Source of the DNA: Takakia lepidozioides
Lineage: Eukaryota; Plantae; Bryophyta
Length of the DNA: 64,000 bases
Direction of reading: 5' to 3'
Assembly (NCBI GenBank): GCA_030704615.1
Contig: CM060732.1
Location: 54,374,001-54,438,000, forward strand
Part shown: one piece after another, positions 1 through 64,000 of the stretch
How positions within the stretch are numbered: the first letter of the stretch is position 1
How the letters are laid out: each line of letters begins with the position of its first letter
Program-made: the position numbers and the translations under genes
Notes under the pieces: model-generated
Database searches by the model: none
Seen by the model: only the letters and a program-made list of their open reading frames with translations
Told to the model about the DNA's origin: nothing

Positions 1-1698
1 TGTGCCAGCCTGGCTGCCCTTGATAAGGGCAAAAGGATCCATGCTGACATCATCAAAGCGAGAATTGCATCAGATATAAGTTGGAGAAACCTTGTTAACA
101 TGTATGCCAAATGTGGGAACATGAAGCATGCGCAGGAGGTGTTTAACAATATGACTGAGAAAGATGTGGTCGTGTGGAGTGCAATGATCTCAGGATATGC
201 TGAGCATGGTTGTTGTATGGAGGCTTTGGAGACTTATGAACAAATGATACGGAAAAGGGTGGCACCAGACAAAGTCACTTTTATTTGTGTTCTCAATGCA
301 TGTGCCAGCCTGGGAGCCCTGGAAAAGGGCAAAGAGGTCCATTTTGATATTGTTAAAGCTGGAATCGGGTCATACATCAATTTGGAGAATACGCTTGTGA
401 ACATGTATGCCAAATGTGGGAGCATGAAGGATGCACGGCTTGTATTTGACACTATGGCTGAAAAAGATGTGGTCTCATGGAGTGCAATGATTGCAGGATA
501 TGCGCAGCATGGTTGTATTATGGAGGCGTTTGAGACTTATGAGCAAATGACACAGGAAGGGGTGACGCCTAACAACGTAACATTCATTTGTGTTCTCAAT
601 GTGTGTGCGAGCCTTGCTGCCCTACACAAGGGCAAAGAAGTCCATGCTGACATCATCAACTCTGGTATTCCGCAGGATATTTTTCTGGGGACTGCCCTTG
701 TCAACATGTATGCCAAATGTGGCAACATGAAGGATGCACGTCAAATGTTTGACAACATGGCTGAACAGGATGTGGTCTCATGGAGTGCGATGATTGCAGG
801 ATATGCTCAGCATGGGTGTGGTAGGGCAGCTCTCCAACTATTTGAACAAATGCAAGAGAAAGGCTTGAAGCCAAATGGTATCACCTTTATGTGTGTTCTC
901 TCTGCATGTAGTCATGTAGGCCTAGTGGATGAAGGCCGTCACTACTTTGATTCCATGAGTCAGGATCATAGCCTCAATCCTATGGTGGAACATTTTGGCT
1001 GCATGGTGGACCTTCTTGGCCGTGCAGGCCGAGTGGATGAGGCAGAGGACTTTATTGACAAAATGCCAATGGAACCAGATGCTGGCATATGGGGGGCCTT
1101 GCTTGGTGCCTGCAGAATTCATGGCAATGTGGAGGTCGCAGAACGTGTGGCCAGATGCCTTCTGAAATGGGACCCACAGCACGCAGCAACTTACATGCTT
1201 CTGTCAATCGTCTATGCTGCTGCGGACAGGTGGGCTGATACAGCAAAGGTGCGAAAAATGATGCAGTACAGAGGTGTCAGAAAGGAGCCGGGGCAGAGCT
1301 GCATTGCGGTGAACAACCAGTTGCATACATTCAAGTTCATTGTCGAAGAGAAGCAGCATCCACAAATCAAAGAGATCCATGCTGAGCTGAAGAGATTATC
1401 TGGGTGGATGAAGGAGGCTGGGTACATTCCTGAGACACCCTTTGTATTGCATGAGGTTGAGGAGCAACGCGAATCATATCTTTGCCACCACAGTGAGAAA
1501 CTGGCGATTGTTTTTGGGCTCATCAGCACTCCCCCTACAGCATCTATCTGTGTCATCAAGAACCTCCGGGTGTGTGGTGACTGCCACGCGGCCACCAAGT
1601 TCATCTCAAAGGTTACTAAGCGAGAAATTCTTGTACGGGATGCCAACCGCTTTCACCACTTCCAAGATGGGGTTTGTTCTTGTGGGGATTATTGGTGA
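1..1698 (+). CDS. PLS-class pentatricopeptide repeat protein with E1/E2 and DYW deaminase domain (organellar C-to-U RNA editing factor); 5' end lies upstream of the window
   Basis: Frame 1 is open from base 1 (CASLAALDKG...) to TGA at 1696-1698, with no intron. P-L-S triplets recur every 303 nt (MYAKCG at 100, 403, 706). These are followed by the E domain, a PG-box-like EPGQSCI, HSEKLA, CGDCH and the terminal CSCGDYW. Confidence 0.96.
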   Translation, partial: CASLAALDKGKRIHADIIKARIASDISWRNLVNMYAKCGNMKHAQEVFNNMTEKDVVVWSAMISGYAEHGCCMEALETYEQMIRKRVAPDKVTFICVLNACASLGALEKGKEVHFDIVKAGIGSYINLENTLVNMYAKCGSMKDARLVFDTMAEKDVVSWSAMIAGYAQHGCIMEAFETYEQMTQEGVTPNNVTFICVLNVCASLAALHKGKEVHADIINSGIPQDIFLGTALVNMYAKCGNMKDARQMFDNMAEQDVVSWSAMIAGYAQHGCGRAALQLFEQMQEKGLKPNGITFMCVLSACSHVGLVDEGRHYFDSMSQDHSLNPMVEHFGCMVDLLGRAGRVDEAEDFIDKMPMEPDAGIWGALLGACRIHGNVEVAERVARCLLKWDPQHAATYMLLSIVYAAADRWADTAKVRKMMQYRGVRKEPGQSCIAVNNQLHTFKFIVEEKQHPQIKEIHAELKRLSGWMKEAGYIPETPFVLHEVEEQRESYLCHHSEKLAIVFGLISTPPTASICVIKNLRVCGDCHAATKFISKVTKREILVRDANRFHHFQDGVCSCGDYW

Positions 1699-2412
1699 AA
1701 CGAGCAACCTGCATGGATGAAGGGAGTGGATCAATTCAAGTGGAGAAGGTATTTAAAATTCCTTATGTTGACAAAGAGTTCAGTTTGGAGATGCAATGCA
1801 TGTGATTTTTTTTTACCGCCTGTACTGCACTTTCTGTGAGCATTCAGAAAGAATCCTCCAACACACATCAAATCAGTGAAGTCAGTCATTGTTGCACTGT
1901 CGCTTGTGACGTTTAGTCGGCATTTACGGATTCAGTGGCCAGCCAAATCAACTGACAATACAGGACCTGATTAGCTTTTGCTGTAGGAGGAATCAGGCAG
2001 AAGAACAGGGATAACACATTGAGTGGTTGTTAGAATGTTCCCTCATACATAGCATGAAATGGTCATGCATTAGCAGTACGATACCTACACAATCAAACCT
2101 GGATGGGTGTGGGTTGACGCAGGGCTGCTTCTTCCTCTCTAACAGGTTTTGGACAAGGCATTTCCTACTGGACACTTGCAAGGTATCTGTTTGAAACTGA
2201 CTGTAATCCAGGTTCTTGGGACTAACATTGGGTGGTGGGTATCAGAGCATTTACAAACTCGGAGGCAAGCAGGTATGCTGGAAGCGATGAGAAGCCCGCC
2301 TACAGTACCATACCCAGTGTGGAGGAGGCAGATTTGATCAATGGGTCCGGTATGGATTGTGACAATGACCAAAAGGAATTTGATGCTTTCCCCTTTTTCC
2401 GAAATACTTTCA

Positions 2413-2500
2413 GAATGGGGCCAGAGCCGTCAAGAGACTGTACTCTTACTGTTCCTTGCGGACGTTGGCCTGCCATAGCCTTATGGCCATAGACCCCGCG
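2413..2500. repeat. Copy 1 of a short structured repeat (gccgtcaagaga...tactc...tgccRtagccttRtggccatagaccccgcg)
   Basis: Shares two conserved blocks with 2690-2764, separated by a variable-length hairpin. Related to the mini-insertions at 36815 and 37373. Confidence 0.75.
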
Positions 2501-2689
2501 GGAAACTAACCCTCCCGGAGCCATTTGTGGGGTTTGCACCCACCAGGGTTTAGTTTATCCCTGCAGCTGAGCTGCAAGCATAAACTTCGTTTTCCCACAA
2601 CTGCCATTAAGGTGCTCACAGAGGCACTTGTCCGCATATGAACTCAGCAGCCCGGTTGCAAGGTTATTGATTTTAGTTTTGTAGCCCTG

Positions 2690-2764
2690 GGGATGGTCCC
2701 AGCCGTCAAGAGAATATACTCATAAGACTTCGTTTGCCGTAGCCTTGTGGCCATAGACCCCGCG
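2690..2764. repeat. Copy 2 of the short structured repeat
   Basis: agccgtcaagagaatatactcataagacttcgtttgccgtagccttgtggccatagaccccgcg; about 45 nt nearly identical to 36815-36859 and 37373-37419. Confidence 0.8.
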
Positions 2765-4149
2765 CGCAGTTTGACAGAAACATAGGGAGTATGCACTACC
2801 TTTGAGGGGCTTACTCCAGTAGTGTGACTTACCTTTGATACAATTAATATGTTTGGTCTTTCCAGATACCCTCCAGAAAGCCCTTCACACATCAATCTGC
2901 TGTGTGTGAGCAGCCCAAAAGTTAAGACCCCAACAGGGCCAGGGCTTGAGGCCAAGAGAGAAAGGGAGAAAGACCAATAAAGATAAAGAAAGGAACTTCA
3001 CAGAAAGCTCAAAGAGCTTATAGGACAAAGAAATAGAAAGAGAAAACTTTTAAGGTTCGGGAGGCCCTGTGGCCCATTAGACACCAGTCAAACAACAAGA
3101 AAACTACATCAGCTGGAGACCTAGTGTCTCATGCAGGCAAGCTGCCAACCACTGTAAAATTCAAAACTGAAGACCTCTACAACAGACAGTGTCTAGAGAC
3201 AGCAGTATCGGCCCCTTTCATATCAGGAAAGAAAGGTTGGGGTTGCATCACAATCTTCTCTGACTTTCCATACTGTACATTGTGTACTTTCAATTCGGTT
3301 TTCATGTAAAGACATTATGAAGAACTGTTTGATATAGATAGGTGAGGCAGAGCTGAAGAGCCAAGTTTGGCAATGTTGTTTGAACTCTTTGTTATTGGTT
3401 TGGTTGTATGGTGGCTATCAAAGAGATGCTTGATTGTATTCCGTGTGAGAGACGATATTGTGATAGAGAGATAGGTTGATGCCTGCCAAAGCTAGTGTAA
3501 AATGTGTGTCTCTTCAACCCAAAGGGCAGTGTTGTTATACATCTGAGCACCTAGGTTTTTATTGTTTTTCGTTTTTTAATAGCTTGCGACGGCTCCTTGG
3601 CTCATAGAACACTTTTATTGGTTTCTCCTTGTGAGAGGAGACTATGAGAGCCAAAACCAGTTTGATCATCTTGTACCTTCTCCCAAATAACACTTCTTTT
3701 GTTTTGTACTGTAGTTGATATAAAACAATGGATGAAGAATCTATAGTCCTTTCTTTCGCACCCATGCAGTGTTTTTTTTTTCATTTAAGAATTTGAGCCA
3801 CGTTGGCTCCTGGCTGGCCTATGAGGAAGATCAATTGGCGATTCTGTGGCATGTGATCTTGAACCGGTGGCTTCGGTCAAGAATGTTTGATGAGTTTTAT
3901 GCGAACTCAACTCACGTAGTGTTCGGTTTGTGGGAGCGACAAGGGAGGTAATTTTTTCTAAGTAACAACGACATCACATATTGCAAAGCATGTTGTTGAG
4001 CGAAAATACCTTCCGGAGGAATTGACCCTTAGCCACAAAGACTTTGCCCAGTGCAGCACAGGGCGGGATCTACACAAGCAAAACCATGTTAGTATACAGG
4101 AACAAACATAAATGAAAAAAACACCCGGAACACCTTAAAAGTTTCGTGC

Positions 4150-5760
4150 AGATCAGAATTAGGCAAAGTGCAAGAGGCGGTGCAAGGCTGCTTAAATGGA
4201 TAATAGGCAGATAAGCGAAACCTAAACGAGAGTTCCCTCCATAGCTCGACCCCCTGGTGAAAGCAGGAAGAGTTTGAACCCAAGGCTTTGCTCCTTGAGC
4301 AGGGTGGTAGGGTTTCTAGAAATCAATAGGCAAGATCATCTGAATCTAACAAACCCGAATGGCATGTGGCTCTTTCCATGTGCGATAGCTGTACAGGCGG
4401 CGTCCTCATTGCAGCGACATGATGGAATTAAGGAGGGCAGTAATGCGAAACAGTGCCATATTTTAACCCATAATTCCTTTGTAGATTTCGTGAGGCCAGT
4501 TTCTTCCTCGAAAAGTGGCGAAATTTCGCTCATAAAAAAAACGCTGCTCCCATGAGGAAGCGCCATGCACAGGGCTAAAAGCTCATCTTCTTTTTTCCTT
4601 TCCATCCAGTCTGTCATTTTGGAAGAGGATGCAATTTTGTAAGGAGGTAGAAGTGCATAATGTTTTTGTAATGTTATGTGTGGATCCCTCTATTCACCAA
4701 GGAATCATTACGCAATTAGTCACGGCTTGTTATATCCTAGCTCCTGTAGCGTGTCTTACAAATACATGCCATTACCCGCCCAGACATACTACTTATCCAA
4801 GGACTCCCGATTGCCTTTGCAACACCAACAATTTGATAACCATCCATATAATAGAGTGTGCCATGACCGCAGTCCATCATTAATAGCGCGAAACACATGA
4901 ACAGCTAGATCTAGCCCTCCGTCACCATGGCCGGAAATGCCGCCCCATTGACTATTGTTACCGGGTAAGAGGAGGTGCTCATAGCGAGAGGTTGGGTATG
5001 CTCACGTGAGCACAATGGCATATTCCTCGAATTTCCGCAAAATTTTCGTGAAATTTTCACATCGAAACGAAATTGACGAAACTAACAATTATGTGAAACT
5101 AACACATAAACCTGATGAACATGTTACCCTATAAGCGTGGCTTTTTCTTCCTAACAGGCACAAGAGTAGGCCGTGAGGCTTCACCTCAAATTTAAGGTCC
5201 TCGCCCATGGATAATTTCGCACGGCAAAACCAGCCTAAGAAGAAATCACACTGTAGCTAAAACGATGAATAGATCACTTTTAAAGCCCCACCTATTCTTT
5301 TTGGATGTGGGATTGTTGGGTGATGGGATTTCGTATAGAAAGTTTTGACTTAAGCTAAGCTACTAAGGATTTCTCAGTGCGAAACCCACCACTGCTTAGG
5401 TTTGTGCCCATATCACATATCATTTCTCAATGCGAAATTCACCGCCACCACTATAAGTTTAGGGTTTTTGGCTATACTACTGAAGGTTTCGCCTTGCTGA
5501 ATTGGCGTAGATGTACCGTACAAATGCACCAGTCCTCTATACCCGCTTATGGTTTTGAAAACATATAACTCCTATGACCGAGGTTTTAAAACATAAGACT
5601 CCCCCGTGGGTTATGCTCACGCGAGCGTGAGCATGCTCATACTGTGTTCATAGGATACCACCCCCCCTCATAGCCATAACATCAATACCCTGAAAACATA
5701 ACCTAAAACTCCCCTTCAATGCAGGTACTAAACCTTACATTTTAGGGCTATCAGATCACA
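4150..5760. repeat. Degenerate dispersed repeat rich in (g)ctcacgtgagca palindromes, possibly a non-autonomous DNA transposon
   Basis: Motifs at about 5000 (gctcacgtgagcac) and about 5615 recur at about 25405, 26806 and 26892. No coding capacity; the ends were not resolved. Confidence 0.35.
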
Positions 5761-6005
5761 TATGGCTCTCATCCTACGAAACTCAAAATTGAAAGCGGAC
5801 AACTGGGTAGTTCAGTTCCTATTTCATAGCCCCCCACATTATGGCTAGCATTGACAGATGGGTCTGGGGTTCAATCTCCTGTGGTTTTGTCTGCCTTCGG
5901 GCTAGGCTCTCTCCCCTCTATTTGAAAGGGAAGTATTTTTTTCTCGTCATGGACAATGCTAGTCAAAAGAAAAACGCAAGGTTCTTTTGTGTTTCTGTGG
6001 AAAGG

Positions 6006-6233
6006 TTTTTTTTTTTTAGGGGAAACACTTGGGAGCAACAGCTCACAAATGAGGCCCCTTAACTATAGTGAGGGGACCTCCTTCACAGTAACCTCGTTGT
6101 GAAGGCATTTGCCTCGATTGTTAACAATCATGGATATGCGACACCGCCCAAGGGAAGGGGAAGAGGAACATACCCACACCCATCAACATAGCAGGATTCG
6201 ACCCCAAAATCATCTAGATGGCACTCAGTGCAC
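6006..6233 (-). mobile_element. tRNA-derived SINE family A, diverged copy
   Basis: Colinear with 24325-24577. A poly-T tract on + marks the poly-A tail, and a B-box remnant (ggattcgaccc on +) is present. Confidence 0.75.
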
Positions 6234-6369
6234 TATTTTTTTTTTTCTTTTTTTACTTTTGATTCTAACAAACTTGAAAAGGGAAATACCCTGGGGCGAC
6301 CGCTCACAATTCAGGCCCCTTCATTATAGTGAGAGGAGAAAATAACCTCTTCCATAGTAACCTCGCCAT

Positions 6370-8022
6370 GGTCCTAGGAGCTTCCCCATGCATTATTGTC
6401 TTCATGGCTCCTCGGTGGTTATTTTTTCCACTGTTGGTACCCCTCTTTTTTAATATATTTTCAGGGCCTCCATCCGTTTTGTAAAATTTAAATTAAAACT
6501 GGTCCATGAACTACTGGTCCCTGGCTATTGTCAGAGAGTCACTTACCATCCTCTTCGTCCTGGACAAGCTAAACAACAGTCTACGGGCTTTTCCGTTCAG
6601 TATCCATCATGTGACCATGTCTCTATCCCTACAAAGTACAGTCCCTCTCTCCCTTCCTAATCTTCCCCATACTCCCATCAGAATCTGCTGCTGGTCCTCT
6701 CCCACAAGAGACATGAACCCAACTCGAGACCCTATGATCCCCATCACAACCTGGCTAGCAGCAAATTCATTCTTTTGGATTTCAGGAAGGCCCCTCGCAG
6801 ATCCAGGAGAGTGATCTTGGGCTTTCTCTAGATCTCCGACTCCCTTCTTCGCGTACACCACTAGAACAACATACAAGGCTCTGACATCTCCCAGCCCCCT
6901 CTTTGCCAAATAGAACTTGAAATGGCAATCTTACGGGTTTATGGAGGAAAATTGGAAATCAATCTGGACATGTATCTGGGAAAAAACAAGGCCAGCCAAA
7001 ATGTCCACCTTTCTATGGCAAATAGCCAACAAAGTCCTTAAGGTGGGAGAATGGTTACAATTCCAGGAAGCCTTGCTTTGCTCCTGTTGCTCCTATGGGC
7101 AGTTGGAAACCCTGGAACATTGCCTTATCTATTGCCTTACCCCTAGGAAAGTCTGGCCTATCGTAAAAGGGATACCCAAGACTTCTCAGTTGTACATCTG
7201 CTACTCAACTACGACTCAAATACAAAAACCAAGGCTTCAAACTACCCAATCTATGATTGCCTTCGCAGCTCTACACTGTGGAACATATGGAAAGTTAGAT
7301 GTGCCTAGACCCTCTCGGGTACCACCTGCACTTTATCTACCTTGCTTTCTAGAGTATTATGGGACTTGCAGATAGAAGGGAGGAAGGCTTGGGCAAAACT
7401 CTGTGCAGATGTCGCAAGAAGACCCCAACAAGCGGCAGCAATCCACAATCAACACTTGGGCAAGAAACGGTCTTATCTGCACTAGCTCGTCACCATCCCA
7501 CTGTGCTTGGGCAGCTCAACCGCCAGATCCATGGCGAGAACTCAACACACCCTTCTATGGCAGTGTCCCCCGAGTTTGATAGGGATATCAATTGGCGCCA
7601 CATCAAATCGGCTGCTAGACTGAAATTTTGCTGAGATCCATTCGTGCACACAAATAAGCTTTGGACAGGTTTCAAACGGCTGCTAAGCCATTCACCTCAT
7701 GGATTCCTTGTAGATCTCACCAGTCCAGAAGCGACTGCCTACATTCAAAGCAACCCCTATGGGTGTGACTTCAACATAGGACTTGTAACCCTAGGTTGTC
7801 TTCATCTTCTCCCTTCGGGAGGTTAGTTCTTTCATCACTGACTACGGTGTATGTACCTCATGGTGTAATCTGGGGTTTTAATTTTTTTCCCCACAATAAA
7901 CTCAATAAAATTAATTCAGGGCCTTCCCCTGTTCAAAAAATAAAATAAAATAAAAAATAAAAAATATATAGGAAAATATGAAAAAAAGATTTAAGACAAA
8001 AAGAAAAAAAAGAAAAAAAAAA
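6370..8022 (+). mobile_element. 5'-truncated, decayed L1/Tx1-like LINE (ORF2 C-terminus, 3' UTR, A-rich tail)
   Basis: ORF 6917-7375 carries a zf-RVT-type pattern (WKSIWTCIW..TRPAKMSTFLWQI...L..G..L...C..C....ETLEH...C). A long A-rich tail spans 7934-8022. The element interrupts a SINE-A copy. Confidence 0.8.
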
Positions 8023-8090
8023 TTGAGCACAACGCTCTAGGGACACTGCCCAAGGGAAGTGGGTGGGAGAAGATTATACCACACCGACAA

Positions 8091-8258
8091 CCAAGTTGTA
8101 GCCGAGTGGTAATGGGCACATACCACCTCGAAAGTGGTTGTGGGTTCAATCCACCCTTGGTGTCACAAAGGTGTCCACTTTCCTAGCGAAAGGCAGTAAC
8201 CTTTCGGGGGTGAAGAGACACCATAATATACGCTTCCTTCTGGAGGCGACAAATATAA
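8091..8258 (+). mobile_element. tRNA-derived SINE family B, copy 1
   Basis: A-box tagccgagtggtaa, B-box ggttcaatcc, structured body and AT-rich tail. Flanked by ataccaca-ccgacaa (8076-8090) and ataccacatccgacaa (8259-8274). Confidence 0.8.
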
Positions 8259-8414
8259 ATACCACATCCGACAAGGTCGCAGGATTTGAACCCAGAATCA
8301 CCTGGGTGGCACTCAGTGCTCTCAACTAAGGTTTCCTCTTAAGAAAAAAAGGAAAATAGTGAACTAATTACAATTTGCTGCACGGCAAGTCCACCGTAAG
8401 CCAGCTGCATTGCG

Positions 8415-8444
8415 TAGGTTAGGTTAGGTTAGGTTAGGTTAGGG
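8415..8444 (+). repeat. (TTAGG)5 microsatellite upstream of the MAP4K gene
   Basis: taggttaggttaggttaggttaggttaggg read directly from the sequence. Confidence 0.9.
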
Positions 8445-8705
8445 CTATGGCTTCTGGCACTGGTTATATGACAGTGTGTGCAGGCTGTTGCCTGCAGCTG
8501 GAGATGGTTGATGCACAGTCCGACATTAATGCAACAATGGGATTGCGGAGATGAGATCAGGTGAGGTCAAGAGGGATCGAGGTGTATAGGGGATGGGGGA
8601 AAATTGGAGAGGATGCGGAGGATCGATTATCCGTGTTAGGGTTCCTCTACACGGATTTCAGCTGGTGGTCATTGGCCTTGGTAGGCAGCATCGGTCGTTC
8701 TGAGA

Positions 8706-11700
8706 ATGGGCAGCGCCATGGAGTCTCGATTCTTGAACTTGCAGCTCATTGGGAAGGGCTCGTTTGGAGATGTCTTCAAAGGGTAAGCCTCATTGCCCTC
8801 TCTAACCCCCCTCCGCCACTGCAAGCACATTTCTAGTGCCTACATTTTCCCTTCCTTTCCCTCTCTCAATAGCTCTTCCTTCCAAAAGCTCTGTTGTTTC
8901 CGTACTCTCCCCACCTATAGGAAGGTGCGTTTGTCTACGAGTTCTGAATGTCTTTAACTAGAATGAATGCTGATTGTTCCCTCCGGATGTCCCTGTCACG
9001 GCACCTTTATTTTGCACCTTTTGGTCTACCTTGGTGAGCAGCCAAGCGGGAAGTCATGGTTTCCTCATCCAGCTCATACTGATTGGATGTTTGGTAGAGG
9101 CATTACTATGGGCTACAGGATCCTGTGAAATTACCTTTGCAAGCAGGAGCTTAATTCCCCAAGGACTGACAGTTGTCCTGACATATTTTGCATTGGGAGT
9201 CCCCTCTTTCTTCCTCTGCCCTTTCTCCTCAACAGTGTGACTTGCTGTGCAACCACGGCAAGGCACATCTGTTGCATCTATAAGACTCAATCACGAGAGT
9301 TAGTCTCGTGCTTTCTACTTTGATGTCATTGCCAGAATCAACATACTTCCTAGATGTGATTTGCTGTACCAGTATACCAGTCCAGCTATCTCTCATATAC
9401 CCTGGGGCAACTGGCTCCTGCAGTGAGGGTATCCTTAAGAGTACATAGCCAGAGTTTGCAGGAACAGCCAATGGTTGCATTTTCCTCTGAGCAGATGAGG
9501 GAAAACTCAATTTTCAATTCCCTATCCTGGAAACGGAGGAAGACAGCCCTCTTCGAAGTTGTGTTAGTTATGGGATTGGTGGGTCCTATTTATGGGCGTT
9601 AGAGAAGTTGGAGCAGTACACAGTCTAAAATTACCTCCAACATGACAGAGGGCCTACAGACCAGCATTGAGCAAAAAGGTGTCCCATCGCAAATTATTTA
9701 TCTCTACTTCAGTACATCCCCGTCATTTGCAATGAATTGAGGAGGTGGAAACTGGACATATCTTGGAAAGCTAGAATTCCTTGGTTCTTGGTTGTGCAGC
9801 TTTGACAAGGAATTGAACAAGGAGGTGGCGATCAAAGTGATCGACTTGGAAGAAGCGTGAGTTCCACTTCTCCTGTTATGTCTTTTTGCACTGTTTTGTC
9901 TCAAGGTTTGCGTCAAGGGTTTATCTTAAACCCTGGCTATCTCGTTTTTCTCCTTACTATCACATATGCTCAACATGGGCCTACTGAAACTATTAAAAGG
10001 ATACTTAAACTATTGAAGGATACTTCTGTTCACTTTCTCTTTCAGCTGCGTATATTTTTTGCGGCCTGAAAAACATCTGTAAACTTGCTTTGGCCGTTTC
10101 CTGCTCTTACCCCCTGCATTATTCATGTCCTAGGAATCCTTACTCCTTTGATGTGGAAAGAATGACCTAGTGTATCTTTTAAGGGCTAGCTAACTGCCGC
10201 TTGTTAGGAAGTAGAGACTTCGTAATGGCTTCTCGTTACACAGCTTGGGCATATTTGTAACCCTATCTTCCCCTAGAGGCTTGGAAGCCCTTCTTGCCAA
10301 TCTGGCAGGTGATTGCAACTTTTGCATATGGGTGAACCATGCAGTATAACTCCCAGTGGCAATTGCACCCACAAGCATCTCAATATGCCCAGAGGACCCC
10401 AAATGCTCGGCTAGCCATTATAACATTCCTTGAGATTAGATTTGTGGCCTTTTTGCACTGAATTGTGCCACTGCCGTGGTTGAAGTTCTTTTGAAAGACC
10501 AACCTGAGGGCAACGTCTGCCCACCTTCACACATTCTGCAGAACTGCTTACAATATAAGCAGCTTACTAATGATATCCCATCTTGATGCTTCTAGTTTGT
10601 AGTTCAAGGAATGCTAGTGGTAGAAGTCATCCTACAAGAGAGGGGTGTTGTAGGTTGGTGGCTGATAAGTGCTGAGCACATTCCTTCTCAGTATTATGAG
10701 AGTTTGTGTGCCCTGGCTTTTGGTTGTGTGCATAAATATTTTTGTGACACCAGGGAGGACGAAGTTGAAGACATCCAAAAGGTGAGTTGTGTTATTGGAA
10801 TGTTTACCAAATGCTCCTTTTTTTATGATTAACTCACCTTACCAGCTGGTAAGTTAGTCCGCTGTCATGGGGTGATCTTTCTTTGTAGTAAGATGATACA
10901 CTCGTAAGCTATATTAATTTTTCCAGGATGTTGGAGACTTGCAGACAGGGACGTATTCAGAGGGACAGGAAAAGCTATGTTCTGTGGTTTTTCACATTTG
11001 GCATGCTGAATTTGAATATTGTTTTGGTTGTTTTTGTCTGCAGGAGATATCAGTTTTGTCTCAATGCCGTTCTCCACATATCACTGAATATTATGGGTCG
11101 TACCTTCATTCAACAAAACTATGGATCATGATGGAATACATGGCTGGTGGCTCTGTCTCAGACTTGGTGAGTAGGTTATGGCAGCATCTTTATTTCTCGC
11201 TCAACTTCTGCTGGTCCTGCCTGTGTAGTTCTGTCTGACTGATGGCGGTCTTTGGTGGTCGGTCTTTGTATACACAGCTTCAGACAGGGCCACCGTTGGA
11301 TGAGGTCTCCATAGCCTGTATCTTACGTGAGTTGCTGCTATCTCTGGAGTATCTACATAGTGAGGGGAAAATTCATCGTGATATCAAAGGTACAATATAG
11401 TGACCTTACATTTGCATCGTGCTTCTGTCTTCATATGTCCATAAGGTACAGGTCATCCCTGTCCAAGTTTGTCTGATGAGTTGGATTTGATCTCTCAACT
11501 GTCGGCTCGCGTCACCCTTGTATGTGATTTGAAAGCTGTGTAATCACCTATGTGCTTGTTCTGCTTAATTTTTGCATGCTTAAATTGTTGTACGTTAGAT
11601 CTCTTCACTTCGCCAGCTCCATTCTAATTATGACACTGCAATCTGCAATTTACATGTGCAATCTATGGACATCAGCGGCCAATGTACTACTGACTTCGAA

Positions 11701-14700
11701 TGCAGACGTGAAGGTCAGCACTCTAATGACCTTGACGACCCTTCTAGGTGTGCTCTGGATAAAATACTATGGAAGAGGCTGGGCATCAGAACAGTCAAAT
11801 GTGATTGGTGACTTAACCTGCTCATGTCTGGAAATGTTTGTGGTATTGCGAAGCTGTAATTGGCAAATGCTGATGGATGTTGTTGCAGGTTGCAGATTTT
11901 GGAGTTTCTGCCCAGTTGACACGCACAGTGTCTAAGCGCAAGGTATGGACTTCATTACCATGTGTCCTGTTTATTCAATTCTTACGACTATATCCATTAA
12001 CACATGAGTGTGCATTTGGAAGAAAAGGTGGTGGCAGATGTTTTGTGGGCACTTCAACTAGATGCCACAGCTTGTAACACGAAGTTGGGTTTTGGGTGTA
12101 GACCTTTGTTGGCACACCGTTTTGGATGGCTCCAGAGGTCATACAAAATTCAGATGGATACAATGAAAAGGTAAGGGTTTGTGACGAGCATGGTGAATTA
12201 TGGTTCATTCCATGAAGACAGACGTGGTCTCATACTAGGTAGTGAACAAGTGTGATTCTAACATATCTCATGTATTGACTGATGCCGAAATGTTTCTGCT
12301 TTTTTGTTCAAAATCCATTGCAAGACTAGGGATGAATAAGTAGGCTATGTAATTGAATATAGTTTATACCACAAGCAAAGGTGTTTGTGGGGGTTGACGA
12401 AATTTGCGGTTTCATGTTCAGGCAGACATATGGTCACTGGGAATAACTACAATTGAAATGGCTAAGGGGGAACCACCGTACGCCGATCTTCACCCTATGA
12501 GGGTTCTTTTTCTCATTCCAAAGAACAGCCCCCCTCAGGTTAGCCCATATCTGTGTACAGTTTGGCTTGTTGCTTATTGAACATTGTACAGAGAAGATAC
12601 CACAGGCACTCACTTTTCGTGATTGAGGATGCTTTAGAGGCAACCAACATGTATTCTATATATGATCGGTGTTCAGGAGGAGGGACCAGAAGTCATCACT
12701 GCAGAGTATCAATGAGCACCTGACAGAGAGGTCTTATGGTTGGGAGGATAGAAGCTTACAAACCTTTTCTATAGTAGAGCTTCTGCATGGAAATTATGCT
12801 TAGAAATTCTTCTCATTCTAATGACATGGATTGAGAGAGTGCTCTTGGAAACTTCGATTTGGAGATGTTGAGATTTGTGGGATAATTTTGTGCATGGATG
12901 GATGGCACACAGCTTGATGATCATTTTTCCCGACCAATGAAGGAGTTTGTTTCATTATGTCTCAAGAAGAACCCTGCCGAGGTATGCTACCCTGGCGAGT
13001 GTCGTGTGCAGGCTTAGATGGGAAGTACACCAGCAGTTCAAGAAAACATAGTTGATTTGACTGCAGCCAATGTTTGCTTTCAGATTTAGAGAACTTGTGA
13101 TTTCTTTTCTTGGAAGTCAGAATAATGTCACTGGCAAGTTCGTGAGCAAAACAAGACCAGTTTGGATGGTCGTGCAGTGGTGCAATGGTGCTGTGCCCTC
13201 CCATGTATGGAGGACAAATTGTATCAGATACGAGTGCCTATGAAGGTGCCTGTTTGAAGGTGCAACAATAGTGGTGTAGTGGGAGGGAGGGTTATTCTTA
13301 AAGCACTCATCATGACAGCCTTGTTTGAAGGCAATATTTGATGGGGCTAAAAAGTAATTTTGGTTACGTTGTCCAGAATAATCCTAGTAATTCCACATTT
13401 TGGGAAAGTCTATCCTTTGACAGTTTCCATCAAGCTATCTGACTTGTTGACGATCTCCCTCTATGGCAGTTATCTTCCATCATTAGTTTGGAGCATTGAG
13501 ACAGGGAGCAACTTGTCATTGTTTTCTTGACATTGGAAAAGCCACATCTGTCGAGAGTTTCGAGTGTACTTTTCAATAGAGTTTCCGATTTTAAACTTGT
13601 TGCAACTCTTCTGGATACCTGATGCATTTAAACAGAGGCCTAGTGCAAAGGAATTACTGAGGCACCGATTTCTGAAGAATGCTCGAAAGAGCTCAAGGCT
13701 TCTTGAGAGGATAAGGTCAGCTAATGAATAGTGTTACCGCATGTGATTCCATTTTACATAAATCTGTGTTTCTGCAGGTCAGATAATTTCATCCCAGTCA
13801 ACCTAATTTGTTTTGCCCGTATGGTTTTGCTTTATCTTGAAATTGCAGTGCTAAAGCACTTAGACTTATGGCTAATGGTTTGGGATGCAAGTATTATAGA
13901 GCTTAGAACAATTGCTGAAGGAAGGTCTTTTCAAAGATTGGTCCTGTTTGGACTCGGTCCTCTTTGAGATCTTAAGGAAGGTCTATGTAACGGACAATTT
14001 GATGCTGTGATTCCTGCAGGGAACGGCCGAAGTCGCATGTGGGCAAAAGCAAGGACTTGCCCAGGTCAAATGAAGCCTTTGAAAATGATGCTGGCAACAA
14101 AGGAAAGGTGATCAAGGGTGACAATGGTGAACCCCTTCTTTTGAGGTATTTCATGACTGCTTTGTTCTTTCTTTATCTGCAAGGATGTCATTGATTTGTC
14201 CCAGACTGATTGCAACTCCGCTTTTGGCGTTGACATACATCAAATTCATTCCTGATCTGAAGATGTTGTAGATGTTGGATGCATGGCAGGTCACTGTCAA
14301 ATAGCCCCTTTCATTGTAAAAACCTCCCAACATTAACATTAGTTGGGCGGGAGTTGTGAACCAAATTCAGTGTTTGGTGCAGTGCAGTATGGTGAAGCAA
14401 GACAACAGTGACAAGGAATGCATATTGAGGCTTTGAGTTTGAGCTTGTCATGTGGTTGTGATTGTGACAACAGTAGGCTCAGAGCTATGAGGAATGCAAG
14501 CTGGGACTTTGGCACTGGGACAATTCATAGCACTGGAACAATACGAAGTGCCATGAAGCCCTTGTATGGACAGGCGGAAGGCAGTCCCGAGGGAAGTGCG
14601 GCGTCCAGACCGTCCTCCAGTCAAGAACTGCCGAGCATCTTGGTTGACACAGAGCGTGATTGGCAAATGATTGCAGGACTGACAGGCAATGCTTCTGTCA

Positions 14701-17371
14701 ATGGTGATATGGTAGAGGGCCTTCCTGAATCTCAAGAAAAAGAGGCAGAAATATTCTCACCTGGAGACAATGTGAGTTAGACTTCATAGCTGTGGTTGCT
14801 GCAAGGCTATGTATCTTCTTGTGTTCACCCACTCGTAGAAAAAAGGGAGGAATGGCACGGAGAGAGGGCAACAGAAAAGGCAGGGATATTTGCAGGCCAT
14901 GCATGCTTGCGTTTAGCCTTAGGAGGCTATGTGGGGCAAAGGTGGGGTCCAGCATATCTTAGCTGCTCTTGATGTGCAATTGGCAGGGAAGCTTGTCTGT
15001 CAGCAATTCTGGGACGATTGTGATGTCTCGCTCTCCAAAAGCACGCCCATCTCTGTTGTCATTGTCAACTGTTCTGGTAGTCTCTTTTCCCTGTATGCTT
15101 GTTCTCTTTCCCCATTTCCTTTGAGTCCTTCTGTTGTGTGATGCAATTAGTATTGGAGCAGAGGGATGGCTGATTATCTTGGCCTGTGGAACTCTTCTGC
15201 TAGGAATCGACTACTGTATGGTCAGGAAATGCTATGAATCATGAAATTGGTGTTTCCTTCATGTGTTTTTGTGCAACTTCTTAGAACTTCTTTGATAATG
15301 GGTATCAGGCAAACAGCGCAGCAGAGGTGCCGAATGAAGACAGTTCTGAGATGTTCGCAAGCGGCACCATTGTCCGTAGCAGTACACCTGATGAGGCAGC
15401 TTCTGAGCGTGGGACCCCTAAGTTGAAACAATCTCCTCGGGAAGGTCCGTTCTCAGCTCGAGAAGACAGTGCAACAAACCTTGCTGAGGTTTGTGTCATC
15501 CTTGTGCTCCTGTAGGTTCACTCCATGCTTTTGGGGACTAGGCGGTTGCAGAAGCGAGGAGGAAGAGTTGCGCTAAATGTTGCACTTATCCTTTGCCTGT
15601 TGCCTGTAAAGTATATGAGTAGCCTTTTCCCGGGTAAGAACTATGGATTATACTACATTATTGTATCCACCATCTTATTTGTATGAACTGTGGTGGGTGC
15701 CAGATGTGCAGTTAGTTATAAGCACTAGTTGCCTCACTGAGATGAGTTCTTGATTTCCTGCAGGCAAAAGCGGCATTGCAGGCTGCTTCAAGAAAAGTAA
15801 ATATGAGAGTTCCTTCTATCAAGCTGCGGAAGGAGATACACGACAAGAATACAGACCAGGGAAGGTAAAGCAGCCAAATACCAAGTTACCATAGTTGCAC
15901 TTCAATCACCAACACCTTCACAGCTTTGTATATGTGGTTTGAAGTTCACATAGAAGGGTGTCTTGGCGACTGTCTCCAGCAGGCATGGTCCAATGCATGT
16001 TTATCACTAGGTGCGTAAGCTGAGTTGACATGATGTCTGTGGATCACTGTCTCAGAGAGGACCGTAGTGAGAGGGAGACACCCAGGGCCACACCCAGGGC
16101 AGGCAGGAGGTCAAGTGAAGATGAGGATGCTGCCCGAGCTGCAGCAGCAGGGGCATCTCCTGCTCTTTCTTTGCTACTCATCCCTGCACTGAAAGAGGTG
16201 CAGTCTGTGAAGCCTAGAATATCAAGTTATTGGTGGTTCCAGAAGCATGCAGTGTTGTTCTCTGGAGACTACTTTGGTTCATGACTTAGGAAATTGTTTC
16301 GATTGCTGTGAGCCCAGTGGGGAGAGGCTTTCTTTTTCACTGACCTCTTGCAGCATACTGTCTGCCTGGTGTCCCCACCTATTTGGACTTTTCCTGCGAT
16401 TGAGGGATAGACAGAGACACGAGCGGTTGGGGAGAGGGGGACAAGTACTGAGGATAGACATGGTTGGGATGTGCAGACAGCGGCTGAGCAATCAGAGGGG
16501 CCAGCATTGAGGGCTGCAGCAGATGCCGCTGATGCGCTGATGGACCTGGAGCGCTTGGCCCCTGGTGCTTGTGAAGTTCTTGTTGGCAAGCTCATTCAGC
16601 GGCTAGCCAGGTCTGGACATCTGTGAGCCCCTTCAATAAACAACAGGCTTTAGCAGGACACCCTGACTGGTGTTGGATCGGATTATGACCAGGGCTGCCC
16701 AATTTATTTGTTTCACATCAATGGTTTGGAATTGGTTCAACAGTTTGTTTACGAAGCATGCAAATGTTGTTGAGTTGTTCTTATCACATGGGTCCCTTAC
16801 ATGATGGTCCTTAGGAAATTTGGATCAGATAGATGGTATTGGTTGTTGTGACATTGCTTCCCCCAAGAGATTCTGCTTATGAGAAACCTCAGAAGTATAG
16901 GGGTGACGGTTTGATGTTGTCAGTATTTCATTTCCACTGGGGTGACTGAAGCAGAAATTTCCAATGTGGTCTGTACAGCACGGAGGAGGAATCAGTGAAG
17001 GGGCTACATATGCTTGCACGCCGCGTGCTCACAGCAGAGGGTGCGAGGGAAGGGAATGGGACTCATCCCTTTGGACATGGGAAGACTGGTTTTGGCAAAA
17101 GTCGGCATAGCACAGATGGGCCTGATAGTTCCGGTTTGAGTCCTGTGGCTACATTTCTACTCTCTAGGTTTGTGCCTAGCTCTCGGTTGCACCTTGTGTT
17201 ATATTCAAACACTTCATTGATTTTCCCATCAAGTTGGCTTTACATGTTAGAGTACATCTGGTGAAGCATGTGATGGTAGTGTGGTACAGCATGGAGTTAT
17301 TAAAGCTTGTGCCACATTGTTTGCGCAGGTGGCAGAACCAGTTATCAAGAGACTTGAGTGCAAGCCAATAG
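8706..17371 (+). CDS. STE20-family MAP4K alpha-type Ser/Thr kinase, about 686 aa, 19 coding exons
   Basis: Exons 8706-8782, 9800-9856, 10754-10781, 11044-11166, 11278-11389, 11676-11713, 11889-11942, 12102-12170, 12422-12538, 12913-12981, 13636-13715, 14020-14145, 14474-14771, 15285-15488, 15764-15864, 16056-16197, 16477-16610, 16979-17167, 17329-17371. All introns are GT-AG and the total of 2061 nt is in frame. Motifs: [26 protein letters not shown] and the STE20 signature [10 protein letters not shown]. Boundaries of the non-catalytic exons are less certain. Confidence 0.93.
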
Positions 17372-19304
17372 TAAACGGCAACCACTACGTATGATTTATC
17401 CTGTGCCTTCCCCAGGTGCAGGGATTATGATCTTGGGTATTAGTTGGGGTAGGAATGAACTTCAGGAGATCTGTGGTTTGCCAGAGTAGATGTATAAATG
17501 TAGAGTATAATATGGACAGGGATTGATGCTAAGAGATTTGGGCATTTTAAGCCAGTCCATTAGATGTGCAGTCAGACTACCACTCTTGTAGCATAGGTTT
17601 CACCTACATGTAGGTGAATGGCCGCTTAGTGGCCCTTTCTTGTTTCAAGTCAAAGGTGACTGAGGTTGGAATAGGGTGATTGGAGAAAGTAAGGACTGTG
17701 GAGATGAAAGCTCAGTTGCCACTGAGCAATGTTAATGTGACCATCAAACATGCGGGCTCCTCGACGGGGGACTTCATGAAGCCTAGTGAGATAATCCTTG
17801 ACGCTGGACGACAGGAGGACAAGTTGAAAATTACGTGCTTTTCCACAATTCAAGTAGCTGTACAGAAGCTCGTGGCTTAAGAGACATGGGGGAGTGTCAG
17901 AGGTAAATCTAGGTATCTGATTGGCTTGTCTTGTCTTGGTGGTCCTATACCTCAGATAGGAGGGATGGAGGTGAAAGGAAGTTATTTACTTGTCATCTCG
18001 TATGCGAAGCAGTTGTAATAATAGCTTTGTACTTGCTCTGCAAAGCCGATGTCTATTGCTAAGACTGACTGCTACAGACTGTGGAACTGTAGTATGAGAA
18101 GGCAGAGGTGAGAAAAAGACTGAGATTCCATTGCGTGATGGTAAGGGGCAAGGAGACGGGGAACAAGTGTTTCTCAGGCATTGTAATAGTGGTTGGTCTT
18201 CTGGAAAATGAGGCGCATTGCAGCCCATGATTTAGTCTGAAGGGTGTCATCATCATCAATGTGCTAACGAATGGCTTAAACAACCAGTACTAGTATGTGG
18301 GTCTGGTGTCCAGGACCCCAGCTATCCCCAATGAAAATAAGTTCTTTGAGCTGATTGCAGATTCCAAGGTTCATAACCTTTTAGGGTATCTAAGCTATAC
18401 CAAGGGAGTTCAGAGTTCTTTTAGAGCTACATCTGGACAACTACATACATTCGAGTTTCAATGGTTAAAATGATTGATGACATCGCAGAATGGATATTAG
18501 GAGACTCATTGGCAAAATCTAAGAGGTATTCTCGAAAAGCTGGTCTAGTGTTGGTAAGTTTTATGATTTGGTATCCAAACTAATATAAAGACAGTTTAGT
18601 ATGTCTTAGAGATGTGCAGACAGCGATCCATCTGAAGTCATGTGAATGATAGCTTGATAAATTTATAGCCGGCCACTAAGAAACAGAGGGAGATTGATGA
18701 GTGGTTCACTAGTCATGGAACAAGATCTAATCTGTTACCTGGAAGCAGAAATCTGACAAATTTTCAGGTTTTTATGGAGCTGAAGAGCTTCAGGACAAGG
18801 TTTGTTTCTACAAATGATGTCATCAACAACGCCACTGCCTCTTTTCAGCCACTCGTGTTCTGATACAAAATGGAGATCAACTCATGACCCGCATTAAGTT
18901 TGGTCATACACTTCATCCAATCATTGCCTAAAGTTGAAGGAAATTGCCAGCCGTGCAGCTTGACAGAGAGTTTGTTGTTTTATGGTTGTTTCAAAGTCCA
19001 GCTTGAGCAGCCAGCGGAAATGAGAGTCATTTCCCCTTGCAACTTCTAAGTTCGGGGTTGGGCAGCTTTAGTAATTTATGGTCCCTCTTTGCTGCATGGA
19101 TGACACTTTCTTTTTGAGCACTTTGAGTGGTGCTCTTTCCTGCTCAACGGTAAACTAACTTTGATCAGTCACAGGCACTTCGAGCAGTCAATTTTGATCA
19201 GTCACAGTCACTTTGATAGGTCAATTTTGTCTCCACAGTGATGGGTACTAGCGCCCAAGATCGTTCAAACAGTGGCAAAGGTACTAGTAAAAGAGAAACA
19301 AGCT

Positions 19305-19714
19305 GCATTGGCAGCTCAAGAACCTGCCTCTGAGCCTCTTTGCTTGTTTCATTGTACTTGCCAAGGAGTCTTACCTAGAAGAGAACACCCTACAGCGAAA
19401 CATGGTTTTAGACGTTACCTGTTTCTGGCTTGTCTCAATTAGGACCAGTAGGCCTACCACTTACTGGATACAAGGTTGCAGGGATACAGTGCACGCAGCC
19501 TGACAGTAAGCATTGGCAGCTCAAGAACCTGCCTCTGAGCCTCTTTGCTTGTTTCATTGTACTTGCCAAGGAGTCTTACCTAGAAGAGAACACCCTACAG
19601 CGAAACATGGTTTTAGACGTTACCTGTTTCTGGCTTGTCTCAATTAGGACCAGTAGGCCTACCACTTACTGGATACAAGGTTGCAGGGATACAGTGCACG
19701 CAGCCTGACAGTAA
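19305..19714. repeat. Perfect 205-bp tandem duplication
   Basis: 19305-19509 equals 19510-19714 by eye, with gcat microhomology at the junctions. Confidence 0.92.
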
Positions 19715-20579
19715 GCATGGCAAGGTGTGGGTGTGAAGTGCGAAGCTCAACACATGTGTGATGTTGTCAGAGAAGCTGCCCTGCAGCCATTCTGCCGTGC
19801 GAGCTAAGTGCCGACAAAAGACTGCCTCACACGCAGCTCATCAAATCGGTCTTCGTCGCCAGATATCCCATCTGCTGGCAAGTGACGGTATGCAACTGCT
19901 GAACTTGCTGCAACTTTGTAAGTCTAAACAATAAGTGCATGGAATACATGCAAGCCCTACCCTATCAATTACTGAATAGGCTGTAAAGATGATCTGAGTA
20001 GTAGATCACCAGTGCTTACACTGCCTGGAACATTCCATGACCTGGATCTGCCAGTTTTTTGCAATTGGTATCCTTTGTGCATGTCTCTCTTCTGACCCAA
20101 TAAACTACATCCTGTCCACCTATTCCATCCATCTATACATATGGATGAAATATTCCAGCTTCACAATCAAAACTGCATGGAGAATATCCGTACTAAGCAT
20201 CAAAACCCTTTGAGTAGTCCTGCCTTGGGAAGGCAGGGCCAATAAAGTGCATACATATTATAGAAGATGAAATGGATGGAAGAGGAGAGAAATTGTTTTC
20301 TCCCTTGCGTGGTAAGGGCAGAAGCCTCCTCACGTGGTTGTGGGTTCAAAACAGTGTTGCACTGGTATATAGGGTCTGGCCGGGTATCAACCAGGGTATT
20401 GAATAACCGACCCGGCTGATATTGGCAATTCCAATACTATGGTTGATAACCGGACCGGCTGGTATTGCCAAGACAATACCCGGACTTGGACCCGTATTAT
20501 GGGCAAAAATAAGGACTATACAATGGTATGAATAGGAAATTGGGCGGGTGCACATGATCTCAGGGTTAGGTAAGAGCAC

Positions 20580-21420
20580 ATGTAGGGCGGGCCCGCCCCT
20601 ATTCTTTTTTGTTTACGTAATGCAAACTCTGAATTGGGAGTTGAATGCTCACATGCGAAGCTTGCCGGTTCGGAGCTAACCGGAGGGCCCCGTGGGTCCG
20701 CGGTCAAACCCTCACCCCCCCCTTCCCTCGTGTATGCTTCACGCCCATCCGAGGGTCCTGCGCTCCATGTTCCCGCCCCGCCACTCCCCTGCTCCCCGCT
20801 CCCCCACTCCCTTGTTATTGGAGCGGCGAAGCAGTAAAACAGGGGAGCAATAGCACAAATGAGCTGAGAGTAGTAACAAGGAGCGGTAACAGGGGAGCAG
20901 CGGAGCAATAACACAGGGGAGCAAAGAGACATGGGGGAGCGATATGTATGTGGGAACAGGGGAGCTGCGATTGGGAACAGGGGAGCGGAGATCCCCTCCT
21001 TGTTCCCATGCCCACTCCCTTATCCCTGTCCCTTGTCCTCGCTCCCCTATTCCCGGTCCGCGCTCCCTTCCTCACCCTGTGGAACACGGCTCGCTCCCCT
21101 GTTCCCGGTCCCCGGTCCCCTCCTCGTCCTATAGAATACGGCTCACTCCCCTGTTCTCGGTTCCCAGTCCCCTCCCACCCTATGGAATATGGCTCGTTCC
21201 CCTGTTCCCGGTCCCCGCTCCGCTCTTTGCGCTGTGGAACACGGCTCGCTCCCCTCTCGCTCCCCTGTCCCAATGGGGAGGAGCCGGGAACAAGGGAGCA
21301 AACTTGGAGAACGTTTGGGAACAGGGTCCTAAAAGTAGGGAGCATGAGGAGGGAGCATGAACATTCCCCACCTTCCCATATGGGGATGAGATTTGACTGG
21401 TAGGCTCTCGGGCCCCACCA
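20580..21420. repeat. GC-rich foldback-like repeat of inverted gctccc/gggagc arrays, with an internal ~52-bp x4 minisatellite (21079-21256)
   Basis: Alternating blocks of gctccc and gggagc. The unit (g/a)tggaa(c/t)acggctcgctcccctgttcccggtcccc starts near 21079, 21131, 21182 and 21235. Confidence 0.65.
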
Positions 21421-21770
21421 TCTCACACGTTTGCCTTAAACTCGTTGGGTATACGTAGTCTATTCCCTGATATATGCTGTTTTGAAGGCTTTCAGTGACC
21501 CAATAAAAAACAGTCGACTGAATTCGAAACAACCATAAAAGGTTTCTCATGTTAATGGAAAACTTAGGGGAAACATTCAAATGAGCTAGTGTTATCGGAA
21601 GACACATAGTGAACATTGATGAAAGAAAATGTTCATGTGACTGTAATGTAATATTCAATGAAACTATAACAATGGAATGCCAGATTTGAGGAATATATAA
21701 TCCAAGCTTTAGGGCTTGGGGAATTGGTATTATATGAGGAAAAAGTTAGTTGTGGGGAAAAAGTTAAAAC

Positions 21771-24274
21771 AGAGAAAGAGAGAGAGAAGACTCCGACCGA
21801 AGCTGGCGTAACTAAGAGCCATTTCGTCTTGCGGCTATTGCCCCCTTTCAGGGGTGGGTGTCAAGGACGAGAACATGACTGAACACAAACAAGATATCAG
21901 ACTAGAGGTACAAGACTAGACAAATCAAGGTCGGTGTGGCCGAATGCATGATGGGTAATATGAATCAAGATGAGCTTTATAACAATGGACAAGAGTACAA
22001 GATACTGGAACTTGACTCGAATACTGGAATGCTGGGAACTGGACTGGGGTATTAGATACTGAAAACTGGACTGGAGTACTGGGACTGGGAACAAGAGTAG
22101 CTTGAACTTGTGTTGGCGGGATTGAAGAGTGTCCAGTCTCACCTCCTATATATACTGGCTACTATGAGGTTCCCTAAGAGGCTTCCCCAAAAGAGGTTTC
22201 TTGATGGAGAAGTTTCCAAGGTTAAACAAAGGTTTCTTGATGGAGAAGTTTCTTTAAACAAAAGAGGTATTTTGATAGAGAAGTTTCCTCCAAATGAAGC
22301 TTCCCGAGCAGTTTCCAAGTTACTTTCGGTAATTTGGTAAACTCTCGGTAACTTGGTAACTTATAGTAACTTATGGTAAATCATGATAGATCATGATAAC
22401 TTTCGATAGCATGGTAACTTGGTAACTTCTGATATTTATTCCTGATAAGTTCCTCTGGGCTATGTCCGTGACATCACCCCCTCCTCTAGCGCCGAGTTCC
22501 TTGAGGAGCAGTAAAATCTTGGACTTGCTTAGAGTTGGAGAAACTCTCTCCTTAATGTGTATCAGATACACTGAATGTGGAGTCTTCACCTTGATGGCTG
22601 ATATCTTCGTTGTGATGTTTTATTGACGTGTAGCTCGGGGATTAGCTGTATATCGTTGATGAAACTCTTGGACTTTGTCAGATGCATTGGCAAAGTTGGA
22701 TGAAGGTTCCCACGTTCGTTCGCTGATGTCGTAGCCTTTCCAATGTACGAAATATTCAAGACGTTTATACTTGATGCGAGAGTCTAGGAATTCGTCGACT
22801 TCATACTTGATTTCCTGATTGACTTCCATTGGTAGAGGTGGTACGGAAACTCTCCCTGGAATATTCGATGGATGATACAACTCCAATAATGAAACAAGAA
22901 AAACTAGATGGATGCGTATACTTGGGAGTTCAAGCCGAAAACTGACCGGATTTATTTGTCGAATAATTTTGAATGGTCCCAGACGTTGATAATCCAACTT
23001 CTTTTATGGTCACGAGGTTTGTATGTCCCGTCAAAGAAGCCACACACGATCTCCGACCTTGAACTGGGATTGGAGTTGACGATGTTGATCTGTATACTCC
23101 TTGTATTGTTTTTGAGCTTCTGCGAGGTGGAATGTAAGCTCCTTGTGAATCGTAGCAAGGTTTTCTGCAGCAGGGCTTCCAACAATCTTCATGTGGAAAT
23201 GATTTATTCGAGGATGATGACCATAATTGGAGAAAAATGAAGTTTGTTTGGTCGAAAAATGTGTAGTGTTGTTGTAGGCAAATTCAACCAATGACAGAAG
23301 GTCCGTCCAATTATCTTGGTGATAATTTATCGTACATCGAAGATACTGCTCCAAAATCTGGTTTACGCGTTCGATTTGACCATCAGTCTGTGCTAATCTT
23401 TGGTTCTCTCGTAATCTGTTGGAGAGGAACCGTTGTAGTAGGAGCTGTTGCAGTAGAGACTCGTATGGTTGAAGTTCCATTGTTCGACTCTTTTAATTCT
23501 GAAATTTGTTGTTGCAAATTGTGGAGGGCGTTGTCAAGATCTTGAGACTGATCAGCTTGTAATTGGGCGGTAGAGGTACGAAGTTCTTGCATCTGGAGCT
23601 GAAGACTCTGCAATGTGGCGACCATTTCCGCAAATGTGCCTTCCATCTTAACTAACTAAGGAACAAACTTTAGTCTCGTCAAACTGTCAAGGACGAGAAC
23701 ATGACTGAATACAAACAAGAGATCAGACTAGAGGTACAAGACTAGACAAATCAAGGTCGGCGTGGCCGAATGCATGATGGGTAATATGAATCAATATGAT
23801 CTTTATAATAATGGACAAAAGTACAAAATACTGGAACTCGACTCGAATACTGGAATGCTGGGAACTGGACTGGGGTATCAGATACTGAAAACTGGACTGG
23901 ATTACTGGGACTGGGAACAAGAGTAGCTTGAACTTGTGTTGGCGGGACTGAAGAGTGTCCAGTCTCGCCTCCTATATATACTGGCTACTAGGAGGTTCCC
24001 TAAGAGGCTTCCCTAAAAGAGGTTTCTTGATGGAGAAGTTTTTTTAAACAAATGAGGTATCTTGATAGAGAAGTTTCCTCCAAAGAAAGCTTCCCGAGCA
24101 GTTTCCCAAGTTACTCTCGGTAATTTGGTAAACTCCCGGTAACTTGATAACTAATGGTAACTTATGATAAATCATGATAGATCACGGTAATTTTCGGTAA
24201 CATGATAACTTGGTAACTTCTGGTATTTAATCCTGGTAAGTTCCTCTGGGCTATGTCCGTGACAGTGGGCCCTA
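21771..24274 (-). mobile_element. 87-nt-class mini-retroposon, copy 1, split by the LTR element
   Basis: 21771-21858 plus 24270-24274 is colinear with 25017-25103. Candidate TSD taaaac at 21765-21770 and 24275-24280. Confidence 0.75.
21859..24264 (-). mobile_element. Non-autonomous Ty3/gypsy chromovirus (Tcn1/Tf1-like) with a large internal deletion
   Basis: TG...CA LTRs at 23685-24264 (5') and 21859-22473 (3'), 5-bp TSD gtggg (21854-21858 and 24265-24269), and PPT aggagggggtga next to the 3' LTR. The 1.2-kb internal region holds the Gag N-terminus (ATG at 23646) joined to the integrase C-terminus (QTDGQIERVNQILEQYLR, GPF motif) and a chromodomain (YEVDEFLDSR...YFVHWKGY...TWEP), with frameshifts. 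Confidence 0.96.
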
Positions 24275-24324
24275 TAAAACCCTCATACATACCATAGAAA
24301 AAGAATATTTAATAATTAAGTAAT

Positions 24325-24577
24325 TTTCTTTTTCTTGTTTTAAAGGGAAATACATGGGAGCGACCGCTCACAAATCAGTCTCCTTAATTATAGTGAGAAG
24401 AGAAAATAACCTCTTTTATAGTAACCTCGCCATGAGGCGCCAAACACAAGGCTCTAGGGACACTGCCCAACTGAAGGGGAGAAGATTATACCACACCCGA
24501 CAAGGTAGCAGGATTTGAACCCAGACTCACATGGGTGGCACTCAGTGCTCTATCCAACTGAGCTACCGACTGGTGGT
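24325..24577 (-). mobile_element. tRNA-derived SINE family A, full-length uninterrupted copy
   Basis: On the minus strand: A-box tagctcagttgg, B-box ggttcaaatcc, a ~160-nt body and an A-rich tail. Candidate TSD agtaat at 24319-24324 and 24578-24583. Confidence 0.85.
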
Positions 24578-25016
24578 AGTAATATTGTAATATCATACAC
24601 ATAATAGCATTACGCCTACAAATGATAATGATGACTTGAGTTTACAAAGAGTTCCAGGTCTCATGCAATGTGGAAGTGTATAATCAGTCGCTGATGATTG
24701 ATGTGGTGTGTATCTTCTACAATGTTTCTACACCATCTACTCGTTTATATGAGTACATATACATAGATATTATGAATCATTTGTAAGATTATGATGTTCA
24801 TCTTGTTCCTTTACATCTTTCCGTTCTTGTGCTTTATGCTTCGAGCAATTTTGACGAGGTCGGCGATGAGCATAACTGCAGTCTCGCAATCATTTAGTAA
24901 ATGATACCCGTTCACAACAAGACATGCTTGTTGCACAAAACATTTTAGATTAAGCATCCATCTATTTCTTTATTGTACATAATACAAATTTGTATTGATG
25001 TTTTGGCCACTTTCTA

Positions 25017-25103
25017 GAGAGAGAGAGAGGACTCCGCCCGAGGCCAGCGTAACTAGAGTCACTTCGCCTTGCGGCTACTGCTCCCTTTCGGGGGTGGGCC
25101 CTA
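25017..25103 (-). mobile_element. 87-nt mini-retroposon, copy 2 (structured core plus (TC)n tail)
   Basis: Flanked by a perfect 13-bp TSD tggccactttcta (25004-25016 and 25104-25116). Homologous to the split copy at 21771. Confidence 0.85.
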
Positions 25104-25289
25104 TGGCCACTTTCTATTTTATATACATAAGCTTCTGTTTTCTTTGTACATGCAATGTGATTCTTTTCAATGAACACCCACCAACACAATACTAATACAA
25201 ACATGAAAAGTACTGTAAATACTATACAATGATGGGTACACATGAAAAGACATGATGGAAACTGGATCTACTCAATCCATTTTTCACTT

Positions 25290-26930
25290 GACATCCCTAC
25301 ATGGATTTACGAGTCCATAGATCAACATGGAAAGAGGCATCTTTAGGCAAGCAGGTGGCTAGGTCATTCTTTGTCTAGCTCGGGGTTGGTATATTGTGAT
25401 CATGCTCATAAGTACGTGAGCACAAATCCATAGTAATAGGTTGTAATTATATTGTAACATTTATGATAGTTTCGTAGTGTTTCTCACGAGACATTTCTGT
25501 TTTGCCATGGTAGACTTTTGATATGTTTTCAATAAATATGGAATATTTTTCTGCTCACATGTGCATAAGCCACTCTTTTAGTGGCGAATAATCGCGAAAT
25601 TTTGACCTCAAAAAATAAAATGGAATATTCTGTCACAAATTCCTTTTTTTCATGGATGAAATTGCCAATTATCTGAATATGGATGAATTTGTCAAATACG
25701 GATGATATCAATGGATGAAATACATTGGAGGATGTTTCTATCCAAATTTCAATGGATGAACAGAATATATGGCTATTCCCTGCAAAACTCACTCAAGGCT
25801 ATTTTCCAAATTAATTTTTTTTTGGCTGATGTGCATGATGCCCACAACATCGTCAAGCTCATGTTTTTCATTGCTTTCTTAGTGTTTGCTATCTTTGTTT
25901 GCTATAGCCTTGGTTCTATGGTTGGCATTTGCCATGGCTATCTTATCCCAAAGTTTTTCATGTTTTTCTCTCATTGCAATAAAATTTTGAGATGCTATGA
26001 GCAGAACTTTCCCCACACTAGAGGGAAGGTTGGTAGAACGTGAGTACACCGGTGAGCACAAGAAAATGGAGGTATGAGCACAAACATACGGCAATATGAT
26101 ACCCATGTTTTAACGGAAATAGAATACACCCGAATAAGGTTCATACATGCGAAATAGGGGATTATGTGCCTATTTTCGTGCCTATTTCTGTCCCTAAACC
26201 CTATACCCTAATGTGAAAAATGAAACTCCTAATGTATATCTAGAAGCTCCAAAATCCAAATATTTACAACTTTGGTATCCTACAAAAAAATAATACGTTG
26301 GGGAAAAACAAAGTCATAATAACCAACACCATCCAAAACACACAAATACCAAACAATAATTGAACAATTTAATATAATGAGGCAAACAACGGGTTTTGCT
26401 AGCGAAATAAATCAAGGTATCAGGTTTCACCAACGAATTAAATCAAGATATCCGGTTTCACCAGCGAATTGAAGTATTGGGTTTCACCAATTTTCAAGGT
26501 ATCGTAACGTAGATCAGTATCCAATAGTTTCGTGGGTGAAACAAAATTGGTTGTGTTTGGTTTTGCATATAAGGGATGACATGATGTTTTATTTCGCTAC
26601 CGAATTGTTACGTGCTTATTGCAGTAGGTCATTACCCACGCTTTCGTGGGCAAAACATAATGAATTGTGTCTAGTTTCGCATATTAGTGATTGCTACGAG
26701 TGTCAACTGCACATGGATTAAATATGCAACTATTAATCAACGAAAAGTGTTGATAGAGGTGGCACTGACGAAAACTTCCTTATGCCCCAATTTTGCGCGG
26801 CTTGTGCTCACGTGAGCACACATTTCACATTTTAATTTCATTAAAGTATTTTTCAAGAATATTCTTGAAATATGTGGTATATCCTATTCTACTCACGTGA
26901 GCAAGCGCATGGAGGCGTGAGGTGCTACCC
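25290..26930. repeat. Degenerate dispersed repeat related to 4150-5760 (ctcacgtgagca and tggatga motifs)
   Basis: Shares the palindromic motifs and a catggaaagag match in inverted orientation. The ends were not resolved. Confidence 0.35.
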
Positions 26931-27029
26931 TTGAAGCCCACCTAGAGTAAGTTGTTTTGTTTAACTATCCATCATTTTCAGGAATTTTTGTAATCAGAAG
27001 GATTAGAAAAACCTATTTTTAAAAATGAA

Positions 27030-27425
27030 ACAGTGACTGGGAGCACTAGCTCACAAACCAGGCCTCTTAATTGTGTGAGAGGAAAAAATAACCTCTTTAA
27101 GAATAACCTTGCCATGAGGTGCCGGGTGCCAAGCAGAAGGCTTAAGGGACACCTCCCAAGAGAAGGGGGACAAAAACGGCTTAAGGGAAACATACCACAT
27201 CAGACAACTAGCATGCAGCCCAGTGGTAATGGGCACATACCATGTTGGATGTGGTTGTGGGTTCAAACCAGGGTCTGGGGTGTCATGAAGGTGTCCATCT
27301 TTCACCTGAAAGGCAGTAGCCCTTGTGGTGAAGTGACACCATGAATTACGCTCCCTTCGGGAGGCGTTATACATATATATACCACATCCGACAATGTAGC
27401 AATATTTGAGCCCTGAATCACCTGC
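27030..27425 (-). mobile_element. SINE family A copy carrying a SINE-B insertion
   Basis: Colinear with 24349-24530 once 27208-27394 is removed. Confidence 0.75.
27208..27378 (+). mobile_element. tRNA-derived SINE family B, copy 2
   Basis: A-box cagcccagtggtaa, B-box ggttcaaacc and (AT)n tail. 16-bp TSD ataccacatc(a/c)gacaa at 27192-27207 and 27379-27394. Confidence 0.8.
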
Positions 27426-29100
27426 CAGAATTTTTTATTGTTTTTGAGACGTCAAACATCGAACAACTTTGGCATAGTGATTAGGAAAATAAGGCCGCAT
27501 TACAAGTGATCGTGGATTCAAAGCCTTGTAGATATATGTTGGATGTCACCCATTCTATGAATCCAACTGTAAAATGGGGTCATTGGATCAATCAACTTCT
27601 TATTGTTATTGTGTGATTGCATTGCCCCATCACGGCCGAAAGGAAGGCTACTTATACGCTTGCTTTGGCAAGTGTTCTTCTTTTCAAGACTTGCCGACTT
27701 TCTCAAAAAAAAAAAAAACCCGTGGAAAATAACTTTAAGCTTACCTCTTACACAGATCATCCGGTCAGTAACCTGGCAAACTTCCTCGAATTTGCGAATA
27801 AAAATGAAAGGGTGTAGGCTGGTAGCCTGGTAAGCATAGGGTGAAAGGAACCCTGAACACCGAACAGAAAACAAAGAGATAGGATAGAAGATAGGCACAG
27901 CACACACCGTGCCAAACGGGGACGAGGGTGCCATGTGACGCAGGCTGCAGCGGCTGCTCCGGTAGCTCCACGTGCCGCCAAACGGCATGCGCGCTGCATC
28001 CGCCATCTCATCTCGTCCAGTCACACGCTGTCGGCCCACGTTGCGTCCGCTCCGCACCTCTGACCTAACCCTAACCCCCGCGTGGTTGCAGAAGGCGCAG
28101 GTGTTGCCTGTCTTTATATACTGCAACATGCTGCGGATGGCGGCAAACGGTATGGGATAACTGTTCTAAATTTTGCTATTATTATTTTTCTGCTCTGCAA
28201 ATTCTACGAAGGTAAAATGGCGGCTGGCTATGATAGTGAGCGACTATGCACCAGTACTGAGAATAGTGCTATCTTTCAATCATTGATCATCGTTCATCCA
28301 CCTTCACGCCTGCCTAAGTACTGTGGTCCTTGTGTGGCGCATGGATGACTCACTATAGGACTAAACTCATCCATAGCTACATCTATCTTACATCCATTGT
28401 GGGAGCGCATGGATGATTCAGTAGAGGACGAAACTCATCCATGAGCACAGATTGAAAGCCCACAGACCATCCTTCATCAATTCTCCTGACCAAAACTGGA
28501 AAGTAACTGGTGGAATTTGGATGAAGAGCGTCTCTATCAGCAGTGCATTCCTGGAGGATGTACTCGCACATAATCATCCTTCCAAACCGAGTCCGTCGAT
28601 GGCGACTGGATGAGGTTAGACATCGTCCATAATTTATTAATGGATGACATCCCTTCATCTTCATCCATATCGGCAACTCCCCTAAGGATGATTAAATTTG
28701 ATCAACTGTCTCCTTTGCCGGCATCTGAAGTCAGCCGCTCTATATATAGGACGGACGGGTGCAGATGCGGGCAAACGGTATGGGATAATGTGGCGCGAAG
28801 AGGGAGTCAGCTTATTACATAGTGCCCAATAAAATATGGAAAGCAATCTGGAGGGTGATTTGATACCTTTGTCAGCACAGTCATTGCAGTCAAATCCAGT
28901 CGTCCACTAATCCTGGTTAGCGTGTGATTGACTAACATTGATATAAACAATAAGATATACATAGAATAAATAAATAAAAAACGTGGGTTATTAAGTTCAG
29001 CTGACACAAAAACGGTTGCATACTTAGTAGATACTAAGTTAGATACTGCGCATGGCATCTCATATTAAACACTTCACACAAACTGTGTGTCAGCTTAATT

Positions 29101-29302
29101 TAGGGTATGCTAGAGATAGCTCTGTTACGTGCTAACTGTCGATAGATTATTAGGGTGTGCTGGATTAGCTCTGTTATGTGCTAACTGTGGATGAAATAGT
29201 TAGCGTGTGCTGGAAATAGCTCTGTTATGTGCTAACTGTGGATGAAATTGTGAGGGTGTGCTGGAAATAGCTCCGTTATGTGCTAACTGTGGATGAAATA
29301 GT
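29101..29302. repeat. Minisatellite, 4 units of 50-51 bp, upstream of phototropin
   Basis: Unit tagggtgtgctggaaatagctctgttatgtgctaactgtggatgaaatagt at 29101, 29151, 29201 and 29252. Confidence 0.92.
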
Positions 29303-29687
29303 CAGTAAATTTTCGGATCAAGTAGTGGAACAGGAGAAAACAAAAAATCTGTCCCGACTCTCTCACTCACCACTGAAGCTCTATCCAAGATTGGATGATA
29401 TTCATTCGTCATCAACATGGTAAGAAGTATCATCCTCATCTGTCGAAAGTGGATGAAGTGGATGAAAAGATGGCATATGAGGGCCGGTCATGAATGATGG
29501 CCATATCCATCCATCACGACAACATTCATCCACGTGCGTTGGGAGGAGGTGGGAGCCGGTAAAGGCCTACGTGCAGCGAAGGAGAGAGAGAGGAGTTATC
29601 ACCAACTTGTGGCTGCCCGTCTGCCATCCTGGGCAGCTGCTGGGCCTCCACACCAAGCTTCTCACTTGCGAGTTGACTGCATCGGGT

Positions 29688-29692
29688 CTCCC

Positions 29693-29733
<41 letters not shown>

Positions 29734-30012
29734 GTCTCTCTCTGTCTCTCTTACAGTGCGAGCTGCGGGGTTGTTGGTGGAGGGGAGTGCTTGGAAGTTT
29801 GAGTGCAGAAGGGGGAATTGTGAGTTGTGTGAGGGCGGGGCATGGATCTAAATTGTCGGTGCAGTGTGGAAGAGGTTGATGGTTGGTGGAGGACAGCATC
29901 CATACCCGCCTGCTCGCTGTTGCCTCGTCGGTAGGCGGTTGTTCGGCCTGTCCCTGTCCCTTTCGATCAGGTTATCTCTCCCTCCATTTCTCTCTCTCTC
30001 TCTCTCTCTCTG
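29688..30012 (+). promoter_or_regulatory. CT-repeat (Y-patch/GAGA-type) region; probable TSS and 5' UTR of phototropin, followed by a probable 5' UTR intron ending at 31453
   Basis: (CT)n tracts at 29688-29752 and 29975-30012. A candidate donor lies at about 29930, and the acceptor acacag is 36 nt before the ATG. Inferred only; no transcript data. Confidence 0.45.
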
Positions 30013-31489
30013 GCCTCCACCTCTCGGGGCTCTGGTGGGCTGTCTGACTATCCACCCAAATCCTTATCTTCGTCCCCTTTTGATACGCTGTGCGTATGTG
30101 GGTCCATGATTGGCAGGCGCACAGACACGCTAGATTGTTTTCGGCTCTCATGTAAAGGCCAGGGGTTGGGTAGTCAATCTGATGGAAGCATTCATTGGCT
30201 AGAAGTATGCTTATGATGATTATGATAGACGGTTTGCACGTGGTCGGTTGTGACACGGGAAGTTGCAAGCAGCTTGTCTTCGTTGGTGTTGTGTGTGGTA
30301 AAAACGGCTCGGATGGAAATCTAGATTGGGAAGTTTGTTGAATTGTCAAGTGAGATACCTGGGGGTCTAGGTACATTAGTGAGCACTGTAACTAATCTTT
30401 CGGTGGCTAGCTGAAGGATTTTTTTGTAGTCAATTCTCGCAGAGGAAGTCAAATGGGCCGGTGCCGAAGAGAGACAAGGGAGAAAGAACTCGCATTTTGG
30501 ACGAACTGGCTGCTTGCGTGGCCTTTAAACCAATAGTGGAAGAAAACCATAAGTGTCAGCGAGGCAGTAATTACTTGTTTGTCGCAACAGTTGGTAGTGG
30601 CTTATTAATCTTCAAACTTCTCAAAAGCTTGACGACAAATACCTTAGTCGTAGAGGTTGAAACAGCTTTGTTCATGCAGCAAAACAGTACACAAGACAAC
30701 AAAGAACTTCATGAGACGCACATGAAGTTTCTTGCTATTAGCTGGGCGTGAGGTGGCCTGCACGGAGCTCACCCTCATGACAAAGTCATGCCTATAATTG
30801 TCCAGAGGCCTGGAATGTCAGCCATAATGTCATCATGCAAGAGATGTAGTATATATGATATGGTGCATTCGTATCTTCCAAAGGTGGCTATCAGTATTTC
30901 TACACACTCCTTGCCATTAGAACCAGGGGTCTCCTTACCCAGAATTCGAACCCTCACTTCCTCTCCAATTTTGGTCCCAGTTGCCATTCCAAAGGATGTC
31001 CTGAACTTCAGTATCAGCCACCTCATTCGATTCTGGTATATGTATGTGAAGTGTCATTAGATGTGTTTAAGCCAGTGCACTAATCGCAGGTGTAACTGTT
31101 ATCTCTCCATGAGAATGAGAGGGTATGGTAATATCTGCTAAGGGTTGGAGGTGTATCCATTTGGCATTTCAATCCCTAGTGTGCTTGTCACAATGTCTTC
31201 TTCTGGAGGGAGAAGAGAGAAGTATGTGTACTGAGGATGATCTTATGTTCTGGACAGAAGTGTTGAGTTGTGGAAGCTTCATTTTTTATGGAATTTTTGC
31301 AGGGCTGGGAATTATTGCAAGGGCAAGCGCAAGGAAGTCTGGCTTGGCTGGGCAGTGGCTCAAACCCGTGGAAATTTAAAATTGGAAGATTGTCCTTTTC
31401 TCCAGTCGAAATTTTCAGTTTGATGTCTGGGAATGGTAATTGACTGGACACAGGTCCTCTAAAAGGGTACTTCTGTGAGGAGCAGCAAT

Positions 31490-34400
31490 ATGCCGTCGTC
31501 GGAACCCTCATCAAGCAAGCCCAACCCACAAGGGGCTCCACGACCTCGACCAAGGACAGGTCGTGACAGTTCCCTACCGTTTCCCCCCCGCACACAGCGG
31601 GGCTCTCTTGAAGTCTTTGGTGGAGCTCCCCAGAGCGCCCTGTTACTGTCAGGGGCTTCGCCAGCCAAAGGCAGTGTGACTGATGACCAAGATGAACAGT
31701 CAAGAGCAGCTCTGTTTGGCAGTACCTCAGGGAAGAGGCAAGCACGGGGGGTTGATGCACTTCGGGGGATATCCCAGCCAGTCAAGGGAAGAGAGGGGCT
31801 TTTCAATGGACAAAGCAGCCTCAAAAAGGCAGGGGATGATTTATTGCTCCCAGAGACATCATTGGATTTGGGAAGTTTGGAGCCAAAGGCACGAGCTGCC
31901 CGCAAGGAGGATGATGAAAGCAAGCAAGCAAGGAGTGCTGCTCATCATGGACGGACGAAATCACTACAGGTGGGATGAGATCTAGGGACAATTGTTTACA
32001 TTAGAGTCTGTTAGCATTCATCGGACATGTTATTTGTTGCATTCGGTACCTCACATTCATTCTCTGCATACCCCTGCTTATTGGGTCAAAATGCTAGACA
32101 GGATGGAGCCCTCCTTGCCTTTCAGAGTTAGTGGTCTTGACCCAAGTCTACGTCTCGATTGAGGATTCAAAAGAGAACCAGAAGTATTACAGAATGCTAG
32201 TGACTGTGATAACTAGTGGGGGAAATCAGTCCTCACATGGTCTTGTTTTCATTGCCAGGCAGGAGTTGGAGAACGAGATGATGACATTCTATCGGAGAAG
32301 TCATCAGGGCACGAAGATATGACCGATGATGTGATGGCAGAAAGAGCTGCAGAGTGGGGTCTGGTTTTGAAGTCGGATGCTGACACAGGGAAGACACAAG
32401 GGGTGCAGACTCAAAAGTCTAGTGATCGCAGATCAGGGGAGCGCAGGTCTGGAGAAGACCGAACTTCAGGAACTTCGCTGACCCTTCCAACTTCCGGAAC
32501 GTCATTGAGAACGTCTGAAGCATCAGATACAGGGAGTGATGGAGCAACAAACCTGCCTAAGGTTTCACGGGAGCTTAAGGATGCACTGTCAACATTCCAA
32601 CAGACATTTGTGGTGTCTGATGCAACGCAGCTGGGTTACCCTATACTCTATGCAAGTGCTGGCTTCTTCAGCATGACCGGATACAACCCTAGAGAGGTCA
32701 TTGGCCGCAACTGGTGAGATGTCTGTTGCTTCTCGAAGCTTAGTCTCATGCCAGTTCTCAGGATGTAATAAGGTTGGCAGGTCAAGCACTGTGTGTCTCT
32801 TTATGTGTGCTCGACGGCTTTCGTGTTGTTTCTCTAACGTATCTGATATAGCACTCTTGTTTATGAAAAGTCTCTGTCCCCACAGCATCTGTGTTGTTCG
32901 CGCTCGTTTCTGACTAAATTAGAACAAGCATATGCACAAGGTCACATCTTTTGTAAAAGTAGAGGTCCAAAGTAACTGTGGTAAAATAAAAGTCAGGTTT
33001 CTTAGAATCATCTGAAGGTTGGTTGTGTGCGAGCACTGTGGAAAATTTGGGGCTAGTTTTCCATACCCTGGTGAGTAGAAACCCTCTGACTAGCTCCCTA
33101 GCCAATGGGATTTTCCCTAGTAATGTGGAACCGATGTTTTGGAGGGAGACAGTCGATGAGACACACTCCATGTTTGTTTGTGCTGCCACATCCATAATGT
33201 TTATAGGTCGAGGGGGCTATCACGGAGCTCCACCTTGTGCGTTTCTTACGAACATAGTCTTGTTCTTTCCTGATGGTTTGGTAGGTTTTCAGAGTGAGCA
33301 CAACGTCCAGCTGGTTGGACCTGGCAAGTATGTGATGACAAGTGGGGTTGGGCCATGGCAACAGCCGATTTTTGCAGGGACCTGGCACTGATCCCAGCGA
33401 TGTGGCCAAAATTCGTGAAGCATTGCAGGCAGGGAAGAACTTCTGTGGTCGTTTGCTGAACTACAAGAAAGATGGCACAGCATTCTGGAATCTGCTTACA
33501 ATTACTCCAATTAAAGATGACGAAGGCAAAATCCTCAAGTTCATAGGGTAAGCTCCTGCCCTGGTATTAAATTTGCTCCACCTACATTTGTCTCTCATTT
33601 CGGGGAAGGTGAGATGGGTTTTATTTGCCTGCATCACGAATATATTTCTTTCTGTTGAAGGGAGTTCCCACGAGATGATCAGATTGAATGATCAACCTCA
33701 AATGCAGTTGGTTATCCACAACTGGCTGTCTACAGGGACAAGAACATAGTGTTTAGGAATATAGTGTCCAGTTTCTGAGAAGATGAGGGATGGGAGGTGT
33801 ACAGAATGCAGGTGGAGGTGAGCAAGCATACAGAAGGGAAAAAGGATAAGGCCTTGCGCCCCAATGGCCTTCCTGAGTCTCTCATCAGATATGATGGTCA
33901 GTTTCAATGGTTTTTTATCTCTTAGTGTAGTGCCTTCCAGGTTTGTGCTAGTATTCTGGAGACGACGTTGACAGGCAATATTAGCTTTCTGTGTGAATCC
34001 CCCGTTCACATTTCGTCTAGCAGAAAGCAAGAGACCTGTGGGTCATTTTATCATATCTGCATTTTTCCAGCACCCCTTGTGGTCTGGTTTTAGTCTTGTC
34101 CAGCCAGTCTGTGCTGTGTCTCCTTCCCCTGACCTGTGGACTGGCTTCAGGCCATGATCTCCAATGGTTACTCGATCCTTTCTCTTTTTTTCTGCCTTCC
34201 TGTTCTTTCAAAGCATTATAGATTTACAGTTCTGCAGAGTACTCAGTTGGAATTGCTGGCTTTGTCAAACCAGTTGAAGGCTTCATTGAAGCAATTGGGC
34301 TGTGTGCAGCACGGCAGAAGGAGAGGGCCACTGAATCAGTAACAGAGTTAGTGGGGGTATTTAAAACTCCACAGCCAGTAGTCCAGGGCCTTAACAACGT

Positions 34401-37400
34401 GTCATCACAGCATGCCCTACCTTCTCTGCATTCTCAGAAGCCACTTGAAAGTGTTATGGAAGCCTCCGGGCGGGCGTCACTATCCAGTCAGCCTGATGGC
34501 TATAGGCGGACCTCAACTGAGAGATTCCCGAGAGCACGCAGTGAGTCGAAGCCCGATGCAGTTTCATATGGTGAAGGAGGTGTAAGGACAAAACACCGGT
34601 CATCTGGATTTCTCTCATTACTTGGGTATGTCATGATCTGTGTTTGAATACGTTTCCGCTGAAAGTATATCATCGTCTACAAGTTTGTTTCACATTGCAG
34701 ATACAGATCTGCTTTGTCATGAAATTGGGCAACTAAAAAACTCTGCATCACCTGATGTCAGTCCAGTGAAGGGGTATGTGGGCTGCCTTTGCGTGACCAT
34801 TCATGTTTGTGAGTCTCACCGTTGAGCATGCCTAACTTAGTGAGGTTGATGGAGGCATCCAGGCTGGCGAAGCCTCAAACACTTGAAGAGGAGGAGTTTG
34901 AGCCAGAATTGGATGATGAGTGGCCTGAGAGCCTGGATGATGTTGAAAGGACCGTAGGGATTCGCAGAGGCATTGATTTAGCAACCACCCTTGAACGGAT
35001 TGCAAAGAATTTTGTAATCACAGATCCACGACTCCCGGACAATCCAATTGTAAGTTGATTGCTCACCTTCTTGTCTTTTTATCCAAAGATTTGCAGTAGT
35101 CCGGTTGTCTTTTCCCTGTGGCTTGTGTCTTGGAAATCTCATATTCAATGCCTGTGGGAAGGGTATGGATTTGGCTATGGATTTACTATGTTTGTGGAAA
35201 GGACAAGCAAGACTTGCCGATGGTAACCACAGTGTTGATTTCACATGCATAACAGATTTTTGCTTCTGACGAGTTTTTGGAGCTGACTGAGTACTCTCGT
35301 GAGGAAATTCTTGGAAGAAATTGCAGGTAAAGGTTTGCACCGTGAATTTCTATTACTTCCACTCCTGAGTTCTTACACAGTTGGTCACATAACCAAATAA
35401 GATTCTTGGTTTCTCAGACTCGTGAAGCTCAGAATTTGTTACTGACGCTGCCCTTTCCATGGATGGATGAGGTTCTGATAGTCCACTAGGCACATCAATA
35501 CAACTGATAAAGTAGCTTTTTGGTGTAAGCACAATCGGATGTCTCTAGATGTAATGCCCCATTATTGATCTCGTGACCTGTTAGTAAAGTTCTGCTGCAT
35601 GATTTCAGGTTTTTGCAAGGACCCGACACGGATCAGAACACTGTTCAACAGATCCGTGATGCAATAGCAGCTCGCAGAGACATCACTGTCCAGTTGCTTA
35701 ACTACACCAAGAGTGGTATGCTCGTGTTTTCTTATTGTGTTTGAAGCAGTGTGTGGGGGCTTCACGCTCCAGGTTAAACAGATGTTTGAGTTCGATTATC
35801 CATTATTCCACAGTTATGATTGAATGTACATAGGGTTCCATCTGCATTTATACTGATGTCCCTTCAAGCACTCAAGTAGATGGGCACAATGATCTCTCAA
35901 TAGGAGTTTAGGCTACCAGTCACTTCACACGCTAGATTGACTCTCTGGTACTGGGGCCACACCATTTATAGCTGCTTTCACCAGGCTACCTTAATGGCAG
36001 TGCTGACAGCGTACGACTGATCAGTTGAATCATACTGCATGATATGATAATGCTGAACTCAAGTGAACTTGCAAGTTGCCTGTGTCTGTGTGGCATGCTA
36101 TGGATGTACTGGTTAGATTCTTTGGATCATAGCCTTGTGGCTGTAGAATGTGTGCCTGGTTTGCATTCATGTGGAAAGAGGTATACTTCTATGTGCTGAT
36201 GAGGTAGTTGCATGCAGGAAAGCCATTCTGGAACCTCTTCCATCTGCAGGCTATGCGAGATCATAATGTAAGTATCAACATGAATTTCATAGTCTCGTCC
36301 TTCCCTGGTAACTTGTAGCTAGATTTACTGGGATTAGGACTCCGGGGTTATTAAAGCATGAGCCAGCGGTTAGTTTACAATACAAGTATCTAACGATGAA
36401 AATTGGAGTAGAACTTGGTCCTTTCAAAGGGATTAGTTTGGATAAATGTAATCTAAAGGGAAAGGATCCACGTTGTGGTATGGCAGGGCGAGTTGCAGTA
36501 CTTTATTGGCGTGCAGCTGGATGGGAGCGAGTATATAGAACCAGAGCGCAAGCGGTTATCTGAGAAGACCGAGAAAGAGGGTGCCAAAGTGGTGCGCTTG
36601 GCTCAGACCTTGAACATGTTTAGCATCCTTTTGTCTTAGTTGCCTAGCCATTCTTTTTCCTATCTACCATTTCTCTATCAATGTGCTGTTTCTTTCCTGC
36701 ATCTCCTGATTTTACTCTCTCTCTTCTCACAACCGTCAACTTTTCTGTTTCATCACAAATGGTATGCATGTTCAGGAAGGCAGTAAGCACCTGGACGAAT
36801 TGAATATCCATAGAATGTACTCATAAGACTGTTTGCTGTAGCCTTGTGGCCATTGACCCATTGAATGTCCATAGAGTAAGCTTGGTCTGTTTGAAGTGGG
36901 GGATGAAAGTGATGGCTTTATGCCGAAATTATTCCATTCTGATGGTTTTCCTGTGGCATGTGCAGGTGCGGGAGACTGCAAGAAATATTGATGGAGCTGT
37001 GCGGGAGCTTCCAGATGCAAATCTGGTGCGCTTTCTTGTGCATATTTCATTATTTTCATCTGCCATCACAGTATGGTCTCAAGATATAGGGACACCAGAC
37101 TAGGGGAATGACAACTTTCACGGTCAAGATATTGTGTCGCCAGTTTTACTCATGTCATGAATAGCTGATTCTTTGGTCCTCCACTTTCATGTCTTTCTTT
37201 CTCTGTAATTATCTCAGCAGTCATTGGTTTATGTGATCTTGCAGAAACCTGAGGATCTTTGGTCCAAGCATTCACAAGTCGTCCATCCGAAGCCTCATAG
37301 GAAACACTCTGCCTCTTGGAATGCTATCAATAAGGTGAACCTTGTACAATTTTTGCATGCGGCAGAAATAGAATGTACTCATAAGACGACGTTTTCCGTA

Positions 37401-40400
37401 GCCTTGTGGCCATTGACCCATGGGGCAGAAATAGAGTCAGGAACAGAGGAGATAGAGAGAGAATGTGGGCGGGGGTGGATGAGTGCACTAGCAGATAAGG
37501 GCCTTTTGGTCTTGCTCAGTGTTCTAAATGGACTTGTTCTTCTGGTAGACAATCAGATAGCCTTTCTAATGCTTAAGAATCTGGCTTAGGAGGTCCAATT
37601 TCTTGTGTATTGTCTCCAGTAGGACAAAAGGTCTTCCTAGTTAGGAAAGGTTCAACTGGTCATACCATAGAACTGCAGCAGAATATTTTCCATGTACAAG
37701 TATGAACATTGTGTCGCCGGTAATGAGAGAATTGTACCACAGAATTCTGGTGGCTCAAGAGCTGGTTGTTGTCAACAGATCCGATGCAATGGACAAAAGT
37801 TGGGTTTGAAGCACTTTCGACCAATCAAGCCTCTCGGATGTGGGGATACAGGAAGGTACTTTTCCCCTGCCTCTGTATGGTCTTTAGTTCGCAGATGTAC
37901 TACATTGTGTTCCTCTTTTGCTTTCCAGATAGATGGCTTAGCATACTTAATCAGGCTAGGGATCTCCCAGCTTACACAACAGAAATCACTTCATTTCTCG
38001 TGTTCCTGTCATGAGAGTAGGAGGAAATGGGACCACCTCTTGTAGGAAAGTTCAAGTCCGTTTCAAGACCAGAAGTTCTTGGCAGCTTCACCTTCAGGAC
38101 GCACTGTCTTTTTCCTTGTTTCTAGCTATTTCTGATTAGTTCCTTTTTATGGTCCAGAATCAGAAATGCTTGGCTGCTTACCTTCAGGTGTCACTTTTCT
38201 CTAGTTCTTTCTTGTCTTTCCTGTGTTACACCCCAGAAGATTTCTTGTCTCCTTGAGGTGGTCATAACATTCTCTTTGTTACTTGAGACTAAATGTAGTG
38301 GCCTTCTGGGGGCTATGTTGTGGCACTGCAGTGTGCATCTGGTGGAGCTACGAGGGACAGGCGAAGTGTATGCCATGAAAGCCATGGATAAAAATGTGAT
38401 GTTGAATCGAAACAAGGTGTGTGTTTTTTTTCCCAAGGTCTTTCAACCTTCTTGTTTCATAGACTGATACAGTAGGTACCCTTTTTCCTCAAAATACAAT
38501 GATACAGGTAGGGATGTGTTTCGTACTTTAACTCGATCCTCTTTGCGCTGAGCCCTTACTTTCTCCCTAATCCATGGGAAACAGAAAGAGAAAAAAATGT
38601 AGTACTGATGCAAGCAGTTAATGACAGAAGAATGGTTTCACCAAGCCAGAATCATTGATAAATGAAAGCTGCCTTTTCTGTACACTTTCTTTGGCCATAT
38701 CTATTCCCATTTGCAGGCCTTACGCAGTTAAGCAGATCTTATCTGATATATATATCCCTTCAACGTAAGTCATGGAAACTATATCGGACGGCTTTTAAGT
38801 GGATGGAGGTGTGGTGGAGCAGGTCCACAGGGCCTGTGCAGAGAGGGATATTTTGGCATTGATGGATCACCCATTTTTGCCCACTCTTTATGGTTCTTTC
38901 CAGGTGCTTTTTCTTTTCCTTGTATACACTCCACTTCTTTAAGGGCTCTTCAACTTGTTGGCTTTACACTTCAATGTTTGGAACTAGTCTTACATCTGAT
39001 GAATTGGTACATTGATAGAAGATCTGGGGGTGGCAACCAGTAAGCACTTGGTAATTTTAGACCAAACAAGTAACACAGCTCAAATACATACATGCAGTAT
39101 AGGTGGTGGAGCAACATGTCAGATCGTGTCTGTGATATCTGTACACCGTAGGTCTGCTATAGTAATGGACACACGGTGAGGGAAGATTCTAGGCGACAAA
39201 TGGGAGCCACTACCACCACTGAAGCTCGGATATGTTGTGGTATGTAGTGGCTTAAGTAATGCTTAAGAAGGGTTGTGTGCGAGAGAGAGAGTGAGATGCT
39301 GACATGAAGACATCAAAAGGTCACTCATTTCAAATTTCACATGCGGGACATGCAGACACAAACGCATGTGTGCTTAATTACAGATTTTTGTCCGGGCGGC
39401 GAGTTGTTTTTGCTTCTTGAAAGGCAACCTCGAAAAGTCTTTTCAGAAGAGGCAGCTCGGTACGGCCCCCTACTTCCTATCTTGGTTCTGTTTATAGACT
39501 TTCAATTACAAACTTATGTGTTATGTGACTCCTTAGTGCTATTTGTGTGCGCTCTTTTTCACTCTCGTGTTTTTCTGGTCCTCTGAGGATTATATAGGAC
39601 TGCTTTGTATTCCCAAAGGGGGGCTCCAACTGGGCATCCAAGGAGAGGTTGCCTGTATCAGTCCTGTGTGCTAGGATAGTCTTTCCATCTTCAATATCCC
39701 AGCAGCCTTCAAGCCTAGCACCTGCCACCATTTCTTACACTGCAGCACAGACCTTGGACCGGACATTTTTCCTGAATTATGTCGTCCATGGTTTCCACTT
39801 CCATTTTATATCAAATGCAAACATATTCTGCAGGTTTTTTGCAGCTGAGGTTGTCATTGCGCTCGAATATTTGCATTGTTTGGGTGCGTACTTACCCTCT
39901 TCTTGATTCAACTCTGAGATTAGAATGTGAGTCCAGAATTGAGGTCCTGTACTTCCAGCAGGTTTCCAACTCTTTCTGACTCGCGAAGTGTAAATTTGCA
40001 TGTCCTTCGTCAAGGGAAGAAGAACTAACTTGTTTCCTGTGAGATTCGTGACATATGAGTGTTAGAAGTCATCTGCAAGTGTAGAGATGCCACGTCTGGG
40101 TAACTGAGTGGCAACTCTTATTTGTTGGAACACATCACTTGAGTGGGATGGGACACATTTGCACAATGGTTGAATGTGTGCTTAAGCCTCATGTGTCCCA
40201 CCACCTCAGCCCAAGTAACCACGAATATAGTAGAAGTATATGGCAGATTTGGATTTCGAAAGTTGCATATCTAGAGATAATAGCCGATCCACATGCTCAA
40301 AATCTGCCTTTGGAAGGGATCAACAGAGAGGATGGGAAGGGGGAAACACGTACATGAATATTTGATGCTGAGAGGAACTGGGAATGCAGGGGTTGTATAC

Positions 40401-43059
40401 AGAGACTTGAAGCCAGAAAATGTGCTGCTTCAGGCGAACGGACATGTGCAACTTACTGATTTCGACTTGTCCTTTTTGACTTCCTCCAGACCTCAGGTTT
40501 GCCAAGTCTCCTACTTTCTGTGTCTTTCTGAGCAACTTGATACCTGGATATCTCGGGTGCTGCATGGACAAACATTAAGTAATGGAGTGCCAGTTGTGCA
40601 GACAAGAAATGAACTCACCCTCCAATTATGCCAACATGTAAATGGATGTACATGGGACAATGGTATCAACTAATGCAATTCAATATGTAAGTAGTCATTA
40701 TTGAGCAACCTAAATTCAAGGCTCACAAAGCATGTGTGTGCATGCATGTGAATCATTTTCAACAAGATATTTGTGATGACATTGTCGTAAGGATGACCAT
40801 GACTAAAGTTTCTGTATCAATTGATGCCATGTGTGTTCCATGCGGATCTATATCCAAACTGTATATCCGACCATTACCTGACATGTATATATCCGACTCT
40901 ATATCCGACTACTACCTGATGCGTAAATATCCAACTTTATATCCGATTATCCGACTGGTATATCTGACTCTATGTCTGCTCAATATACAAGCATTTTTTT
41001 GGACACGCAGTGTCTGATTTTGAAGGGAGTTACTGCCTGGACCCACTGCATTCTCTGTGTTTCTTCTATTCACCAATTAGTACAACCCCGGAGGGAGAGA
41101 TCAAAAGAGAGATGGCTGATGGTAATGAGGAAAGGATGAATGTGCAGCTGGTCACTCCGGACCCACCAGTTGGGCGCCGTAAGAAATCCAAGCAGCCGCA
41201 GCTCCCCTTCTTTGTTGCAGAGCCAGCCACACCCTCCAATTCCTTTGTTGGGACCGAGGAGTACATTGCCCCTGTATGTTCTGGCCCACCTCCTTGGCTG
41301 TTTTCTTTTCCTTCCTTTCTGGCAGTGTTACATATGTGTAAGAAAGTTTCTGGATACCTGGATAGGTGCGACAGATCTTTTACCGGAGACTGACCACCTG
41401 CAATGGTGTTTCATCTTCCTGGATGATGTCAGACAGGCCCTGCCAACTAGGTACATGGACAGATGGTGGTGTATGCGAGTCATAAGAGACAGCTTTCCTT
41501 CTAATGAATCCTTTGTATGGGCATTTTTTTTAGGGGAGAAAGAGCCTTCAAGTTGGCATTTTAGTTTATCCAAATGAATAGTTGTGAGTGTTCAATGAAT
41601 GTCAAAATGTCATGGTGGCATTCTTATGATGTGTCGGTTCATTTTTTAACATGTCGATGATGGATTTGATGGATATGACGGGTGTGGGTTTGCAGGAAAT
41701 TATCACCGGGCAAGGGCACAGCAGTGCTGTGGATTGGTGGGCTCTTGGTAGGTTGATTGAAGTAGAATGTTCTGTTGGGTCTAGGCGAGAAAACCTGTCC
41801 GATACTTTTACAACACCAGACATTTAGTGTAGTTTAACTCCTCAAGATGAATTTGTGCTTGGTTCCTTGCTCAGTGGCTGATAGAAGGCCAGTTCTTGTG
41901 TTTGTGTTCCGAATAATTTGTGTTCTTGTTCTTTGTTTTTGTATACGACTCTATCATTGCCATCCTCCTTAGCTTTGTTTGCTGATTATTGCAGGTTCAC
42001 TGTGAAGACTAGTTCCAGAAACCCTTGCGGCAGAAATATTTACTAGTGAAAGTGCCTAATTTAAATAGTACAGTACGTACTGTTATCCTAATTTGTGCTC
42101 AAGGGACATTCGTCTTATGTTCTCCTTGAATAACTTCTGTGTGGGTCGTACCATCTTTGTAACTGTGGCAGGAATATTGATATATGAGATGCTATTTGGG
42201 CGCACTCCGTTTCGGGGGCGCAACAGGCAAAAAACATTTGCGAATGTGCTCAACAAAGATATAGTTTTCCCTGCAAGCATCCCTGTAAGTAGAGTCTATT
42301 TTTCCAATTTCTGATTAGGAACGATTGATCATTAGACCGATCAGACACACTTGTGAGACTCGTAGGGTGCCTCAAAGATATTTGCTATTGTACCAGGGGT
42401 GGTAAGTAATGTAGATCTTTGTTTCAAGCCTTTCAGTCTAAGCTGAAGAAGTGCCAGTAACAGCTTTCAAAGTGCTGCGTATGCCCCTCAAGGTGTGTTG
42501 TCAGATGTTTGGTAAGTAGACTGTGTATACCTTGTAACCATGGGCATTGGCAGCCATATTGTGTGTCCATACACTGGCACAAAAGTGCATGCGGGCAAAT
42601 CAGGTTTGACTCAGAAGCGTTATGTATGGGATACTGTGCAGGTAAGTTTAGCAGCAAGGCAATTGATGCGATCTCTCTTGCAAAGGGACCCAAACAAGAG
42701 GCTGGGGTCAAACCGCGGTTCCAATGATTTGAAAACCCATCCCTTTTTTCGTGGCATCAATTGGCCACTCATCCGTTGCATGGTTTGCCATCTGTTCCCC
42801 TTTACTGTACTTCTGTTTGCTTTCGTACTTTTAATGTTCTTCTGTTTTCCCCCTTTAAGGTAGTCTGGTAATTCAGGCTTCATTCCCCCTATATGAAGTT
42901 CAGGGTTGAAAAGTAGTGTTTGTGTGACAGATGCCTCCACCCCTAGAGACTCCGTTGTACCTCACTACCAGAGAACCAGAAAGTGGCACCAGAGGACCAG
43001 AAGAACTGGACTGGGATGAGTTTGAAGCAGCCTCCACTTTCACTTCGGATGTGTTTTAG
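31490..43059 (+). CDS. PHOT: Phototropin blue-light receptor kinase (LOV1-LOV2-Jalpha-AGCVIII kinase), about 1086 aa, 23 coding exons
   Basis: Exons 31490-31969, 32259-32713, 33365-33547, 33805-33896, 34310-34625, 34863-35049, 35256-35326, 35609-35715, 36218-36267, 36487-36591, 36966-37025, 37245-37334, 37779-37855, 38332-38416, 38823-38903, 39356-39459, 39834-39883, 40390-40496, 41148-41273, 41696-41747, 42172-42284, 42642-42782, 42931-43059; 3261 nt in frame, all introns GT-AG. Motifs: [11 protein letters not shown], two [38 protein letters not shown] and [14 protein letters not shown]. Confidence 0.97.
36815..36859. mobile_element. 45-bp mini-insertion with a 16-bp TSD in PHOT coding intron 10
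   Basis: TSD attgaat(a/g)tccataga at 36799-36814 and 36860-36875. Confidence 0.8.
37373..37419. mobile_element. 47-bp mini-insertion with a 16-bp TSD in PHOT coding intron 12
   Basis: TSD atg(c/g)ggcagaaataga at 37357-37372 and 37420-37435. Same ends as 36815-36859. Confidence 0.8.
40848..40980. repeat. Degenerate tatatccgac array in PHOT intron 18
   Basis: About eight imperfect tat(a)tcc(g/a)a(c/t) units. Confidence 0.75.
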
Positions 43060-45489
43060 AATGTAAGTGAACTTCCCCTCCCTACATCTATTTTCATTCC
43101 AGCTACCTGCTACAATGGGTGGAAACTGCTATGAAATAATAGTTGCAATATGTGAAATTTATGTGCTATGGTGTTCATATTTCTTGCGCTGACCATTTGA
43201 TGGACAGGTTCTGCATGTTAGCAGGTTTGCATTGCGAGGGTGGTTGAACGAGTGCAACATGGGCCACTCAGTTTTGCAGTCTGCCTAGACTAATCCATTC
43301 CCCTTTCAACCTCTAGTATCCTACTTTAACACAAGGATATCTGGAACCAAGTGGGATTAGCCTCAGTTGAACCCCTGTTGGAAAGGTGGCCAGGCACATT
43401 TCAACCAAATTCCTGCAAATTCCTGCAAATATCCTGTCTAGTCTGGAATATGTGTCTCACTGTCAAAGCCCGGTCACCTTCGAAGACTGATTGAATGACA
43501 CCTCTAGAATGCCAAGTCGTTCTGATCCAGTCTGAGATTACCGCACAATCTCAGGGAAAGCCTTCTTGTGAAATTATACTGGTCTTCGTATAGTACCAGT
43601 GTTCCCTCTAGCAATTTTCCCGCTCGATATCCAATACGTGGGTTACAAAGAGGCCTCTTGAGGCAGGTACACTATGAAGCGTCTGTATTTCTCTCCTATT
43701 CGTGCTCCCGTATCATCTAAGTCTATCATACATGAAGAGAACAAGAGAGGAGGTTTTCTAGTCTGATTAATAGCCTTGTGGTTGTGGACTGCAATGACTG
43801 AAACAGAGGTCCTGGCCTGACTGTCATTATTAGCTTTGCCTTCAGCAGGGTAAGAAATTAGGTGCACTTTGGAAAACACCTTCTTCATGATACAACAACA
43901 CCCCACAAGACGATGAGACTGAGGCATATATAGACTATTGTACCTGGTAAGGTACTGCCGGATTGCAGGGGTCAAGATCTATGTTGGTTCTGTAAGGGAT
44001 GGCTCATATGCCGATGATTGTGCATTCTGCGTACAGTTGACCTCGAGTTTTAGCTTTGGTTGCTCCTGATTGTACCTATTGTGCAGTTAGAATTTGGTCG
44101 GAATCCCTCTATCCATTCCTTTGTATCTCCACCTGACACTATTTGGTTATTGTATTTTTAGCTTAAGGCAACTGATTGTAACTGATGCCCAAACATTGTG
44201 GGTTTGCCAGTGAGAATTGATGAGAGGCTAGCTGAGGAGGGGCCTTGCTTCACTGTATATCATCATGGTCCAGTCTGTGTTAACCTTTGGCCGCCAAAAC
44301 ACTTGTGATCTTGTTGTTTATATCCATTGTGTTTCTTTGTAACTGTTGCACCCCAAAAGGCATAACTTCTCTCCATGTTGGACCTTGTGGATGACATGAT
44401 AGCCCTGTATTATTCGTATAGTTTCTGTGCTTTTTCTCATGGCCAATTACATGCTATATAATTAACGATGTATTGGTTCCTCCTTGTGCGAGAAGAGGGG
44501 GTATCAATGTCAAAACCAGATTGATCCTGTTGTATGTTCCCCAAGTAACACCTCCTTGGATGTAAGAAATAAATGGATGAATGTATGACCATGGAAGGGG
44601 TGTAATTTTACACGGTGGAATTGGAAGTTGTGAAGGCGTATTCTCGCTCACTAGAGATTCGCCTTCCTCTGGAGTCAAGCTAGATTAGCAGTGTGCATGC
44701 TAGGTAGAGAAGACAAAATAGAGGACTTCAGATGTTGGCCCAGAGACTATTCTGACTCCTCATCATCTATCTCTCCGAACCCTCTTCGCACATCATCCAT
44801 CTACTCCCAAGTACATCAGTTTAACAAACCTAAACTGCGCCCCGGAGCTCAAGCTCCCATGTGTAAATAGATAGTGTTTCTCCATATAGATCAGCGACGT
44901 GGCTTCCGTGCACAGTATGCCCATATTTCATCCAGGTGCTGTGACAGCAAGGCCACCACCTAAGCTAATCCACAACTGATCTAAACTGTTGATGTGAGAC
45001 AAACCTTTTAGCTTAATTATAGGCATACCAACTAGCAACTGTTGTCTTCATCCTAACAGTAACATGATCATTCATCAATGAGGAATAAAGCAGCTCAAGG
45101 AATCTGGAGCATCACAAAGTGCATAATAATATCAGTGTTTCAATTAACCCTTAATTCTGGCAAGCCCGTTTTGGACATTTTAACAATTTTGGGTGCCCAG
45201 CTCAGTAAATTGCCCACAAATCATCCACAGATTCCAGCCGTATAGAAGGGGGCCCAGCTCATTTGTGCACGACATATCCAAAACTGAGCCACTTCCACAG
45301 TGGTCTGGACCTCAAATTTCAGGTCCCAAAGGAAAAGTGGGAAAAAATTTGTGAACGAAATAAAAGAAAAGAATGAATCAGTATTAGAGCAGATTTGCCC
45401 AAAAAAACAATTCCAGACAGCTTACAAAATGACCATGATGACGTGGCTGAAGAAAGGACAAAAGGCAAATCGCACTTCTTGCATTTTTA

Positions 45490-46680
45490 GATCCTTATTT
45501 AAGGAGGACTGTTTCTCCTATGAAGGTTAAGAAATATGCGGAGGATGGATATATTGGAAGACATACGGGCTTACCAGTTTATTGCATAGTTGAGGTGGAG
45601 AATGAGCTGGGCTCAACTAGTACTGATAAATTTTTCCAGGGCCAGAGTTACTATGAAAACTTTTGTGATGGTGCTCGATCCAGCGTCACAGATTCGGCTA
45701 ATTTTGCATCATGCAATTGTCCGGCGTTCCTAGTAGAACTTCGAGGTCCACACATGAGAATTAGTGCGCTGGCCTACCTCGACCGAGTACATGCGGACAT
45801 GCTCACTGATTTGGTCAATCTGTCCTCTTCAAGTGAAAGCTTGGCCAATATGCTGGGCATAGACAGTTTGGAGTCGTTCTATGAACAGTTGACGGTGGGG
45901 ACTTCTCCACGGCTAGAATGGTTGATTATGGTGGCCCCTTACCCGATTTGGTACAAGCCAATATGACTATCAAATCTAAACTCGATGAGTCGCAGAAACT
46001 AAGGATGATAAGAAGCGAGAACTGGTTATTAAATTCTGCAGAGATATGGCATGAAGGTGTGTGAGAATCTTTCTTTGCTTAAGTTTAGCAATTGTTACTG
46101 TTATCTTGAAAGACCATACAACTAATACCCTTGGTTTTCCAATAAATTCTTGCAGGTCGTTTATCAAGGCTCTCTCACTTGGTCTCACTAGGTTTTGCTT
46201 GAATTTGATTTTTCCAGGTGCACCAAGCGTGGTACCACGCAGGCTTTCCACCAGAACTACTGGATGTAAAAGAACTGTCGGGGGGTTTCAAAATGATTGC
46301 AATGGAATACTTGAGGCCTCCATGGCAAACACTCGTATCGTTGGAACAACTCGAGACCAAGATAAGAGGTCGTTTGGCTGTTAGAGAGGCATTGGAAAAA
46401 GTTCACAGGTTACGTGTGTTCGATTTACCAAATGCAGGATCTGTCCACGGGGATGTGCGGGACCCGAACATCATGGTGAGACCTCATGGCGAGGGTTTCG
46501 GCGTCAAATTTGTTGACTTCGACTGGGCTGGCCAGGAGTATGTGTGGACGTATCACCAAATATGAATCATGAAATTATTGTTTGGCCCGATGGCGTAGCT
46601 GCAAGGAAGCCCATGCTGCAGAGACACAACATTGAGCTCCTTGATTCAAACCATACAAAAGTATCAAACTATAATTGGAG
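45490..46680 (+). pseudogene. Decayed PD-(D/E)xK-like domain plus atypical protein kinase (Crinkler/CR effector-like REase+kinase architecture)
   Basis: EDG...IVEVENELG...FFQGQSYY...CPAFLVELRGP, then LVIKF, RYG, a GT-AG intron at 46057-46217, MIAMEYL, VHGDVRDPNIMV, FVDFDWAG and a frameshifted PNMNHEIIVWPDGV. Several stops and frameshifts are present. The family assignment is from recalled motif patterns. Confidence 0.65.
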
Positions 46681-46989
46681 GAGAGGTCTTTAAAGAATCC
46701 TATGTAGAATCCTCGTCTTTCCTTGGCAGAACTAAAGAGAAGCAGTTTTCTCTTGTCTCGAAGAAGCATATCGATATGGACTTAATTTAGTAGCTCGAAA
46801 AGATAATTAAGTAGCTCGATTGTTCCAGATACTTATGTTCTCTACTCTGTATTGCAAATCACATCAATCTTTTATCATGTTGAGTGGAACATTTTTAATT
46901 TCATGGATTGAAGTATGTTGCTTTGAGATTCGGAAGTAGGGGCTTTTAGAGGTTGGCTATATCTGTTTCATGCAACAAATAATCAACTT

Positions 46990-47870
46990 TAGATTTTGGA
47001 TTGGTTTACTGCGATCATCCCTCAACATTCAAGAAAAAAAATGAACTTATCGCGACACCTTGCTTGAAAGTAGGATGGTATAACAGCATTCCATCACCTA
47101 CTTTGTGGCCCATTCGAGGTTTCACGCAAGTTGTCAAATTAGTTCGGCAACGTAAACAGAAGCATGATGTGCTCCTTGTCGTAGATTTTGCATCTTTGTC
47201 TCTGCCACTCTTTCCCTATCATTCTTTCCGAATGTTTCAATGAACTCTGACATGAACAAAATTGTTTAGTAAGCGCAATTTTTTTTCCAGTAGAGATGCG
47301 AACCAAGATATAGCAATAGAAGGGTCTCCATGAATCCAACTTGAATACTTTCATTGGGATAAACGACGTTGTGGATGTAGTTGTAGGAACAATAGTACTT
47401 GTTAAACGAATCCGCGAAACTTTGATCTCGTCCCATCAAATTTCTCGGGCATGCTGATATTTGGTTCTTTCGTAATCTGTTGATGATGCGTAGAAATCGT
47501 TGCAGTAGTAACTTGTATTGATGAAGATCCATTATTTCACTCTTTTAACTCTCAAACTTATTGTTGCAAATTGTTTAATGCGTTACTAAGATCTTGATAT
47601 TGATTGGCTTGTAGTTGGACTATAGAGCTATAAAGTTTTTACATCTGGAGCTGAAGATTCTGCAAGGTAGCGACAACTTCTGCAAATGTGCCTTCCATCT
47701 TGATTAACTGGGAGACGATTTAGTCTCGCCAAACTATCAAGGACAAAAGATTAATCGACTCGAATACGATGAACAAAATTAGAGTGGTCAATGAGACCAA
47801 CGTGGTCCGAGCAAGACATGATGCATAAGTAAGAATCGAAGTTAAACTTTATAGAATATGAGAGTACATG
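46990..47870 (-). mobile_element. Older fragment of the same chromovirus family: partial 5' LTR, PBS and decayed gag
   Basis: 47545-47745 aligns with 23495-23695 (MEGTFAEVVATLQ...). Gag continues as EPNISMPEKFDGTRSKFRGF with stops. Confidence 0.85.
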
Positions 47871-50800
47871 ACCAAGGCCAAATGAAGAGTTTAAATTGTA
47901 CCTGTATTTGAAAAGGGATGCACAAATGGAATTCTATTATCTCCAAAATTTAATATGTATGTTGGAAATGTATGTGAGCAATGCTTGCTGAAAAGCTCTC
48001 ATAGCATTCATGATGTGTACATAGATCTTCATGTTGTAATAGCCTCACATGAACAATATAATCAAACTAACGGTGGGTCTTTCTAGAATATTAGCCCTCT
48101 CACCGACATTCCAGCTCTGATCACACGCACACGTTGTAAACGTCCCAGGAAGGCCGAAAAAAATTCATGTATTATCGCTTTTGCTCTTGGTTGGCTGCCA
48201 AAAAAAGAGGAAAATAAAAATCTGATATTGAAGTGGATAGTGTCATGAAGTTCATTCCAATACATTTTGTCATTGTGAATTGTTACAGTTTTTCATGTAA
48301 GTTGATGGAACTTCTTCCAAAATCTTAAAAACTTCACATTTCGTTATTTATCATATAATGATTACCAAAGTATTATTTTGAGAGAGAGAACAAACTGGCC
48401 CAATCTGCTTTTGTTAGTCTTAAGAACAAAATGTGTGGACAATACATTTTCCCTTTGAAGAGACCAATTGATCTCCACATGATTGCACACTGACTCTTCA
48501 TTTTTTATTTGAAATGGGTTTTTCTAGGTTCTACGTAAATCATGGTCTAGGAAGAGTTCTTGTTAGACCTAAAAGATGTTTGACAAAGAAAAATGCTTAT
48601 ACTCATTGTGGTCTTTCTATAGAAATTTCTATTTATAAGGAAATAACAAAGTATTTCAGAAGTTTCAAGTTTGTCAAAAAAGTGCAAGATATGTGAGATG
48701 AAAGAAATATTACCCGAATTAATCAATACAACGACATGACAAGTCTAGTTTGAATCTAAGGAGCAAGGTTGGTTTCAACTCATACATATGAAAATAGCAA
48801 TCGCATCTGGACCGCGAGGAGGATAAGTATCTTTGGGAAGGTTTACATTTTTACAGTGCAACAATGATTTTTGTACTTTGCTCGCCTATGTACAAAGGCA
48901 CATCATTTTCCTAGAAGGTGGTCAGTTTTGTGATGATGACCGAAGAACCGGTTGTGCAAAAAGAAAAATTTGCATGAAACAAATTGTTAGGAATTCATCA
49001 ATTGAACATGATTCATAATTACTATACACTATACACTTCATATAAGGAATAACCTCTATGTAGGATCCAAAGAAATGATAAATAAAAGCACATGTAGCCG
49101 AAATGTAGAGAATGTCAGCAACTCAGCATGGAACCCCAAGTGGCAACCCTTGATGGGAAAATCTTGAAGTTGACACCCAAAAACTGAACAAAAAACAATG
49201 CCCAAAGTTAGTAGAGAAATAACTTAGCACATGGATTGTCAATGAGATCCCCAAGATAAAACTGTCCACAGCATTTAAACAAGACACCTCCAGTTCAAAA
49301 AAATGGAATGGACCGAAGGCAATCACTGTTGGTCGACAGTATGCTCCCAAAGTCAGTCCTTCATTCTGTGGCTAGTACTGAAACTCGGCTCAAGGCATAA
49401 ATCAAGTGGAAAAATCCAATTTGGTCCAACATCTGATAAAGGATACCAACGGTCCTTTGATAAATCATACGCCACCAGCTAGTGCAGTATCTACATAGTC
49501 TTCAAGTAGCCACATATCAACACAGTAGCACTAATCATGGTAAAGTAGACCCTGGCGAAACTCCTGTTCATGCAGCTCTGCATGATGCTTGGCATTTGTG
49601 ATAACAATTCCCAAATGCATGGAGCTATCAAGGAAGCATTGTGCAGTGGTGCACAACACAATGCATTGTCATACTCAAACAATGTTGAGTACCTCACCTC
49701 ATCCCAAGAAGCCTTGCATCCTGCGCATCCTGCAATAATGCACCAAATCTGCAAAGAAGTAGCCTGAAGATGAAGACTAAAATCAAGAGTTCGAATAATT
49801 TGAAATCCTTTTGTCGCTATTGCAAAATGGTAATATAGGGGGTGTGCATTGTGCTCTGAGGGTCATTATACGCCTCAACTCTTTGTTGTGAATAACATAA
49901 TGGAATGACCATTTAGAGAGTTGTGGTTGGTTAGCCCATTGTTATCATCAAAATATAAATGCATGTCAAACGGTTGTTATCAGTTCTTTTCTTGAAATTG
50001 ATTTAATACTTGTAGTAATCAGGAGCTCCAAATCATTACACAACAAGACGTCTTTGACTTGAGCCTTGAAGTCAGAGTGCAAAACACTCAGAATTCTTTT
50101 CTGCAAGCAAATAAATTGCAAATCATGTTTTTAACAGTACATCTGTATGAATCTGTTACCTGCAAGCATAGGGTTTGTTTGCATCGGCTCCAATCAACAG
50201 GCGATCGAACAAAAACTGAAAGACTTCGAGAAGATCATCACCATGAAATTGGCCCACGTGCAAGAAGCCGTGACCACCAACATAGATAAAATAGACTTGG
50301 TGGCCCGGCGCGTGCACAAGTCAACATGAAGATCACAACAATCGACATGAAGGTCGTAGTAATCAACGCCAAGATAGAAGTCCTCACTAGAGGTTGAATC
50401 AATACTATCCTTGTGACACACAATCCCAAAGCTTTTAAAATCTACCTAGAACTCAATCTAAGGATCAAGGAATTGTCGCGTATGCTGAAAGACATATAGT
50501 AATCCAACTGGTTATCAGACCCGGTGGAAAAATAATCCGATATCTGCACATCTTGTGAAGATATCTTGAACTACAAGAAAATCAGCTCCATCTTCATCCT
50601 TCGGAATACCACTCCATTTGGCGCCATAGAGCTTTGAAGTCTCGATGATGTTTACTAAGCCTATCTGAAAATATTGTTTGTTCATGTTTGGATGCAGATT
50701 CAGATTGAGAATGGAACCCAGATGATGTTTCAAATTTCTCTCCAATACTGAAAATAAGGAAAAATAAACAACCAAACACACAAATTGGCATTAGCGTTAT

Positions 50801-52149
50801 GACAGATGACTGGAAGTACTTTTAACTCTGCAATTTGAGAAATGTCACAAAACCGACAGTGATTGTCATGTTGTGGAACCAGTCATCTCAGGGAAAAGAC
50901 CATGAATAACCTGCATATTTGAATGCTTCACATATTTTTTGAAGTCAGACATAGAACAATAGACCCAGCTTGAGTGTAATAAGAGGGATATGACCAGCAC
51001 CATGACTTTGGGAGGCCAAGCTTGTAGTTGACATGCAGAACAAGACAAATGTATGTCAAGAAAGAATTTCCACTCCATTTTGAACTGGAGTCTCATTTTC
51101 AGGTTGGGAAAAAAAGATGCATATCATGCAGGGATTTTGGGTAGACATTTAGCCTTAACCTTTGCATCTACACAAATTTAGGAAATTATCCAAGGCAAAG
51201 AGAAGCCAAGACCTTACAACGTACTTTGGTATCTTTTGATTAATTTCCATTTGATTGCCTCTAATCTTTGACAACTTGTTATTTAAAAGATCCATCCAAT
51301 CTGTTTTATTTCGTTTTGTTTTGTTTTTGAAAGAAAGGGGATGGAAGCCCTGAGATTTTATAGCAAAGGGACTAAAAGCCCAGAGTCTGTCTTAAATGTC
51401 AATGGCTAAATGTCAATGGCTTGGTTAGTTCGGAAGCTAAAGCAGGGCTTTAGGTGGGCCTCCTAGAGCCATAAACTGCCTATACAGGTCTCAGGGCGAG
51501 CCCCAGAGAGAGCCAAACCCACCTAGGCAGGTGTTGGGCCGGGTACGACGTAGGGATGGGCCCGGCGGTCAGGGCTGGACATACCCTAGTACATACCTGG
51601 CTCATACCTATGTACCCGCCCAACACTTTGTGTGTATGTAATGCTCACACACCACAAGGTGAAGTGTGTTTTTACAGTTTTATTAATGTTAGTAACTTTA
51701 CTAATTTTACAATTTGGGCCCGTTTACTTGCGACGTCTACAGTCAACATTTTCAAGCCCAAAATGTGACGTAGTTATGTTAGACATTTTATGTAGGTCGT
51801 AGTTTTTTTATAAATTTTTTTGTCTTTTTGCATCATATTCGAGACAATCCCTTGTCAAAAAAGCTTCAGGAGTGGGCCCCACCACAGTAGATATGCTGAA
51901 ATGAGGTGGAAGTGAAAATTCACAACGATCTGATTCGGGTCGCTTGGGAAATTAAGGGTTAAGGACCACTTTTTAGACTAAGGACAGAGACCAATAAACT
52001 TATAGCTACCATTTTTAAGCCAGTTCCAAATTTTGGTCTCAGATGCATATTAAACTATTAATGTACTAGGGACTTTAAAACTTCAAAGTTTGGTGTGTAA
52101 AGGCCTTGGAACTTTGAAGCTACTTTTACCACCCTAGGAGTATATATGC

Positions 52150-54150
52150 TCATCCTCTACAGGTCCAACTTTAAATGGAGAAAGTGTGCTCATAGAGCAA
52201 GCTTTGCAAGAAAGATTGGATCTATTTTCAGAGTGCAGCCTAACAAGTCACCAATCACCATTCACAAATTGTAATCATAGAGTCTCATCCAAGGCACTTG
52301 AGCACCGCGTACATTGTTTTGTATATGGGAATGCCCTCCACTCAAGGCAATCCCCTGCGTAAAGACCAGACATAATTTTTACCCCTAGGTAAGCAAAAGT
52401 AAAGGGCCTACTGCTCAACACACAGCCCATCGAGGGACCAATGGACGGTTGAAGGCACTCCTTGGAAATATTAAGCTGCCACGTCGCCTCACCCCTGAAA
52501 ACTAGGGTGGAAGAAAAAGTAAAATCCAAGAGCCACCAAACCCACAATTGCTCAAACAATCAAATCCACATAAAGCCCCACAATATCCACACCCACCTTA
52601 GTATGAGCTTGAAGAAATATCTGAAAAATATGTTTAGACCAATACAGAATGGCATGTATTATGTATTTAATACTATGTACTACGGTAAACGGACCGGAGA
52701 CAACACTCGGGATTATAACTACAACCTCTTCAATTGCCATGAAATCATAATCTAAAGCTAGCTGAATATTACCGTGAAACCAACACAAACTGTCTGATAC
52801 GTATCTGCTACAGACATGCTCCAGCCCACCGAGCCCCTCATTGAATGTAACTCAACCTCATATTCGGACCTATTCCAGCATGGCCTACATATGTGGGCCA
52901 TTGGGTTATTGGACAAGGTCCACTGAAGCCCCCTATTTTGCTTATACCCCTACACACCGCCAACATTTGCCTCAAAAGTTTCTAGATTCCTTTTCATATG
53001 CAGAAGGCTTCCCATCCAAGTACCCAAGCACAATAAACAATCTTTCTCTTGCACACTCTAACTCAACACTTCCTACACTCTTCCTAGATATCCTTGCCAC
53101 ATAACTTCAAACCTCACTTATTTCATATTACTCTAAACCTCTCACTTGTCCACTGGAACTAGCAAGCTACTCCAATTTATACGAAACTGAAAGATACCTT
53201 GATGGCTTCTTAGGTTTAGCAAGAACCCACCAATGGCAAGGACGTGGCTTTGCACACCCCCAGACCCCAATACAACTAGTATATCGATACATTGGGCATA
53301 CGTAACTGCCATGCATCCACAAAAGCATTCACCATTTTATTTACTCTACACAATAACCATACCAATAACAATCACCCTATGCTAATACCCACCATGCATC
53401 CCTCCCACCCGAATTGTTCACATGAACCACATTTGATCCTCAATCAATCATCTATGAGTCTCTTCTACAATTACGGGCTTGAGTGAAATATCATGAACCA
53501 TCACTAACTAAACTCGTTTGTATAGACCGTTCGGACAATCCATACATATCCGCCACATTTTTCATACAGTTTTATGGACATCTACTAAATCATTTATTTG
53601 ACCCCCAATTTATGCATCAATGATATTGTCTTTAGGTTGCACAATGCACATACATTTAGTTTTGGCACAAGTAACTCGTATAACCCGAGTATAATCATGG
53701 AGTTTGACAACTCAAAAAACACTTCTTCTGTCACATTTTGAATCCAGATGGTTCAACCTCATCAATGTAGGCATATTCCAAGGTAGGTCACCAGACCACA
53801 CAATATCCCCTAGCTCCTACCACGCACATGTTTCGATTATCCATGCTAAATGAGGAGAGAAGGCCACAGGAGCAAGCGCTTGGTCTGGCTATAGCCAAAT
53901 AGGGAGCGCAAGAAGAGAGGGAGGGTCTATTAAGGAGAGCAAGAAGATCAGGCGACATCAATTACATCTAGTGGAAGCAACAGTGCACCAATGGCAGCGG
54001 CAAGGGGGCCGAGGGATATGATCCACCAGGGATATGATCCACCATAGTTGGCCAATATGTACCCCAATCAGGTGTTGTTGTACATTATCACCCATCTGTA
54101 TCTCTTGAAGTTGAAGTGTATAGGTGGATTGGGCCCGGGTTAAATTGAAG
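52150..54150 (-). mobile_element. Highly decayed LINE ORF2 remnant
   Basis: zf-RVT-like GLYAGDCL......CTRC....ETL near 52275-52375, with fragmentary ORF2-like patches upstream. Boundaries are approximate. Confidence 0.4.
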
Positions 54151-55631
54151 ATGGTCATAACTCATATGCGACACCGAATTTTCTGCTTGAAATTACATCC
54201 CTGACACACTTCTCTATGTTTCGTTTCTAAGCCGATATGCCTCTACACTTTTATATGAGATTGGAGTGAATAAGTACAAGTTGTTACATTGTTGCTCAAC
54301 TTGCCGAGAAGGAGCAAATGCAGCCACATTCTTTTCTGGAGTGTCTGAATGAATCACTAAATTTTTTGGTGTTCATCTGTAAATATGGATGAAACATTCC
54401 ATCTTGAACTACTTCGTTTACTATTCGAGAGTATGGGTCTCTTTGCAGTTCTACCTAGGGATAGCGCCAATAAAATCATGGCAGGGTCGAAATGTCATGC
54501 TGGCTCGTGAATTTTGCCCTTGTCTCTCTCACCACTCTTAGCTCAGTAATTGCTGCAGCCATTGGAGAAGATGAACGCCTAGGTGGAATTTCACTCCCTA
54601 CGACATTTCTATTGTTGAATTCCATTGAGAGATCCAATGGGCAATTGAAGTAAATGGGCAAGGCCACCATTGGATGGTCTCTTAGGGCCACTACCGTTTC
54701 CGTGATGCTAATGTAATGTAGAACTGTCCCTGGTAGGGCAACCCTCACCAATGGGAGGCGACTTACCCCTAGCAGGTGGAAAAATTGATCCCCCTTGCTA
54801 AAACAGGTCACTCATCCACCTTCTCACAATGATCTTCAGTGAGGTCAGTAGGTGGACACAGCAAAACGGGTTTGGATATCAGGTTGCACATGGAATGACC
54901 ATCCAAAGAGTCAATCTTGGCGAACCCCATCTGGGAGGATGTCAGTGTACTGAAAAGGGTTCACGTGGATTAGGAGGTTGTATAGCAACTACTCCCTTAG
55001 AGCACTTGGCTATAGTTTGCAACTTAATCTACCAGCACAACTACCCATTGAGCCCCCTCGCGGAGCCCATTGCAGGGACTCCTTTCCTAGATGGCAGAGC
55101 TGATTGTTTTTCTCTGAGAAGGGGGATGCACACATCCGCAATGCGATGCTCTGTCTGCTCTTTCAGTAAAAATTTCATTTGCACTGGGAGGATATCATAT
55201 GTGGCATCGCCATGTCTTGGAGTAACATCTCTTTCCAACTTGGTCATGGCAACCCATGTGACAGGATAGCTGAAATTTAGAGAGCTGTGGAAGAGTATTA
55301 CAAGCACATTTGTGGTATCTATTGCTCATACATACCTCCAAATGCAAGACAGTGAGTTAAGCAAATAATGTAACCAGCAGGTGAAGTGCAGCATGCCACA
55401 TCACAATAACACAGATAGTCGTGGCATTGCAAGTGATATTGTGGCGTTGCCTTTTGCATCATGATGCAAATATAGATTCCTCCCACACACAAAAAGCCAA
55501 TGGAACCTAAAGCCCACAACAGACAGCTAGGTACATCACAATAACGAGACTTTCAAGTATTCACAGAGAGGAAGTGCGATGCAACACAGATACAGTAAAT
55601 TTCACTTCGGAGTGACAATGTCACCCTTGCT

Positions 55632-58600
55632 CTAACATTGATAGAGTGGCAGGGTCACCCTGGACTTCCAAATAAATCCGAGGGAACCCGACCGGGACTT
55701 TCGAAACCGCCGGGGTTCCGCAGTCTTTTCATCCTTTTTGCCATTATTTTTCACAGGCTGCTCTACATCGGAGCACTGCCCAGAGAAGGAGACCAAAGGG
55801 GCAGAATGAGAAAAGACTGTCTCTTTTTGCCGCTGCTCGCGAAAATGCTGCAGCAGTTTTTGAGCTTTATCTTGGCCCCTTGGATTACCACCAACCGAGA
55901 GACCCACGAGTGCAGGGATGACACCCTCCCGCAACACCAATTGACTATGCTGCAAACTATTGGTACAAAGCAACAGCAGAGTGGCAGCGGCGTGCTCTTT
56001 CTCCTTAATACTTCCCGTCTCAAGGATTTCAGCCAGCACAGCAATACCACCCTCTGTTTTTGCTATTGTGGATCTGCCTTCTTCGATCGAAGACAGATTG
56101 TATAAAAGTGCCACACATTTCTCTAACAGATCAACCTTCCGAAGGCTTAGCAAATGGACAAGAATAGGGATGGCACCTGCATGCACGACCCGGGGTCGGT
56201 TACCCAAGAATATGGTTAGATTGTACAAAGTGGTCAATGCATCCTTCCTTCCCTGGTTTGAACCCGAGATCAATAACTGCACCAGCAGTGGTATTGCACC
56301 GGACGACCCAATACAAGCTTTGTTCTCGTTCAGGCACGAGAGAGTCAGCAGAGCCGCCACCGCTCCTTCCTTGGATGCTCGACTGGCTCCAGCTTTCAGC
56401 AATTCCACAAACAAGGGCACAGCCCCCACACCTACCACAGCTGCCTTATTCCTACATCAAATTCAACAGAGGCCAACACTCACCCTCTCAGTGCCAACCC
56501 TGTGCTATTGCACCAAACAGCTGACCCTCTACCCCATGCACCCCATCTTGGAAGTCCCCCTGTTGAAGTAAACTGAAAAATCCATTGGAAAGTGATGGAA
56601 AACAAGAACAGAATCCCTGCAAGTCTGGGCACATGTATCACTAAATACATTGACAATCTCATTCGACTTGAAAACAGGTCTAAAAACTATTTGAGTAGAA
56701 AATCAACGGGCGAGCTAACCTGTCATCACTGATCGCAACATTGAGGAGTGCAAGAGCTCCTGTCTCCTGTGCACTCTGATCATCAACAGCCACAGCAGTA
56801 CGAAGGAGCTCCACAAGTGCAGGGATGACACCCCCATCCCCAATCTGTGCCCGCACTTTTGCATTGGTTTTTGCCAACACTCGAATCTTTTCGGCTGCTT
56901 GGCAGCGAAGCTGCAGGGAACCATCTGTGAGGTCGGTCACCAACCTCTCAAAACAATCCACCCACTGCTCATCTGTTAGCTCCCTTATTTCTGCACCTTC
57001 CTGTACCAATCTGCATGCATGTGCGTCTCCTGTCTCAGAGACTGCTTCATCTTTTCCCACAGTTCCTCCCTCAACACCGCTGACATAGTTGTGGCCAGGA
57101 GTCTTGGCTGGATTTCCACTTGCTTTTGTCTGAGCTCCACTAACAGCATCATCCACAGGCACAACCCTCACCTCTTTGAGCTGCTCCTCACTCCCCACTT
57201 TGACCAGTTCAGTGGCAGAAAAGAGCTCCCATCTCCACGAAGTGACAGGGGAAGGAGGTGGAGAGGGGGGATTCGGGACAGCAATCCCATGTGCCTCACA
57301 CCAACTGGCTATTAGGCCCTTCACACAATAGTTAGGAGTGAGGTTAAGGTGTCCCAGAACCTGCCGAGTCTTTGGGCAAGTAATATGACCCTCCTGTACA
57401 CCACCACAGGACAGCAGCACAACTCAATTATTCTACTCAAAATCATCAAACCGCACAAATGGTAAGCTTTCCTGGATATCACAGAAGGGCCAAGCTCACC
57501 ACCACCGGGAGGGCCACAAACTGAGTAAACCCTCATCCTAGTAAGCATCAAATCAACATGTGTGCTCTCGACAATGTTCCAATCAGCTTCATATTGTGAA
57601 TCTATGGGACGAGTAAAGATACCTGGAACCATTTCTCAATGCAGACACGCTCGTACGTTTGACCCGATGCCACTATCACAGGCTCTGACATGAGCTGAAG
57701 TGAAATGGGACATCGCAGCTCTTCAGGCGCCAAAGGCATCCTTGGCGGGCTGCCGCAATCCTCTTGGCCACTGTAATCCACCAAGGTTGTGATAGCCACC
57801 TCAGAACATCGACATTCAGTGCAATGGAGGTGGGTCTGTGTAGCAGAGTAGGTATGGCCCTCTGCTTCGCCAGAACCTGTGAGTTTACCTGACCCCCAGC
57901 CCCTGTCAGAGACAGGCCACCTTGCAGGCTCTCCAGCTGCTTGCAAGTCATTCGCCATGCGCAGAACATTGTTGAATTTCTTCATAAGTTGCAGAATGTG
58001 AAGAGTGACAGCCTCTTTCCTCCTATCTTCCTCATACCGTGCTTTCTCCAGTAAGCGCTTGAGGGCTCGTTTTTCTACAAGGATGGCATCAGCAGAGACC
58101 AAGCCCAGCCGAGTAGCTACCTGACTGAAAGTCTCCTGCTCCGCCTGCGGATTTTCATATTGAGGTCCCTTCTGTTTCTGCAACAACAGAGATATGATCT
58201 CTGCTCCTATTTGCTTCTCCACTGGATCCAGCTGGAACAAGGTTTGGCCCAATTCAACCTGAATTTCAGCAATCTGCACACACATTTCCATGGGCCCGTC
58301 ACTCTGCAGCCTCCAAGATGACACAGACATCGACTCCCCTTTGTCTACAGATCTAGGGTAAGGCCAACAGAACCAAACCTGAGAAGCAATTTCCTGAGGA
58401 ACCAAAATTGCAATGCGCCTCAGACTTTGCTCCAGCCCGTCCTTCACTTCATCGAATCGTGATAGCATGGACTCTCCCTTGATCGCCTGCAGAAGAAGGG
58501 CCAATCCACTTATAACTACCAGAGCATGATCACACATCTCTATGAAGTAAGCACGCGCAGATTGGAGAAAGGGCAGGCGTCCGGCAATCACCCAGGTCCA

Positions 58601-59331
58601 GATGAAGGACAAAGTGATGTGGGGAATGAAAACTAAACCGTGGTGGAAGCTTGCCAACATTCATATGGGTAAACCCCAACACTCACCATACCAAAAGCAT
58701 TCAATGGCGTGCCCCGGTAATTTTGTAGCAACCTGTTTTTACCAGGAAAACAAAGAGACACAGGCAGGAGTACCAGGTAGAGCTTGCTGGAATCTGCACA
58801 ATAATGAAGAAGAGAACGTGCTTTGTCAAGGGCCAACTGCAATGCACAAAGTGCCTGTAGGCCAGATTTACGCCAACGGGCCCGCTCCACATCCAGTGCT
58901 GGTCCCACTGTCTGCATCCGCTTCACCAGCGCCGCCAACGCCCCGCACATCCCTCTATGTAGCTGTGCACTCTCCCTTTCATATTAGTTGGTTACTCCTC
59001 ACTCTCAATAAGCTAAGCACCTATTTTTGTCTCAATTCACCCATCCCCTAGAAAGGAAATGATAATTATGCTTATACAGAATGTCCTGATTCTACATCAC
59101 GTACGTGAAGGTATTGCGTGATGATGAATGCAACGGCAAGACAACCTCAAGCCCCCCAAGCCAGGCTGTGCATTAGGCCATCCAGATCCGACACTGTAGG
59201 AAAGACAACCTTCCAGAATAAACAGTTCTAGAAACAAACTACCTGCTCCATGTAAGAAAGAGCAAGAACAAAAAGGTGCATACCTGGGCATGCTTGGCTG
59301 CAGCAACGCTCTGCTCCACAGCAATGTCCAT
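55632..59331 (-). CDS. Plant U-box E3 ubiquitin ligase, UND-U-box-ARM (PUB6/7/45-like), about 829 aa, 6 coding exons
   Basis: Exons 59331-59284, 58962-58774, 58486-58379, 58273-57623, 57393-56720, 56451-55632; 2490 nt in frame, all introns GT-AG. UND domain: [10 protein letters not shown]...[12 protein letters not shown]-box: [44 protein letters not shown]...[17 protein letters not shown] repeats follow. Confidence 0.95.
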
Positions 59332-62300
59332 CGCTCCCGCCTCATGTACCTGCTGCCCTGCTTCATCCCATGCAATCTAGCTCAGCTCAACCTACACTCA
59401 GGGCTATCACACCACTTGACCCTAACAGGTACATAGCAGTAAAGAGTAAACACCAATTGGCCATCCTCAATGCCTCAGTTGTCCTTCCACAGTTGGTTTC
59501 TTCCTAAGACCGATGACCAATCGTACCCTGTTACCTATGACATCACAGCAGGATGTCAATGATGAGAGTCCCTTCAACAGCAGTGCCAGGGAGTATTAAA
59601 GCATGTAACGCAGATCTCTGGAGTGCAAAGCAACTGCAACCAAGAGAACCTAACATGATCCAGGTACCTACAATTAGGAGGAAACCCATCACAACATGGC
59701 TGAGAGAAATACCAGGGGGCCTGATTTTCGAGGCAAGACAATAAAAAGCTAGGACTACCCAACACTTGTGCCTGCATAAATTGTACAAATCACATGAACA
59801 AAATGAGTGTTTCTATCATGCTCTCTGTCAAAGGTTTCCCTCCTTGTATCCACATGATGGAGCAATGGCTAGGTTTAGTATCTCTCCATACTAGAACTAT
59901 GCCTGGTTGCAAAAATGCTAATTCTCAATCTCAATGGACTTGGAACAGAAGTCAAATGATATTAAGAAACAGCAGTTACTTTGCCAATGATTCATACCAG
60001 AGTCTGCCATGAGGATGACTCAATCGAGTGACACTAATTTGCTGCCCGCAGGATTCCTGCAGCCGCAAAATTTCTTGCCATCTTTAAGTTAAGAGTGCAT
60101 GCATGCACTGGCTCCAGAGTGAAAGAAGATTGTTTCAGTACATGCAATTATTGGCACCAATCTCCACATTGAACCTACAGGAACATTTTGAGGGTACTGG
60201 GAACGCAGGAGATTCGGGTGCAGTATGCTTGCTGCAATTTCTTCCACGGAGATGAACAATAGTATGTTATCACAGATACTGCCTGACTGATAGTCCTTCA
60301 GCTACCACAAGTATAAAAGTCAGCCTGGGTCTGTTGACTAGATGAATTGAAAAATGGTTAGAACCAAAGCTCTGCATATGTGAAAATCTTCGGTTTCTGG
60401 CTGACAGACTCTTGCAATCCCACCACAGACATCACATTAGCTCTACCAAGAATATTCCTTGCACTCCCATGAACAGGCACAAATAAGAAAAGAACTTCCA
60501 CCAAGCAAACCAAAGGCAATCTACCACCTTCAACGGATTGGTAGGCATCACCATTCTTACCTCTGCCATTGCATCACCCTAGAGACAGTACACCCATGGA
60601 CTCAGACAGTTTTACAGAAGGAGACAGAAAGAGGCTTGCATGTAACCAAGGAGAGAGTAAAACGGCCAGCAAGTCCAGTCCCGTGAGTGGGAAAGTGTCA
60701 CCGTCTGAGGTGAGTCATGGACTACCAGCTCAATCTGTACCAAGGCCAGCAAGTGAATAAAAAGCAAGGACTACCTCATCCAAACCCGCAGGAGTATCAC
60801 TAAAGTCTCGACTTGGGCTCCAGAACCACACTTGAGTTCCACAGTAACTTCATGTCTTTCTTGCCCTGCATATTTTCTCGCCCATGGGCACGTCGGTCTG
60901 CACACTCTCCTTCACTGTCGGTCTCTTCTCCAAAACCCACTCTCTGCTTCGCTTTCAAAAGGACGTCCTTCAGTGACCCTCTGCTTACCCAAAACCCTGT
61001 CCTCTCGACCTGATGTCGCTGGAGCACCCGCGGCTAGACGAGCTAAACTAGCGTGAATCTCTTCTTGGTACTCCTTAGTGTCCCCTTTGGTCCCGGTTTG
61101 GAAGAATTCCTGGAATCCTTTTCCTCCTCAACTGATGTCAAACAGCACTGGTCCCCTTCAAAAGATGTAATTGGAAAACAAAAAAATTCTCCGCCTGATG
61201 TCGGCAAGTGTAGGTCTTTCTCGCGGCGATGCAGATGGCTCTTCTCAATACTGATTAGTTCCCCCTTTCCGCCCTCGTTTGAAGAATCCCCGACCCCTTA
61301 CCTCTCTGCACCTGATGCCCAGCAGGGGCAGGCCACCTTCGCCAGGAAAAGTAGCGGTGACAACAAATGAGAAGAGTGAGGAGCCCGAGTCTCTCTTCTC
61401 TTCCTGATGGTTAGAATTCCTCGAGATATTTCTCTTACCACCGTACGTCAGAAATCGCTCATCACCCTCCCAACCAAGAGAAGAGGTTTAAAAAGAGTAA
61501 GCCTCTCCTCAATCATACTCCTTCATTGCCCCCTGTCTGCCCCCCTTGAACATTTCCTCAACTTTCCACCTGTCAGAAAGCGCTCGTCACTCACAGAACT
61601 ATCAGGCTTATTAACAAACTCAAATTCCCCTCAATACTTGTCACCTATCTCTGCCCGCCATGACGAAAAATAGTTCTGTAACTCTCAGCGGCGGTGGAGA
61701 GTCCCCGGCAGGGCAGGTAAAACCACAGGGCCTTAAAATCACGTGGCCCCACTCAAGCTCTCTGCTTTTCTTCTCCGTCTGCACTCTCAGCCCTCGCTAC
61801 TTTGAGTGTATGCCTCTCTCTCTCTCTCACCCTCTCTATCCCACTCAATCAACCCGGAGTCAAACTCCTCTCCCTTTTCTTAACGGGGAACCAGATTAAA
61901 TTCCAACTTCTGTCCTGTCCCTAGTTAAAGGTATCCTCCGTAATGCCACGGTCTCTCTCTCCCCCTCTCTCTGACCTCCCTCTCAGCTAATCAACCGCAG
62001 AACCAAATGCGTCTCCTCTTTCTTAATCAGAAAAACAGAATAAATCCCTCACACTCAATCCTCCTCATTCCTTTATCACTTTGAATACATCTCTCACATC
62101 TCTCCACATTTACAGCCTACTAGATCCAAAACAGTCACATGGCCCGTGCTTTTGCTCACTCCAAGACAAGCAAGGTTAATAACTCGTTGCACCACTTTCC
62201 ATATTACACTTTACAAGATTCCAACACGGATCTCTCACACCCTCCTCCCTCTCCTTCTCTCCTCCGTCTCCTTCCTCCCCTTTATCTCTGCTCCGTCTCC

Positions 62301-63229
62301 TCCCTCGGATGGACTCTCTTCTTTTTTTTTCCTTTTTTCTTTTCTTCTTCGTATTCATCCACTCCTCTATACACTATACACCTATTTTTACTTGTATTTG
62401 TATTCTTAATTATATTTTCCATTTTCATTTCTGTGAATGTCATGATTTTCGCACCAGAGTTTCCATCGGATAACAAGGAAGAAAAAAGAATCGTGGATTT
62501 ATGAAATAAGCCCAAAACAGATTTCGAGATATTTACACGCTGGATTTGAGATTTTGTGAGATTGTGAGAATACTTCCTTCACGTTAATAAATACGTACTT
62601 ATTCATCCTGAGTCCTCATCCATCATAAGGGACTTCTCATCCATGTCAGGGCCGGAATCACCGCCGGTATTCTCAGTATTTCCGGTAGTTCACCTACTTA
62701 CTTTCACTCATAGGCTTATTTACTGACTACTTACCATAGTCAATGTGGATGAGGGTGATAGTAGATTAGTGTAGTAAATCTGTAACTTACTAGTGATGGG
62801 GGATGCTCACAAGGCCAACCGAGCGAAAGAGTTGACGGTTATGTGGATGCAAATGGACCTTTAATTTTTTAGAAATTGGGTCCTTCCAACAGCACCTGAA
62901 CGGATTTATATTACTAGAAATGTATGTATTATTGGATTATTTATTTATTTATTTATTTTATTTTTGGAAATTTTCCAAATATTTCGTCGGATTTTGTATG
63001 GTGTAACGGTCGAGAGTAAGGGCCACTTTTTCACTTTACGGCTAGTACCCCTTTTGGAGGTGGGACCTATGGTGTAGGGGCCGACTTCATAGGAGGTATA
63101 AGATGTTTGAGGCAACTTCATCCAGGAACCTTAATGTTTGTTTCCATGGATGATAAATCTACTTACGGACATCTACTCATCCTTCACTCATTCCATAGTT
63201 GGTGGCACTTGGTACACCAATGTCACCGA

Positions 63230-63475
63230 ACTGGTCGGACTTGAATTGTGTTATGTATAGACAATTCTCCGTTCTAGAGAATTTTCCGAGATGAGTAGGA
63301 CATTGGAGGGACTTTGGGACCTACTCGTCGGACTTTGAAGCGTTAAACTGCTGTCTAAACAATTTTTCGAGACGAGTCCAACATTGTAGGGACTTTCGGA
63401 CCTACTTGTCGGACTTTCGGACCTGCAGTGTAAGCAATTTTTCGCAACATGGGAGGGACTTTCGGACTTTCAAAA
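63230..63475. repeat. Array of ggactttcggacc motifs with ~80-bp higher-order spacing, resembling transposon subterminal repeats
   Basis: gggactttcggacctacttgtcggactt-like units near 63308, 63388 and 63455. Confidence 0.6.
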
Positions 63476-64000
63476 GTCCATCCGTCCTACGCCTTGATGC
63501 GTTTGATGGTGGGAACATTGTAATAAGATGCTTTGGACAAAGTCAGAGATGTCAGACGGAAATTTGCAAGGGACCCACGGTTACCAAATTAGGGTTCCGG
63601 TCAAAGGCAAGCGTGGGGCCCCGCCCTCAATGGTACCCTATGTTCTTACCTTCCATCCGTCAAATGTCGGTTGTCGGATGTAATATATTGTTCATCCATC
63701 TTTATCCACACAATTACCTGCTATAAGGGATTTTCCAGATGGATGAAGTGGAGGCTCAACGAATGAAAACGTACTTCATTGCCCAGGCGCGTGTTGGTTG
63801 ACGGCGTGGATAACGTGGCCTGCTTTAAACCTCTATTATTATATTATATTTTACTTCCTTTTCTCTATTTTTATAGTATATGATATATTTCTTACTTCTA
63901 TGCTTTCGGTCGGTAGAATTTATCTATCATTTATAATGTTGTGGCTAATTTCAGCTCATTTTGTGGAGGATATTAGCTCGTCATGGATGACCTCATTTTA

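What the first reader, a model, noticed from the sequence alone, without database searches (positions are those of the whole stretch)
25004..25116. 87-nt tRNA-less retroposon with a fixed 5' end at the base of a covarying three-way junction (loop-E motif)
Seen: two independent insertions with different TSDs (13-bp tggccactttcta here; candidate taaaac for the copy at 21771/24274) both start at the same nucleotide on the minus strand (UAGGGCCCAC...) and end in (UC)n. Neither has Pol III A/B boxes. The RNA folds as P1 - CA - hairpin (CCC GAAA GGG) - GC AGUA - hairpin (GCC GCAA GGC) - GAA GU - P1', followed by a UUCG-type hairpin. The same architecture forms the body of SINE-B with compensatory changes: P1 AGGGCC/GGCUCU versus GGUGUC/GACACC; P2 CCC/GGG versus CUUUC/GAAAG; P3 GCC/GGC, GCC/GGU, ACC/GGU. 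GCAGUA/GAAG is nearly invariant (GCAAUA/GAAA in one copy). Established: AGUA/GAA is the bulged-G loop-E/sarcin-ricin motif also found in 5S rRNA, and random 5' truncation during TPRT normally gives variable ends. Inference: a conserved functional RNA fold that defines its own 5' end, by self-cleavage or by blocking 5'-3' exonucleases, and is mobilised by a LINE. I cannot match it to hammerhead, HDV-like, twister or pistol cores.
Basis: partly seen in the sequence, partly recalled or inferred. Interest (0 to 1): 0.85.

Follow-up and report, generated by a model that had tools for sequence, protein, structure and literature searches.

The report
Promoter-less mini retroposon: structured LINE-type tail
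An 88-base mobile element in a land-plant genome consists only of the folded RNA "tail" that SINEs borrow from LINEs; it is present in many copies that nearly all start at the same base, so it is a real, unusually minimal retroposon, but nothing here shows that the RNA cuts itself.

Summary
Copy 1 lies on the minus strand at 25104-25017, between perfect 12-13-bp target-site duplications, and ends in (TC)6. Copy 2 is the same element, split by a 2.4-kb LTR/TRIM insertion. A covariance model built from these two copies also finds the two SINE-B tails (E 2.6e-6 and 5.7e-5) and two decayed mini copies.

The three-way junction and the 3' UUCG-type hairpin are supported: 89% of cells are paired, 9 of 19 pairs change on both sides, and slid controls reach at most 64%.

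In DNA contigs of the same organism, 568 contigs carry the element. 130 of them lose homology at exactly 25104/25105, with unrelated upstream sequence, so the fixed 5' end is family-wide.

Rfam (ribozyme, xrRNA, 5S and SRP models included), ARAGORN and a B-box scan found nothing.

Best reading: a tail-only, LINE-dependent non-autonomous retroposon whose template is a discrete RNA ending at the base of the fold. How that end is made was not tested. Self-cleavage is disfavoured, because SINE-B moves with its head still attached to the same junction.

Other readers of this scan noted the same RNA elsewhere in this genome. The closest precedent is the Chlamydomonas SINEX elements with RandI/Dualen tails.

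The parts
25017..25104 (-). Mini retroposon copy 1 (88 nt). Three-way junction 25104-25055: P1 25102-25097 with 25060-25055; J 'CA' 25096-25095; P2 25094-25090 with 25085-25081, GAAA loop; CAGUA 25080-25076; P3 25075-25073 with 25068-25066, GCAA loop; GAAGU 25065-25061. Linker AGUUACG 25054-25048. Hairpin P4 25047-25043 with 25038-25034. (TC)6 tail 25028-25017.
   Evidence: family-wide boundary at 25104/25105
25105..25116 (.). 5' copy of the target-site duplication, tagaaagtggcc (plus an ambiguous a at 25104)
25004..25016 (.). 3' copy of the target-site duplication, tagaaagtggcca
24265..24275 (-). Mini copy 2, 5' piece ATAGGGCCCAC; its last 5 bases are one copy of the TRIM's TSD
21771..21858 (-). 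Mini copy 2, 3' piece: second cccac TSD copy, the rest of the junction, a UUCG hairpin and a (TC)n-like tail. Flanked by gtttta, as is the 5' piece.
21859..24264 (.). LTR/TRIM-like element inserted into copy 2. LTRs 21859-22473 and 23685-24264, 94% identical, TG..CA ends.
8168..8256 (+). SINE-B copy 1 tail: the same junction, linker and hairpin behind a tRNA-like head with A and B boxes
   Evidence: (E 5.7e-5)
27288..27374 (+). SINE-B copy 2 tail: same architecture
   Evidence: (E 2.6e-6)
62995..63070 (-). Decayed mini-type copy starting ATAGGUCCCAC behind unrelated sequence; the terminal hairpin is lost
   Evidence: E 0.005
18988..19065 (-). Probable old, internally damaged mini-type copy
   Evidence: E 0.12; weak

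Best explanation
This is a tail-only, non-autonomous retroposon: a minimal SINE without a head.

The whole element is the 3' recognition module that stringent-type LINEs and their SINEs carry. It has three parts: a three-way junction with a loop-E-like AGUA/GAA arm, a short conserved linker (UACGC), and a terminal UUCG hairpin followed by a (TC)n repeat on which reverse transcription is primed.

A partner LINE's reverse transcriptase binds this module on a short RNA and copies it into a staggered chromosomal nick. That gives TSDs of about 6 to 13 bp.

Because the enzyme copies to the end of its template, the fixed 5' end means there is one discrete RNA species ending two bases upstream of P1. 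I think this RNA is most likely the stable 3' fragment left when longer junction-bearing transcripts are trimmed from the 5' side down to the base of the folded junction. Those transcripts could be the LINE itself, SINEs, or host read-through RNAs. The trimming could be an exonuclease stall or a host endonuclease, rather than self-cleavage.

Shown here: insertion with TSDs, the family-wide fixed 5' end, the conserved fold, and the absence of a type-2 Pol III promoter. Inferred: the LINE partner, the role of the fold in reverse-transcriptase binding, and the origin of the 5' end.
For: - TSDs and the shared start in the window copies.
-, DNA contigs of the same organism: 568 contigs laid. Summed depth over 25054-25108 reaches about 1.6e5 against about 50 on the flanks, roughly 10^3 copies. 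This is a rough figure; the tool warns that summed depth is not a copy number.
- 107 contigs end homology at 25104 and 23 at 25105. The loose-end consensus agrees at only 0.36-0.44, against 0.73 for the internal break at 25055, so upstream sequences are unrelated.
- full-length copies with other flanks on both sides (X1 record 7; X5 record 9, from another study), and (TC)n tails in other copies (loose ends at 25016).
- Fold: a model built from the two minis recovers the SINE-B tails. 89.4% of cells are paired against at most 64% for slid partners. 9 of 19 pairs change on both sides (P1: 3 of 6; P4: 2 of 5), and 0 of 500 shuffles reach the covariation score.
- The sites that vary at 10% or more across contigs are either G-C to G.U, lie in loops, or restore pairs that the window copy has lost (table 3).
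- Homology between SINE-B and the mini begins within 2-4 nt of the mini's first base, so the same module boundary recurs in a second lineage.
- Established knowledge: stringent LINEs need a 3' stem-loop plus short repeats, and 5' truncation is normally scattered (PMC3747384, PMC4176376). RandI/Dualen LINEs of Chlamydomonas have SINE partners with tRNA heads and with heads of unknown origin, and microsatellite tails (PMC3747384, tables 1-3).
Against: - No LINE with this tail is in the window, so the partner was not seen here. It is known only from unchecked first-reader notes.
- No free 88-nt RNA was observed. The runs guessed to be RNA show the junction only inside contigs of 0.3-2.2 kb (table 8).
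- Covariation rests on five sequences from essentially two lineages, in an alignment fitted to the model.
- The minis have no thermodynamic signal.
- De Bruijn contigs break at repeat edges and collapse repeated upstream sequence. Contig counts therefore over-represent unique flanks and cannot give the fraction of 5'-truncated copies.
- A subset of contigs (those ending at 25105) has a SINE-A-like body upstream. Some copies are therefore tails of a longer SINE.
Confidence: 0.62

Rival explanations
1. Master-copy SINE. One or a few source copies lie behind an outside promoter (a Pol III type-3-like upstream promoter or a Pol II start site) that happens to start transcription at the first base. 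All other copies are dead on arrival, and the fold serves only to bind the reverse transcriptase.
For: - Any SINE-like family has a fixed 5' end, so no special RNA chemistry is needed.
- Copies show a broad spread of divergence, with identity classes 9/82/268/209, as expected for long-lived source genes.
- A loose A-box-like TAGCCGCAAGG exists in P3.
Against: - There is no B box and no tRNA, 5S or 7SL match.
- A start exactly 2 nt before P1 would be a coincidence.
- The SINE-B head-tail joint falls at the same module boundary in a second, diverged lineage. That fits an end set by the structure better than one lucky locus.
Confidence: 0.22
2. Self-cleaving ribozyme. The junction cleaves the transcript at its own 5' base, as HDV-like ribozymes do for R2 and L1Tc. 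That would set the 5' end and free the element from any host transcript.
For: - The 5' end is fixed at the base of a conserved fold.
- The junction strands are invariant.
- There is precedent in R2 and L1Tc (from my own knowledge, not checked here).
Against: - No match to any Rfam family at E up to 10 over 24900-25220 on both strands. I take the library to include the hammerhead, HDV-like, twister, pistol and hatchet models.
- The strand order P1-hairpin-hairpin-P1'-hairpin is not the HDV nested pseudoknot.
- SINE-B copies, and by other readers' notes full-length LINEs, were copied with sequence still attached upstream of the junction. Cleavage there cannot be efficient.
Confidence: 0.07
3. 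Not a discrete family. These would be ordinary 5'-truncated LINE or SINE copies whose ends coincide by chance or by an alignment artefact.
For: - Only two clean copies are in the window.
- Contig alignments also break artefactually at 25055, where there is an indel (tables 4 and 7).
Against: - 130 contigs end at 25104/25105, and no other 5' position reaches the 13-contig level of the listed rows.
- The loose ends there are long (median 255) and unrelated. At the artefactual break at 25055 they continue the element (agreement 0.73).
- A third window copy starts at the same base.
Confidence: 0.04

Closest known systems
SINEX-1/-2/-4_CR of Chlamydomonas reinhardtii (SINEs with RandI/Dualen LINE tails and heads of unknown origin; PMC3747384, tables 1-2)
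   Same: Green-lineage short retroposons without a recognised Pol III-gene head. They carry the 3' tail of a non-L1 LINE and end in a microsatellite ((ATT)n or (CTTT)n there, (TC)n here). tRNA-headed sister SINEs use the same type of tail (SINEX-5/6 there, SINE-B here).
   Different: This element is in a land plant. It has no head or body at all: it starts 2 nt before the tail's own junction.
Stringent-type LINE/SINE 3' tails (UnaL2/UnaSINE1, ZfL2; PMC4176376, PMC3747384)
   Same: A conserved terminal stem-loop with a conserved loop, followed by short tandem repeats. Stems covary while loop and flank bases stay fixed. The tail is shared between the LINE and its SINEs.
   Different: An extra three-way junction with a loop-E-like arm lies upstream of the terminal hairpin. 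The tail also circulates alone as a high-copy family.
R2 SIDEs and the L1Tc/NARTc, ingi/RIME pairs (LINE-derived non-autonomous elements whose 5' end is set by an HDV-like ribozyme or LINE 5' signature; from my own knowledge)
   Same: Non-autonomous derivatives of a LINE without a Pol III head, with a precise 5' end. They depend on co-transcription or processing.
   Different: Those keep a separate 5' module (a ribozyme or Pr77) joined to the 3' UTR. Here a single structured domain sits at the 5' end, and no ribozyme signature was found.
Flavivirus xrRNA / sfRNA
   Same: Similar strand order (P1 - hairpin - hairpin - P1' - downstream linker). The RNA end lies a few bases upstream of P1, leaving a stable 3' fragment.
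   Different: No Rfam family matched at all, so no xrRNA model did. The hairpin loops are not conserved between the minis and SINE-B, so there is no loop-downstream pseudoknot. Only an untestable complementarity between the linker UACGC and the GC-GUA junction strand exists. Resistance was not assayed.
5S rRNA loop E / sarcin-ricin loop
   Same: 5'-AGUA / GAA-3' flanked by Watson-Crick or G.U pairs and capped by a short stem with a GNRA loop (GCAA). This is the bulged-G motif signature.
   Different: No 5S rRNA match in Rfam. The motif abuts the junction directly. SINE-B has non-GNRA loops.

Membership tests
tRNA-derived (type-2 Pol III) SINE | Internal A box and B box, tRNA-like head | tested here: not met
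   No B box within 2 mismatches and only a loose A-like match. ARAGORN found nothing. Rfam gave no tRNA match. The SINE-B heads do have boxes at positions 11 and 55.
Non-LTR retroposon inserted by target-primed reverse transcription | Target-site duplications of variable length and sequence, a defined 3' tail, no terminal inverted repeats | tested here: met
   A perfect 12-13-bp TSD for copy 1 and a 5-6-bp TSD for copy 2. (TC)n tail in the window copies and in other contigs (table 7).
Stringent-type LINE 3' tail module | Terminal stem-loop with covarying stem and conserved loop, followed by short tandem repeats | tested here: met
   P4 is CCGGC-UUCG-GCCGG in the family consensus and CGCUUCC-UUCU-GGAGGCG in SINE-B. 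2 of 5 pairs change on both sides. Tails are (TC)n or (TA)n-like.
Stringent-type LINE 3' tail module | The same sequence at the 3' end of an autonomous LINE of the same genome | not testable with these tools
   No LINE ORF in the window. The metagenome scan gave only two chance bacterial hits. Known only from unchecked notes s1-479344, s1-459696 and s1-473479.
Known self-cleaving ribozymes (hammerhead, HDV-like, twister, twister-sister, pistol, hatchet, hairpin, VS) | Match to the family's covariance model or conserved core | tested here: not met
   Rfam 15 at gathering score over the whole window found 0 matches. At E up to 10 over 24900-25220 the only match was an irrelevant miRNA outside the element.
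Known self-cleaving ribozymes | Site-specific self-cleavage in vitro | not testable with these tools
   Needs a bench assay.
Exoribonuclease-resistant RNA (xrRNA) | Match to known xrRNA models; a ring-forming pseudoknot; XRN1/XRN4 stall | tested here: inconclusive
   No Rfam match. No conserved loop-downstream pairing. The linker-junction complementarity is invariant and so untestable. The biochemical feature was not assayed.
5S rRNA-derived SINE (SINE3) | Homology to 5S rRNA | tested here: not met
   No 5S_rRNA match at E up to 10.
Loop-E / sarcin-ricin (bulged-G) motif | AGUA opposite GAA, closed by canonical pairs on both sides | tested here: met
   Present in 3 of 5 aligned copies (copy 1 and both SINE-B tails), with AAUA/GAA in copy 2. 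Closed by C-G plus G.U on the junction side in copy 1 and SINE-B2, and by P3 on the other side. This is sequence-level only; the 3D fold was not tested.

The most novel reading that the evidence does not exclude
The junction is a new kind of 5'-end-defining RNA module. It would be a cellular or retroelement counterpart of viral xrRNAs, or a substrate mimic for a host RNase. It would turn any host transcript that runs through a copy into a ready template for a LINE reverse transcriptase. The element would then be a retroposon that needs no promoter of its own. The tail RNA it releases would also be the raw material onto which tRNA heads were joined to make SINE-B-type SINEs.
Probability: 0.2. 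Interest if true: 0.85.

Novelty: new variant of a known kind. Interest (0 to 1): 0.5.

Why it matters
SINEs are normally explained as a Pol III head that provides transcription plus a LINE tail that provides reverse transcription. A high-copy family made of the tail alone, with a precise 5' end, raises the question of how a retroposon without a promoter keeps producing templates.

If the fold sets its own end, that would be a new route to mobility, and the first xrRNA-like or processing element in a plant retroelement. It would also give a concrete intermediate for how SINEs are assembled.

Even on the plain reading it documents a stringent, non-poly(A) SINE/LINE-type system in a land plant. 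The 2013 survey I read lists land-plant SINE/LINE pairs only with RTE or L1 partners (PMC3747384).

Tried and rejected
- Rfam at gathering score on the whole window, and at E up to 10 on the element and on SINE-B: nothing relevant.
- ARAGORN: no tRNA anywhere in the window, not even in the SINE heads.
- Metagenome scan with a 19-specified-base junction pattern: two hits, both chance matches in GC-rich bacterial-looking contigs. No extra copies were obtained that way.
- The search of earlier findings by sequence: blank.
- Minimum-free-energy folding. The minis do not beat shuffles, and the (UC)n tail mispairs with GGGAG. The SINE-B tails are significant (z -3.3 to -5.1), but their MFE is an elongated alternative fold rather than the junction. 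I therefore dropped thermodynamics as evidence for the junction.
- Search for a LINE in the window. There is no ORF over 180 aa with a retroelement domain; the long ORFs are a DYW-PPR and a PUB-ARM gene.
- Literature. I found no paper linking exoribonuclease-resistant RNAs to retrotransposons, and none describing this element.
- The joint 25013>25175 in one contig is not a clean empty site, so I do not use it as evidence of insertion polymorphism.
- HDV-like fold: rejected on strand topology.
- A-box-like TAGCCGCAAGG: too weak, and it has no partner B box.

Full report
WHAT IS IN THE SEQUENCE

On the minus strand, copy 1 runs from 25104 (or 25103) to 25017. It reads (A)UAGGGCCCA, then a CCCCC-GAAA-GGGAG hairpin, CAGUA, a GCC-GCAA-GGC hairpin, GAAGU, GACUCU, the linker AGUUACG, a decayed hairpin, and GGAGUCC(UC)6. 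It lies between perfect direct repeats tagaaagtggcca at 25116-25104 and 25016-25004.

Copy 2 is the same element in two pieces. ATAGGGCCCAC is at 24275-24265 and the rest is at 21853-21771. A 2,406-bp LTR/TRIM-like element at 21859-24264 separates the pieces. It has TG..CA ends, a 5-bp duplication cccac, and LTRs of 615 and 580 nt that are 94% identical. Copy 2 is therefore older than that insertion.

The two minis are 85.5% identical over 76 nt, and 10 of their 11 differences are transitions. The flanking repeat of copy 2 is only gtttt(a).

A covariance model built from the two minis with the proposed structure was run over the whole window with filters off. It returned:
- the two minis;
- the two SINE-B tails, at E 2.6e-6 and 5.7e-5;
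- a decayed third mini at 63070-62995, which again begins ATAGGUCCCAC behind unrelated sequence (E 0.005);
- a doubtful fourth copy at 19065-18988 (E 0.12).

IS THE 5' END REALLY FIXED?

The window alone gives three starts at the same base. The stronger test came from laying public contigs of the same organism on 24900-25220 at 80% likeness.

In the DNA run X1, 568 contigs were laid. Summed word depth on the flanks is about 50-200, but it rises to about 1.6e5 over 25054-25108. That suggests roughly a thousand or more copies. The tool warns that this is not a true copy number.

On the element's 5' side, 107 contigs lose homology exactly after 25104 and 23 after 25105. Every other loose end listed on that side comes from the smaller runs X5-X7 and rests on 1-3 contigs; 86 more rows are not shown.

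The loose sequence beyond 25104 is long (median 255 nt) and agrees between contigs at only 0.36. It shows nothing in common beyond a T-rich bias on the element strand. At the internal alignment break at 25055, which a one-base indel causes, the loose ends simply continue the element and agree at 0.73. The sharp 5' edge is therefore a property of the family and not an artefact.

All three window copies do read A-UAGG there.

Full-length copies with foreign sequence on both sides are also seen: X1 record 7, and X5 record 9 from a different study labelled plant metagenome. Other copies end in (GA)n on the plus strand, that is (TC)n tails.

Three caveats apply:
- De Bruijn contigs break at repeat edges and collapse repeated upstream sequence. 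Contig counts therefore favour unique flanks and cannot give the share of truncated copies.
- The 23 contigs ending at 25105 share an upstream ...GUGUCCC..UUGUGCUC... that resembles the 3' body of SINE-A. Some copies are thus tails of a longer SINE.
- The runs guessed to be RNA (X6, X7) show the junction only inside contigs of 0.3-2.2 kb. That shows neither the free RNA nor its absence.

IS THE FOLD REAL?

Thermodynamics does not help for the minis. Their z-scores run from 0.6 to -0.5, and the (UC)n tail mispairs with GGGAG. Only copy 2's junction domain gives the three-way junction as its minimum-energy fold.

The SINE-B tails fold significantly better than shuffles (z -3.3 to -5.1). Their minimum-energy fold, however, is an elongated alternative rather than the junction.

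The comparative evidence is better. On the model-based alignment of the five credible copies:
- 89.4% of cells are standard pairs, against 35-64% when partners are slid by 1-3 columns;
- 9 of 19 pairs change on both sides (3 of 6 in P1, 3 of 5 in P2, 1 of 3 in P3, 2 of 5 in P4);
- none of 500 shuffles reaches the observed covariation score.

This comes from five sequences of essentially two lineages, and the alignment is fitted to the model, so it is suggestive rather than conclusive.

The unpaired strands are the most conserved parts: CA, (G)CAGUA, GAAG and the linker UACGC. Across several hundred contigs, the only sites that differ from copy 1 in 10% or more of the depth fall into three kinds (table 3):
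- changes that restore pairs the window copy has lost (25059 in P1, 25046 in P4);
- a G-C to G.U change (25066);
- changes in loops (25071, which keeps GNRA, and 25040, UUCG to UUUG).

Several of these are CpG transitions, so I do not lean on them.

One correction concerns P2. The invariant GAAAGG is loop plus stem in the minis, but it is the 3' strand of the stem in SINE-B. P2 is thus a hairpin kept in place, not a strict column-by-column covariation.

The family consensus of the terminal hairpin is a clean CCGGC-UUCG-GCCGG. Both window copies have decayed from it.

The AGUA/GAA strands flank P3 and are closed on the junction side by C-G and G.U. That is the sequence signature of a bulged-G (loop-E / sarcin-ricin) motif capped by a GNRA hairpin.

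WHAT IT IS NOT

- Rfam finds nothing at gathering score in the whole window. Over the element and its flanks at E up to 10 on both strands, the only match is an irrelevant miRNA outside the element. I take that library to include the hammerhead, HDV-like, twister, pistol, hatchet, xrRNA, 5S, SRP and tRNA models.
- ARAGORN finds no tRNA.
- There is no B box within two mismatches and only a loose A-box-like string in P3. The SINE-B heads carry A and B boxes with the usual spacing.
- The strand order P1-hairpin-hairpin-P1'-hairpin is not the nested pseudoknot of HDV-like ribozymes.

WHAT IT MOST LIKELY IS

The element has variable target-site duplications and a microsatellite tail. Its terminal stem-loop has a covarying stem and a fixed loop. 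The same module sits behind the tRNA-like head of SINE-B.

This is the anatomy of the 3' tail through which stringent-type LINEs recognise their own RNA and that of their SINEs (PMC3747384, PMC4176376). The mini is that tail moving by itself.

No LINE is in the window, and a metagenome scan gave only chance hits. The partner therefore remains inferred. Other first-stage readers of this scan report the same junction at the 3' end of a Dualen/RandI-like (RLE) LINE elsewhere in this genome, but those notes are unchecked.

There is a published precedent in the green lineage. The Chlamydomonas SINEX-1/-2/-4 elements have RandI/Dualen tails, microsatellite ends and heads of unknown origin. SINEX-5/6 have tRNA heads on a RandI tail (PMC3747384, tables 1-3). 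That survey lists land-plant SINE/LINE pairs only with RTE or L1 partners.

HOW THE 5' END ARISES (INFERENCE)

In target-primed reverse transcription the cDNA runs to the end of the template. A family-wide fixed start therefore means one discrete RNA species ending two bases before P1. Ordinary LINE copies are truncated at scattered positions (PMC3747384).

Two observations bear on the mechanism:
1. SINE-B, and by the other readers' notes full-length LINEs, were copied with sequence still attached upstream of the junction. Cleavage at the junction base cannot be efficient. This weighs against a ribozyme and against efficient endonuclease processing. It does not weigh against a 5'-to-3' exonuclease stall, because Pol III triphosphate ends and caps protect intact SINE and LINE RNAs.
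2. The homology between SINE-B and the mini begins within 2-4 nt of the mini's first base. The same module boundary thus recurs in a diverged lineage. That fits an end set by the structure better than one lucky promoter.

My rough odds:
- about 0.35 for trimming or processing of longer transcripts down to the folded junction, with a stall more likely than a host endonuclease;
- about 0.22 for a master copy behind an outside promoter;
- about 0.07 for self-cleavage.

Two leads remain untested:
- Bases 2-4 of the mini are UAG, and SINE-B2 has UGA at the same place. The mini may therefore be exactly the LINE's 3' UTR, starting at the stop codon.
- The invariant linker UACGC is complementary to the GC-GUA of the junction strand. 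This is a possible pseudoknot that would compete with the loop-E reading.

VERDICT

The fold is conserved and a discrete 5' end is real, but self-definition of that end is unproven, and self-cleavage is the least likely version.

I file it as a new variant of a known kind: a LINE-tail-only, head-less SINE-like retroposon. Other windows of this same genome in this scan have yielded the same RNA (s1-488588, s1-479344, s1-460006 and others).

Noticed in passing
window 21859-24264: LTR/TRIM-like element, 2,406 bp. LTRs are 615 and 580 nt and 94% identical, with TG..CA ends, a 5-bp TSD cccac, and short internal ORFs only. It is inserted inside mini copy 2. The LTRs contain 30-36-nt sub-repeats.
   Followed up: partly
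window 27621-27690 (+): A third tail type. It has the same UAUACGC linker and a CGCUUGC-UUUG-GCAAGUG hairpin with a (TTC)n-like tail. A smaller fold without CAGUA/GAAG replaces the three-way junction. This suggests that the hairpin plus repeat is the constant part and the junction is an exchangeable module.
   Followed up: partly
window 8076-8274 and 27192-27394 (+): SINE-B sits in antisense SINE-A at the same site in both places, flanked by ataccacaYCNgacaa. The decayed mini at 62995-63070 has a similar string (acaccatacaaaatccgac) on its 3' side. Either insertion is site-preferring or a composite unit was copied.
   Followed up: no
window 25105 boundary, X1 and X5 contigs: 23 X1 contigs and 3 X5 contigs that end homology at 25105 share an upstream ...GUGUCCC..UUGUGCUC.. 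that resembles the 3' body of SINE-A. A SINE-A-like SINE therefore seems to exist with this junction as its tail.
   Followed up: no
window 25101-25103 (-), and 27288 region (+): Bases 2-4 of the mini are UAG, and SINE-B2 has UGA at the same place. This may be the stop codon of the partner LINE's ORF, so that the mini equals the whole 3' UTR.
   Followed up: no
window 25047-25051 versus 25076-25081 (-): The invariant linker UACGC is complementary to GC-GUA in the junction strand GCAGUA, with one bulged A. This is a possible pseudoknot that would exclude the loop-E pairing. There is no variation to test it.
   Followed up: no
window 24901-25013: The left flank of copy 1 is itself present in 2-4 diverged copies in the genome (depth 110-215 against about 50; X1 record 2 has 18 differences). 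One contig joins 25013 to 25175. This is not a clean empty site.
   Followed up: no
window 21021-21255: A C/T-rich tandem repeat of about 52 nt, four copies at 60-83% identity, lies inside a spurious 203-aa ORF.
   Followed up: no
window 100-1698 (+); 55632-58660 (-): An intact DYW-type PPR editing-factor ORF (532 aa, with PPR, E-motif and DYW deaminase domains) and a U-box/ARM (PUB) gene. These mark the window as land-plant nuclear DNA.
   Followed up: partly

Follow-up and report, generated by a model that had tools for sequence, protein, structure and literature searches.

Short insertions flanked by 16-bp target-site duplications in two phototropin introns of Takakia lepidozioides as possible tail-only LINE copies

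Two inserts in introns of a phototropin gene

We analysed a stretch of 64,000 nucleotides of the Takakia lepidozioides genome (contig CM060732.1, positions 54,374,001 to 54,438,000), here called the window. The window carries a phototropin gene, whose LOV1 exon matches PDB 2z6c (2.4e-21), whose LOV2/J-alpha exon matches 4hhd and whose kinase exon matches Pfam Pkinase; this identity comes from exon-by-exon searches and not from a joined protein. Two short inserts, each bracketed by its own target-site duplication (TSD), are located in this gene. The exons around them (36487-36591, 36966-37025 and 37245-37334) translate cleanly, and therefore both inserts are intronic. Copy 2 begins 22 nt past a 5' splice site. 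As an empty-site check, the intron-spanning open reading frame 37224-37586 was compared with the protein database, where it had no record and no relatives. The features are as follows.

36799-36814: left TSD of copy 1, ATTGAATATCCATAGA, identical to 36860-36875 at 15 of 16 positions
36815-36859, probably minus strand: insert copy 1, 45 nt, minus-strand sequence GGGTCAATGGCCACAAGGCTAC..CTTA TGA GTACAT
36860-36877: right TSD of copy 1 (36860-36875, ATTGAATGTCCATAGA), then GT
37357-37372: left TSD of copy 2, ATGCGGCAGAAATAGA
37373-37419, probably minus strand: insert copy 2, 47 nt, with ends as in copy 1
37420-37437: right TSD of copy 2 (37420-37435, ATGGGGCAGAAATAGA), then GT

The two copies are identical at 42 of 47 aligned positions (89%), including the first 15 and the last 22 bases, and the middle of copy 2 differs from that of copy 1 by a 2-nt indel and three substitutions. 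At each locus the TSD is 16 bp long with 15/16 identity, and its sequence varies between the loci; in copy 2 the preceding C matches as well, which allows a 17-bp reading of the TSD. Since the sequences outside the TSDs are unrelated, the copies represent two events rather than one duplicated block. Both targets read AT-N9-ATAGA followed by GT, and their differences are confined to the middle. The motif AT-N9-ATAGAGT occurs at three sites in the window (0.54 expected), two of which hold the inserts, and the 22-mer GTAGCCTTGTGGCCATTGACCC occurs four times with up to three mismatches (0.00 expected). A look-alike of the copy 1 TSD lies at 35819-35836 (16/18), with p of 0.04-0.27 in an intron-versus-intron test, which is not significant.

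Small size and flanking direct repeats would also suit a DNA transposon of the cut-and-paste type (MITE), or a footprint left by one. However, no terminal inverted repeats were found on reading the inserts, as the ends ATGTACTCAT and GGGTCAATGG (the right end in reverse complement) are unrelated, and the 16-bp duplication is longer than the 2-11 bp expected of such elements. We know of no DNA transposon superfamily that makes duplications as long as 16 bp, and we give this origin almost no credence. Neither short insert carries a poly(A) tail. The short inserts are genuine, separate insertions that bear the marks of target-primed reverse transcription (TPRT). Direct reading of the sequence thus agrees with the original prediction on the bracketed inserts with common ends, their separate origin, the common target pattern at both sites, the phototropin introns as their location, and the lack of terminal inverted repeats, poly(A) and promoter in both short inserts.

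Relatives within and beyond the window

Two longer relatives at the far left of the window, which had also been predicted, are both present.

2690-2764, probably minus strand: LongB, an older relative with 89% identity to either short copy over its core (2714-2760)
2413-2500, probably minus strand: LongA, an older relative with a core identity of 63-68%, a 12-nt insertion and AGA in place of TGA

LongA and LongB have the same orientation and are spaced 276 bp apart. Compared with the short copies, both reach ~25 nt farther left (..AGCCGTCAAGAGA) and are ~4 nt longer on the right (CGCG). On the minus strand, the core of LongB is followed by TCTCT and then by ~20 more bases common with LongA. 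LongB shows no visible target duplication. The predicted microhomology between the target and the longer relatives at the left junction is supported by the AGA found there. A candidate third, decayed copy between LongA and LongB (~2578-2597; p ~0.05) was not accepted.

A scan of a metagenome collection returned eight contigs, of which three are bacterial chance matches and five (L002, L003, L005, L007 and L008) come from one plant-like locus with a 30-35-nt relative and no clear duplication. These plant contigs contain no second copy and no LINE open reading frame, and scans of the genome and viral collections gave 0 copies each. The best database matches of a PPR protein from the same genome as the window, in a lycophyte, Ginkgo, Sphagnum and Ceratodon, reach at most 59% identity. 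Comparisons of the ends accordingly cover five copies, four in the window and one from the metagenome plant. All five have a single end in common, GACCC; in the minus sense, this GGGTC end is constant to within one base. AT adjoins it in the three younger copies, where it directly precedes GGGTC in the minus sense. At their other end, the copies sort into three classes by length. When the family is read in the minus sense, the four window copies agree at both ends, and the metagenome copy retains only the GGGTC end.

One short copy might have been templated from the other, 558 bp away, in which case the apparent target motif would be the flanks of its neighbour. The copies do share one orientation and one gene, the bases they share sit exactly at both junctions (ATAGA on one side and AT on the other), and LongA and LongB likewise form a same-orientation pair, 276 bp apart. 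However, each short copy retains a different subset of LongB-like states, which suggests a common outside source. Moreover, repair alone makes no second 16-bp duplication, and templating leaves the GT after ATAGA unexplained. We consider templating very improbable.

The original prediction had also proposed kinship with SINE-B, which found no support: when the short and long copies were locally aligned with SINE-B and SINE-A, the matches were no better than those of shuffles (lowest uncorrected p in 32 comparisons, 0.026). The 16-bp duplications of SINE-B, offered as a hint of the same enzyme, are both one 16-mer within SINE-A and so cannot count as separate indications of a shared enzyme. An 88-nt element at 25017-25104 is collinear with the 3' half of SINE-B (score 49, reached in 0/2000 shuffles), and the short-insert family shows no similarity to this element above shuffles on either strand. 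We found no tRNA in the window with ARAGORN and no Rfam match over the whole window at the gathering threshold. At the E-value threshold, the Rfam family FMR1-AS1_1 gave a sequence-only match of 22.8 bits (gathering 40; E ~0.02 on 731 bases), which we take as chance. Identity of the inserts as SINEs was rejected, with no internal pol III promoter (tRNA, 5S or 7SL head) found.

A free-standing RNA of ~45-50 nt, either a promoter-less retroposon or a processed fragment, could have been copied in full at each event by a LINE enzyme that prefers a target of two parts. This would fit the agreement of the two short copies at both ends, the GGGTC end that varies by no more than one base among five copies, one of them from a different plant, and the presence in the same window of the 88-nt element, a retroposon that lacks a promoter and has a fixed 5' end. 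On the other hand, the unit has no promoter, RNA family or stable fold, the long copies run past one end, clean copies number two, and a reverse-transcriptase stop combined with microhomology predicts fixed ends equally well. We regard such an RNA as improbable. Of the original prediction, retroposition with separate TSDs and a target preference stands, whereas the free-standing, precisely ended 45-nt RNA is doubtful because a tail-only copy of a longer parent accounts for the same facts.

Strand and template of the inserted RNA

The four window copies share a minus-strand layout in which TGA (AGA in LongA) is followed by exactly 6 nt and then by TCT[A/C]T. This reads TGA+GTACAT+TCTAT in both short copies, TGA+GTATAT+TCTCT in LongB and AGA+GTACAG+TCTCT in LongA, and the minus-sense 3' end of the family reads ..CTTATGAGTACAT. 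Reading by eye, LongB and copy 2 have in common an open frame, ..GHKAT.N.VL-stop, which is preserved by the 12-nt insertion of LongA. The plus strand also has a stop near the other end (CCA TAG ACCCCG in the long copies), so the stop followed by six bases is weak evidence by itself. Fold stability beat shuffles on neither strand (z of -1.4 to +0.3 for the short copies). No window copy has a LINE body attached, and the window contains no RTE-type open reading frame.

The two targets share seven bases at one nick (ATAGA/GT, the slash marking the cut) and two bases at the opposite one (AT/). Because sequence specificity in TPRT usually belongs to the first nick, the better sharing at ATAGA/GT assigns the 3' end of the element to the ATAGA side, which corresponds to the minus strand. 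The ~25 shared bases past TCTCT in the long copies need an extra assumption in the minus-strand reading, such as a local duplication, read-through or an older, longer 3' UTR. This reading also gives no reason for the AT next to GGGTC in the three younger copies.

With modest confidence, we favour the explanation that the inserts are independent TPRT scars, and that the copied RNA was the last 45-47 bases of a resident poly(A)-less non-LTR retrotransposon (LINE) read on the minus strand. Three points of this explanation are inferred, namely which strand carries the element, which LINE is the parent and why the 5' end is fixed. The LINE endonuclease would cut the plus strand at ATAGA/GT. The freed ...AGA-3' would then pair with UCU at or just beyond the 3' end of the RNA (..UGA GUACAU UCU..) and prime cDNA synthesis, which would halt after ~45 nt at the fixed GGGUC, just beyond a small hairpin (UGGCC-ACAA-GGCUA). 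The second strand would be cut 16 nt away, after ..AT, and fill-in would yield the 16-bp duplication. The fixed 5' end could arise because the reverse transcriptase stops at the border of its RNA handle, or it could reflect a defined RNA end.

The same mechanism can be written for a plus-sense element with the fixed 3' end ..GGCCAT[A/T]GACCC and a 5'-truncation series of 30-35, 45-47 and 75-88 nt, a contender that we rate as somewhat unlikely. In this contender, both short copies would end alike through annealing of ..ATAGA-3' to the cDNA of an internal AGAGA, a microhomology-mediated 5' joining of the kind known from truncated L1. GACCC alone is common to all five copies, with AT following in the three younger ones, and the long copies extend leftward as ..AGCCGTCAAGAGA; the three length classes at the non-GACCC end are the expected look of 5'-truncation. 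By reading, a hairpin (UAGCC-UUGU-GGCCA) lies 8 nt from the GACCC end in every copy, comparable to stringent LINE/SINE tails, and microhomology at 5'-truncations is a well-documented phenomenon (PMC2912911; bioRxiv 10.1101/2022.11.04.512097). The plus-sense leftward extension would start from ATGTACTC. However, the normally unspecific second nick would have to share seven bases (ATAGA/GT) in two independent events, and microhomology accounts for only AGA among them. The long copies continue 4 nt beyond GACCC (CGCG), and the minus-strand layout of a stop, six bases and TCT becomes coincidental. To our knowledge, no parent with the plus-sense 3' end ..GGCCAT[A/T]GACCC is known.

Comparison with known systems and meaning

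TC-repeat-specific LINEs of fish insert into microsatellite targets, where a short 3' tail serves as the annealing site for the primer. As in microsatellite- or sequence-targeting LINEs (general background in PMC4640811 and PMC3747384), the 3' end of the element in the minus-sense reading adjoins a short fixed motif, TCT[A/C]T in this case. Unlike the targets of microsatellite-targeting LINEs, the present ones are not repeat tracts but individual ATAGA sites within unique intron sequence. The inserts also resemble 5'-truncated LINE copies (L1, plant RTE) in comprising only the terminal part, in a TSD within the 7-20 bp range, in the lack of inverted ends and in junction microhomology (PMC2912911; bioRxiv 10.1101/2022.11.04.512097). 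They differ from L1 and plant RTE copies in their extremely short length of 45-47 nt, in the same stop point in independent events and in the lack of a poly(A) or (TTG)n tail, and their parent LINE is a presumed one. The 88-nt element and the SINE-B tail are, like the inserts, promoter-less, short, flanked by TSDs and fixed at their ends. However, only the 88-nt element is collinear with SINE-B, and there is no significant similarity between it and the short-insert family.

Beyond the favoured minus-strand tail copy, a further interpretation, which we consider unlikely, is that the unit of 45-50 nt suffices by itself as a minimal substrate of the LINE enzyme, as an RNA handle with the base-exact 5' boundary GGGUC. 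This tentative reading would include conservation of the GGGUC boundary in two distantly related plants, a two-part target (AT-N9-ATAGA/GT) and a 16-nt stagger. The fixed end would then mark how far the bound reverse transcriptase covers the RNA, or else where the RNA is processed.

Taken alone, the phototropin locus amounts to a small, neutral scar spread over two introns. If many copies with one stop point were found, they would provide a map of where a plant LINE reverse transcriptase is released from its RNA handle, and would show how far a short motif and a fixed 16-nt stagger govern integration. Handle-only insertion, if true, would be a regular outcome of TPRT and not a random truncation.

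The inserts and their host gene

Both inserts lie in one gene, a phototropin by its exon matches. When the exons were searched individually, the LOV1 exon matched PDB 2z6c (2.4e-21), the LOV2/J-alpha exon matched PDB 4hhd, and a later exon matched Pfam Pkinase. The exons adjoining the inserts translate cleanly, indicating that copy 1 and copy 2 are intronic. An intron ORF had no relatives on record.

Short inserts and flanking direct repeats, read directly from the window
36799-36814, copy 1 left repeat, ATTGAATATCCATAGA
36815-36859, copy 1 insert, 45 nt
36860-36875, copy 1 right repeat, ATTGAATGTCCATAGA, then GT
37357-37372, copy 2 left repeat, ATGCGGCAGAAATAGA
37373-37419, copy 2 insert, 47 nt
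37420-37435, copy 2 right repeat, ATGGGGCAGAAATAGA, then GT

The two inserts agree at 42 of 47 aligned positions; the first 15 bases and the last 22 are the same in both. Outside the 16-mers copy 1 and copy 2 are unrelated, and they therefore represent two events, each having duplicated its own target. The original prediction had described the inserts and repeats in this way, base for base, and was also right in placing them in phototropin introns and in treating them as separate events. Target-primed reverse transcription by a LINE enzyme characteristically leaves such traces: 16 bp of unique sequence duplicated at each site, and no inverted ends. Copy 1 and copy 2 are a real pair of tiny retro-insertions.

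The window contains the conserved 22-mer four times, with none expected. Of its three AT-N9-ATAGAGT target motifs (0.54 expected), two carry the inserts. The only other one, ATTGAGCAGACATAGAGT (40967-40984, minus strand), is empty and falls inside the phototropin exon span (32319-42863). The pattern of the copy-1 duplication plus GT was found at only three sites in the whole window (0.14 expected). ATTGAATGTACATAGGGT at 35819-35836, 1 kb upstream of copy 1 in a different intron of the same gene, matches it at 16 of 18 positions; an intron-against-intron alignment test of this site was not significant.

Relatives of the inserts

Older relatives in the window
2413-2500, LongA
2690-2764, LongB

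The LongB core is 89% identical to either short copy, as near as the short copies are to one another, and LongA shows 63-68% identity and a 12-nt insertion. Both run about 25 nt past the ATGTACTC end (..GGGG..AGCCGTCAAGAGA), with about 25 bases in common beyond TCTCT, and about 4 nt past the GACCC end, the right end of the inserts. No duplication is visible around either. The family has only four copies in 64 kb, forming same-orientation pairs (2413-2764 and 36799-37435) 276 and 558 bp apart. This arrangement suggests local re-insertion or local duplication; copying of one insert from its neighbor takes a share of the small probability left beside the two strand readings discussed below.

The GGGTC end (GACCC in plus sense) varies by no more than one base among the copies, and the three younger copies have AT immediately in front of it. 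A scan of metagenome contigs returned one plant-like locus, in five contigs (GC ~0.42), containing a 30-35-nt relative with the end ..GTAGCCTTGTGGCCATAGACCC followed by AT and lacking the other end. Three further matches were bacterial chance matches, and no relatives were found in prokaryote-genome and viral collections.

The inserts have no inverted ends or poly(A), and no tRNA-like head was found. The longer relatives and the lack of terminal inverted repeats, poly(A) and promoter agree with the original prediction, and a DNA transposon origin is extremely improbable. No Rfam family was found, an FMR1-AS1_1 match being weak, below threshold and sequence-only, and the inserts folded no better than shuffles on either strand. 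A free-standing 45-nt RNA as their source shares in the same small remaining probability.

Other repeats and features of the window

Similarity of the inserts to SINE-B, SINE-A or the 88-nt promoter-less retroposon (25017-25104) did not exceed chance, so the proposed SINE-B resemblance is not supported. The positive control was the 88-nt element (25010-25112 and 21770-21870) against SINE-B (8076-8275 and 27192-27392): only its reverse complement matches the 3' half of SINE-B collinearly, with a score of 49 that none of 2000 shuffles reached. This puts its sense on the minus strand here, (TC)n lying at the 3' end, and SINE-B carries the same tail module. The two 16-bp SINE-B duplications starting with AT, taken in the original prediction as a hint that SINE-B and the inserts share an enzyme, are one and the same 16-mer within SINE-A, and they are thus no independent pointer to a shared enzyme.

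Other features of the window
1-1698, DYW-type PPR gene, extending past the window start
6917-7375 and 7940-8025, L1-type LINE remnant (Pfam zf-RVT, 1.6e-07), then A-rich tail
19305-19722, near-perfect 214-bp tandem duplication (99.5% identical)
21859-24264, decayed LTR retrotransposon, minus-strand ORFs between two LTRs

The LTRs (21859-22473 and 23685-24264, roughly 600 bp) are 88% identical, and the translated ORFs between them, judged by eye, resemble a chromodomain and the C-terminal part of an integrase. A second 88-nt element copy adjoins the outer edge of one LTR. The LINE remnant adjoins nested SINE-A and SINE-B copies. The PPR array contains three internal repeats of 303 bp. The best database relatives of the PPR protein (a lycophyte, Ginkgo, mosses) are at most 59% identical, so the protein collection holds no close relative of this genome.

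Strand and origin of the copied RNA

We lean slightly toward a minus-strand RNA corresponding to a LINE tail. On this strand each of the four copies in the window has TGA (AGA in LongA), then exactly six bases, then TCTAT or TCTCT. The two targets have seven bases in common at one nick (between ATAGA and GT) and two at the other (after AT). In target-primed reverse transcription it is normally the first nick that is specific. The first nick would then fall between ATAGA and GT, and the ..AGA-3' primer would pair with UCU at the RNA 3' end.

Copying from a plus-strand RNA is a less probable reading, to which several features point. GACCC is the sole end that all five copies have in common; at their opposite end they form three length classes, like a 5'-truncation series. 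The long copies have AGAGA exactly where the short copies meet the target ATAGA, the microhomology pattern known at junctions of truncated L1 (PMC2912911). The long copies also have a stop codon near the GACCC end, so the stop plus six bases is by itself a weak argument for the minus strand. A resident LINE most likely left the inserts by having only its tail copied, and such tail-only insertion is here most likely a variant of a known process.
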